A stretch of 64,000 bases of DNA from Oopsacas minuta (Eukaryota; Animalia; Porifera). Position 1 is the first letter of the stretch, and every line of letters starts with the position of its first letter. The notes under the pieces are model-generated. The model had not been told where the DNA came from and did not search any database. It saw only the letters and a list, made by a program, of their open reading frames with translations. A program made the position numbers and the translations under genes. Location: NCBI GenBank assembly GCA_024704765.1, contig JAKMXF010000343.1, forward strand, positions 496,001 to 560,000. Direction: 5' to 3'. Shown here piece by piece: positions 1 to 64,000 of the stretch.

Positions 1-833
1 ACCATAGCATAATTTAATGTAGCACTTTCAGATTAATTTAATAATGTTTAGTAATATTAAAAAGTTCAAGAAACAACAAATTAATCTCCTAATGTACCTA
101 TGTATTGAATGATTATGAGAGAAATATTTGGTCATTGTGAAGAACGACACAAAACTCTATTATACATACCTACCAACCCTTTGTAACTGTATCCCTTGGA
201 TATCTTCCTCGGAATCCCCGTATTTCTATTTTTCTATACTAATTACAGTAGAGTTTCATTAATACGAACACGGTTAACAGCCACACCGCTTCCTACGGCT
301 ATGCCACTTCATACATACAGGAACCATTATCAATTTGAATAATTACAACGACATCAGTTAGCCTCAACTCTAACCAGAAAACTTTCCCCAAATTGTCGAA
401 TTTAATCAACTGTTGACGTATAATAAATAGTAAGAGTCGTGTTAACTATGTTAAAGTCAAATATACTGAATACATCTTGGTAATGTATCATTAGTAGCAA
501 CGTGTACCTCCTCCATTAACCATTACTAAGGTACATTTTAGGGGTAAACATTTGTTGTAGAAATTTCCCATTTTTCTCCAATAATTAATTGAAATGAATG
601 TATTTTAAGGAAAATTAAATCCTTTTACACCTCACAATGAAAGTACATAAAATTAGATAAGTGTAAATATAGCCTATTGTATTTCAAGCAAGACATAATT
701 CTACCTAGTTTTTGAACTAAAAGTTTTTGGAAATAATTGGAAATTTTGGAATAAAAGTGATTATCTTATAAAAGCAAAATTCTGTTCGAATAATAATCAA
801 AACAACAAAGTTTCCTACAATGAATACTAACAC

Positions 834-1854
834 ATGCTTATATATTGGGATAGCCTACATAAAGAAGATTATACTACAAGTATTTACAGAAAATCACGCA
901 TTAATACAGTTGATTCCAAGAACAACTCTACAACAGACACAGTTATTACAGATGTATTGAGAAAGTATGGTGAACAGTTCTTATCCTACTGCAGAACAGG
1001 AAATATATTCTATCTGAACGCTATTCCCTCTCACATCTCACTCTCATTCTCTACGTCAGAGATAATAAGAACAACTCAGCACTAACTCTATCTGTCATAC
1101 ATCAGGACACAATCACATTACAATATATCATACGCACTTTGTCTGATGCTTCCAACTCAATCTCTTACAATTATCTACAACACTATAATATGAATGGACA
1201 CACAGCTCTACACTTGAGTCTCCTGTTCAAGACAAACAGATGGTGAAGACACTGATAGAGACAGGCTGCGACCCTCTGTTAACAGATGGAGAGGGACATA
1301 ATGCACTACACTATGTAGCTGCTCACAACTTAACTGAGTTTAGTAGTGTCATTTACTCTTCACTCTTGTTCAGACACAAACACATCTACAAGAATGAAAA
1401 CAGCAGCAATAGAACACAAGAAATAGAGCTATCACTTCTTTCACATAAAGACTATGAAGGAATGACTCCAATACATATAGCTACACAACACGGAGTAGTG
1501 TTGATGATAGAATTGTTGTATCCCAATCAATCAATAAGTGAATCAGAGCTAGTAGAGAGTTTAACTGTGTTAACAGGTAAGAGTAAATCTAGTGTACTCC
1601 ATCTGGCCGTGACTACTGGTAATGCTATGCTAGTGGAACATATCTCACAACTGTCTCAATCATTTGGTGATCAGGGATTAATCAATCTACAGGATGGATA
1701 TGGCAACACTGCACTGCATCTAGCTGTTGCTAGTGGTGTATTGGAATGTGTAGAGATTCTCCTTAGTTACGGGAGTTATGTAGATGTATCAAACGATGAA
1801 AGTGACCTCCCTATTGACTATTCTATCTCGAATGAAATCAGTTCTCTATTGTAA
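834..1854 (+). pseudogene. Ankyrin-repeat protein, frameshifted twice as assembled (may be an intact gene with consensus errors)
   Basis: Ankyrin motifs in ORF 1240-1854 (GHNALHYVAA, GMTPIHIATQHG, GNTALHLAVASG). Upstream ankyrin-like text continues in two other frames (1022-1230: DNKNNSALTLSVIHQD...NGHTALHLSLLF; 834-1019: FLSYCRTGNIFYL). One missing base near 1018 and one near 1230 would join all three. 5' end uncertain. Confidence 0.75.
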
Positions 1855-2750
1855 TACTAAATTCTTTTATTTATTGATCTCACTAAAATTATTTATTTTC
1901 TCAATTAGAAAATGTATTGACATTTTCCAATACATGATATTTATATAAAATACAAGTACTTGTAGTGAATATTTGTACATATACTTACCTTCGTCCAATA
2001 TCAATTAATATAAACAAACTAGATATTACATTTTTAGCAGTAGAATGGGGAGATGTGCTAATGGTATGTGCGACGTCCGTTCTTCCTTTGCGCTGCCGTG
2101 CTAAATTTAACATGAAGATTTGTACAGCTATAATTTTTGTTCGGAGATTTGCACCTTGGGTTAGTTGTGTATGATTTGTATTTTTCACACCATTAATCAT
2201 AGTCTAGCTCCCATTCTTTCACCTCAGCGGACTTACGTGTAGCTTTTGTATTCTTGATTTATTTGTTGCCATTTGTTTAGAAATAATATTTAACTATTAC
2301 ATGCACCGTTTTATGCATGTTCAACTTGAGAATACAATGTGACGTCAATGGTGCTAAATTGCAATTACTGTGTGTAATAAGGTAATTATTCGTCAGTTAG
2401 TAGTAACTATAGATGCCAATTGAAGCCAATGGGTGCTAAGGTGATTACAGTGAAGTTAGGTAATTGTTCCTCGGTAAGTATAAGAAACTAGAGCATACTC
2501 TATACGAATATAACTTGGATTAGATCTATAATTATAAATCATACAACTAGTAATATCCCGTTTCAGAATTATAATAGTCTTGGTAATGTAGGGCTATTAT
2601 AGGGTATATGTACCTTCATTTTAAGATATGATTAATTGCTGAATCTTTCATGAAGTTCTATAATTTTGCTCAAAACTATAACAATCAATTAACTCAACAA
2701 CAAAATAGACAGAGTATAAAAGTGAGTGAGACATTAAGATTAGTGGAATA

Positions 2751-4271
2751 ATGGAAGATAAACTGCAGTTAGATACTATATCTCTACTGCTGGTTGAGAA
2801 AGATGGACTTCTGGGAGGCTACAGACCTGAATTGCTCAAGGAGAACATTCCTACACACTTTGAAAACTTCGTCATTTGTAGTAAGTGTGGTGGACTGATG
2901 CGAGAAGCGTGCGAGACAAGTAATCCGCAAATATTTATGTGTGGGGTTTGTGCAGGGAGTGAGCACAAGAATTCTCTCATTCCAAATAATAACATCATCA
3001 TAAATATGATTATTTACTGTCCGTTGAAATGTCGTGGCTGCGAGTGGGAAGGATCAATCTCATCAGCTGATACACATTTAGACACATGTGACTATTTTAA
3101 TCTAGAATGTTCTCTGTCATGTGGTGTTGTTCTCAAGAGGATGGACATGGAAATACATATCACTCAAGAATGTAAACAACGTGAAATTGAATGCGAATAT
3201 TGTAAAGAATACATCAAAGATATAGAGACCTGTTTCCACATATTACAATGTAATAGCTATCCAATACAGTGTGAGAATGGGTGTGGAGAAGAAATGCAGA
3301 GACAACACATGCAGTTTCACAAAGACGATTTATGTCCATATACTTTGATATATTGTGACTACCATAAGTATGGATGTTGTGCTAATATTGAGAGGAATAA
3401 TATTGATACTCACAATAATGACAATAGATTCCAACACATGGAACTGTTTATGCAAACGGGAATTAATAATCTCACCGAAAAGCTAGACAGAGTTAATCAA
3501 GAAAACAGAATAATGAAAGAACAAATTGACTCACTAAAGATGGAAAATCTTGTCAAAGAAAGAACGTTAGTTGCTCTAGCAGATGGGTATGCTTCTCTCA
3601 GACAAGATTTAGACAAAGTGAATAATAATAAAGAAGAAATTAGCAAAAATGTACGAGTTTACCAGGATCAATTTCTGAAACATAGTGTTCGTCCGATGGT
3701 GGAGAGAGTTGATGAACTTGAAAAGTCAAACACTGAGATAAAGACAGAGCTAGCTGATAAAGCTGAAATAAAATCAGTGGAACTTTTAACACAGAGATGT
3801 AGAGACCTGGATTACTTATCATCATTCCAATTCACCAGAAAGTTCATAGTTGAAGGAATATCTGAAGGGGGTCTGAAGATAATATCAGAGAATTGGGAAG
3901 AGACTAAGTACTCTCCAGTCAAAGTATTAAAATTGCAACGAGAAATAATCAGAGATGCTAATGGGGTTGTACTAGTCAGATTCACTGGACTATTCAACAT
4001 AAGGCAACACCGCAATTCTAGAATACGAATTTGTATTGCGCTAAAGACCCAGCCTCATGAATTAATACAGAGTATACATAAATTCACAGTTATACCCAAT
4101 TGGGAGGAAACGAGAAATACTCAAGAGGCGAGTAAGGTTATTAAAAAATTTCAAACCACGCAATATTACGAACTAGCTCATATACCATTAGAAGAGATGA
4201 AAAGTCATTATATTTGTATTAACGATTCTGTTTCAATACAAGTCTACTTCGACTGTGAAGCCTCAATATGA
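2751..4271 (+). CDS. TRAF-like protein: degenerate RING, TRAF-type zinc fingers, coiled coil, divergent beta-rich C-terminus; intronless
   Basis: 506-aa ORF with CSKC...C...CGVC vestigial RING, CPLKCRGCEWEG, repeated C-x3-C-x11/12-H-x3/4-C fingers (CSLSC..H..EC, CENGC..H..LC) and a heptad-rich middle. Confidence 0.85.
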   Translation: MEDKLQLDTISLLLVEKDGLLGGYRPELLKENIPTHFENFVICSKCGGLMREACETSNPQIFMCGVCAGSEHKNSLIPNNNIIINMIIYCPLKCRGCEWEGSISSADTHLDTCDYFNLECSLSCGVVLKRMDMEIHITQECKQREIECEYCKEYIKDIETCFHILQCNSYPIQCENGCGEEMQRQHMQFHKDDLCPYTLIYCDYHKYGCCANIERNNIDTHNNDNRFQHMELFMQTGINNLTEKLDRVNQENRIMKEQIDSLKMENLVKERTLVALADGYASLRQDLDKVNNNKEEISKNVRVYQDQFLKHSVRPMVERVDELEKSNTEIKTELADKAEIKSVELLTQRCRDLDYLSSFQFTRKFIVEGISEGGLKIISENWEETKYSPVKVLKLQREIIRDANGVVLVRFTGLFNIRQHRNSRIRICIALKTQPHELIQSIHKFTVIPNWEETRNTQEASKVIKKFQTTQYYELAHIPLEEMKSHYICINDSVSIQVYFDCEASI

Positions 4272-4993
4272 GGGACTACGTGCATCTCCAAGCAGGTATT
4301 TTCAAGCTTGGAGCATTAATTGATTGCAACTAATATAACAGCTAACAAACTATGAAGATTATCAATATTAGTGATAAATTATTAAACAACAAAATATATA
4401 ATTCGTGATTTGAAAATTCTCACTTTGCCCACAATAGTTATTGCCGTAAGAGGTCGTCTAGTTTGTCAGATTTCCACCGGATAAACTTTCGAGAGATTAT
4501 TACGGTAAGTATGCTTCAACCAACAGAACAATTCAATAGGATAAGTAAGATAGGTCAACATGGCATACGAAGATAATTGCACACAGCAATTATGTAACTA
4601 ACATTCAATGGGCTTAGACACGTATAGTTATAACTTGTAACAGAAATAATTGTGTCAAGTATTAAGGCAGTTAAGAGTATAGGCCAGACAAACAGACATA
4701 CCATAGTTTGTGAACAAGTTCATTAGCAGTAAACAGCCCGTCACATTCAGCTTATAACAGGCACAATTGAATTTGTCAGATTTGAGATGCCATACTATCT
4801 ATGCTAATCCTGAAAATCTGCCCGATTTCTCCAACTGGCTACTCAATGCAATAATAGCCAATATAAAGTATTAGTTGGTTTGTTGAACACTCCTTCATCC
4901 ATGAGATTTACGTTTGTAATGTATATTACATCTGGTAGGATTTGGTTACTACGTGACCGAGCGATAATGAACTAGAATATTTACTGTAATCTA

Positions 4994-6336
4994 CAGGGTG
5001 TCTCAAAAGTTTTTTCACCTTATTCATCAAGCCAGTAAATTGTATTTATTGTAAAGAATCATTAGACTATTTGCCAATGTATTCACCGTTAAGTTCAATA
5101 CAAGAATTAATGCGGTTTGGCATTCCATCGATTAAATTCTGGAGAATCGATGGGCTAATACCACTCCAGATATTTTCCAAGATTTTCGCCAGTTGTTTTA
5201 GATTAGTAGCGGGCTTCCTCTTGTCCAGCTCTGCCTGCATAATGGCCCACAGATTTTCTATAGGATTCAAATCTGGCGAGTTACTAGGCCATATATCTTT
5301 CGCCCAGAATCCTGGTAAATGATCAGAAAGCCACTTCTGTATCTTTATAGCAGTATGAGCAGGGGCTCCATCCAGCATAAAAAAAGTGTCGGATATCTTT
5401 CGATACAATTTCCTCTGAGTCAGGGGCCCTCTCATCTTCTTACGTTTATAGGTAGGGAGACAGCACTTAGCCAGTATTTCATTGATATAATAGTCCGCAT
5501 TCACAGAATGTCTTGGGGAGATTAGATGGAGTTCTGATAGTCCACGATGACTCATCATTCCCCAGACCATTAATCTTGGAGGATTTTTGACCGTTTCGAC
5601 TGGAGTGATATTACGCGAACTGACGTCCCAAACCCGATCATTCTGTGAATTTGTAGGGTGAAAAAGCTCAAAGGGACTTTCATCACTGAAGAAAACTCGC
5701 TCCCAATCAAGTGAAGTCCAAGATTTATGCTCAAGACAGAACTTGACCCTTTTAGACTTCTGTACTTCCGTCAATTTAGGGTTTGATGGCCGTTTATACG
5801 CTTTAGCCCAATAGAATTGTGTAAATAACGGTGAACAGTATCTTTACTAATAGCAACATATTTACTTGAAATATATTTCGCCAATTTCCGAGTTGAATGC
5901 CATCGTTTTCCTATGGATTTTCGAATTATTATTTTTGGGACTCGGGAAAGTTTCGGCGGACGTCCAGAACGAGGCTTGTCATTGAGCATTTCTCCAGCTT
6001 TTTGCTTTTTGTTCCAATTCTTTACGGTTCGAATTGTGACTCCAAGTGTGTCAGCAACTGTTCTTTGACTGGAACCAGCTAGTAGCATACCTATCGATCT
6101 CTCGCGGATGGATAATCTCGTCATTTTGACATCCATAATTTTGAAATTTGATAATTATACAAAGTATCGCAAAATGAATCACAAAATTAAATATTTGATA
6201 CTACTCATGGTTGAGAACATTAATAAACTATAAATTGACAATGCTAAAATAAATGGGTAGGTAGTAAATGAGGTAGACTGATTTCTGTTCAAATATATTG
6301 AAATACTAATGGTGAAAAAACTTTTGAGACACCCTG
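4994..6336 (-). mobile_element. IS630-Tc1-mariner DNA transposon, DD37E type, 1,343 bp
   Basis: Perfect 26-bp TIRs CAGGGTGTCTCAAAAGTTTTTTCACC (4994-5019 and 6311-6336), TA on both sides (4992-93, 6337-38), transposase inside. Confidence 0.95.
5067..6136 (-). pseudogene. Tc1-like transposase split by a single 1-bp deletion near 5802
   Basis: ORF 5771-6136 has the HTH region with SGRP. ORF 5067-5774 has FSDES, DGAPAH and SPDLNPIENLW. Adding one base gives GLKAYKRPSNPKLTEVQ, colinear with the intact paralogue at 27370. Confidence 0.9.
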
Positions 6337-6771
6337 TACATTCTATGGAAATTCAATCCATTAGTACTATTACGCACTTTAGAATAGTAACCTATTCATC
6401 CACCCTATGAAGCTATGATACTAGAAATTAGGCCACTGATGATTCGTCCAGATTTACTATTCACGTCATGTATATTTATCAATAACAAGTCTGATAAAAT
6501 AGAAATCAGACTGTAAGAGTATTTACGTAATTTAGCTATTTATCCGAGTCATAATGCTGATAATAAATATTGGAAGTACACTATGCAGTGATCAAATAAT
6601 CATATATGTAATTACGTAAACAACACATGCTCTTAACCTTTGCTGTTATATTTACGATTGTTATACTTGTTTTGTATATGAACAGTAGGATGTTATGTTA
6701 AAGCTTTTTGGAATATTGTACGTATTCTGAAAAGACGATGTTTACAGAGATGATGTATGCACGTATGTTTG

Positions 6772-6955
6772 AGGGGGCTGTTTAAACGTTAGGTAACGCT
6801 ACGAGGGGAGAGGGGTGGTATAGGAAGTGTGACAGGTGGACAGGCTGTGACAGCCCATTCTTTTTGTATTACAAAACAGTGAAGAAGCGTGACACAGGTA
6901 GGGAGGGGGTCAAATTTTTGCGAATTTTGAGTCATGTAACGTTTGAACGACGCCT
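6772..6955. mobile_element. Degenerate MITE, possibly PIF/Harbinger-like
   Basis: Imperfect terminal inverted repeats (AGGGGGCTGTTTAAACGTTA vs reverse complement AGGCGTCGTTCAAACGTTA) around a GC-richer interior. Confidence 0.4.
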
Positions 6956-7241
6956 TATATGAATATATAAAAAACATTTTGGTGCAAATTTTTCAATTGT
7001 TGTAAATGTGATCAATCAATTCTAGTGGACTCTCTCTTGTTGATCAGTGAAACTTTAGTATTAGCTATGCTGTATTTCTGCATATGTACTTTGACTGGCA
7101 AATCATGATAGGGCATTTTATATGAATAAATATATATCTCATAGATACGTACAATAGTGTTTGGTGTACTTGGTAGATGCATGCAATATATTAAATTAAG
7201 GTCATGTGATCAAGTCTCCTTTTTGGAAAAGTGCAGCAAGT

Positions 7242-8126
7242 TCAAAACATTTGAATACAATTCTCTGAATTGCGAGAAGCAACGATAAATCTGTTTTGAG
7301 AATCTAAAGCTACTCCCACTGGGTCTAGAAGATCTCCTCTTTTATCTCCCTTGCTGCCATACTTATGTAATAAATCTCCTCTGCTGGAGAATATCAATAT
7401 ACAATTAGCAGAATGATCGGTCATAATAATATTACACTCTCTATCTAGACAGAAATAAAATGAGTGTGTAACTTGATTGCCTTTTCCACGAGTAATTATC
7501 TCTTTTAAAAATTGATGATCATAATCATAGAAACGAACACACAGATCGTTTTCTACTAATATGACGATGTATAGCAGTGTAAGCTTCACATCTCTTGGAC
7601 CTTTCATTCCATAAAAAAATGAATTGAATGAAAGATTAAAATTGAGACACTGAATCCGATTGTTTGCCCAGTCACAAATGTAAATTCTTTTATCTAAAGA
7701 AACTGCAATTCCTCTTGGCCAATGAAACTCCAATTCTTTGTTACCTTTCCTTCCAACTGACTTTATGAACACTCCAACAATGGAGTAAATATTTACTGCG
7801 TGGGAATCTCGTTGTGTTACAAGTACGTTGTTAAGATCAATACATATACCATCTGGACCATTTAATTCATCGCTAAATGCAAACAAGAATCGTAACGATT
7901 CGGTAAATATTTGAACACGATCGTTACCGACATCACAAATATATATATTATTAGTTTCCGGGTCAATAGCGATGGAGCGAGGAGAATTAAACTTTCCTGG
8001 AGTTGAAGATCTCAGTCTATTGTGCTCGCCAACTACTAATGAAGGATATTTCTTCTTCTTATAGTTAGATACTTCCTCATTCAATCTCCCAAGTCTGTTC
8101 ACTTCTAATACATTTATACAATCCAT
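7242..8126 (-). CDS. Stand-alone NHL-repeat beta-propeller protein; intronless
   Basis: 294-aa ORF with NHL repeats FNSPRSIAID..IYICDVGNDRVQIF, FHWPRGIAV..IYICDWANNRIQ and LLDPVGVALD. No RING or B-box. Confidence 0.85.
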   Translation of the reverse strand: MDCINVLEVNRLGRLNEEVSNYKKKKYPSLVVGEHNRLRSSTPGKFNSPRSIAIDPETNNIYICDVGNDRVQIFTESLRFLFAFSDELNGPDGICIDLNNVLVTQRDSHAVNIYSIVGVFIKSVGRKGNKELEFHWPRGIAVSLDKRIYICDWANNRIQCLNFNLSFNSFFYGMKGPRDVKLTLLYIVILVENDLCVRFYDYDHQFLKEIITRGKGNQVTHSFYFCLDRECNIIMTDHSANCILIFSSRGDLLHKYGSKGDKRGDLLDPVGVALDSQNRFIVASRNSENCIQMF

Positions 8127-8542
8127 TCTTTTCTAATAAGCGATTGCCTCGTATTGCTATATATAATCACAGGCTCTCAAGGAACTGTGGACACAAGAAT
8201 ATCTCTATTGAATCAGTCTATACCTTTGAAGTCATTGCCTCTAATTGGAGAAAACTAAACATATTTTCTGAATTTGATAAATACAGTGAGTTATTGTGTC
8301 ATTGGATACAGAGAGGTTGAGCCGTGAACTACAGAATTCAAGGTTGAGCTCTTGATTAAGTTTACAAATGAATATAAATTTGATATATTGATTAAAGAGA
8401 TGATATATCGAGATCAGCTCTGCTAGAGCACAGGTTCGCCCATATTAGTTAGTGATCGTGGCCCGTATAATGAGATCACAGAAATTTTCATGAATCAAGT
8501 TAAATTATTCAAATTCAGGTAATCTACAGTCGAAAAAGTAAA

Positions 8543-8615
8543 GGCAGGGGTGGGATTCGAACCCAGATCAGCTTGTTATTAGACAAAGATCTTAAACAAA
8601 TGCACCAATGAAATC
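8543..8615 (-). pseudogene. Degenerate tRNA-like sequence (pseudo-tRNA or SINE head)
   Basis: Minus strand has a Pol III B-box GGTTCGAATCC (8553-8563), an A-box-like TTGGTGCATTTG and a CTAATAA loop-like segment. The stems do not pair well. Confidence 0.4.
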
Positions 8616-8984
8616 AATGTCAACAACAACTAAATGCGATATAAAAGCTCAGGTTCACAGTAAAATAGCAAGAAACACACATAAATACAATTAGGCATAA
8701 TCAACCAATCAATTTCCCAGTGATAGGCCAACCAATGCTGCCTACTTGGACAGAGGATTCGTACATGACAAACAATCGATAATAATAACATTAGCAATAC
8801 ATACATTCAGAGGAGTAGCCGGGGTTAACCACTTGTACACATCACCAGGGAATAATATTCTCTACTCACTGAAACAATTTTCACTGAGAAATCAACCTGG
8901 AAATACACAACAAATGATAGAGCTTATGTGAGTTATCTGAAAAATAGGTGAAATAACAAAGATTCAGAATAATACAATAGTTTA

Positions 8985-9671
8985 CTAAATAACTCGCTGC
9001 AAGATAAAATAGTAGCCATCCTTATCGGTTTTTCCCACCAAAGTGTTGATTTCCAAACTGAGTTGTTTCAATTTCCCTTCCTTTTGTAGAGATTCGCATT
9101 TAGTTTTATATCCTAATGCTTCGTTATCATAAAATTCAGTACGTATAGTAAAGCTCAATATTCCTCCTGGCTTCATTCACCCAATACTTTATCAATTGCT
9201 TGTGATTCAACTTAACCTGGGTAGAAAACTCCTATGCAAATAACTGCATTAAATTGTCCTTCAAATTCATCCAGAGAATCTTCATTGAGGTCTTTTTGAA
9301 CAACAGCTTTGTATATTCCTTTCTTCTTCGCTTGCTCAAGCATTGACACACTGAGGTCAATTGCAGTCATATTGATATATCCAGCACTCTTCAGTAGTTC
9401 TCCACACATACCAGTACCTGCACCTAAATCGAGAATGTTACATTCCTTGCTATACATCTGTTCCATATGTTTACAAATATTCCGGTACCAATTGAGGGGC
9501 CTTTGTATTCTAACTTTGTAGCCCACTACTCGTACTCTTTAACTTCATCGCGATAAGCATCATGAACTTACCCCTGCGTTCCTTTGGGTGTAATATCCAA
9601 GAAGTAAGTTGAGAAGAACGTTCACTTTCTGATAACAAACCATCAAGTTTTGGAAAACTTGCATTTGCCAT
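8985..9671 (-). pseudogene. Class I SAM-dependent methyltransferase (METTL27/WBSCR27-like), copy A, inactivated
   Basis: Colinear with 20523-21212 (ILDLGAGTG, KPGG) but has several in-frame stops (e.g. Q codon to TAA after VFYPG) and 1-bp frameshifts. Confidence 0.9.
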
Positions 9672-11781
9672 GGGACACAATCTATAAATAATATGTACAT
9701 ACAAATTTTCAGGAAAGGGCAAAATATGGTTGTTATCAGATTTGCCTTTAAACTGGCGGGAGTATTAGATTTGTGTACAGATATATTTGTACACAAACGT
9801 CTCCGTACGGCTTCTGGCTATATTTTATCAGTTTTTTATTCTTAGAGAATCCAGATTAGGAATTTTTTGTATTATGGTGAAGTTTAAGCTCACTCAGGTT
9901 ACTCAAGGTCCAGCTGGGCACGTGGCCGCCCACAATAACCCTGAGCTGCCCCTATTGTCTGACTCATACATTTGAATAGGTTCTAGCGCAACATGAGCCT
10001 AGTCAGCCTACCTATACAGTAATTACTATATATATATATTCCATAGCTACCCCTTAACATAAGATGGCTTTCTTACAAATTATCATCCAAGTGTGATACG
10101 CAATGAGTAGGCAAAAGTAGATAAAAACGAAGACGATAAGTGCGAAAAATATTCATGCGTTGCTTTTTAAACGAGTTGACCCAAAAAAGGACGAGTTATA
10201 TATATATTAGGCAGATTCGACTGTTCCTGTTCAAAAATATACAGTAACACCTACAACTCGCTACGAGAAGAACACCCAAAATTGAAAAATGATGGACAAA
10301 ATGCCTAAGATTTACCAATAAAATCCGAATATTCTAGAAATATGAAAGATAAGTATTGTAAATTTGTTGTGTTTAGAAGCGTCCTCTGTCTAGTAATGCC
10401 AAAATGGAAAATCTAAGATTACAATCTGTGCTGATGGTTTTGCCTTTTAGTCAAATTGTATTTAATGGCATCTTAATGATGCTGCTATGAAAGGTTCAAT
10501 TAAATCCAACACTCATAGTATCTACAATTAATACTGCCATTATATACAAACTAAACTAATAGACAATGCTGTTGGCATAGATTGTCATTGTATCGGTTTA
10601 CTAAATTTCATTAAAACAAGCGAATACTGGAAGAGATTTGAATCGAAAACAACTCTGTATAGCTTAAACTGGTAATCAACAGTCAAAAATTATATTTGTG
10701 GGTTCTTGGTTCTATTATTATGAGTATTTCTTGATTTCTTTCCCAAAATTGACAGTTTCTGCTATACAGAGATCTCTCCGTTTGTATATGTGACAAAAAT
10801 AATCGATTATTCTCAAATATCCTCAATTTATTGATATTCACTTCTTGAAGAGTACTAAGGTGTAGAATCATTTTTGACAGGTGGTAAATTGTGTCCTATG
10901 GTCTCAGATCAACTAACGAAGGTCTGAATACAAATGCTCAGGCTATAGAACTTCATCTGAATTTTGAGTTATGTTTTTGCTCATAGTATTCAGTCTATAA
11001 TAACTAATACAATATATGTGGGGAAAAATAAAAAGTGACACAGTGTGATAATTATAAGTGAGATAAATAATCGTGAACCTCAGTGCACACCCGACGGTAA
11101 TTGTTCACGTAACCTGAATGTTTAAGCGTTTAATCTCTACGTAATAGTATTGTCCGTACATTATCTATACTGAAGAATTTGTTGAAAGGAAACCATTCTT
11201 GTATTGGAGATAAGAAAATTTAGAGGAGCGACTCCTGGAAGTGATACAAAATACAACTAACAAGGTATATTATAAAGAAGGTAACTTTTTCACAAATAAG
11301 AAACCATACAAGATGCACTTATGATTTCGAATCAAAACTGAAATGTTTAATCCATGGAAATTTTGATGAAAAATATCTTTTAGGTGTCCAAATTTTGAAA
11401 ATCCAATAATTATCAAAATTTCACTCTTTTTTATACAAAATTCATGAGGAAATATTTCGCGATAGCTGACAGCCCAATCATGGTATGTAGTATATTATAC
11501 ATGTATTTTGGTTTTATAGGAGTTCTGATCGTGACCGTTTTTGATGTAACTTTTTGACCTGTCCTCCTATGTAGTAAAGTTGGCACACACGTATATTACG
11601 GTAACCCCAACACTAACACACATTCAGAGAAATAATATAATATAGGTTAACATAAGCAATAGGTTGAAAGTTAAATATAGGTCAAGATAAAAAATTAGAA
11701 TAATTATAAATACTCCTAAAAATAGCTATAATACATAAATTCTAAACTTCGAAATACTAAATTCGTGAGAACTTTACTCTA

Positions 11782-12462
11782 TCAAACCTTCTGGAGGGTT
11801 AGATAGTAGGCATCCTTATCGATTTTACCTATTAAAGTGTCAATCTCTGAGCTGAGTTGTTTCAATTTCCCTTCCTTTTGTAGAGATTCGCATTTAGTTT
11901 TATATCCTAATGCTTCGTTATCATAAAATTCAGTACGTATAGTAAAGCTCAATATTCCTCCTGGCTTCATTACACCCAATATCTTATCAATTGCTTGTGG
12001 TTCAACTTGACCTGGGAAAAATACTCCTATACAAATAACTGCATTAAATTGTCCTTCAAATTCATCTAGAGAATCTTCATTGAGGTCTTTTTGAACAACA
12101 GCTTTGTATATTCCTTTCTTCTTCGCTTGCTCAAGCATTGACACACTGAGGTCAATTGCAGTCATATTGATATATCCAGCACTCTTCAGTAGTTCTCCAC
12201 AGATACCAGTACCTGCACCTAAATCGAGAATGTTGCATTCCTTGCTAAACATCTGTTCCAGAAATTTTATGAATATTCTGGTACCAATTGTAGGACCTCT
12301 GTATTCTAACTTTGTAGTAATATCCTCGTACTCTTTAGCTCCATCACTGTATCTATCGACTATTGTATTTTCCTCATGGTAGAGAATCCAAGATAATAAT
12401 TTTGAAGACTTTTCACTTTCTGAGAATAGTCCATCTATTTTCGGGAAGTTTGTGTCTGCCAG
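11782..12462 (-). CDS. METTL27/WBSCR27-like methyltransferase, copy B; frame is open but has CTG where the paralogues have ATG
   Basis: The frame stays open upstream of the annotated Met (12252) to CTG GCA GAC ACA AAC TTC (LADTNFPKIDGLFSESEKSS), matching MANVDFPKLDGLLSESERSS of copy C. Confidence 0.8.
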   Translation of the reverse strand: MADTNFPKIDGLFSESEKSSKLLSWILYHEENTIVDRYSDGAKEYEDITTKLEYRGPTIGTRIFIKFLEQMFSKECNILDLGAGTGICGELLKSAGYINMTAIDLSVSMLEQAKKKGIYKAVVQKDLNEDSLDEFEGQFNAVICIGVFFPGQVEPQAIDKILGVMKPGGILSFTIRTEFYDNEALGYKTKCESLQKEGKLKQLSSEIDTLIGKIDKDAYYLTLQKV

Positions 12463-13850
12463 TTCACCTAATATACCGTATGGAGTTGAAAATAAGCGCT
12501 TTTCACTTATAATTAATTATTCGACCGATAGCTTAAGCGGTCACCAAATACAATATACAGCATTTCCCTGAATGGACGCCGAAAGTTTATTCAAACTAGA
12601 GAATATAAATATTTGGCGAATAGTTCAATATATGGCTACCAAGCGAATATCAGTATTCGGTTAAGCAACTATTCATGAATACTGATATTCAGTTCGATCG
12701 GTTTCAACCTTGGTGATTTATCATTTACCCTGGGTGTTGACTACCTTCTGGTCATTTGTCAAAATCTGGACATAAACTATAACTTCAGACAAAGGCATAC
12801 GCATACAGTGGACTGTATAAATCGACACTAGTTGGGACATTAAAATAGTCGGATTATGGAGGTGAATTTGTATTGCCAGAAAGTATTTCAGAAAAGGAAC
12901 AGTGTCGGATGACAGAGGTCTTCTGGATTATACAGGTGTCGGTATATATAATCATCACTGGTTATAATATTACGTTACTGCTTCACAACAATTGATTATC
13001 ATGTCAGTCCTCTCGAGTAAGATTAGGGTCTATATGTTTCTAAGTTATAACAGTGAATATTTTGGTGACTACCTTTTGTACGAACGGCTACAAACATAAC
13101 TGCTTGGGAAGTGTTCGATTATAATTTTCCGTGATTATCGTGAGAATCGAGAGGCCTACTTATAGAATGTATAAAATTACAAATACAAAACAAATCGAAT
13201 GTACCTGTTGATTCTTTACTAAATAAGAAAAGAATATGTCAAGAGCAAAGAAGAATAATTACAGGAAATTTGACTGACTTGAATGTATTTCAATGTAACA
13301 GGATGAGTTATTTATAAGTTGACATGAGCATACAAATTATGAATTTTCTAACAATATACAGTATTGTGTAGTCTAGCTCTATAAGTGTGATAGCCTACTG
13401 GAATCGCATGTTATCATACATTACCACGCAGTATTGGATAAATAAAATGGTCTGTCAATATACACGCACTGTTACTAAAGTATGAATGGAATTCAATTTA
13501 CATGGGAAAATAGTTAAGCTGATTTCTTGTGAACTCAGTAAACATGGTTGTTCAGGGGCAGTAGCCATGAAAATACAAGCGGTCCGGTTGAATACAGCAC
13601 AAATAAGACAAAGTGGTCAGGCTAACTTGTACAAATGGACCAGTTGGTGTATTATTGGAAAATTTGCTAGCAAAATCGGTCAGGTTGCAACCTGACCAAC
13701 CAGAACGATGACTATGGCCCTGATATATTATAAAAGAGTGGACTCTTACCAGGCCTATAATTCTAAGTCAATGATATCATTAAATATTCTTCCAGAGGTG
13801 GGTTAAAAGTATACCCAGAACGCCAGAAGGATCTAAATCAGTGTTTCTCA

Positions 13851-14443
13851 GAGAAGGGTGTACTTGAGCGTGATGTTCGTCGATAATCCCATTTACATCT
13901 GGTTTCATATCAGTTAGCAGCAATCTCAAATCTCCACATTGAGAAATATCTAGTCAGTTCCTTTGCTTCGTTAGTAATTGAACGACTGCAATAAAACCTA
14001 TCTCAACGAGGTATGATGTCGGAAACGCCAGAACTAGCAGTTATGCTACTTTTCACAAATTGGGAAATGTATTTCATCCTGCGATTGCAATCCAAAATCG
14101 TTCATACCCATCATTGTAAAATGAGCTTTTTCCTCGCAATCACTTTGCAAGTCCATCAGTTCTTCTTGCAAATAGAGTGGAACTGTTGGGGCATCCACAC
14201 AGAAGGGGTCAATTAGCCAATGAGGCGGTTCAAGTTCCAACAAGTCAGTGAATCGCTTGATCATATCCTTTTTCAGTACTTCAAGATGTTCACAATATGC
14301 TAGCAAATCGTCATCTGAAATTTGGAGTCCTGCTAGGTGAAGAAACTGGTAAAATTCTCGTCGACCGATATTTTCTTTAAATAACGTTAGTTTCCCTATG
14401 AAGGAGTTGACAACACTTTTGCACTTGACCAGAGTGACTAAAT
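13851..14443 (-). pseudogene. Buster-type hAT transposase, C-terminal fragment
   Basis: LVTLVKCKSVVNSFIGKL...WLIDPF...LQEELMDLQSD, then the dimerisation region AFPTSYLVEIGF...DLRLLL...HPS, with stops and frameshifts. Confidence 0.85.
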
Positions 14444-14469
14444 CACAGTGGTTTAGGAGCAAAGAATAG
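14444..14469 (+). repeat. Left terminus: heptamer CACAGTG + 10-nt spacer + AAAGAATAG
   Basis: Read directly: CACAGTG GTTTAGGAGC AAAGAATAG, followed by ACAAAAAAT (14470-78). Confidence 0.9.
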
Positions 14470-15119
14470 ACAAAAAATTGATTCCGTATTTGATGGTTTT
14501 ATTTCATTTTATATTGTTTAAATGATTCTCATTTAAAATACCTAAGCGATTGAGACCCTAGAATCTGTAAAATTTCTTCATCAAAGATGCGAAATATTTA
14601 TAGGAAAATTGCGGCTTCATGATTTCTAAATTTAGCCCTAATTTCAAATGAACCTGTAAGAGCAATTACATAATGGAATGTTACTAATCTGGTATACTTT
14701 ATACATTTCGACTATGCTAAATCTAAATATCTTGTTTCCATGATGACTGTATCTTGTATATATTTCGTGAACATAAGATTTCTAAAATCTAGTAAAATCC
14801 GTACAGAATTTTTACAAAGAGGAATACTTAAAGTGTCAGGAAAAATAAACAACACTAAACAACAGCGCAAAATGAATCGGATACACGCGTTACGATTCCT
14901 AAAAACATAATCTAAAACCACAAAACCCGAAACAGTGCGCAACCTATAATTTTCAATGACATTCCATTACAACTTTTCGTTGCTAGGAAATTCCCATTGT
15001 AGCATACTGCAACAATGGAATGAAATAGTATTGAATTTCGTTCTTGAAATTTATTATAGTGACTTATATATATAATCTACTGAATAATACAACATATTTT
15101 TCGGAATTTCTTGAAAACA

Positions 15120-17364
15120 ATGACAGAGGAGTTAACTTTCCCAAAGTCCCGCCTCGAATTGGCAAGAATCCTGAAAGACAATAATAATTGTGTCTTGAAA
15201 ACGACAAAATATTTCAAAGAACACTTTGAAATAGACTCTGATAATACAAAACTCTTGGAAACGTTGCTGTTAAGAATTCGGGACAGATTCAAGAAGGCGA
15301 AGAGATCTTTAGATTGTTTAGAAGGAGAATGGTGGCATTCTAACATTTCCATGAAACCTGAGTTAAAGAAAAATCGTGTTTCTGATTTACTAGAGTCGTC
15401 TTCTGATGATGGTGAAGTTCCCATTCATTCAGTGAGTCATAGGAAGCATCTTGATGATCTCTCTCTGCAACAACAGCGTACTCGATTGTCAAGTCTGCTA
15501 GAATGCATTAAGTCACTCTCAGTTATTGAGAATACTACAGAAATAAGCATTGCCGCACTCTCATTACAACTATTGGCAAATGAGGAGAATAATCGTCAGG
15601 TTGCTACGGTAGCCAAAGAGATTATTGTCAGTGGAGGATTCTGTAACCTCAGTAACAAGCATGTTCCAATTGATAAAGCCTTATTCCTGCTGGATTTACT
15701 TCAAGTGGGCAGACGAAAATACACTCAACTACGTCAAACACTTCTACCAGACATTATACATTTCCCATCTAAAACAAGCTAGCTAATCTGAGAGATGTCA
15801 TGATTTCGCGATCCAGTATAACTTTATATCCTAATCCAGCTAAACCAATAGGTATGCACGCACCATATTGTCTTCAAGTTCAGAAAACCCTGGAAAGAAT
15901 ATTGTCAATGGTAGATCGCCCCACAAGTGAAGAATTCCCACTCACATTTAAAATCGCAGATGGCTTAGATGGTTCTGGTTGTCGCACTATCTACAACCAG
16001 CAGACAACTAATACTTTCACCAAAAACTTCATTCTGTTTTGTTTCAAGCCCATCTCCATCCACACTGTAACAAACAGGATTGTTTGGCAAAATAGATCCC
16101 TTAATTCACCTTTCTCTCAAAGACCTATTTTTCTCTGCGCTGCGATAGAATGCGAAGAAAAATATTCGTTCCTTCATGGAAACTATGATTAATCTCGATA
16201 CAGCGATGTTGCAAAATGGGATTCCTTTAGAAAATGGTGTTGTCAATGTCGATATTATCCGCTCAATGTTTGATGGGAAGATGGCAGCCATTCTCTCTGG
16301 AGCTGGAGGAGCCAGTTGTCAGATGTGCACTGCCACACATAAAGATTTGAAGGACCGTAATTTAGTTCTTGAAGGGTTCCCCATCAACAGAAATATCACA
16401 GATGCAATCGAGCTATTTTCGCACATTGATGACAGTGAGTCGTTCTTTGCTCTTTCGACTAATGAACGCTTCAATTTAACTCATCAACCAATTTCAGAGA
16501 TTAACATACATCCAGCATCTCCACTTCATTCATACACAGGCGTATTTAAGTAAGTAATCTAGTACTCCATTAATCATTCAGAATTTATCTTCACATAATT
16601 AAACCAATTTTAGGTGATTCAATTTGCTGGTATATCATCTTCGCATCGAAAAGTTTACCTGGTCCCCAACTTCACCAGTTATCAAGGAGTCAATGAAATT
16701 CCTTCAAACATTTATTCAGGAGAAGACAGGATTAAAGGTTGACCAGCCTAATTCTAGCGGTGGAACCACCTCAACAGGGAATGTTGCTAGAAGAGCCTTT
16801 TCTGATGAAACTGAATACCTTGAATGCATTCTATCAACTGTAGTAATACAATATCGCCCAATCTTATCAAAGATACATGCTCAGCTTTCAGCCATTCTTC
16901 GGGTTTTCAATTCAAGTCACAAGGTTAACACTTTGGAATTGGGGAAGTGGTGCAAGGATACCTACCTTGTCATCTTAGATTCTTTCCCCTGGGCTACCAT
17001 GACTCCAACCCTGCACAAGCTCTTGGCCCATTCCGAGGAGTTAACACGTGAGTCGAATTCTAGCTATGGCTTAAAGGCATTTTCAGAAGAAGGCACAGAA
17101 TCATGCAACAAATTAGTTAGAAAATATCGGGAGAATTTAGCTCGTAAAGTTAGTTTTGAGACCAAAATTATGGATATCTTCGTCAGATTAACCTCTCAAA
17201 GTGATCCAAACTTAGTAAACTGTCGAAGAATTTTGACTTGTGAACGATGTGGTTAATCTGGACACACAACGAGATCCAAATGCTCCAATGCTATGAACAA
17301 TCAGAAAACTAGTATACAGACTTTATTCACGACTTTAACCTCCAATACAGATTGCCTATCATGA
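15120..17364 (+). pseudogene. Transib/RAG1-core-like DDE transposase, decayed, one intron
   Basis: Motifs LDGSG (D1), SMFDGKM (D2), CQMC, PLHS, GLKVDQP..GNVARR, TLHKLLAH, FSEEGTESCNKLVRKYRENLARK (E) and SDP. Frameshifts near 15770 and 16160, GT-AG intron 16550-16613, nonsense codons at 16615 and 17254. Confidence 0.92.
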
Positions 17365-17703
17365 ACTTAAGTATGAATATAATGTATATTTTGTAAATCA
17401 ATAAGATAAATTCCTTCATAAGTGTGACGTCATAACTCTATAAATACAAGCCCTACAACAAAATTTTAAGTTCAAGGTGATTGCCAAATACGGATAACCC
17501 ATATGTAATTAATAGATTTCATGGCGACAAAGTCGAGTAAAATGTATTTATTGAAGAAAATTTAAAATTTCACATATATCAATGACGTCATAACTTGGAA
17601 ATTTTAGGCCATATACTTGTTATGACAAGATGTATTGGTTCCTTATATATAATAATCTATATGTAAATAATACATTTCATATGGCTATCTCACACCAAAA
17701 TAG

Positions 17704-17738
17704 CTATTCTTTACTAACTGCCCTATTAAACCACTGTG
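17704..17738 (-). repeat. Right terminus: heptamer CACAGTG + 19-nt spacer + AAAGAATAG
   Basis: Reverse complement reads CACAGTG GTTTAATAGGGCAGTTAGT AAAGAATAG. Confidence 0.9.
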
Positions 17739-18425
17739 TAAATTGCCTTGTAATTGTAAGTTCATTGCGTTGAACTTATCAAAAATGTCAGTCAAGTAAG
17801 CTACATCTGATTTCGCTGCACTGACAAGCTGCATCAACTGCGGGTTCTCTTCCTCTGAAAATTCTAAAATGGTGTCGAAAAGACTGTAGAACCGGCTGAA
17901 ACACTTTCCTTTTGAGAGCCACCTCACTTCTGTGTGCAAAAGCAGGCGTTCAAATTCTGTTTCGTTTTCGTGACATATTTGGCGAAATATTTTTCCTTGA
18001 GTGCGGAAGCTTCGATTTTATTAATAACAGTAATGACGATATGCAATGAGTTGTGCAAGCGACCACTTAGATGTTTTGCTACCAAATGTTTCTCGATGGA
18101 CTACGCAGTGAATAGCGAAAACCTCAGGCACAGCCTTTTTCAAGTACGAAATGAAACCACGATGCCTACCAACCATAGCTGGCGCCCCATCTGTTGCACA
18201 AGCAATGATATTATTCATGGGAATTTCCTTTTCCTAAAAGAAATTTTCCACGACTTTGTAGATAGATTCACCTTTTGTATCAGTTACTAGTGGTCTAGCA
18301 AACAACATTTCTTCAACCATTATTCCTTCGAGAATATATCGGACATATGCAAAAAGCAGTGCTTCGTTACCTGGCAATGTGGATTCGTCAATTTGAAGAG
18401 AAAATTCCGTTGTTTTAAGTATAGT
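17739..18425 (-). pseudogene. Buster-type hAT transposase, catalytic-region fragment
   Basis: FSLQIDEST, ACATDGAPAMVG, IHCVVHRE, HTEVRWLSKG and YLTDIFDKFNAMNLQLQG, with stops and frameshifts. N-terminal BED region not found. Confidence 0.9.
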
Positions 18426-20522
18426 TGTTCATTGGAAAGAGATTTAACAAATCCGTATTTGATATAATCAGCACTATAGTGTCTACACTTCTTTTACTAT
18501 TCATTTCTTCGATCGAGTTATCAATTCCTTTCGGTTTAGATTTCTACGTATGTACTTATATTGAAATTAAACAGATTGCTAACTATTACGAAGTTTACAA
18601 TTGTTTGAAGAAAAGTAATAATTATATTTCGATTCGGAAAGCCATAGACATTGTAACAAAAGAATTCTTCATTCATTTTTAAGGATTAGCTGTTGTTAAT
18701 AATCACCAAGAGTATTACCACTGTAAATGGCTTTGATCATTGAAGTATTTGTTAGCACCTATTGTTAATGAACAATGAGGAATATGATACCACTTTTTTG
18801 ACGTGAGGTCGTATCTCTGTTTCGCTTTCTATAACCCACAGCGCCCCCTTGCTGCGTGGCCGCCCCCCTACAACCCTTCAGCGCCCCCCAGGGGGCTCTA
18901 CGACCCACTTTGAGAAACACTGATCTAGAATATTGAGATAATTAAATCTAAAACAGTTTTTCAAATTATACTAAAATCAATGTAATGGTGTTCAGGAGTA
19001 TATCATAATGTGGAACTATGCGGTAATAGGTGAAAATTTGACTTCGCTATTTACCAAAATTAATGTGCGCATTCGATTTTGCACTATTTCAAACCGAGAA
19101 ATATGCTATTACTAGTTACGTACTGAACTCACAACATGTCTGACCAAAGTCTCAAACTTAGGCTAAAATTTGAAATTTGAAAACCTGAAAACCACAAATA
19201 TTTATTCTTCAAATACCTTTGATATTTCAGCATTCCAGGATTTTAGTAATTCAATGGCATTTATCAGTATTCATATACATCATCTGATTAACTTGAACTC
19301 GTTTGCAAACCAAAATAAATGTTTATTTTTTCATTCTCTAGCATCTTTAGCTGTCTATTTTTATCCATATTCCAGCTCCTTGACCTACCTTTTAGGTCCC
19401 CGATCTTGCAATGCAAATAATTGCAAGTTGAATAGTTGATAATTTCGCATAGTATATCTTGATAAATTTCATTTTCAATAATTTCTAGACCCGCCCAAAG
19501 GCGGCCACTATACTTTTCTTGACATTAAGTGAAGGCACACCCATTCGGACGAAATATATTTTAGAAAATTTTATTTTCGTTATAACATCTTATAATTACT
19601 GTATTTCTAATTCATTAGTATCACTTTATGAAGTATCCAATGCATAAATGAATTCAGTATACGCATTGTTATTCAAGTTTATCAATAAATAGGGGTGGCT
19701 GGTATACAACACTCACAAATTTAGGACTCATTTATTCTCGAACCATATTTACTAATTATATCAAAATACCACAAATTACGTCATAGTCCCATTTCCAGAA
19801 GTGCAGCTAAAAATCTGGTGCCATTTTTGAAATCTACAGTGTCGATTTAGATTTACTATACATGACAACATTTTAACAAATATCTTCAGTGTAAGTATCT
19901 ATCACCTCATAATCGCCATTTTTGCCACACTTTGTATATTATTGATAGGGAGTTCAACTTCTTAAGTTAGAATTGTAAATATATTTCTAATTTAGAAATT
20001 TAGCCTCTAAGAACGATCATTTTTATAAGTGGCCCGAAGGCTATAGCCTACTTGGCCTAATGGTAAATCCGGCACTGATTACATTGTTCTAAGTATATCA
20101 CTATCAATATATACTCAAAGGGGTCGTCAATTTGGAGAATAATGGAGACCCCGAAGCGCAATGCGCCGTGTTCATCGCGAAGCGACGAGCCAAAGGCTCG
20201 TTATCTTTAAATGACGTGAAAATAGCTGAAATGACCTGAAACTGACCTTGATCTGAACTTGTGTGAAATATATTTCACGATGACATGAAGTGACTATTAC
20301 CCTGGTAGAGTGGAAAAAAATGATTTGTCATAGAATAATCTACATAAATTGTGATTATGTAGCACCAAAATTGCATGTGCCATAGTCACAACATGAATAA
20401 AGCTAGCGGTTTCGTCTAGGAGTCTATTGTTATAAAATTAGATACAAGCATGTGTAGCATTTGATTAGTATAAATAACTCTAGTTTCAAGGAAAGAAAAG
20501 TAGGTAAATATATTGAATTCTA

Positions 20523-21212
20523 ATGGCAAATGTTGATTTTCCAAAACTTGATGGATTATTATCAGAAAGCGAACGTTCATCTAAACTTGTTTCTTGGATG
20601 GTGTACCCTGAAGAGACGCAGGAAAAGGTTGATGCCGTGTACGGTGATGAAGCTCAACAGTACGAGGAGTTGAGTAATAAATTAGAATACCAAGGTCCCT
20701 CCACTGGTACTGGGATATTCATAAAATTTCTGAAACAGATGTTTAGCAAGGAATGCAACATTCTCGATTTAGGTGCAGGTACTGGTATGTGTGGAGAACT
20801 ACTGAAGAGTGCTGGATATATCAATATGACTGCAATTGACCTCAGTGAGCAAATGCTTGAGGAAGCGAAGAAGAAAGGAATATACAAAGCTGTTGTTCAA
20901 AAAGACCTCAATGAAGATTCTCTAGATGAATTTGAAGGACAATTTGATGCAGTTATTTGTATAGGAGTATTCTTTACTGGTCAAGTTGGACCAAATGCAA
21001 TCGATAAGATATTGAAAGTGATAAAACCAGGAGGAATATTGAGCTTCAGTATACGTACTGATCTCTACGACAACGAAGGGACTGGATACAAGGATAAATG
21101 CGACTTGTTACAACAACAAGGCAAATGGAAGCAACTTAGTTCAGAGATCAACACCTTGTTTGGAAAAATGGATAAGATGGGCTACTATATGACATTCCAA
21201 CGACGTATATAG
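20523..21212 (+). CDS. METTL27/WBSCR27-like SAM-dependent methyltransferase, copy C, intact
   Basis: 229-aa ORF with motif I ILDLGAGTG, IDLSEQML, FDAVICIGVF and IKPGGIL. Confidence 0.9.
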   Translation: MANVDFPKLDGLLSESERSSKLVSWMVYPEETQEKVDAVYGDEAQQYEELSNKLEYQGPSTGTGIFIKFLKQMFSKECNILDLGAGTGMCGELLKSAGYINMTAIDLSEQMLEEAKKKGIYKAVVQKDLNEDSLDEFEGQFDAVICIGVFFTGQVGPNAIDKILKVIKPGGILSFSIRTDLYDNEGTGYKDKCDLLQQQGKWKQLSSEINTLFGKMDKMGYYMTFQRRI

Positions 21213-21469
21213 AATCCTATTTCATTATTATCTTCCACTATACACACTTAATTTTTGAGTGCTTGAATGTTCTACTGTGTTCTCATATATTATATTATTA
21301 GACTGATAAGTATAGGTATTAGTCATGTCTATGTATTAGTATTTCGAATTAAATAAATTATCCGAAAAAGAAGCACAATGATTTGGACACATACGTCAAA
21401 ATGAGGTTTAGGCGCCTCAAAACTATCAGGGGAGGGATGGTGACGTATTCAGGTTAATTATCTCTAAAG

Positions 21470-21745
21470 GGTGGCCGTGGGAATGAAATTTTGATTCCCC
21501 ATTCTATTCTTACAGGATTCCCTGTGGGAATTTCCATGAGTTTTCCACGTAGGTATTCCAATATGGGAATACGGTGGAATTCCTATTAATTTTCCAACAA
21601 TTCCCCATGTTGGAATTCACATAGGTTTCCCACATGGGAATCGCGGTGGAATTCCTATGTTCCCATAAGATTCCGATAGGAAATCCTATGGGAATTCCTC
21701 GCGGGAAAACCCATGGAAATTCACATTTCCACGGCAACTCAGATT
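21470..21745. repeat. Interspersed repeat rich in GGGAA/TTCCC short inverted motifs
   Basis: Dense GGAATTCC, TTCCCA and TGGGAA words. A shorter similar patch lies at about 30690-30770. Confidence 0.45.
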
Positions 21746-23281
21746 CTATCCCTCTAGGAAAAATCTGAAAATCTGGCATAAATCTGAATATGATCTTTTA
21801 TGGGTATAATCGGGTAGATTCTAGCATCTAGCATAAAGCCAGCATAAATTTGATAAAATTAACATTTTTTTCAATTCTGGAACTCTGATAGGAAAGGTTT
21901 GGATTGCCATATCGTTTCCAACTCAAGTAGTACAAATTACAAATATATAAAATTACTCAGAAATAGTCCAGAACTCAGAATGCAAATCAGCTTAATTAAC
22001 CTTACAATGTTTCCTCTAAGCTAGTTTTATAGACCGACCGACCAGATATTTGTATATGGTGGTGCACTGTGGTGAATTGCATTTGGCAATTAAGTAATTT
22101 TTTATCAGGGAGCTCTACAAATTGATTAATTCTAACATAGATTGATTCAAATCTAAACATTACCGTCTGAAACCATTCAGAGATTAATTATATTGAATAT
22201 CCGGTACCATTTTACTATTTTTACCCTACAATAGTCTGAAAAAGTGCAATTAATGCGCACCACACGAGGTGGTATGTAGGATTTCTCGGTGGTGCACCAC
22301 TTGAGTACACCTCTGAAATTTAATGTACATATACAAGTTATTTTTCATAACTAAAGTAACTTGTATATGTATTAGGAAATGAACGCGACTTCACCTGCAA
22401 GTACCCATTAATTAATAGATTATAAATTTCATATGTCAGCACCAGTATTCTTCTTAAAGGATACTAGTAATTAGGGTATTAGTATAGTGCGAACATTGAT
22501 CGCAAGATCATGATTGTGACCAATTTTTGAGGATCGGAGGAAGATCACGATCATTTTTCCCGGAAAATTTTCGATCATATTTTCGATCGTTATTGGCAGA
22601 CAACGATTTGAAAAATTGCGAATCTAGGCCCAAAAATGTATGTACAAAATCTCCTATTTCAAGATTAACCTAGACGTATAATACGTTCAAATAGATCACG
22701 CATAACGTATTACACGTTATACGCGTATTATAAAACTTAGGAATCAAGTATATACACTATTTGTGTGTTGCCTTGAAATCTAGGAAAGTAAATTCATAAT
22801 TCTCAACTACAGTATCCCATCGAGAATTAATCTCGTTCGTTGCAATTTTCAGGAACTTAACCTCCAAAAAGCGTGGAAGCCAGTATAAATTTAGGTTTTT
22901 GTTCTTTTGCTGTCATAACTTTTGTATTGATTTTCGATAATATTCAAATAACATGTTCGAAAATGTTATATTCATAATATCATTGGGACCCTAATAGCTT
23001 TCCAAATTCCAAATGGAACCAAATTTTATTGTAGAAGGATTGGGAACCACTGTAACCTACACTGTTTTCATTGTCACAGTAATTAGCATTTCACATTGTA
23101 GATTGATTTGTATTTCCTCCACTGCTGGTTTATAAGATGCAGCTAAAAATAGCTATTAACTAGAAATTATATGAAGAAGGAGCGGCGCTAAGCACACAGA
23201 AAGGAGGCACTCCCAGTCAGATGGAACCGGTTGAAATTTTGACCACCCAGTCGAAACTTGACTGGCAATTTGAGATCCCCA

Positions 23282-23832
23282 TATGATCTATTCTATATCA
23301 TATATGATCTATTCTATATCATATATGATCTATTCTATATCATATATAATCTATTCTATATCATATATAATCTATTCTATATCATATATGATCTATTCTA
23401 TATCATATATAATCTATTCTATATCATATATAATCTATTCTATATCATATATAATCTATTCTATATCATATATGATCTATTCTATATCATATATGATCTA
23501 TTCTATATCATATATGATCTATTCTATATCATATATGATCTATTCTATATCATATATGATCTATTCTATATCATATATGATCTATTCTATATCATATATA
23601 ATCTATTCTATATCATATATGATCTATTCTATATCATATATGATCTATTCTATATCATATATGATCTATTCTATATCATATATAATCTATTCTATATCAT
23701 ATATAATCTATTCTATATCATATATAATCTATTCTATATCATATATAATCTATTCTATATCATATATGATCTATTCTATATCATATATGATCTATTCTAT
23801 ATCATATATGATCTATTCTATATCATATATGA
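23282..23832. repeat. 21-bp minisatellite, 26 full units, TAT(G/A)ATCTATTCTATATCATA
   Basis: Counted from sequence and ORF track: 16 G-type and 10 A-type units, no other variation seen. Confidence 0.98.
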
Positions 23833-24466
23833 AATTTGATAGATCTAGGATATCAATGCTCAATAGCATTCTCAATATTATTAAGTACCCATTATGTTAC
23901 TACATTATCTACTACTCGGTTACTTTGTTTGAATTTACATTGACTTCATCTAGTTTTTATCACATTTGTCTTAACTGACCTTTCATTTTTAACTGGGATT
24001 GACAGGTCGGGTTGGATCAGAAATCTCGACTGGTTCCTTCTCTGCTCCCGCTCGTGAAAAAATGACTCCCCTTTTCTTTCTTCCAGAACTAGAGTCACAC
24101 TAGATTGTATTATAAATAATTAATCAGTAAGGACCATTCGACATTCGAGAAATTGCTCTACGTGCAACGTCAAACCAGTTCAAACAATAAGTATGTTAAT
24201 GTGAATTATGTAATATTGTCCCAGTAACCAAATTTTAGCAACAAAATAGATTTTGATACAGGATAACGATAAAATTGTAAATTGTTTGCAATGAATTAGG
24301 AGCGTGCTTCGCTGTGTCTACTCCAAAAATGGAAAGGCGCATCACCATTCGCTCCTGAATCATAAATGGAGCGCTCCTTTAATGCATTGATCAGGACAAA
24401 TGGGTGGTGTCGTCTGCTGTGGTGTCCTAATTATAATCATAATTGATGTAACATTAAATTTAGGTA

Positions 24467-26972
24467 ATGGCTTCAAAAGTTCCAACAGAGGTTCCCAAAC
24501 AAACTTTGAGGAAAAAGGGATAGAGAATTTTATGATAATTTCCAAGAATATACCGGGTATCACAAATCGATCATAATGATCGGAATTACAGGAGCTGGAA
24601 AAAGTACATTTTGTAACTTTTTAGCAAATGAAACAAAATTTGAAGTAAGTTGTGGTTTCGTATCAAAAACGCAACATGCAGGTGCTTGTCAATTCAACTT
24701 CAAATCAGAAGATGTACTCATCATAGATTGTCCAGGATTCTGTGATTCTAAGCGTCCAGCTGAAGACATTCAGGATGAACTTTGCAAAATAGGAGTGATG
24801 GCAAAGGATGGAACTGATGCTGTAGCCATAGTAGTTAATTCAACGGATAGATTCAGCGATAATCATCGAAACGTGCTCAACCAACTAGAATATCTTGGCG
24901 GATCATTGTGGGAACATGCATTCTTAGTTTTCACTAGAGAATCGAAAGTAATAAAAGAATTCGGTGTGAAAAACGGTGATCAATATATTGAGATGATAAG
25001 TAATAGCAAAGAATGTCCACCAGTTTTGACAGAATGGCTAGAAAAGGCGAACAGACGTTATGTCTGTGTTGAAAGCAAAAAGAAATTTCAAAATGAAGAG
25101 TATAGAAACGAAATATGTACCAAGATCTTCAGCATAATTGATGACATACGTAAAAACACGAACAATGAGAGATACAACAATTCTGTGATGAAGCAAGGAG
25201 CCAAATTCTTTAGACATATTATGGAAGCAAGAAGCACTACACTAGGAATGCAAAAATTAGTAATACGAATGGAGCAACAGCGGGAACAAGATAAGAAAAC
25301 GATTGCAGAGGCACAAAGGAAGCTCGAAGAAACACTAAAAGCAGCAAATGAAAAAAATGAGGAAGACATTAAAAGGATTGAACAAGCACAAAATGAAATT
25401 AAGAAAATGAACAAAATGATGGACCAAACTATAAAGGGCAATGAATTGAAGCATGCTCAATTGAAGATAGACAAACTAGAATGTGAAATGGCACAAAAGA
25501 TTGAAATTGACAGATTAAAAGCTGAAGTTGAGAAAGCTTACGCTAACAATAAAAGTAAAAGTAGTTGTTTTTCTCATCAAACAAAGATCATGTTATCAAC
25601 AGGAGAACTAAGCGATATTAGCAACATTAAAGCAGGAGACATGGTATTTACACCAAATGGTCCTAGGAAAGTTGCTGTCCTCTCAATGATCAAGAGATAC
25701 AAAGATAATATATACAGCATTGACAACAGAGATTTTCAATTTAACAAATATCATCCCTTCGTTGCTTTTACAACAACAAACAATAAACAGACATCTTTTG
25801 CTGTTATCGATGTCAATGGGTTCATTAACTTCATGCCTACCATGGCAGCAAGAAATATAAAGAGCCTATACGCCAGAGACACTAGGTTATCTGGTTATTG
25901 TAAAGAAGGTCTGTGTCCTATCTTAATTCAATCGATTTCAAAGAGTGGAGAAGATTTACTTCCAGAGTACGATATCCTTTATGATGTCATTCTAGAACCA
26001 AACGGAACAGGAATTAATGAGTATTTTGCTGGAGATGTCAATCAGGTATTTCTCGTATCTTCCGAAATATCAATGTATACGCTGGAATCCGAACGTCAAT
26101 ACATACCTGCTTACATAGCAATACTTTACATCATCAACAGGACATCACAACAACAAGCTGTGTATTCTAGTAGCATGCTAAACACAGAGAATGACGTTAT
26201 CAACTTCTTCGCAAACGAAATTATCCAAGATGATGGAATTACTCTACTGACAAACGCATTATTGAAAATGTCACCTTATCAATCACTCAATCTCACAAAC
26301 ACTCCTATCACAATAAAAGAAATTGAAAAACATCTCAAGCGAACTCTAAGTTTCTTTGCAGAACCAAAGCCTATAGCTGTAACAACTTTGTCTCTGATTT
26401 ATGAGTATTTGCAGGAACTTATTGGACCAATTCACACAATGATCAAGTTGGGATGGAGGACATACGCGCCTACAGAGGAAAGAGAACAACTGGCAGTTGG
26501 AATTGCAGACATTGCATTCATCAGTGAAGAATGTTTCTCTCTGCCAATTGAAATAATGCTCATGACAGATACTGATCAAGTACCATACAAGATGGAAGAA
26601 AAGAAAAATAACAAAAACTCGAGAATGAGGCCCATTGTGGACACAATATATATTCCATTTAATCAAGCAGAGGATGACAAGCTATACTTCATTGTGAAGG
26701 AGAAAAATACTTCAAATATTATTGCTAGAAAATGCATCAGACTTAATCCAGACTTCGCCTATGATTACAGATTGTTGAGATTATTCTCATCTGGCAAATT
26801 CAACATTTCGGAAGTAAGAGTAAACCTAGACATCAGAACTATGTCTACTGAGCAAATGAAGCGGGAAATAACAGCAAAACATGACTGGAACGAAGATTTA
26901 GAAATAAATTTCGCAGAGATATTCGCTTCTAATATTGTTGACATCTTAGTGGAGAAAGTGAAGGCTCTGTGA
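24467..26972 (+). CDS. AIG1/GIMAP-family GTPase + coiled coil + Hint (hedgehog/intein) domain + unknown C-terminal region; intronless
   Basis: ORF 24576-26972: G1 GITGAGKST, G3 IIDCPGFCD, LVFTR, coiled coil, then SS|CFSHQTKIMLSTGE..IKAGDMV, NKYHPF, LYDVIL and YFAG..LVSSE. The likely true ATG is at 24467, joined by removing one base in the A5G3 run at 24512-19. Confidence 0.85.
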
Positions 26973-27174
26973 AAACATAATTAATATAAGTGCTTAGTTA
27001 TCGGCTATTAGTTTAAGCCCCCTTTAGTTGTGGTCATAGGCCATTACTAGTTCCCTAGTCTTGTAGTATCGTCTTTTAGACTGTAGTATTTTGTATATCT
27101 TGTATTGTACAAATGTTTTTATTAAAGGTAATCTCAAACAAAATATTTAATGAATAGTACGTATTTGGCGAATA

Positions 27175-28510
27175 CAGGATGTTTCACAATTGATGTCGTA
27201 TTTTCTAAATTTGTTTATTATGCACCCATGCAATAATATCTGTGTATTTAAACTTGCAATCGTAATTAATCTTACAGGGTTCTATTGAGTAATTATTTCA
27301 TTCATCAATCGAAACATTTTATAGCTTCTATTTCCATATCCAAATTGGGCTAATTATTTGCATAATATAATGGTGAAAGAATACAGTATCATGATTCGCT
27401 CACAGGCTGTTGGCATGCTACAAGCTGGCTCTTCTCAGAAGTTTGTGTCTCTTAAACTTGGAGTTAATATCCGTACAGTTCAGCGTTGGTGGCGACTTTT
27501 CAAGAATGATTTGACATTAGAAAACAAAGGGGGACGTGGCCGTAAATCGTCCATATCGAAAGTTGCCAAGATTGTAATTACTAAATCAATTGGCAAAAAA
27601 CGACAGTCTGTACGTGGTCTATCCAAGAAATTAAAGTTGAAAGGTCATTCCGTATCTCAGAGTACAGTGTACCGTTATTTGACAAAAGAAAAGGGCGTAA
27701 AATCTTACAAACGCCAGCGGCAGCCGTTAATAACAGAGAAAAACATGGCTGCTAGGTTAAAATTTTGTAAAGAACGTGTCAATTGGACAGCAAATGATTG
27801 GAAAAACATATTATTTACAGATGAATCACCGTTTGAGTTAAATCATCCCCCAAACAGGAAAAATGATTGTGTTTGGGCGAGAAACGCATTGGATGTCGAG
27901 CCCGTTCAGATGGTGAAATTTCCAAAGAAAATTCAAGTATGGGGTATGATGTCACATCGTGCACTGTCGGAGTTACATTTCATTCCCGTTGGACAAACTG
28001 TATCTGCAGAGTACTATGTTAGTGAGATACTGGGTAAAACTTTAATGTCTACAATGAACAGAAAGCGAGAAAGAGGCACAGTTATTGAGAGGAAAATGTT
28101 AAAAAATATGTCTCGTGCGATATTTCAACAAGATGGCGCTCCAGCTCACACGGCAAACATGACACAAAATTGGTTGAGAAGTAACCTAAAGAGTTTTGGG
28201 GCGAAAGGTACCTGGCCAGCCAACTCTCCAGACTTGAGTCCCATTGAGAACATATGGTCGATTTTGAAAGATGATCTAGATTTAATAGGTGAGATAAAAG
28301 ACATCAAAATGTTGGAAAATCGACTGAAAACAGCATGGTCCAATATTTCACCAGAGGTTTTGGACAAATTGATGGATGGAATGCCAAAACGAATCCATAA
28401 GTGTATTGAACTTAGTGGTGGATATATTGGCAAATAATTGTAGTAATATATCTAGTATTCTATTAGTTATGTAATATTGTATAACACGACATCAATTGTG
28501 AAACACCCTG
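27175..28510 (+). mobile_element. IS630-Tc1-mariner DNA transposon, DD37E type, 1,336 bp, apparently intact
   Basis: 25-bp TIRs CAGG(A/G)TGTTTCACAATTGATGTCGT with one mismatch (27175-99, 28486-510). TA flanks at 27173-74 and 28511-12. Confidence 0.95.
27370..28437 (+). CDS. Tc1-like DD37E transposase, uninterrupted 355-aa frame
   Basis: HTH region with GRGRK, FTDES, QDGAPAH and SPDLSPIENIW. 37 residues between the second D and E (hand count). Confidence 0.92.
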   Translation: MVKEYSIMIRSQAVGMLQAGSSQKFVSLKLGVNIRTVQRWWRLFKNDLTLENKGGRGRKSSISKVAKIVITKSIGKKRQSVRGLSKKLKLKGHSVSQSTVYRYLTKEKGVKSYKRQRQPLITEKNMAARLKFCKERVNWTANDWKNILFTDESPFELNHPPNRKNDCVWARNALDVEPVQMVKFPKKIQVWGMMSHRALSELHFIPVGQTVSAEYYVSEILGKTLMSTMNRKRERGTVIERKMLKNMSRAIFQQDGAPAHTANMTQNWLRSNLKSFGAKGTWPANSPDLSPIENIWSILKDDLDLIGEIKDIKMLENRLKTAWSNISPEVLDKLMDGMPKRIHKCIELSGGYIGK

Positions 28511-29410
28511 TAGTGTACGCGTATGTGAAAGTGGATATCTTATATTAAGCGAAATTCTGACAATTCTGTTAAAAGGCGACCAAATGCTATCTCTATTGGA
28601 TAACTATTTGTATAATTTAATGTAATTTTTGGCGACAGAGAAGAGCTACACACTTGAGATCAGATATATATATACAAAGGGGTAGCCACCACCTCTGAAT
28701 CAGGGATCCTGGCTACCCATATATCCGTATCCATAGGGGAAATTTTCTCATATCTGAGAAATTATGACAATATTCTACTCATAAAGCTCTTAATGATATA
28801 TTGAAGAATTGATGATAGCTAAGTAAATGATATTAAAATTGTTAATAAGCTCCAGCCATGGATGACGTGTAGCGTTTGCAATCAGGGCAGCGCAACCAAG
28901 CGAAACTGTTGAGATAAATTTGGAAAGAGATGTAGGCCTTCCAACCGTGTTTTGACGATGTCGGAGCTCTATTATAACATTTATGACTAACGAAGACTTA
29001 GAGATACTACCAAAGGCCGGATATATATATATATATTTATAAAACATCCTCTTTCGCATATCAAGGCTGCAACCCTGATAAATCAAATGAATCAAACTAA
29101 AACAGAATGATTGACGAATATAAAAGTTTATAAAATCATTGAATGAGTAATAAGATATATAAAAAGTACTTGTAAAAGGCAAGCATACCATATATATATA
29201 TATACACACAATTATACATGTATACACATATCCAAAATATATATAGAATTCTTTAAATAGTTTTAAATATACACAAAAAGCCATATATATATATAATCTC
29301 AAAGTTACTGTTGGACAGCAGAGTTGAATTCTGATAAATGTAAAAAGCTTGAAACACACAAAGATAAAAATGTTAGTAAAATGATAGTGTGAGTTGAAGA
29401 AGAATAGGAG

Positions 29411-32400
29411 TTAAGATGTCTTGAAGACGTCTGTGTTAACCTTCCAAAGTTTGAGATCATGTATACTAGAAAAAGTAAAATACAAAGGATAAAAATTCTT
29501 ATTTTTAAGCGACTAGACATAATTCGTCCAACTCTATTAGACGAACCGCATACTTCTGGCCTCTGGATGAAGGGCGGAAAGTTGGTCGGGAAATTGATCG
29601 CCGGAAGATTCGTCGCGGGATCACCCAAGCAGGCAAACAACAAATCTAAAATAAATCCAACTCCAACCAAGCCATGAGTAGTCTCAGGGAAAATTTGTTG
29701 TAGTTTTAATTATCTAGAACAACGACGAATTTTCTCGGAGACCATCTTTCCGTCAGAGTTCTGGATATGGTTTCAACTTTGAGTTTCCAGTTTAGGAACG
29801 TTGATACACATAAAAACATTCGACCCACTTAACATTACATAAATTTTATCAATTTAATTAAAAGGTCCCAGTAGCAGTAATGAATGTCAGAAGACTTACT
29901 TTGAATTGCTGGTTGTGGCAATCATACCACTGTTACATGCTAACTTCATTACAGATGCATGAGGATAGAGAGATTGACAGTTTGCATAATCTAACAAATG
30001 AGGAGGAATATTAAATGAAAAGAATTTGATACAGAAGTTTTTACTTCCAAGATTATTGATCTTATATATATATTTAACGATATGGACGATAACATAAAGA
30101 GTAGAGAACGATTCTAACACAGATATATAGTTGTACAGACTGGGTTGATAGCCTAAACCCGGTCTATCAAACTCTCATGGCAATGGCCACACTTTTTTTC
30201 AAATGTTGTATCATGACCAGTTGACCACGGTCATGTCGGCGTATTTGTTTAAGTTTGGTTATAAATTCATAATAGTTATAGAAATTCAACTCAATGATTG
30301 ACGTAAGATATCTACACAGTGTAGTCATGTTGGTCATATGACCACAGGTTGAGAACCCTGGTCTAGCTGATACGTTCCACACGGTTCAATATATGACTTG
30401 GCCCATCTGGACTACTGCATTTCTATGATGTCCTAAAATTCTTAAAATTCTAAATTTCCATGATAACCCATTGTCCCATCAAATAGTCTATTTTCCATAT
30501 ATCAGGAGTGAGTATGGCTCAGGATTGGTAAGGGACATTGGACAACTTGAATTATAATTACGTAATAGTAAATAGCCAAATACTATCCCAGATACATTAT
30601 TGGTAGGACCATGGTCCATGGCCTACCAACCCTACCATAGCCAAGTAAGACTACATCTATGCATATGTTATGTATGAAAGCGTTGTAGGCAGTGGGAATG
30701 GGAAATCCCATAGCATTTCATGTGGGAATTGGAATTGAAATTCCGTTCTCAAGGCAACCGTGGTTGTAGGAATTCATAGCTGCATGGATTCGTCAACAGT
30801 AACATAAGGTAATCTACATACTAAATACAAGTAACTCACAGTTGTTCTTGGAATATAGGCTGAGTTTGATAGGATCCAAGAATTTGATATATCCTTTTCG
30901 ACATGTTGTTGCCACAAATGGTTGGTTAGGGAATCTAACCATATTGTTAACATCTGAACATGACTTGCCTAGTGGTAGAGTATCAACTTTCTAAGAAGGA
31001 AAGATATAAACAATATTATGACACATGTTCTAAATCAGTGATTCTGAAATAATGAATTTCATTTCCCAATATTATGGGACTATGTATTCTGAATTGCCGT
31101 TACCCAAAAAATTTCCCTGTAGCCCATTTGACCAATAATAATAAATACAAATTTATCTGTTAAAGTAACAAACCTTCACAAATGCCATATTCTGCACATC
31201 ATACTGGTAAATAAATTCATTGTAGGCGAGGAGTAGCATGTCGTTGTAGTGTGTTAGAGTTGAAAACGAACAGTCATATAATAATCTCTCTGCTTTGATA
31301 GATTTGTTCTAATAAGAAAATACAAGTTTGAACAACATATCTACAAATATGTAATGCAATATTTGATGAATTATAGAGTCAACATCCGGCAACTCAGACC
31401 TCAGGGGAAGTCAAAGTCCGTTCGAGTTAACGGATGGCCTCAATTTAAGGTCCCAATTTCCCTGAGACACTTTTTCAAATGATTAAGAGCTGAAATATTT
31501 ACTGCTTATTCAGGTTTTTGTGATCTTTTCAAAAATGCAATAAAAACATTCATTTAAAAATTATGAAAAATCATATTATTAATTAATATATATATATAAA
31601 ACAAAGTGTATGTATTTGTGTCCACGCCTTTTCTCAGAGATGCCTGGACCGATTCGAACCAAATTTTGTGTGTCGACTAAGTAGTACTCAACCTTTCCAA
31701 ATAAGAAATATTTTTCGAATTGAACCATTTTTGGACAAGATATGTGAATTTTTCACACCTCGCCCATATAAATCAATGCATTTTCGGAGGAATCTGATTG
31801 GTCAACGTTGGCCAGTCAGATTCCTTCCTTCGTATATTATGAATATGTCTAGGAATTTGGTCCAATCAGATTCTACCAATTACAATAGTTACTATTCACA
31901 GGTTATTGATCGCGTGGAGTAATGTGGAGAAAGTGATACCCAACTTCTCCGCATCACTCCAAGGCCCTTCACAAAGCCTTCCACAGGAACTATCTTATAA
32001 GGCTAATAAAGTACTTTAGTATAAATAGTACTAATACCTCACCTAAAATAAATAATTGCACTTGAAGAATTGACTTAATGTAATGTTGTACCATCACATT
32101 ACAACACACTTAAACGAATGCCGCATGGCAATGTAATATGTTTTTTGATTGTTCACTGAGAGCTAATACATGTGACCGTGTAGCATTCGCAAACGCCAAA
32201 AGAGAATCATGAGGGCCGAAGGCCCGAAAAAGCATTCCGCAGGAACTAGCAGAAAAGCCGCCCAGAGGGTGGCGTTGCGGCTAGTATATTATAAATTTAA
32301 CAACTCGAACCCTGAAAATCTGTTTCAGTTAACGGATGTTTACAGTATTTATTTATACGTATATGCAGTCGAAGTTCCAGAGTTGGAATTGGGTTCACTT

Positions 32401-35400
32401 TCAAAAGCCAAGCCGGGCCGAGCCGAGCCGAGCCAAATCTCAACTGGAACTGAATCAGACTAAAAACCTGAACAGGATTCCAACTCAGCTCTATTACGGA
32501 AAAATTAGCGATAATTGGATGAATACATTTGCCCGATATTCTGCTAGTTTAGTGAGGTGCCCAGATAAGGATATTCGTTGCATACGTACAGTAACAGTTG
32601 CAATCGGGCAGGTTTTTCAGGTCCGAATTCCTTTTCTTTGGCCAGAACCCGGACGACCCGACGCATGCGAACTACATAGTATAGAATAATATTATTGAAT
32701 GAAAACTGATGAAGCAGAACGTACAGTCAGAAATTGTGTTAGATAATAACTTGATTTACATCCTATAAAAGGAATAAGATGAAAATATTTCGAATATTAA
32801 TTGCCGTCTATTTGGGACCCTAATGTACAGGACCGAAGCCGGCTCATGCCGGGTTTACGACCTCATGAGAAATCCAATTCGTCGAGATAACGGATGGCAA
32901 CATTACTGTAATATAACGTACTGATATACATCCGTTATAGAGAGGAGATTCATCTTGTGATGCTGAGCTGCAAGAAAGACGGGGCTCTCTATCAGTTGGA
33001 TACTGAATTACTGAGCTAGTAGATATGGACCAAGAAGCTTCAGGGTTATCAAATATCTGAAAAATATATGTAAACACATTACTACAGTCGGTAGAGAATA
33101 AACAAAAACACAAATACAAGTACAAATAGAGCATATGTGTGATTCAATGCTTATTGTTTGATACTCACATTAACACTTTTGTCTCTACAGCAAGTGACAA
33201 GGAATGGAGTTTTCTCTTTCTTTGTTCCGTAGTATATTCGTGTGATAGCAGAGGAATTACCAATGAATTTACCAATACATTTAGCACTATAGGATAGAAT
33301 TACAATCAACATCTGTAACTCGAATGCCCGTTAACTGAAACATTCTTTATCCCGAAAGAATATTCACTTCCCTTCGTTGTACTTTTAATACTTATCGCAT
33401 CCGTTAACCCGAACAGATTTTGATTTCCCCTGAGGTTCGAGTTACCGGATGTTGACTGTATTAAGAGGAAAATACAAATCTAATAAATGATACAACTCAC
33501 TTAATAGCAATTATATTAGAACCATAGTTAACAAGCTAAATAACCCATAGTCTCAGTTCTTATTACACCAAGTAGAATCAACCTTGATTACCGTATTGCC
33601 CTGAATAAGCGTCGGAGTAGAACAGGATAAGGTCCGAATCTTGGAAACCTGGCTTGTGTATATTGCTAATTTACGTATGTATTGATTAATGTATTGTAAG
33701 TGAAGAACATGCTCACGGTTATATCTTCCAAAAGATATCTACATACATGGCTGGGGGCTTGCTTATTCAGGGAAATACGGTATCTTGATTGTACGTTCCG
33801 CGAATGCTTTTGGATGGTCACAACATGTTCGGATATTCGAAGCTGGACAATAATGATTTCCAAGGATGGACATACTTGTAGGTACTTTTCAATTACCTTA
33901 ATAAATCCCATACAATAACATCTGTACCAGAAGCAACATATAAGATGTTTGGATCAGTTGATGTTGATAGATCTTGGAGGACAGCCATATCATCAGATAT
34001 TTTACTAGACACAATAATAGTATAATTCATATAACAACCATTAAAGGTATTATCCTACTTATGAAATAATATGAACATAGAACATACTTGAGTTCATAAA
34101 TAGGGTCTGGAGTTCTCATATCAAATATCTGTAAATATAAATAAAAATATAATATATTTTAGGATAAATTACAAAACAAACGTAAAAATGTGAAATAAAA
34201 TATTATAAATCAAAAAAAGTTGATAGCAGATGGCTTCGTTGAAACAGCAACAATCTTCCCAAGCGAATTAACACACAAACCGTAAAAACATTGCATTTTA
34301 TCTTTCACTCCCACTTCACCATGCTTGTCTAACAAACGCACATTTTTATCAAAAATATTAATAATCCCTCCATAGCAAGACATTACTATCCTCTCATCTC
34401 GGTCTACACAGAAGAATCCAGTAGGCATTACATTACAATTGTAGCCGTTTGGTAAATGTGCTCTCTGCTCACCTGAAGTACTCATTATGAAGAGACAAGG
34501 GTTAGAATCACAGAGCAAATACATTTTGTTGCTAGTAAACTCAATATTGAGTGGCTTTTTTATATTATCCCATGTGAGAGCTCTTACGAATTCAAGATTA
34601 GCTTTGTAGATAACTACACGATCATTCGCATGATCACAAATGTATATGAAATCGTCTTGATTGATAGCTAAGCCTTTTGGCGTGTCTAGCTCATTGCTAG
34701 CCCTTCCTTTCTTACCGACCCGATCTATGAATTCTTTCGTCTTCACGTCAAATGCCAGTACAGAATGTAGTTCAGTGTCAGTTACATATATCAGGTTAGA
34801 CACTATTAACAACCCGTGGGGTTCCTTTAGCTGAGCCTCTCCTATGGTATCAACAACTTTTCCACTTGATCCACATACCTTAACGCATTCATTCCCAAGA
34901 TCTGCTATATAAATACGTCCACTCGCGCGGTGGATAGCTAGATCCTTGGGGAGACGAAAATCCTCTGTATTATGTTTTCCAGTGGACACTATCGGCTTGT
35001 CTTCTATCAAGATTTCTAATTTAATCGCTGAAGAAATGGACTTTAGGATCGGATCTATATCGAACTTAAATTTTCCCCTAACTCGACTATTTAGGCAAGG
35101 ATCTGTACTATCTGCGAAAGTCTTACGTATGGAGCTAATCTTACTCTGCATAAGCTTTTGATGATATGAAACCATGTCGATTAGTATCTGACATTTAGTA
35201 TTCAATTCTTGTTCAATACGATTGAGTTCTGAGGAAAACGAATAGTCGTATGTAGCCATTATAATAGTGGAAATGAAGTAGGAATCTTATTAATATGACA
35301 GCAGTGATAACAATTCTATACTTATAGTTGTGTATAATAATCATAGAGACTACTGTAACTATTCAAAGTATCAGATAATAGTTCAATTATATTATCACCA

Positions 35401-36065
35401 TCACAGACTTAGTTATTCTAAAGTATCAGGTTATATTCATAAGCATTACTATAGATATCTTCAGTAGTGATGCAGTCACAGTATTCAAGTACTATGTAAC
35501 GTATGCCAATTTACAACAAATATTGTCCTATAAGTAGACTTGATCAATAAAAGAGAGGTAGAGAGTGAAATTACACATATCTCGATGATAAAGAAGTCAT
35601 GTGTAAGGAGGTCATAAATTGGGGACAATAAAGTACGCAAGTAATATGATTGTTATGTACTGCCAAATTTACAGCAGACCTCTATAAGTAGTGCTATCTA
35701 CCTAGGCCGGAGAACAAGTAACGAAATAAATCAAAAAATCATTGCAAATGCATAAGAGAAAGAATAATCACCAAAAGTATTGAACTTACGTTAACTTTCT
35801 TTCCACATATCACAAACAAGCGCTGATCACTCATACGGTACTCCATCTTCTTAATTATACCTGGCAACCTCTTAGGCTCAATGCAATACTTCTCCTTTAG
35901 AGTTTCTAGATCTAGAAACCGGATGTAGCTTTCAGGTGAAGAGGTGATGATAGAATCTTCTTCCAGGAGGAGTGAAAGGGTGGATGAGCGAGGATTAATT
36001 TTGCATAAAGATAGAGGTTTCACAATATCCACACCTTTCCTAAATGTTGATAAGTTACTCACAAT
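29411..36065 (-). CDS. Multi-exon WD40/beta-propeller coding region, probably the C-terminus of the kinesin gene
   Basis: Phase-compatible GT-AG exons 35790-36065, 35575-35681, 33897-34004 (VIVWDLL), 33169-33286 (FLVTCCRDKSV), 32922-33056, 31174-31308, 30840-30990, then 29900-30060 and 29411-29465 (DLKLWK..stop). The 30061-30839 interval was not confidently phased. Confidence 0.7.
31586..32284 (+). mobile_element. Possible non-autonomous Helitron-like insertion in an intron
   Basis: (TA)n-AAAA 5' start, and GC hairpin GCCGCCC..GGGTGGC (about 32257-73) followed by CTAG|T at 32281-85. The canonical 5' TC is not seen. Confidence 0.35.
33303..33458. mobile_element. MITE with TA TSD (Tc1/pogo-type ends)
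   Basis: TA|CAATCAACATCTGTAACTCGAA ... TTCGAGTTACCGGATGTTGACTG|TA. A solo end of the same family lies at about 31375-31434. Confidence 0.7.
34210..35259 (-). CDS. Coiled coil + NHL-repeat protein; intronless, nested in an intron
   Basis: 349-aa ORF with FRLPKDLAI..IYIADLGN, LKEPHGLLI and LDTPKGLAI..IYICDHANDRV. Confidence 0.85.
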   Translation of the reverse strand: MATYDYSFSSELNRIEQELNTKCQILIDMVSYHQKLMQSKISSIRKTFADSTDPCLNSRVRGKFKFDIDPILKSISSAIKLEILIEDKPIVSTGKHNTEDFRLPKDLAIHRASGRIYIADLGNECVKVCGSSGKVVDTIGEAQLKEPHGLLIVSNLIYVTDTELHSVLAFDVKTKEFIDRVGKKGRASNELDTPKGLAINQDDFIYICDHANDRVVIYKANLEFVRALTWDNIKKPLNIEFTSNKMYLLCDSNPCLFIMSTSGEQRAHLPNGYNCNVMPTGFFCVDRDERIVMSCYGGIINIFDKNVRLLDKHGEVGVKDKMQCFYGLCVNSLGKIVAVSTKPSAINFF

Positions 36066-36168
36066 CTATATTTTAACATTGAATCGTTGTTGGTTTGGTT
36101 TTAATAGAAAAACATAATTGGAGCACAAATACGAGTATAACTATAATAATATCACAAATTAAACTCAC

Positions 36169-37040
36169 GACTTGTAAGATGATTGTTTGGGTACGAATAG
36201 CTTCCTCCGAGGTTGCTGGTCACTACGACTAGCTGGAATAGCAATAGAGCTACCTTTTGTAGAGGCGCGTGGTGAAGCTGGTAAGTTGGTTTGTATAGAC
36301 CTGTTTGGTGAATTCTTCTGGCGGTTAGTTGGGAGGGATTGTTTGCCTGGTTGTACGCTAGCTTGTGGTTTGGTAGATGTATTCTCTGGATTGTTTGCGG
36401 GATTTTGTGTATTATTAGTTTGCTTGGCAGTATTCGGGTTAGTAGGTGAATCAGATCGCGTTTCAATTGGTGGATTGGATAGCGTTCTAGTAAGTCTTAA
36501 ATTGGTTCGTGAATTAACTCCCAATTTCGGCTGAGAGGTATTCTTTGGAAATTTAGACTGTGTGCCTGTTGGTGTACTGGGTTGAGTTATTGATGGTTGT
36601 TTATGTGGTTGGTTGTTTGTTACAGTATTAGGTTGTATGTTAGTTGGTGAATTGGTTCGTGATGTTGCTTTGACTAGTTGTTTGTTTGTTGATGTGTTGG
36701 CTTGCCTTGTCGATGGTTTAACGATTGATTTATTAGTTAGTGTTTTGGGTTGTATGTTAGTTGGTGAATTTGCCTGAGCTATTGATGTTCTAGCTCGTTT
36801 GTTTGAAGTCAGATTTGGCAAAGAGACGAGAGGAATATGATTGGGGTTAGAGAATGAATTAGTGAGAGGAGATGGAATTTCAGGAACTGTGGAAATAGGA
36901 CTGAATGTTGAATTCTCGTTTGAAGGACTATAAACAATAAACAAGTTATAAATAATTTCAAGCTTTGATCTTAAAACCAGAGGGGACCCACGAGTGGAAG
37001 CAAAATCGGAATTAGCAATTATTTGCTTTATAAAGGACAT
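36169..37040 (-). CDS. Long S/T/P/N/Q-rich low-complexity exon between the kinesin stalk and the WD40 region
   Basis: 291-aa open frame bounded by a TTAG acceptor and a GTGAGT donor, with internal SPTNIQP repeats. Phases with the neighbouring exons are not resolved. Confidence 0.5.
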
Positions 37041-37321
37041 CTAAGGTCAAACGGTTGTACCCCTCTAACGAAATGTCAGTACTCGCGAATTGTTACATTA
37101 CCAAATACCTAATACTGATATTCGGTTGGCTAAAACAGAACAATTATTCGTCAACAAATACCGAGCTAAAATGGATATTAAATATTTGGTTACCATTTTG
37201 ACATAAGGATGTTCATAGCATTATCCTCAGAGAATTATTCAAATTAATAACTCCCCTAATATAGTGCTGTCAATGAGTTGAAAGAAATCAGATTTCAAAT
37301 ATTCGTTCGTATTTTCGGCTA

Positions 37322-37552
37322 CTCTAGGGGTCCAAATAAACGGGGGTTGGAATATATAGGGGTTTACAATCTCCAAAGCACAGAACTACCTAAGAACTTA
37401 CTACGATAGCTTTATCTAAAACAAATGTACTGATATTCCATAGAATCCAGATAGTTCATAAAACAACCAGTAATATGATGTTGTTGATTTAAGATTTCAT
37501 GTCAATATTCGAAATGTAATAAGCGAAGGGCCGGTTATTCGGACCCCTAGAG
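37322..37552. mobile_element. MITE, 231 bp, TA TSD
   Basis: TA|CTCTAGGGGTCCAAATAAACGG ... CCGGTTATTCGGACCCCTAGAG|TA. Related ends at about 32805-32826 and 38758-38785. Confidence 0.75.
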
Positions 37553-37639
37553 TAACCTCTCTAGCGAGGGAGGAAATTATGGAAGGAGGGGCGGGTATTT
37601 GAGAAGGGGGACAAGTATTCGAAGTAATACGGTATTTAC

Positions 37640-40600
37640 CTTCGGGTAAGAGTGTGAGGTGTAGGAGAGAGTGGAGACAAGGATTCAGATACGATTCTCT
37701 TTACAGGTATTCTAAGAGGAGCTGGTAGCTGAGACATAGCGTGGGGAGCAACAGACTGTACCTTAGTTGGAGATTTAAGAGCACTTTTGGGTATGTTAGG
37801 ATTATTAATGTTTTTAATTGGTTTAGGTTGGATAGCACTCCGTGACGATGGTTTAATCATAGAACTCTTCAAGTTTGTATTAGAAGTGTTTGTCGGTGGG
37901 TTTAGGCGTTTGGAAATTGCAGAGCAAGGTGCAGGCTAAAATGTAGGGGAAATAAATATATACTTTTGGGACTCTGGGTCCATTTTGAGAATTCCACTTT
38001 AGGAAATTACTAATTAAATTTTCGAGAAAAATTAGAACTTACATTTGATCCCAAAACTGGTTTATTAGCAGAATTGCATTTCAATTTTTGAGAAATCTGA
38101 GGAGAGCTTTTTTCTTCACTTTGAGTTATCAAATTATTCTTCGAGATTAACTTAACATAAGTAGAATCATCTGTGCTGTAACAACGTCGGATTCTAGAAG
38201 CATTCACAATTAAATCATTATTCATTATATTCAGTCAGTACAGCAAATAAATTGAATACGTCAAAATTTAGACGAAGGACATCTCAGATCATTAAGGCTT
38301 CTCCATATAGGAACTGTGTACTAAAGTCAGAACGGAAGCTCATACCAAGGTTTCGGAACAAAGGTACATGCTAAAATGTAAATCCGTTTACATCAATCCC
38401 CCGATGATATACAGTGGATGTGCGCTAAGAGAATACCTTTGGAAGTATAAAATAAGTTCTTATAACCGACATAATATTAAAATGAGTACATATATGAGAA
38501 GCGTTTTCAGAATATGGTTCTTACTTCCGGTATGTTCTTACTAGAGGTCGCAACGTGACGAATTTTTCGACCCAAGGCATTCAGGTCCAAGCCCGGACCG
38601 ACACATAGGCGACATAGCCAATAACATGGGTTAGAATATTATATACAATTTATAGAAATATTTATGAACTAAATCGTACAGTCAGAAACTGTGTTAAATG
38701 CAAATTTCAATGATATTTTAATAAAATAGTAAAAGGAATGAAAGGAAAAGATTTAATGGCCGATTATTCGGAACCCTAAAGTATAGACCCGAAGCCAGAA
38801 GCTCAAACTCGGCCCGACGACTACAAGCCCGAGCCCCGCCCGAGTCAGAACGGGTCTCGGGCTCGGGTTGGGCTTGCTATAATCGGGATCTACTGGAGGG
38901 ATTAATTATAATCATAAACCTTGTAGTGTCCAAATTATCTTTGGAAAGTATAATTTGATTTTCGATGAAGTCCTTTATCTCCTCCATCTTAGTAACACTC
39001 TCTGATAGCTGCTTCATCGCACAGTTCAGTTGCTCTTCTTCTAACAATTTAACCTTATTTACAACTCCATCATATATTAGACATAGAAACAATAACTCCA
39101 AAGCGCGTTTAGCTCGTCTCTCATCCATAGGAGTTACATAATTAGCAACTTCCTCGGGTATTCTGGACCCAATAACTCTCTTCACTTCAGGTAGTATCGC
39201 CTTTACATCTTTGCCTGGTCCATAACCTTTATACACTTCCCTCTAAAACGGAATATTAGGAGATAGATAATATTTGAAACACAATGTAAACTCCACAAAC
39301 AGGGACCCGAAAATGGAAATTAGTTTTACTGTTTGTAAAGGTTCATTTACGTATATGAAGCTTGGAATTCGCTCTCTTTATCATCCACTCCGTTTCCACA
39401 GGTCCTGTCCTCGGAGGTTACACTGTATCTAGCACACTTGATAATTAAATGAATACAGTAGGGCAGCTTAGTGACTTTATGTCTACACCAAGGACAAAAG
39501 CATCAAACCTTTCTATATATTACGCATAAGCATAGTCCCTGATTTTGGATAGGAACCACTTCCACTTTCGATCCCTTCTGGCCTTTTTGAAAAGCGGCTG
39601 TCTGCTAATTCGCTGATACACTATAATCTCTTTAAATCTCATCGATTCTTTTGATGCTGATTACTAACCTATTGGTCGATTCGATGAGATTTCAAGAGGT
39701 TATCGCTTCTGGTGTGTATCGGCGAATTAGCATACAGCCCCTATTTAAAAAGGACAGAAGGGATCGAAAATGGAAGTAGTTCTTATCAAAAATCAAGAGC
39801 TCTGGTTATGGGGAAACATGTAGAAAATGTTTGGCGCATGTTCACCCAAAATATGATTTAAGCTGACTAACTGATAGAATAGATGTGTAGAATGTTAATG
39901 ATGGGTAATCAAGGTTCTTGAGACAGCCTCTAGTTCCATTATAAATTTACATTAGGAAGTGTAATATTTGTATAAAATTCTATGTAAAAACAGCTAGATC
40001 TCAGGTACTAATCTATACACCAAGATTATTATCTGAAGAATAAAATCAACGGAATGACGGACATCGCACATCGTCCACACCAATAGGACATAATGCTGCT
40101 CTTAAATGGAACAAAATCAATCGATGAATTTAAAGGAGAATGGCTATCTGTCATTAAGCGTTTGAGGAAATACTCTTATAACATATACGTATATATACAG
40201 ATTGAAATTATACATAATACAACATTAATAGTATTACCTGAGATTTCTTACTAGGTGTGGGTTTTTTCAAAAGCTCCTTCTTCTTCGCAGTCACCTGTTG
40301 AATGACTCGTTTCTCAACCATCATTCTTATTTGTTGAGAAACCTCTGATTTGTTGAGAAGATGAGTAACCATCTTTTCGATGATTTCAATAGATTGTGCA
40401 CGATCTTTTTCAGACTGTTCCTTCGATTCACGGAGTGAAGGAACCCTTGGTGGTCCCATCTTCTTCACATTAGTTTTGCCTGGTGAAGTAGCTTTCTTTT
40501 CTTTCTTGGAAGCAGCTGTGAGAGCTGAAACATTCTTGGTTAATTCTTTAATTTTCTTAGTTAATGTAGATTTGGTTTCTTTTAGGTCTATACTTAGTTT

Positions 40601-43600
40601 TGAACATTCTTGAGTTATACTAGTCACCTTCTTTTTACTATCTTCTATTAATTTATCCTTTTTCCCATCCTCAGTTTTATATCTTTTAACTAACTTGTCC
40701 ATCTCACGCACTTTATCTTTATTAATATTTTCTTCTTTCTCACATCTCTTCTCAAAAGTCTTGATTTGTTTTGCTTGTTCGATTTTGATAGTCTCCATTT
40801 TATGCATCTAAAATATAATATGTAAAAATGTCCAGCCTAGAGTGCAGCTCGGGCCTCTGGGTCATGTTTTTATCAATGAAGCCAATAATCCTGTTAATGG
40901 TAAATGTTGCTCGGCCGCGGGGACAGAGGTATGTACGGACGTCGCACATAGTCCATACCATTGCAGTAAATATCTAAAATTATGATCTGTGATAATAGTA
41001 TAGTATATTAATCCAATTACTTTGAAGTAGCACTATGTATGTTGTAATCAAATTTAATCTTCCATAGCTGTAATGCCTCCAATTAATTGTGCCGCTTAAA
41101 ATTCATAGACGTACATGCTGTCAGTACAGATTGTGATTTTATATTTTTGCTCACTCGCACTATATTTCTAAGCGGATATTTAAAAATAAATAAATATTAG
41201 CAAACAAACAGTTAGAATACACATTCCTTGACAATTGGTGAAAGGGGAAAAATCCCAGGACTGCTGGCAGGTATGCGTGAAAAGTGGCCCAATTCCAACT
41301 GCGTTTCCTTATCCATAAAGATAATACTATAGCATGCTATAAATAATTACAGTCAAACTTGTCTATAACGGATACCGAATGGATTGGCCGAAAGTGTCCG
41401 ATATATATACAGGTCACTGATATAGAGAGGTTGTCCGTTATACACAAGTATGGTAGTAACTTTATGTTAATGGTGGTGATATAGACAAGTTGGCCTTTAA
41501 GACAAGTGACCGATATTAAGATAATATAGTGGAAGTAATTAATGATGGCTACCCAAGGGACTTGTCAAAGGTAGACCTTATGAGAGATGATAATGTGGAC
41601 GTTAGATAAAGGGACAGGCCATTAGATAGAGGTAGTTTCTAGACAAGTTTAGCGGCAGTAAGTGACTAAAATGGCGGCCGCTATAGAGAGACCATCATAA
41701 TGAGAAATCGGAGGGGACTGATTTTAGGTAGCCGTTATACAGAGGTAGCCGTTAAGCAGGTTTGACTGTATATTTTCCGCTTAATTAACTCTACGTGCGC
41801 ATAACATTAAGCAGAGTTAAGTTCAATAAACAAGTTAAATACTTTTAAGCTTAACTTACAGTAACTTTCAAAGAGGCTGACAAAGCTTTTCTTTCAACTT
41901 CGGATTTTTCGAAAGCTTCTTTCCATTTCTTAGCTCCCTGGGCTAAATATAACTCTTTGTTAGCAGCTTCTCTTCGCTTTGCCAATTTCTTCTCCTCTTC
42001 CAGATCCTTAGTCAGTTTTAAAACTTTCTTTTCAAAATCTGCGAGTTTAGTCTTGGCATCGCCTTGCTTCAATTTGTTCTTACATTCCCTAAGTTCGTAT
42101 TTATTCGTATCCATTTCTTTCTCCATTACTTGGATTTTACCCTAAATATATTTAATGATTTTTCACAGTTCGTTTCTATAGAATATCTTAGTGGTGGTTA
42201 CCTCTAAATCTCGAATTCTACCACGAGTTTGTTTTGTGAGTATTACATTATGTTGCTTGTCTTTTTCAATTAGCACAAGTAACCCTTTTCGAATAGTAAT
42301 ATCTTCCATTATTGCAGCTACATCGGGGTTCCAGATGGCTATGAGAAAAAATAATAAAATAGCAAAAATATGACATGAATAAATTCTTATTAACAAACAT
42401 TTAGCTCTGCTTAAAGGGTCATTTCGGGAACAGATAATATTGACGCGATTAACCGAAATAAGATGTTGGCATTCTTTACTAAATAAAATTTATACTGTGG
42501 TCTGCGGCTCTAGTAAGCGGAATATGCTAGAGTGATGTTCAAAAGAGATGCGCATCAATATTACGCACTTCCTGTAGATTTGGAATCAATATAATCCCAA
42601 TGTACTTATGAACGAGTGCGAGCGAGAGAGCAAAACTAGCACTCTTTTGTCAATACTACAGTAGCATACTGTATGCTAGAACAAATATTGATTATACAAC
42701 GGATTCTGCGGTTCCTGGCAAAGACAACTGAGGAAATCGGCCGGCAAGGCCGGCAAGTACAGATAAAGCAAACAGACTTCACATATGATAGCAATCTCCG
42801 TTAGTAGTGGCCGAAACATTTCGAAGCAGGTGCGAGAAATTTTCATTTTGGCCCAAAATTATTTCCAATAATATGTAATATTAATGAATTTCTAGAGATC
42901 CTAATTCACGGAAAGAAGAGACAAATTTTCTTGAAGAAATTTCAAATTTGCTGTTTGTTCAACATTTGGCCTTGTAAATGACAGAATATCGTTTCATAGT
43001 AATACCTTATGAAAAGTTTTCATCATTCTATTTGCAAATGTTATATAGACCACCTTTCGGCTGGATAACTACCTCCCTCTAGCCAAGAGAAAGAGATCGA
43101 GAATTAGAGAGGAATATTTTGGCGGAATTAATTTAATAATGTACGCCGCGCGGAGGGACAGACGGACGTAGCACATCGTCCATCCCATTAGGGCATCTCC
43201 CTATAGGAGCTGCACTAATAATCGTCTGGGATGCAAACCCTACTAATTAACTTACTATTATTTGGATCAGAAGGATCAAGGTCTTCAACGTCACTATCAG
43301 TCTCATATGAATCTCTATCAGAAGAGCTGAAATAATCCAGATGAAGAGGATAGACAGGTTCGTTGTGGGTACCTTCAATGGTTGATTCCTGAAAATGGAC
43401 GCTAGCTCCTTCTGTTACAGCATTATTAATCAATTCACCCTGAACAGCTTGATCTTCCTCGGGGAGGGATGAAATTAAGTCTCCATAAGGATGAGGTTGT
43501 GTTTCAGAGAGATCGAAATTTCCAACTTCTTCATTATCAGATTTAATTTGTTGTTGTGGTACACATATTTCAGCTGGTTTTGGTTGGGACTGTTGGGAAT

Positions 43601-46600
43601 TCTCTTCAGAATATTGTTCCTCAATAACATGCAGAGTATTTATTAGATCACTTTGACTACCCTCAGATTCATTACTAGAAATTGCTACATCTCGTAACGA
43701 GTTTTTGGTTGTGGTTCGTGAAACAGGTTTGAGGAAGATCTCGTCCGGACTATCTGGATCATCGCTGGGATGCGTTGTATTTTGGGATTGTTGCTGAACA
43801 CTTGTGGTTGTATCAATTTCTCTTTGGGAATCTTCCTTTTCTTTCAATAATTTTTGAGCTCTCTTTCTATCGTGTTGTACTTGAGCTTTATGCATCATTA
43901 CTAGAACTTCACCTGAAGCATCAGCCCAATCGGATGCACTATACAATGAATGTTCTTGTTCATCATTTGATATTGTTTCAGATAAACTTTTGGAGTCTTG
44001 TGTTTCCTTCAGAGATGCCCTAGCTCTCTTCCGATCGTGTTGTACTTGAGCTTTTTGCATCATTACTAAAACTTCACCAGAGGCATCAGCCCAATCGGAT
44101 GCACTATATAAAGGAGTTTCTTGTTCATCATTTGATTTTGCTTCTGATAAACTTTTGGAGTCTTGTGTTTCCTTCAGAGATGCCCTAGCTCTCTTCCGAT
44201 CGTGTTGTACTTGAGCTTTTTGCATCATTACTAAAACTTCACCAGAGGCATCAGCCCAATCGGATGCACTATATAAAGGAGTATCTTGTTCACCATTTGA
44301 TTTTGCTTCTGATAAACTTTTGGAGTCTTGTGTTTCCTTCAGAGATGCCCTAGCTCTCTTCCTATCGTGTTGTACTTGAGCTTTTTGCATCATTACTAAA
44401 ACTTCACCAGAGGCATCAGCCCAATCGGATGCACTATATAAAGGAGTTTCTTGTTCACCATTTGATTTTGCTTCTGATAAACTTTTGGAGTCTTGTGTTT
44501 CCTTCAGAGATGCCCTAGCTCTCTTCCGATCGTGTTGTACTTGAGCTTTTTGCATCATTACTAAAACTTCACCAGAGGCATCAGCCCAATCGGATGCACT
44601 ATATAAAGGAGTTTCTTGTTCACCATTTGATTTGGGTTCTGATAAACTTTCGGAGTCTTGCGTTCCCTTCAGAGATGTCCTAGCTCTCTTCCGATCATGT
44701 TGTACTTGAGCTTTATGCATCATTACTAGAACTTCACCTGAAGCATCAGCCCAATCGGATGCACTATACAATGAATGTTCTTGTTCATCATTTGATTTTG
44801 GATCTGACAAACTTTTGGAGTCTTGCGTTCCCTTCAGAGATGCCCTAGCTCTCTTCCGATCGTGTTGTACTTGAGCTTTTTGCATCATTACTAAAACTTC
44901 ACCAGAGGCATCAGCCCAATCGGATGCACTATATAAAGGAGCTTCTTGTTCATCATTTGATTTTGGTTCTGATAAACTTTTGGAGTCTTGTGTTTCCTTC
45001 AGAGATGTCCTAGCTCTCTTCCTATCGTGTTGTACTTGAGCTTTTTGCATCATTACTAGAACTTCAGCTGAGGCATCAGCCCAATCGGATGCACTATACA
45101 ATGAATGTTCTTGTTCATCATTTGATTTTGTTTCAGATAAGCTTTTGGAGTTTTGCGTTTCCTTCAGAGATGTCCTAGCTCTCTTCATATCGTCCTGTGC
45201 CTTAGATTTTTCTATTATGGCTAGAACCTCACCTGAAGCATCAATATAATCAGACACACTATACAAACTGGATTTTTGTTGTTCAACATTTGATTCAGAT
45301 TGTTTCTTATCATTTCCATTCCTATCCCGAAATTGCTCAGCGTTGTGTAGTTGCTCAGCGTTGTGTATTTGTTCCTCCAGTTCTTGTTTGATAGTTCCTT
45401 CACCAGAAGTACTAGCATTATCAGATGCATTTACCAAACTGGAATCATTTTGCACCATTGAATCTGCCCCTGAAAATTGTAAATTATCTACAAATTCCTG
45501 TCGTGTTTGGTTTCCAAGTTCTACTTGATGTACAGATGCTTTTTGCTCAGAGGTTACTTCCTCAACAGAAGTATGGGTATTGGGATCTAGAATTAATGCA
45601 CCTGATCCCTTTCGCTCAATAGATTTTATTACCTCTGAATCTCTCCTATAAATCTTCTTTTTACTAAAAAACTGTTTTGATATGAAAGTTGAATGCAATT
45701 CCTCAGCCTTGTGCATTACTGCTATAGCCTCAGTGGAAGCATTATCAAAATCAGTAGGATTGAATAAACACATAGATTCTTGTCTTGGTAATGGACAAAA
45801 GTCTCTAGATTGTGTTGACATCTTAAAATGCTTCGACCTAAAATGACATATAATCGAGTACAAATATATCCAAATTTCTCAGGACTAAAACGAACATTCG
45901 AAATCGTAACGAATGGATAATTTTCTAAATGAACGAGTATTCAAGCAATTAACACTTCAACGCAAAATATAAGAATAATGTCCAGCTGACAGACTGGGAG
46001 TGCAGCTCGGAAATCTGGGTTATGTTTTTATAAGATTAGTTGTCAGAAACAAATTCTCTATATCATTAAAAATGTAAGCATAACCTATGGCCTAACGGAA
46101 TGAGGAACGATTAATGAGATGATAAACCATGTAGAAAAAAATTTGAAAAAGTCAAAATTAGAATCTCATGCTTAATTCACCATGATCAGCTGTTGAAAGG
46201 AAATTTCTCCCAAACATTATTAGTCAGGTGGCTTAAAATCGAAATTTAGCAAAAAGAAAAAGCTGGACAAAAATCTTTTTATACGTAATATTCATGGCCC
46301 GGTGATCAAAATTTTGCCCGACCTCACATCGGACGGATACATTTTCGATCCAAAATTTGCATTTTAAATAGCGGCTGTCAATCCGCCGATACACTTCGAG
46401 CGATAAACTCCTCAAATCACATCGAATCAACTTTTACCAGCAGATTCGTACTCAGCATCAAATTTCCAACGATGGGCCACTTGACCATATTTTGGGATAA
46501 TTTCCCTAGCAACGCAGGAATGTAACAACATTCAATTCTCAAAATATGTCCTAACTCCCATCGAGGGACTCATCGATCGACGCCACTAGGCTAGATGAGT

Positions 46601-49600
46601 CTAGTTATACACATATCGACACTCTAAATCTATATTATTAAATCCCAATTGTTTTGTTTGTCCATTGTCGAGGATTTACAGTATGCAATTTTGAAATTGT
46701 CGCATAACTATGTATTTACAGTGTTTATCAAGGAAGTAAATATAATTCAATAAAACTTCGCGTTGCAAGCAATATGTTTAGTAATAGCAATGTAAATGAT
46801 GAAAGGTTCCAACATTAAAGTTAAAATCAATACCTCTTCCGTTTCCTTTTTGGTTTTGGTTTCAGTATGTAGTCAGGTAGAGACTCGTAAAACATCTGAA
46901 ATAAATAAAAATAACCATTAACGATAAGATGCATCCGTGAGCGTGACATACAGTAAGACTATACATGAGTTACATGGGGAGCAGTCAACCTGTACTAATG
47001 ACCAACTCGTATCAACTCTACCAGTTTTTTAGTTAATTTGTACAAGTTTTTACGAGTTGACATGGTACGGATTGACCTGGCACAAGTTGGTGGCTAGTAC
47101 GAGTTGGCTTGTGGTAGGAGTTGACTGGCAATCATATATTTGATATGAATACTACCTTTCTTTTATCAATATCTTCTTGAGCAAGAGATAGAATATCCTC
47201 TGTCATTGGTTGACTTTCAAGTCTTTGGAATAGTACTTCTTTCTTCTTTCTATACTCGTTTAATAAAGAGTAGTATTTCCGGCGTTGATACATCTCTAAC
47301 CTGTACATATCAAGCAATAACCATTAATAGATACAAATTCAAGAAAGTATTCGTAGAATAGGAATTATAAATAAACCTAGTTAATACGAACATCAACGGA
47401 AGGTCAAAATTTGTTCCCTTTATCCCGAATTCGTATTAAGTGGAGTAATACCAATTGAATAACAAATAGGGAACTGCTGATTTTGTATAAATATTTGTTC
47501 GTCTTATTTGGAAATTCGTAATAAGTAATAACCGTGTTAGTATTAAAAGGCTTCCACTTTATTCTACAAACTTAAGCAAAGATTAGACGTGATCGGACAT
47601 GACTTATTGATTACCATCGACGTGAAATGTCAAAACAAACGCATGACAGCCGTCATGGCACAATATTCTGTGATTTACAAGGCCAAACGTGCAAGAAACA
47701 ACAATTTTGAAATTTCTTTAAGAAAACATTGGCGTATGAGACCCGTGGAAATTGGGACGGCTGAGCAGCATATAGCCAAACTTAAAATTTTCGAAATTTT
47801 CGATTTGGGGCTGCCAGGAGAAGATCCAGCAGATTCTGATTTACCGACCAGTGTAGTGAAAAGTGGGGGATGTCACCCCCCACAAGGTACGCTCCTGGTA
47901 AATGGTAATTATCTGTATCAACAAACAAAATCAAATGACAGTGACCCACTTCTGTCTCCTAGGATATCATGGATGAGAAATGAGAAACAAGAAATTAAAA
48001 TTACATAGCCTAACAATGAATCTTACTCTAATTCTTCGTTCTTGAGATGGGAGTCATGAAGGAGTTGCGTTAATTTTGTATCTAATTCGTCTTCGTCTTT
48101 AACTAGAACATTAAAATATATGAAGTTTAGAATTCTAAGTTGTATATACGTTATACGTGATCTATTTGAAAGTATCGTACGTCTAAGTCAATCTCGAAAT
48201 AGGACAATTTGACACCGTTAGACTTGAATAAACTTCATATTAATAATGTATATATAAATTACTCAAGTATGCTGATAGCTATCATAAACAATTAGAGAAC
48301 TACTGTTTTCATGTTAATTACTCCACCAAATATATGAACATCTATGTTAAAATATGGAAATGAAGAGATCTTGCTGATTTATACGCTCGATACAAGTAAA
48401 ACACGAATTTATCATTACCTTTATATCTTATCTTATTCACATCCAATCTTGTTTTATAATCTGCCAGCTGGCGAGAAATCTTTTTGTTTGCTAAGTGTAG
48501 AGATTTTATTGTAGCCTCCATCCTAGACAAAGTATAATATAATGATGAGTTGATATACCAGGTAATAAAGCGTTCAGCAAATTGCCGTTAGAGGACAAAC
48601 TAGGATTTACAAGGATTCCAGGTTCAGACAGGGGCCTAGCGGAACACCGGGAAGCGGAAGTTCCTGGTGGGCCGGATTCATAGGGACCATAGTTATTGGG
48701 ACAGACCGGGGCCTGATCAATATATATGGGCCGCTCTGATGATTTTTCCCGACCTGCCGCCACCCACTAATCTGCCCTGGGTTTAGGATTCACTCGAAAT
48801 TCGCACATTTTCTCTGAGTTATAAATTCAAGAGTAACAAAGTAAGAGATAAGTATTTCACACAATAGGACTCAAATATAATCGCTTACTCTTCATTCTTT
48901 TGAAGACTGATAAAGTTTTGAACCTCCTGGTATTGAGCAACAGGATTGACTGATGATTTATGTTGTGGCAATAACCGCTCATTAGAAGGAGTACAAGGGG
49001 TAGATGTATCGGAGGGAGGTACTGGAGTAACTGATAGAGTATCAGGGTCACATGAAGTAGATCTGTCTTCTAACTGATCAGCTGTTTCTTCTGCTTCATC
49101 TTCTGCTTCCACTTGCATACCCTCTGCTGCGCCCTACAAATAACAGAAATAAAGCATTCAATAGCTAAGTTCGAGAATGGAGAGTTATGATGTACAGTAG
49201 AACTCGGATAGTACACACTAAATATGTTTCACGAAAGGTTACGTCTTATCCGAGTTAAAAATATATATAAAGCGGTGAGTATTGTATATTAATATTGGTA
49301 ACTGGACACTACGTTGCTTCGGAAATTAGTACCAGGACTTTTCGTCGCTCGGGCTTTGTCCCCTTGAAGATACACTTCGCATCATAAATCTTGTCTTTAT
49401 CGGATAATTTCTGAAATTTACAATTTGCCTATGTAATTATGGTGGGAATATATTCCGACGAAAGTATTAGCAACGAATTTCCCGTAAAAACTATCAATAC
49501 AACTACTTGTTTATAAGATCATGTTTACAATATGAATCTTACACAAGTGCAACGCTTCAAACAATTTTGTAGTTTCTCTATCTGCTCCTTTAACAAAGAT

Positions 49601-52600
49601 ATCTGTAAGCTAGCTCCATCTTGATTCTTTTTAGGCTAAAATATAACACAAAAATGTAAAATTATTCAATATAATAATGTTGTAATAGAAAATGTATAAA
49701 AGTTACAGTGTTCTTAATGTTCCTAGCTCTGTTAGCGTATTCAAGAGTGTTCTTAGTCTCATTAATCTCTCCAGCAGAGGGACTGATACAAGCTATCATC
49801 AATGTTTTACTGCAAATGTAAAAGAGAGAATGTGAAATAATAGAGTTGACACAAGAAATTCATGTTTGTTTGAAATTGTTAAAATAAAATAAGTGAATAG
49901 AAAAGACAATGAAGAGTGAGGTTAGTATACTCATATAGTTCCCTGATCATAAAATACTAATCCATGGCAAACCCTACCTCCAACAACTCAAGGAGTGCCT
50001 CAAGATGACACAATTTAACACTTGTCTGGAACGAAATGTCGGTACCTAACAGTTAATTGGAGGTATGCTTCAACCTTACACGAATCAATGAATTAAATGT
50101 CTGCCTCTGGATGGACAAATCCCATGGACAGAGAAACATTCCATTAATTCGATTTATGAAATTAGTTTGCCAACCAATACCCAGATAAATATTACTGAGT
50201 ATGATTTATATTTAAGCAATGTCAAACTACGTATTATATAAGGATTATATACATTAATCACAAACTAACCTGTTTCCACCAAGTGAATCCTTAAGTAAAA
50301 ATGTCAGTTTAGTGTCTCTGTAGTTGACATGTAATTTCTTTTTTGCACTACCTAGTGCTGATATTACATTGCCAAGAGAGAGCTAGAATAATTGAATAAA
50401 TATCAGACAAAGCACATAAATATATATGAATAATCCATATTTACCAGTCCTTTGTTAATAGAAATTCCTTCTTGCTTCCTCCCTCCCTCAGCTCCTGTCT
50501 TCCCGAGACGTTCTGAACCTGCTAAGTCAACCAAACAGAACTTAGCAGCCAGTTCGTTTATGTCTGGCTTTGATTCATCATTAGCTTTCTGTACACGAAA
50601 TATAATATTCTCATATATGATGTTGAGACCGACAGACAGACAAACAGACAGACACAGTCAAGGCTGTAACAACTCACTTTTTTGAATGAGTTGAATGAAA
50701 TGGAAGAGCAGTGAATGAGTAGATAAAAGCAACTCACTCTCTTAAAATGAGTTAAGACAACCAACTCATTTCTCAAAAATTAGTTGGTAGTAACCAAATT
50801 GAATGAGTTGGTAAAAAAAGAATTGATATTGACAACTTAAAATGTGTTGATACAACCCTGCGCCGCCGCCCGTCTACTGTTCTTAACGAGTCGTTCAATC
50901 GTACGAAACATAAAATTCATGAATATCAGATTCCTTCCCATTGTCACGAACGTTTAACGCCCCATAATGGAAACTCTCTAACAATCGAATTTCGCGAGAT
51001 TTCGCGGCTAAGCTATTAAACCTTGTCAATTATATTAGTGCCTAAGTAAGGGCCGTTAACCCTTTAGCATATAAAAACAACAAACAAATAAACAAGAGAT
51101 AATTAAGTAATAACAATATGCGTATTGTATTAACCTCAAATTCTGGTAACTTTTGTGTAATGTTAATAATGAATATAGCATGAGATCTGCTTGATTCCGC
51201 ATTCATTAGAGTACCTCCCACCTGTCTGTTTATAGCTCCTTTCTGTAGCAGGTCTATAATCTAACAGACATACTCCAATCAGTAAATATACAAAATTGTA
51301 TGGAAATACAGTGAAACCGCGTTAATACGAATTTCCGGTTAAGATGAATACAATTTTACACAATTTTAGTCCGTACAATGGCTATTTAATTGTTTTTACT
51401 CCGGTTAATACGTACTCCGGATAAGCAGTACAAATCTTGACGGTCCCTTGGTGTACGTATTGACGAGGTTCAACTGTAAGTCTAATTGATCAAACGAACC
51501 ATTTCTGGACTGTTAGCTGCCTTTACTGAAGATCCTACTTTTATACCATCTATTGGATGTTGTATTATTTTAGGAGGTATGGGATTCTAAAGGATAGATT
51601 GATCAGTTGAATAATGGCGAATAATTGTGAAATAGTGACAGAAGGAATCGGAAAGTTGTATACACGTACAGTCGATATCGTTTTTGATCTATGGCTGCTC
51701 TACGTGGTCGCTAGTGCCATGGGTTGTAAAAGGGAGGTTGTATTTTATACTTAAACTATTTTCCTGCAGATCGTTTGAATTGACATTTATTCATGCAGAT
51801 GGGGTGTCAAAAACGATGTGGACTGAGGAGAATATATAGTACGAAATAGAAACTTTTAAAATATCACTAGGTCTCATATTTCAGGTTCTTGTTATTTATA
51901 AACTGAATGTCAGTACTTAACCTGATTTTCCATTTACATCAATTCTCTCAATTTGAAGAAATTGAAAATAGGTTATATTCCAAATTCAATTAATTCATGA
52001 ATTTAAAATAAAGTCAACTTCCGTTAATTCGAACAATCACTAACGTAGTCTGGGGCTACTTTGGCCCACTGGGTTTGCTTTAGCCCAAATATCAAAGCCT
52101 CAAAGAAACTAGATTAGATTCAGTATTATACTTGAATATGACTTGCCAAAGTTTTAACGAATTTTCAAATATTGGTAGACAATTTCGAATACAAATACAA
52201 TATCTATTCGATACGTAAGGAAATTTCAATATTTGGGCTAAAGCAAACCCAGTGGGCCAAAGTAGCCCCAGTTTACGGTACGTAATTATACGCGGTCTAC
52301 TCTACTTCTATTCTTACCTTGTGGTCATAGAGGTCTACTATAACATCCTGGTATAACTAGAGATGAAATAATTAATATTAAACGATATCTCCGTTATAAT
52401 GATAATCGCATTAACAGTAAGATACTCGTACCTCTAAGAATTGAGTATCCACCAAGATCTTAGGCTGATATTTCATGCCATAATATTTCTGTTCTACGGC
52501 ATCAATCAACTGGAATATTTGTCTAGCTGCACGAGGCACTACGCCCCAATTCTCTTCTGCTGTATCAGCCATCTTACCAGAGGTACCCATAGAGTAGGTC

Positions 52601-54994
52601 TTACCAGATCCTGTCTATACAATATATGTACATATGTACAGAGCATAAACGAAGAAACAGAGATGATATATATGTGTAGTCGTAGTACAGAGTCTGGGGA
52701 TACACTCGAGATAGTTATAAGCAATGGAAATCACTATGTAAATATATTACAGTTGACATCATTTAACTCGAACGAATTTCATTTTCTATCCACGTAAATA
52801 TGCTTACGCTATATCCGTTATCTCGAATAGATTTCATCTGAGGGTTCGAGAGCTGCATTATAAAACAATATTACAACCAAGCAGACCGGAATCAGGAAGT
52901 GAATCTAACTAATTAAAATGGTAAGTTAGTTCTCTAGCCATGAAGATTATTAACAGCGAGTGTAGTACATGTACATTGATAATGAATTAAACATTGGAGG
53001 GAATCGAGATAGGCTCTTTGTGTAGCGGTTATAAGAAGGCAAAAAATAGGGAAGTAATGCAGATTAATTTGTTATTGGATTAATCTACAAATTATAATAT
53101 CAATATTAGAGGCGGTATTGTATAGACAGGATATATATAATACAGTTATATTACAACACTCACTTGTCCATATGCCAATACAGTAGCATTGAATCCATCG
53201 AATAACCTGAAGATGGAAGGATAAGAGGAAATACATTACGACTACAGTACATATACTCTCAATACGTAGGTTAGTTGGGACAGTATTCACTAACTAAACC
53301 TAAGAATTGCTTAACTTTGAAATCATCAATGTAGAATTTGGTAGCTAGTAACTTATGGATAATTCTAATTAGCAATATTTACGATCGCACAAGAAAACAA
53401 ATAATTTTGTATACATTTGTATCAAATACAAGAAATATAAATTCAATTGTGGATTGTGATACATTTTTACTCTGTACGATCCACCACAACTCCCCGAATA
53501 AGCGATGAGGTTTCGCTTATACTAAAAGATATTCGCGGTTTTTCACAGTTTATTCAAGAGAATCTTTAGAAATTGATGACAAAATCTCTAGCAAAAATTT
53601 GTGAACATTTAACACACATAATTATACCAGCGTAATAGCAATTGAAAAAGTACTGAGATAAAATGAAAAGATCTAAGTACACATATCAACTATAGAGTAA
53701 TCAATAAATGATTGTGTTGACATGTTAACTCACCCTGTTACAAGTCCACTGACTGAATTCTTGTAGAATTCAAGAGATGAATCTGTGTGGTCCACAACCC
53801 AATCGTATGTGAATAGCTTCCCATCTTTCCCAAGTTTTAAGGTTTTAAGGTCTCCAGCTAGATATTACATAAGAGTCAAATCATAGCTAGTGATATTTGA
53901 TAGGATAAATAGCTCTATAAGTGGGGGCAATTTTGGTCCACCTTTATTCATTTTCATAGAAATGAACCTCTATAAGCGGGGAGTGGGGAATAGGGCATGC
54001 TTTAGAGATACTTATGCCTCACACAATTGAAATATACCTGTATAATTGGGGAATTCTATGATGAATTAAATTTTGGTTTCTCAGAAGAAAATTTCTTACA
54101 AATGTTAATATTCAACCATCAACCTTAGGACAATTATAATAATCAAATATCATTGAAAAAAACAGTCATTGGAGGAAGTGGTTATACATATTGACTCAAA
54201 ACTCTCTTGTTAAAGGACATTTGAAGGTATAAATGGGAGTGGGGGGCTATCAAGAGATTTGCCGGCCAGACCTCCCCTACTTATAGAGGGTCTATTGTAT
54301 CTATGTAGCGATCCCTTGATTTTCATAATTTCCCTTGATTAAATGTTATTGCCTAAAAATAGCCATAAATATAACAAAGTATTCCTTGGAGTTGGATATG
54401 AAGTAGAATAGGATTATGCAGAGATCTCGGGATGGTATGAACTAAATTCAAGTTTGTAGCTCATTCAGTTCATCAATCACAATTGAATATTTACAAATTC
54501 GATGCATTTGATAAAACATTTGTAAACTAGTATTATGCTCAGAGATGAGTGAAGATTTATCTTAATCTAATTAGGAGCATGTTGCATACATTTGCCATGT
54601 TAATTGCAGCTCTTACCAGTTCTTCAATCAACACATTATTCACGCACTATTAGTCAAATATATCTTACCATCGGTGATTATTGTACATTCTTTCTCATGA
54701 CTCTCTCGTTTATTCAGCGGTCGTATCCTAAAGAAATGAATTAAAATAAATATACAGACAGCAGGTTGTGACAGATGGTACTCTGTATTGGGAAATTCAA
54801 ATTCGATACAACATTCCATAATCCTTTCCTTGACAACGGACAAACAGAGAAACAAACAGACAAAATAGCAGATTTAATACTCTAGGTTGTTAATAAATAT
54901 GTATAATTAAAACTGGACTACCACTGTTAAGATTACACAAGATATTATAATAGAGTACTCACTTGACCGCAACTTTAACTGGGATAGCTGGCAT
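37640..54994 (-). CDS. KIF21-like: Kinesin (kinesin-4-like motor) with coiled-coil stalk; 24 phase-compatible exons traced
   Basis: ATG 54994 ([15 protein letters not shown]). Exons include 53164-206 + 52432-614 ([16 protein letters not shown]-loop), 51135-260 (SSRSH), 50445-588 (DLAGSER), 50270-382 ([25 protein letters not shown]), 49707-809 ([17 protein letters not shown]). Stalk exons continue through 43256-45837, 42202-338, 41860-42141, 40238-807, 38920-39242, 38043-193 and 37640-935. The symbol is inferred from the downstream WD40 exons. Confidence 0.88.
39533..39802. repeat. Long imperfect palindrome (foldback/MITE) in a kinesin intron
   Basis: Arms of about 110-120 bp match as reverse complements (TTCCA.TTTCGATCCCTTCTG, GCTAATTCG.GATACAC, AAATCTCATCGA). 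One arm-like copy lies at about 46330-46425. Confidence 0.75.
41350..41768. mobile_element. pogo/Tigger-like MITE, 419 bp, TA TSD
   Basis: TA|CAGTCAAACTTGTCTATAACGG ... CCGTTAAGCAGGTTTGACTG|TA. Confidence 0.7.
43856..45266 (-). repeat. Coding tandem repeat, 165-bp (55-aa) unit, about 9 copies, inside the 2,582-bp kinesin exon
   Basis: Unit [55 protein letters not shown]. Unit starts at 45266 and 43946 are exactly 8 x 165 bp apart. Confidence 0.95.
51309..51476. mobile_element. pogo-like MITE, 168 bp, TA TSD
   Basis: TA|CAGTGAAACCGCGTTAATACG ... CGTATTGACGAGGTTCAACTG|TA. Confidence 0.7.
52043..52278. mobile_element. MITE with a perfect 43-bp inverted repeat, TA TSD
   Basis: 52050-52092 and 52229-52271 are exact reverse complements. 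TA at 52041-42 and 52279-80. Confidence 0.85.
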
Positions 54995-55453
54995 ACAGTG
55001 ATGTAACCCAGAAGTTGTCAATAGCTAATAAAAACGATTAATATAGTAAGACTACAGGAAATTGATTGGACAAATAAAGTTGGGAATTAGGAAACACTGA
55101 ATTTAAGTCTACCTTCCAAAATAATTAGAATAAGAATACGAAAAGATATTGCTCCATATCTGTCACATAGCTAAATACAAATCTATGTTAATAATAAAGT
55201 GTAACATGCTGACCATGCTGAAATAGGACTCTACATCTCGGGCATATCAGCTATCTAAATATCATGAAGCTTTGACGGTAAAGCTTAATGATATTGAGCC
55301 ATGCTTTGATTATGAACCAAGTAAAGAACTTTGTTGTATTGTGACTATACGAGGGTATGAGGGAGAAATTTAATAGGTAAAACTATATAAAGAGGAGTAT
55401 CATAATCGTAGATATCCAAACAGAATAAATAATAGTATTTTATAGTCCTATTA

Positions 55454-57682
55454 TACAGGCCTACACTTTTTAGTTGTATTGATTTTGTCAACTGATATAT
55501 ACTAATTCTGTGTTGTTGATTCCGATTATTTAGTCAGTTTCTCCCTAATACGTCAAGTTATCTCACAATCCTATTATTACATTTATAGAACAAAATTGGT
55601 TTCAACCCTTATATGTTAGATTGGATCAATTAAATTTCTGAAAATATCAATATTTCATTCACTAAGAATAATGATACAATTGTTACTAATATGAATGGAA
55701 GAAAGTGATACTATAAATATGTAATGTGAGCACTATTCAATCTAAAAATTTTCTCTTGTTTGACTTTCTTGAATGTTGTTTGTTAGGACAATCTCTTTTT
55801 AGGCACCAACAGTAATCTGCCATCATATGTGTGTCCTATCTTCCTTGATATCGCTGTTCCATCACTTTTATGTCTTGATGGAATCGTTCACCTTGTTCTT
55901 CACTCATATCACCTAGATTATCCGGAAATCTATCAAGATGGTCTCTCAAATAATGAATTTTAATACTCATGTTACAGCCAAGAGTATGATAGCTGTCGAC
56001 TAACTCTGTGACTAGTTCTTTGTAGTTGGATGCCTTTTTATTACCAAGGAAATTAGAAACGACATTAGAGAAAGCCTGCCACGCTCTCTTCTCTTCTCCG
56101 TTCATTGAATCTTTGAAGCTGTTGTCCCTAAGTAACTTGCGAATCTGTGGACCTTCAAATATCCCTGCCTTTTTCTTCTCTTCACTGATTTCTGGAAAAT
56201 AATTTCGGATATACTTGAAACAATATCTGTCTTTATCCAGTGTTTTGATGAATTGCTTCATTAAACCAAGCTTAATGTGGAGAGGAGGTAGAATTATTTT
56301 ATTTGTATGTACCAGAGGGTTATTAATTACATTTTTGTTCCCAACTTTCAAACATTCTCTCGGAGGCCACTTTTCCCTTATCCAATGCTGGTTCCTATCT
56401 CTACTGTCCCAATAACAAAGAAAACAGGGGTACTTAGTGAACCTAGATTGTTGTTCTAATAGAAAGTTGACCATTTTGAGATCAACACAGATGACCCAAT
56501 CATGTGCAGAGTAGTTAATAATCTCTAATATCTCTTTCACATTATTGTACTCTTTGAGTTTAACTGAATATCATAGGAATTGAACCGAATATATTTCCAT
56601 TATGGAGTAGTACACATTTCAGACTCCTTTTGGAGCTGTCAATAAACAGCCTCCAGTCACTTGGATTGTAGTTCGGAACTCCCATTGCCAGTAGAAGACC
56701 CTCAACATTTGGACAAAACACCAAACCATTCTTTTCGCAGAAATACTGTTGAAACTCTTGCTCCCTGTAACGATATAATGCTACCTTTGTTCCTTGATGG
56801 AGTAGATTCTTTTCTTTCAATCTAGATGCAAGCAACTCAAAAGATTCTTTCGAGAGGTCAAGGTCACGAATTAAATCATTCAATTCCTCTTGGTTAAAGA
56901 GAGAAGGCTCCGAGGAAGGACCTTGAAAATCAACATCATAGTCACAGTCATGATCATTGACTTCTTCCGAATTGGCACCATCTTCATCATCATAGAGTCC
57001 GAGAAACTCTGTGAATATTGGTACAGGTAGATCACTACAATGAGGGACTGGTCGAATAGCAGATTCTAAATTTGGGTAATTCAGCAGGTGTCTGTCACTC
57101 TTTTTGCAGGCCATAACATTTACCATGCAGAAATAACAATCATCAAAATAATTTTTTTATTCTCTCCAAATCATAGGAATTCCGAAAGGGAGGTGTTTCT
57201 CTTTACCCTTACTCCAAGACCTCAATAATTCTACACAAGATTTACAGACCTTATGAGGTGCCCAACTTTTGTCCTGGTCGCCCAGCTTAACTTTGAAATA
57301 CGCATGGTAAGCTCTATTCACAAATTCAGTAATATTCTGCATCTGAGGTCTCAGAGTATAGAAACCACAAATATAACAAAAAATGTCTGGAGAATTGAAA
57401 CACTTTCTTTTCGACATATCAACAAAAAAGAATAACAAACTAGTTAAAAACCAATAAGCAAATAAGACTATTTGAATATATATACTATGTACATAATGTT
57501 ATTGTTATAATATGTAATCATGTGATGAATTTTTGGCAAAAATCGAAATTATTCTGAAAATGTAGCTATATGGTTGAGAAGAAAAAACTGAATAGATATT
57601 CAGAATCAGCGCACCTAAATTAGTCTAAATCAGTGATCAAAATATAAACAACAGCAATATAACATTTGTTTGTAGGCATGTG
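55454..57682 (-). mobile_element. Chapaev3-like (CMC superfamily) DNA transposon, 2,229 bp
   Basis: Imperfect TIRs TACAGGCCTACA and (reverse complement) CACATGCCTACA, flanked by 3-bp TTA at 55451-53 and 57683-85. Confidence 0.8.
55737..57417 (-). pseudogene. Chapaev3-like transposase, decayed
   Basis: CFNSPDIFCYICG, LGDQDKSWAPHKVCKSC, WRLFIDSSKRSLK, ICVDLKMV, CFLCYWDSR, PPLHIKLG, SEEQGERFHQD and MADYCW. Stops at 57157 and 55836, frameshift near 56560. Confidence 0.88.
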
Positions 57683-58777
57683 TTATAAATGAATAAAATA
57701 ATATAATAGCACATATTTTGAGACTCCCGCTTTTTTGGTTAACCTCCCGCCAAAATGGTAAAGGCCTGCCGCTTTATGGTTTAGAGAGGTTGGCATCTCG
57801 GCTTAGAGAGTGACTCCTCTCAGGATGCTTAGTAATACAAAACACAAATAAACAAATTTACCAAATTTCAAAATATACATACAGACTTGCTCTAAACGAC
57901 AACACAGGGAGTTGATCTTACAAAATAATTCAATAACATATATGCCATATACTTATGTCTAAATATATCTATATTATAATACTCAAATAGTACAATTTGA
58001 CGATCATTCTATGTCAGGTGTGATTATCCTGCTTGGAGGATTGGGCCTGAACCGGATACAAGTGGCCAGGGGCCATTGTTCCAGGATCAAGGATTTTTAC
58101 CATGGAGGTGGGAATATTGCTCCCTGTGCCCCCCACGGCGAAGTCCCTGGCTAAGAGGGGCTAACCAGCTAAGCCACCAAAAATTTGTGGAATTTGACCC
58201 CTAAATTCGCGAATACAAATCCCTCAGTTATTATAGACACCTAGATATAGCTATACCGAAATCTTTATTGATTAAATATTCGGTGTATTTCACTTTTCAA
58301 AATATGTTTATTGTATTCAGGATTATGAATATCAAATATATCAAAGGGTGTACTCCGACTTCAGAAATATCAATAAATACATGGGAAATCCACAATACAT
58401 ATTTTGACTAAATTATCGAGCATTTGAATTATCAAATCTATGTTTTACGTGTTTTGACATAAATTACAACTCAGGACAACTCTATTATTAAGGGATATAT
58501 ATTAGATGACAATAGTCCAATCAATTTCAAATTACGTGGAAATGGTGCCTGGACCAGGGAAGTTATTGAATTAATTAAAATGACTACGAAGGAGGAACTA
58601 ATATAATCGAATAACAAGATACATAACTCAAACAAGAAAAATCAAGATAATCTTCACAAATCTAATATCTGCATCTATCTATCTCAGTGAAATCTAATGC
58701 ACACACTATAATCTAAGAATAATATACTTATGTTTAGTTCGTAAAGTATTTTCACATAATAATTACGATAAATATTC

Positions 58778-61700
58778 TCAGGTAGAGTAGTCGTTAGGAG
58801 AAGAAACTTCCAAAGGAGGTTTTTCTAATGAAAGGTCAACTTTTTTCTCAGGCGAATATGCAAGATTTACGTTCACATCTTGGCCATAAGTTTCATTCCC
58901 TCGTGCTGGAAGATCAAAAAGCTGAGGATTAGTCTGAGACTTCACTGATTTTTTCAAAGAGTTCCTCTTCATAAAAAAGCAAACAACTACCGCAATCACT
59001 AAAATCAGCAGCAGTAGAATTATAATAATGACTACCCCCACCACTATGATGTAAATGACTGGATTAGTCGTAGGAATTATTACATTGCTGTTTGTAGATT
59101 GAGTGATGTTATTAGTTGGAGTTGCAATTGGTTCGCGGAAATGATAAGTAGTTGCTGAAACATTTTCTGTTGAGAATGGAATCTGAAATTCTACTCGAAT
59201 TGTGTAATTTACATTTCCTTGTAGATTAGTTATTTCATAATGATGAAATAGTGTTGTACCAACGAGAAATTCGTTATCTGCTAATCCCAAATATATTGAG
59301 AATATTACATCAGTATAACTAGCATTAGATTCTGATAACTCCCAAAATACGAGTACTGAACTTTCCCCAGAAGAGTCTGCTCTTAAATTAATGATACTTT
59401 GTGTAGATTCTAAATAAATAAATATTTTAGTTAATTAAGTAAATAATTGTTAAATAGAATACAGTAACCCTGATTAATCAGAAGTTACGAACAGGGCCGA
59501 ATAGAACATTTCCCAAAATACAACCTTTGGGAAATGTTTTAAAATGTCCCAAAATACTTAATTGTATCCAGGCCTTCAAAATAGGGCTTAGGTAACCTTG
59601 GCTGCCCCATTTTTCATGAAATAATTCCAGTTCTATTGGCCATGAGTCAGCATAGCCGATTACCTGTCCCACTACCCATGGGCTTCCGAAGGCTCTGATT
59701 ATATCCAAATCTACTGCGTACGTGTACTCCTAAATTCTATACTAATAGTAGTGTACAAAACCATTTCACTAATGAAAGCGGATTGCTTTTTGCAATAGAA
59801 CAATATTGTTAGGACTTTCTGACTACTCAGTGGTTGATGTGATGTGTAGTTTAAAGTGTTATTGGCAGTGGTGGAATTACTTTTATCCAATTATTTGTCG
59901 AGGAAATCCATCCGTGCACTTGTAGACGTTTTGACTCGCAGTATATTTGATATGATGCACTGTATTAAATTCTAGAACCTATAGATATCTTACCAACAGC
60001 TGTAATGTATATCTGTATAGCGAGTGTCTCTATTCCTTCCCAATTAGTAACATAGAACCTGTACAGTCCTTCGTCAGATTGCTGGAAAATATCGAAAGTG
60101 ATGAAGCTCTGTGTGTCATTATCACTGTTTGGTCTCTGCCATCTCCCTACCAGGTTTGTACTCAGAACTACATCTCAGACAGTATAGTAAAATCTGCTCT
60201 GTTAACATCAGGAGGCAGAAGAGGAAATGAGGTGATTATTTGGTTGCCCAGTTGAATTAGAGGTTGACCTAATGAGTATAATTATACAATTAGATAATAT
60301 CATACAACTGATGATTCAAATATACATACAGTGCAAACTCGTTAATACGAACATGGTTAATACGAATTTTCTGATAAAACGGACAAACATTACACAAATT
60401 AATGTACCTATAATGGATATTCAAATGGTATTACTCCGGCTAATACAAAGGCGAACAAAATTTGACAGTCCGTTGGTGTTCGTATTTACGAGGTTCCACT
60501 GAATTAGGCTAATGATCTAACTAACTTTGAACGAAGAGTGCAACACTGACCAAAATATTTCCAGATTCGATATCATAACAGTTCAGGGTGATAACGTTCA
60601 TATCTCCGATATAAGACGCCAGAGAGTAAATGTTGAGTGGATTGGCCAAAATTCCTGGTAGACCTTGAATCATCCAGTGAATATCAGTAAGTTGTACTGA
60701 GTTATCAGCTGGTGAATAGAAAAGATAGATATCTTCATTATCTATCCCAATCGTGTAAGTATAATATCTATTCGCTACAGCTTCTATGAGAAAAAATACA
60801 AAACACATATTCATACAAGATTATTCTACTTTGCTATGGAATGTCGGAGTCTACCTGTATAAAAATTTGGGGAGAATAACCCAACTGTATAGTTCTACTC
60901 GTCCCTCTACTCTCTGTAACTTCACATCTGTAGTATACAGGCTGAGTAGTGTTGACTTGTATAGTACTAATTCCTGTATTAGGATCAGTTGTAGAAGTGA
61001 GATCAGTTCTGATACCAGATAGATCTACATAACTCCACATCACTTCTGGTGTGTTCATATTCTCTGTAATACAGTAGAGAGTAGTGTCTGTTGTTAGAAT
61101 TGTATTGTCTGATAATGCAGAGTATGTTGATGCTATTACTTCTCCGAATACGTCCACTAAAGGATAACAAGCAATATATATAATATAAACGTCTCACGTA
61201 CATCAAATATTGGCAATTATTCCTTAAACAAGTCTTACAATTTGGACTACATATTCCAAATTTCTGACTATAGAATTATTCAAATTACAAAAACACTTAC
61301 ATTTAGTACCACAGAAGTAGCAAGGTTGTATGTCTGTACATGGTGTATCATTCCAAGTGTCTAAAATATTCGTAGTATGTACACATTGTTCAGGAGGTCC
61401 ACCATTGGGCTGACCAGTATCAAATCTCCTGAAATTATTGACAGTACCATCTGCCCAAGTAAATCTCCCGTTAATGTCTGTCTCCCTCAATCCTATCCAA
61501 CATTCTATTGAGCCAGTATTTATGCTAAACAACAAGTTATTCTGTTCACTTGATGATATTGTAACTAGGTCATAACCACTTGAAACACATTGTAGTCTAG
61601 AATCTTCCCAGTCGAGTGAGCCTGTAAAATAATTAATACATGTCCCATCACTTGATATAGCATCACATCCACTTGTAGGCACTACAATACAAAGAAAGCA

Positions 61701-63891
61701 TGTGAGTGGTAAGTATAATGGGAAATCATATAGTGTATTACAGGGCTACCGAGAGCCACATAAGGCCACAAGTTAAGTTTTATGAAGCCTCGTCATCTCT
61801 ATTACAATAGTGAGGTTCACACGTGAATTGACTAAGATAGAGGTTACTAGTGTCGCTAAAATTTTCGAAGTCATTGTCATCTCGCTACATTAATCTCTTT
61901 TGAATTCAAATACAATGGGGCCAATAGAGATAGTTGGCACATAGCAAGTATGGCTTATTTATCTGCCAAACGTACGGGGGATTTTTATTACTTTTGTTGT
62001 TCTGTACAGGGCAGGGACTAAGTAGATTTGTACATTGATTTTAGTTTAGATAAACTTACTGATTGTGTGAGCCCAATAACCTAAACTATTAAAGCATGTA
62101 CATTTTGTGTGTAAATCAAAAGTTCTTCTTCAAGCATACACGGATTTTCAGTACAGCCTATATATACTTTTAGCTTTTGTCACTTCAGAATTATTATTTG
62201 ATACACCTCAACGATATTTGAGTAAATATCGGTAAAATGATAATAATTACTATTTACAGATTAAAGATGGTATGCATAGGTTCTGCATGACATATAATGC
62301 TTGAGGCACAACTTAGTTCATGTATATATTCACGCGTATATTGATTCCCTTGAACCGGACCGCATGGAGCGAGAAGAGATCTTATGGGTGCACAGGGTTC
62401 TGGCGAATGCAATGGAGAAATGAGAAATCCACACAGGGATATGACACAAATGGGTTTGCACCTAGCAGGTATGCATATCATAAAAAGATATAAAATATAC
62501 GTATGAAGGTTTGTATTGATTATAGAAAAGCTTTTGAAATAATTTCAGATTGTCTGACTAGTCTGTATCTGGTAAAGAGAGAGTCAAAATTGGTGAGCAC
62601 AGCCCCGGGAAATTTTGGCTCCCCATAAGCCCTCTCGACGTTCCTGGTGTACTGTACCTTAAGTAATCTAATTACCTGTATTTGGGTCAATGTCGGGTAT
62701 TACAGCTGTATAGGTCCTATTCATCCCACCACTCTCTGTAACTTCACAGCTGTATGATCCAGGTTGAGTAGTGTAAACTTGTATAGTACTAATTCCTGTA
62801 TTAGGATCAGTTGTAGAAGTGAGATCAGTTCTGATACCAGATAGATCTACATAACTCCACATCACTTCTGGTGTGTTCATATTCTCTGTAATACAGTAGA
62901 GAGTAGTGTCTGTTGTTAGAATTGTATTGTCTGATAATGCAGAGTATGATGATGCTATTACTTCTCCGAATACGTCCACTAAAGGATAACAAGCAATATA
63001 TATAATATAAACGTCCCACGTACATCAAATATTGGCAATTATTCCTTAAACAAGTCTTACAACTTGGACTACATATTCCAAATTTCTGACTATAGAATTA
63101 TTCAAATTACAAAAACACTTACATTTAGTACCACAGAAGTAGCAAGGCAGTATGTCTGTACATGGTGTATCATTCCAAGTGTCTAAAATATTCGTAGTAT
63201 GTACACATTGTTCAGGAGGTCCACCATTGGGCTGACCAGTATCAAATCTCCTGAAATTATTGACAGTACCATCTGCCCAAGTAAATCTCCCGTTAATGTC
63301 TGTCTCCCTCAATCCTATCCAACATTCTATTGAGCCAGTATTTATGCTAAACAACAAGTTATTCTGTTCACTTGATGATATTGTAACTAGGTCATAACCA
63401 CTTGAAACACATTGTAGTCTAGAATCTTCCCAGTCGAGTGAGCCTGTGAAATAATTGATACATGTCCCATCACTTGATATAGCATCACATCCACTTGTAG
63501 GCACTACAATACAAAGAAAGCATGTGAATGCTAAGTATGAGTCTAATATAGTCCGCAAAGATTCAAAATTACGAACAATGTACTCTACCTGTAGTTGGGT
63601 CAGTGTCGGGTATTACAGCTGTATAGGTTTCATTCATCCCTCCACTCTCTGTAACTTCACAGCTGTAGTATCCAGGCTGAGTAGTGTACACTGTCATAGT
63701 ACTAACTCCTGTATTAGGATCAGTTGTAGAAGTGAGATCAGTTCTGATACCAAATAGATCTACATAACTCCACATCACTTCTGGTGTGTTCATATTCTCT
63801 GTAATACAGTAGAGAGTAGTGTCTGACGTTAGAATTGTATTGTCTGATAATGCAGAGTATGTTGATGCTATTACTTCTCCGAATACGTCCA
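58778..63891 (-). CDS. Type I membrane receptor, 3' part: (Ig-like / C-type lectin)n, further Ig-like domains, FN3, TM, short tail; continues beyond the window
   Basis: Phase-1 exons: Ig-like 63589-891, 62676-978, 60855-61156; C-type lectin 63123-503, 61301-681 (WIGL, CVH..WND.PC); 60526-783; 59994-60268 (DEGLYRF). Terminal exon 58778-59409 encodes FN3, a hydrophobic TM stretch of about 29 aa and the tail. The 59410-59993 interval is unresolved. Confidence 0.8.
60329..60501. mobile_element. pogo-like MITE, same family as 51309-51476
   Basis: TA|CAGTGCAAACTCGTTAATACG ... CGTATTTACGAGGTTCCACTG, sharing the internal TTACTCCGG.TAATAC segment. Confidence 0.65.
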
Positions 63892-64000
63892 CTAAAGCAT
63901 AACAAGCAATATATATATAATACAAACGTCTCACGTACATCATAATTGGCGAGTATTCCGTAAACAAGTATTACATTTCGGGCTACACATTCCAAATTTC
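60855..64000 (-). repeat. Tandem duplication of an Ig-exon/lectin-exon cassette including introns
   Basis: Near-identical blocks offset by 1,822 bp (61156/62978; 61681/63503) and 913 bp (62978/63891). Confidence 0.92.

Follow-up and report, generated by a model that had tools for sequence, protein, structure and literature searches.

The sponge Oopsacas minuta encodes a fusion of an AIG1-type GTPase to a Hint domain at positions 24576–26972 of the window, the whole 64,000-nucleotide stretch of DNA that was analysed here, and this fusion is confirmed as a real feature. The gene product is probably a GIMAP/AIG1 GTPase that is followed by a coiled-coil-like stalk and by a cassette comprising a Hint domain, a helical domain, and a C2-like domain, with putative autoprocessing activity. 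The Hint, helical, and C2-like family, with its invariant Glu at the intein +1 site, is previously undescribed, and no description of it or of sponge AIG1-Hint proteins was found in the literature. As judged by sequence comparison, the GTPase replaces, in glass sponges, the ~290-residue N-terminal domain that is usual for the family. The gene is organized as follows:

24576–26972, forward strand: main open reading frame (protein P0001), 798 codons plus stop
24576–25196, forward strand: AIG1/GIMAP GTPase, residues 1–207 (Pfam AIG1; P-loop GITGAGKS, DCPG, FTRES)
25209–25550, forward strand: charged, coiled-coil-like linker, residues ~212–325, assigned from composition
25563–25568, forward strand: predicted scissile junction Ser330/Cys331, from conservation and structural alignment
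25566–26066, forward strand: Hint domain, BIL/Vint-like, residues 331–497 (C331, N390-x-x-H393-P394, Y469-D470; ends S495-S496-E497)
26085–26447, forward strand: helical domain, residues ~504–624 (helices at model residues 187–307)
26481–26849, forward strand: C2-like eight-stranded β-sandwich, residues ~636–758 (model residues 321–439; fold match)
26847–26969, forward strand: C-terminal helical hairpin, residues ~758–798 (helices at model residues 441–480)

The open reading frame lies on a contig of 1.14 Mb, its GC content is that of its flanks, and the neighboring reading frames, a Tc1/mariner transposase and an NHL-repeat frame, give it flanks of eukaryotic type. The O. minuta genome contains two copies of the AIG1-Hint gene, the second being an intact paralogue on another contig, and another sponge-type assembly contains three tandem copies between ribosomal-protein and kinase genes. 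In addition, independent read-derived contigs cross the AIG1-Hint junction unbroken. Against these observations, and with an AIG1 part of the eukaryotic GIMAP type, there is a negligible probability that the open reading frame comes from a contaminating bacterium or a chimeric assembly and not from a sponge, even though the cassette relatives of named or context-read origin are mostly bacterial.

The N-terminal domain matches Pfam AIG1 (PF04548) over residues 1–207 with an E value of 1.2e-23 and 84.1 bits against a cutoff of 27, and its best solved relatives are GIMAP7, GIMAP4, GIMAP2, and GIMAP5, as expected from an earlier note on this DNA that had read an AIG1 GTPase followed by a coiled coil. 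The G motifs are intact: GITGAGKS, DCPG, and FTRES align to GKTGSGKS, DTPG, and FTRKEE of GIMAP7, and they are invariant among the paralogues. The place of the coiled coil is taken by a coiled-coil-like linker, residues 212–325 of which are 49% E/K/R/D/Q; its length differs among paralogues by indels of 57 and ~80 columns. A coiled coil after the G domain is the feature by which PMC7053062 defines GIMAP proteins. Matches of Hint-profile positions 38–99 inside the AIG1 domain are not significant (i-E 0.05–6.5).

Among Pfam families, Vint (PF14623) is the best match for the N-terminal half of the Hint domain. The match begins at residue 330/331 and is at threshold, with 26.5–28.6 bits against a cutoff of 27, covering profile positions 1–63 of 166 only; it is obtained for 10/10 paralogues (best E 6.4e-9). 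Vint proteins are thought to be intracellular and to be without the late intein/Hog motifs (PMC2362128). Unlike VWA-Vint proteins, the sponge protein has no VWA or Vwaint domain; Pfam gives no VWA match upstream of Hint, where the sequence is AIG1. The Hog-type family PF01079 is not listed by Pfam at E≤1. The profile of the cassette family matches the N terminus of the PI-SceI intein with an E value of 1.4e-11, and the alignment places Cys331 on Cys1 of the intein.

The fold of the Hint domain and C terminus was modeled by AlphaFold from a 69-sequence alignment (pLDDT 88.8, pTM 0.89), superseding an earlier and unusable model from 10 close paralogues (pLDDT 45.8). Structural comparisons show that model residues 10–184 most closely resemble the BIL2 domain of Tetrahymena (6y75; Z 17.4) and a BIL domain of C. 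thermocellum (Z 15.2), followed by mini-inteins at Z about 14.5 (14.6 for the DnaB mini-intein) and Hedgehog HhC (1at0; Z 13.5), in which Cys258 superposes on Cys331. The ~167-residue Hint domain that had been proposed to open at Cys331 (codon 25566–25568) is therefore recovered as a complete predicted Hint fold over residues 331–~497. A shape search of the Atlas with the AlphaFold model returned generic Hint proteins only, Atlas feature searches returned nothing, and a phmmer search of the Hint and C-terminal sequence against PDB sequences gave no match.

Residue conservation was assessed in a set of 69 sequences at ~20% identity, 64 of which are non-sponge. In the non-sponge members, Cys331 is conserved in 63/64, His393 in 60/64, Pro394 in 64/64, Asp470 in 63/64, and Glu497 in 64/64, and all of these residues are invariant in the sponge copies. 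The residue that precedes the Cys is a Ser in 56/64 non-sponge members and in every sponge copy. The motifs that the earlier note had named, CFSHQTKI, NKYH, LYDVIL, and LVSSE, are all present and conserved, and so is its block B His with N in place of T: the sponge copies have N390 where 54/64 non-sponge members have T, and His393 is retained. At position 377, the sponge proteins have an Asp in place of a near-invariant Arg (60/64 non-sponge members). Together, the N390 and Asp377 changes may have altered the active site in the sponge copies.

At the end of the domain, the last aligned residue, model residue 179 or Ser496, falls on the terminal residue (Asn) of several inteins, such that Glu497 would occupy the +1 site. 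Ser and the invariant Glu thus stand in place of the intein terminal Asn and +1 nucleophile, in line with the lack of the intein His-Asn/Cys ending that the earlier note had described. Given this absence, N-terminal cleavage or ligation at Cys331 is plausible from the sequence and the model, and splicing is not; from Ser496 and Glu497 we infer, as the earlier note did, that cleavage or ligation is likelier than splicing. It is highly improbable that the domain is a selfish intein that splices itself out of a host protein. Its best sequence matches are indeed intein N termini (PI-SceI, Prp8), and its fold matches mini-inteins, but residues 496 and 497 do not conform, there is no homing endonuclease, and the post-Hint sequence always accompanies Hint while the pre-Hint sequence varies, the reverse of what an element inserted in a conserved host would show.

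The C-terminal region, formerly described as an unknown module of about 300 residues with a beta-rich part, is present and resolves as a helical domain, a C2-like sandwich, and a helical hairpin that are common to a mostly bacterial family. A near-invariant G626-W627-R628 directly follows the helical domain, D752 and R754 are conserved in the sandwich, and W771 of the hairpin is conserved in 60/64 sequences. The sandwich overlays on a Trichomonas C2 domain (9zk6) with a VIA Z of 13.1 and an rmsd of 2.5 for 117/126 aligned residues, and on the C2 domains of otoferlin, PKC-epsilon, cPLA2, and E-Syt with Foldseek TM values of 0.6–0.74; the Atlas model of the protein has a weak C2 resemblance too. 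The C2 assignment is made from the modeled fold alone, with no match to Pfam C2 (PF00168) at E≤1, and any lipid binding or choice of acceptor is conjectural.

A profile search (E≤1e-3) finds the Hint and C-terminal cassette in 167 database representatives. Most of the best 150 of these 167 are ~750–830 residues in length with a Hint start at residues 280–350, and in 77 proteins the alignment runs from the beginning of Hint through the C-terminal hairpin. The members that are named or can be placed by context are bacterial, plus Willaertia and Ptychodera, and include Alkalihalobacillus sp. AL-G WP_304978003, Actinocrinis KGA66_04990, Willaertia magna KAL9645931, and Ptychodera flava XP_070567577; with the glass sponges, the Hint, helical, and C2-like family thus spans bacteria, an amoeba, and a hemichordate as well. 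The long N termini fall into one homologous family, the ~290-residue N-domain, in 117/134 cases, and 11 sponge proteins have AIG1 instead. Among the 150 best matches, AIG1 serves as the N-domain in glass-sponge proteins only.

Compared with the ~780-residue proteins that combine this N-domain with Hint, the helical domain, and the C2-like domain, the sponge protein has a cassette that is homologous end to end and carries the same near-invariant residues, whereas the N-domain is unrelated. The ~290-residue N-domain ends in ...QPGxxYRxxPSSSCF, and the sequences reconverge at [S/G]-S-C-F. In these alignments, the swap of the N-domain is located exactly at the Ser-Cys junction, as would be expected of a junction that serves as a functional boundary, and the Hint-helical-C2-like-hairpin cassette behaves as one evolutionary unit. 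Both the position of the swap and the invariance of Cys331, His393, Pro394, Asp470, and Glu497 in the sponge paralogues, which nearly holds across the ~20%-identity family, make it unlikely that Hint is a catalytically dead structural adaptor in an uncut protein, with the Hint-helical-C2 part anchoring or regulating the GTPase, although the sponge-specific T390N (in the TxxH block) and R377D changes near conserved Hint positions and the partial Pfam match to Hint models would be consistent with such an adaptor.

In 3/3 contexts inspected, a protein of 1242–1486 residues is encoded just upstream of the Hint gene of the ~780-residue proteins; two of the partner proteins share homology (E 2e-95), and TM-like segments are present in the one that was scanned. 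A search of the sponge genome did not reveal the large partner. No family in Pfam, NCBIfam, or PADLOC corresponds to the partner, to the ~290-residue N-domain, or to the C-terminal module, and the Atlas structure neighbors of the N-domain, which were obtained with a poor model, are all weak (TM≤0.32). A related-locus search with a 5-sequence alignment gives 7 bacterial loci, the best of which (L006) appears fragmented and was left out of the context analysis. A part of a bacterial conflict system was likely recruited into animal immunity.

The AIG1 and Hint architecture as such has been reported before: AIG1 with a C-terminal Hint is known from Acropora millepora (PMC3723955) and Biomphalaria glabrata (PMC7053062), and CARD+AIG1+HINT from amphioxus/fungi (PMC12373286). 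Similar to the sponge protein, these proteins have an immune-type AIG1 domain followed by Hint, are lineage-specific, and are known from sequence annotation alone. The differences lie in the nature of Hint, which is of the Hedgehog type (pfam01079) in the coral, a hint/hedgehog domain in the snail, and BIL/Vint-like in the sponge, and in the ~300-residue helical, C2-like, and hairpin module that the sponge protein adds. Because no non-sponge AIG1 protein is found among the 150 best matches to the Hint and C-terminal sequence, the sponge fusion looks independent of those of other animals.

In the order of its parts, the sponge protein is also reminiscent of Hedgehog/Hog proteins, in which an N-terminal cargo is followed by a Cys-initiated Hint without a C-terminal Asn and then by a possible acceptor-presenting region, and in which the cargo has been exchangeable in evolution (PMC2362128). 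The likeness to Hh-C extends to the fold and the superposed Cys residues, but not to a PF01079 sequence match. The two also differ at both ends. The protein of the open reading frame has no TM or signal-like segment (max KD19 = 1.34), and the N termini of the intact paralogues are polar, the signal peptide being judged from hydrophobicity only; lacking a signal peptide, the protein would be cytosolic. At the C terminus, Hedgehog has a short helix-loop-helix SRR and the sponge protein has the ~300-residue region with its C2-like sandwich. The Hint thioester of Hedgehog is resolved by an outside nucleophile, cholesterol (PMC9163320). Tetrahymena BIL2 uses the thioester to attach its upstream domain to lysine residues on other proteins, a reaction that needs no ATP (PMC8616854). 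The BIL2 domain of BUBL (6y75/6tmm) and bacterial BIL domains being the closest structures, BIL2 could by analogy serve as a model for ligation, beyond mere cleavage, by the sponge Hint. BIL2 retains its terminal Asn, which is replaced in the crystallised mutant (N143A), and has ubiquitin-like flanks, whereas the sponge protein has Ser496, the invariant Glu next to it, and a GTPase as cargo.

In the mechanism that we propose as the most likely, Cys331 would attack the Ser330 carbonyl in an N-S acyl shift aided by His393 and Asp470. Because Hint has neither the terminal Asn nor the +1 nucleophile of inteins, a nucleophile from outside would resolve the thioester and so separate the GTPase-stalk from Hint-C2. 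With water, the GTPase-stalk would become a free fragment; with a molecule that the helical/C2 module presents, it would become ligated to that molecule. The C2-like domain would probably bring the reaction to a membrane or to a partner. The mode of action of GIMAP/AIG1 GTPases is poorly understood, and a C-terminal membrane anchor is usually needed. An anchor-like C2 module that is joined via a predicted self-cleaving Hint suggests a switchable or covalent membrane attachment or release of a GIMAP GTPase, and the cassette provides a new example, outside Hedgehog, of predicted autoprocessing with swapped cargo. A more elaborate proposal, which we regard as speculative and quite improbable as a whole, is that Hint-helical-C2 constitutes a new ATP-independent conjugation device, in which docking through the C2/helical part and transfer of the thioester to a lipid head-group or lysine would leave the GTPase-stalk covalently anchored (self-lipidated or self-conjugated), the cassette having been captured by glass sponges from a bacterial mobile two-gene conflict system and wired to an innate-immunity GTPase.

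The 5′ end of the window's copy contains two further features:

24467–24523, forward strand: original start codon and first 18 codons (MASK...), in another frame than the main open reading frame and ending in TAG
24517–24519, forward strand: GGG run with one extra G, a frameshift relative to a ~94%-identical relative

The start at 24467 that had been assigned to the gene does have an ATG, but it is out of frame with the main open reading frame and is followed by a stop after 18 codons. The intact paralogues start with MA.K...F.DNF.EYTGYKRSIFMIGITGAGKS and are ~36 residues longer, such that the N terminus ahead of the P-loop is incomplete in the window's copy; the frameshift costs the ~36 codons with which the intact form begins, so that only four residues are left ahead of the P-loop glycine. 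The extra G is identical in the contigs of runs X1, X3, and X4, all of one sample. The contig of run X5 (organism B) has one base fewer at 24517, which places ATG 24467 in frame with the main open reading frame.

The window's copy may be impaired through this 1-nt frameshift. A recently inactivated pseudogene, with function only in the paralogue on the other contig, is a possibility to which we assign appreciable but lesser weight: the extra G that unframes ATG 24467 is in all three source-sample runs and absent from the ~94%-identical relative, and no RNA run carrying the locus was found. Several observations argue against a pseudogene. The remaining 798 codons are open despite the 36% GC of the genome, an in-frame Met (24576) is available four residues ahead of the P-loop glycine, and the other indels relative to the ~94% relative either preserve the frame (+6 nt, −3 nt) or are paired (−1/+1, 4 nt apart). 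Between the two genomic paralogues, dN/dS is 0.19–0.53 per segment, with the highest value (0.53) in the linker, which indicates purifying selection on every segment; the value of 0.32 overall is a mean over the two lineages.

The observation is confirmed: the window does contain a real GTPase-Hint gene. The features at the gene and around it are as follows.

Features of the window
20523-21212, ORF with a class I SAM-dependent methyltransferase domain
23281-23832, 21-bp minisatellite, 26 copies with 98% identity, ~640 bp upstream of the original ATG
24576-26972, + strand, main ORF, uninterrupted over 798 codons
27358-28437, intact Tc1/mariner-type transposase ORF, 359 codons, HTH_Tnp_Tc3_2 and DDE_3 domains, ~390 bp downstream of the gene
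34210-35259, - strand, ORF for an NHL-repeat beta-propeller protein

The long ORFs at 23258-23978 are artefacts created by the minisatellite, and from 27113 onward the read depth is about ten times higher, fitting a repeated element. The GC content at the main ORF (~36%) is the same as that of the flanking DNA. A second copy lies on contig C110 of the genome examined (61.46 Mb, 365 contigs); it shares 81% identity with the window copy over the Hint and C-terminal part, and its ORF opens with the N-terminal residues of NCBI protein LOD99_15641 of Oopsacas minuta, which places the window in this glass sponge or one very closely related to it. Eight more full-length relatives are found in other assemblies (identity 65-70%), and one of these assemblies contains three tandem copies, flanked on one side by exons of ribosomal protein L4 and on the other by a gene for a protein kinase. 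The GTPase-Hint junction is crossed unbroken by read-derived contigs from three runs. A bacterial contaminant was rejected as the source because of these tandem copies between L4 exons and kinase gene and the unbroken contigs over the junction; the gene is part of the sponge genome.

The earlier note had read from the sequence a GTPase, a ~167-aa Hint domain opening at Cys331 and ~300 further residues with a beta-rich segment, and all three are recovered here. Residues 1-207 match Pfam AIG1 with 84 bits (cutoff 27), the best solved relatives being GIMAP7, GIMAP4, GIMAP2 and GIMAP5. The P-loop GITGAGKS, the DCPG motif and the FTRES box are all present and do not vary among paralogues. The linker that follows (residues ~212-325), 49% charged residues or Gln, varies in length between paralogues, is the fastest-evolving segment of the gene (dN/dS 0.53) and fits a putative coiled-coil stalk.

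In the Hint region, a match is found to the N-terminal third of Pfam Vint alone (positions 1-63 of 166; 26.5-28.6 bits, cutoff 27), and Hom_end_hint gives a sub-threshold match. Vint is matched by 10 of 10 paralogues (best E 6.4e-9). A profile of 69 family members finds the N terminus of the PI-SceI intein (E 1.4e-11) and Prp8 inteins (6e-7), with Cys331 aligned to the intein Cys1. A first AlphaFold run on 10 close paralogues was discarded (pLDDT 45.8); the model built on the 69-sequence alignment has a pLDDT of 88.8 and a pTM of 0.89. In this model the region is predicted to be a complete Hint fold of ~167 residues, the closest structural neighbour being BIL2.

Structural neighbours of the Hint model
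Tetrahymena BUBL BIL2 domain, Z 17.4, rmsd 2.4, 144 residues
Clostridium thermocellum BIL domain, Z 15.2
DnaB mini-intein, Z 14.6
Hedgehog HhC (1at0), Z 13.5

The structural alignment spans model residues 10-184 (protein residues 327-501) and starts at the Cys1 of the targets, including Hedgehog Cys258. Model residue 179 (Ser496), the last one aligned, coincides with the terminal residue in several inteins, so Glu497 would occupy the +1 position. The family block B reads F-T-x-x-H-P-F.

Key Hint residues (invariant in all sponge copies; counts among 64 non-sponge family members)
Position -1: Ser330; Ser in 56/64
Nucleophile: Cys331; Cys in 63/64
Block B, -3 from His: Asn390 (25743-25745); Thr in 54/64
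Block B His: His393; His in 60/64
Residue after block B His: Pro394; Pro in 64/64
L-Y-D-(L/V)-I-L, like intein block F: Asp470; Asp in 63/64
(F/L)-L-V-x-S-E after the last strand: Glu497; Glu in 64/64

The sponge copies also carry Asp377 (25704-25706), at which 60 of the 64 relatives have Arg; Asp377 and Asn390 are two lineage-specific Hint changes that accompany the exchange of the N terminus. Judged from these residues, the domain appears to keep those for the N-S acyl shift that opens the reaction, and it lacks those for Asn cyclisation and extein ligation. Since the latter are lacking, protein splicing is excluded on sequence grounds. The chemistry that could reasonably be left is N-terminal cleavage, or a transfer in which an outside nucleophile takes up the upstream part. 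That the Hint domain is catalytically silent is considered unlikely.

The model divides the remaining C-terminal part into three elements.

C-terminal module in the model
Residues ~504-624, helical domain, ending just ahead of a near-invariant G-W-R (626-628)
Residues ~636-758, eight-stranded beta-sandwich
Residues ~758-797, helical hairpin with a near-invariant Trp771

The sandwich overlays with a Trichomonas C2 domain (Z 13.1, rmsd 2.5, 117 residues) and, in Foldseek with TM 0.6-0.74, with the C2 domains of otoferlin (C2A), PKC-epsilon, cPLA2, E-Syt and Munc13; a weaker Atlas model of the protein also gave a C2 resemblance. Pfam C2 has no match in the protein, and the predicted sandwich is C2-like by fold only. 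The protein is presumably cytosolic, because no TM-like or signal-like segment was found in it.

An exhaustive search with a profile of the Hint domain and C terminus gave 167 representatives at E<=1e-3, 89 of them at <=1e-10. Most of the 150 listed matches are 750-830 aa long, with the Hint domain starting at residues 280-350. From the Hint start through the C-terminal hairpin 77 proteins can be aligned, and by this alignment the Hint domain with the helical and C2-like module is one evolutionary unit. Members include the following.

Members of the cassette family
Alkalihalobacillus sp. AL-G
Actinocrinis puniceicyclus
An alphaproteobacterial MAG
The amoeba Willaertia magna, two copies
The hemichordate Ptychodera flava

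One member lies between recO and glyQS on a Firmicute-like contig. Among 134 proteins with a long N terminus, 117 share one homologous ~290-aa N-domain, which has no Pfam, NCBIfam or PADLOC match; the AIG1 N terminus is found only in 11 sponge sequences. The two types become alignable at the junction ...[S/G]-S-C-F; the N-terminal cargo was thus swapped as far as the predicted scissile bond. The pattern is as in Hog proteins, in which new N termini evolved repeatedly (PMC2362128). A quick tree gives the sponge clade a long branch (1.49) and makes it sister to a group including the Ptychodera protein (SH-aLRT 89, moderate; tree unrooted). Some of the weaker profile matches (P0106, P0101, P0131, P0132 and P0149) have two to five tandem Hint N-terminal matches, and P0106 has five Hom_end_hint stretches with overlapping AXH and PT-HINT matches; these are poly-Hint proteins unrelated to the cassette C terminus.

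The AIG1-Hint architecture as such, the headline of the earlier note, is not new, since AIG1 with a C-terminal Hint domain was reported in the coral Acropora (PMC3723955) and the snail Biomphalaria (PMC7053062), and CARD+AIG1+HINT in amphioxus and some fungi (PMC12373286). The evidence in all of these papers is domain annotation alone; for the coral, the domain is named as pfam01079 and protein splicing is inferred. In the searched literature, no description was found of this Hint type, its obligatory helical, C2-like and hairpin extension, the invariant Glu at the Hint +1 site, a wider, mostly bacterial cassette family with a large partner protein, or a sponge occurrence of AIG1-Hint. The sponge fusion appears to have arisen independently of those in coral, snail and amphioxus, because AIG1 is present in none of the non-sponge proteins among the best 150 of the 167 matches.

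In three inspected contexts outside sponges (two bacterial, one apparently eukaryotic), the cassette gene follows a gene for a protein of 1242-1486 aa.

Partner genes
L003:3979-7842, upstream of the gene for the cassette protein P0011
L013:5416-9144, upstream of the gene for the cassette protein P0172
A third in the context of the cassette protein P0064

The partner has no Pfam, NCBIfam or PADLOC match, and a single query did not find it in the sponge genome. The two partners compared, from a Firmicute-like and a eukaryote-like contig, are homologues over their whole length (E 2e-95), and in the bacterial partner four or more TM-like segments lie around residues 760-990. Together, the cassette and partner genes look like an undescribed two-gene system. 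This may be a mobile conflict system, since patchy spread over bacteria and scattered eukaryotes and a conserved two-gene arrangement are typical of such systems.

The mechanistic idea seems reasonable from the sequence. Cys331 would form a thioester with Ser330; water, or a nucleophile that the C-terminal module presents, would then resolve this thioester, and the C2-like part may direct the protein to a membrane or partner. Autoprocessing at Ser330|Cys331 is considered fairly probable. Many GIMAPs rely on a C-terminal membrane anchor, so a C2 cassette that is cleavable or performs ligation could stand in for this anchor or control it. Covalent ligation to a lipid or protein is judged quite improbable; by analogy it would be a credible variant, since Hedgehog hands its cargo over to a cholesterol held at the Hint-SRR interface (PMC9163320) and Tetrahymena BIL2 links its upstream ubiquitin-like domain, independently of ATP, to lysines on other proteins (PMC8616854).

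Intact paralogues open with MA.K... and continue through ...F.DNF.EYTGYKRSIFMIGITGAGKS. The window encodes these N-terminal residues, but across two frames, with the break at a GGG run (24517-24519); from the ATG at 24467, taken earlier as the start, the frame is open for 18 codons and then meets a TAG. Contigs of the source sample from three runs are identical to the window at this run, and a ~94%-identical contig, which comes from another organism or sample, lacks one base at 24517, so that ATG 24467 and the main ORF share a frame. The 1-nt insertion is thus real in the sequenced individual. This leaves Met 24576, four residues ahead of the P-loop glycine, as the only possible start of a product, and the window copy may be impaired or becoming a pseudogene. 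The remainder of the ORF is open, and other indels against the ~94% relative either keep the frame (+6 nt, -3 nt) or come in pairs. The dN/dS relative to the paralogue is 0.19-0.53 in every segment, and the sequence comparison indicates purifying selection on the gene. Between the genomic paralogues (window 25566-26450 and L002, the C110 locus), dS is 0.25 in the Hint and helical parts, about half that of the AIG1 and C2-like parts (0.54-0.61), a pattern suggestive of gene conversion between the copies in the gene's central part. Paralogue-derived contigs map onto the window in the middle part of the gene only.
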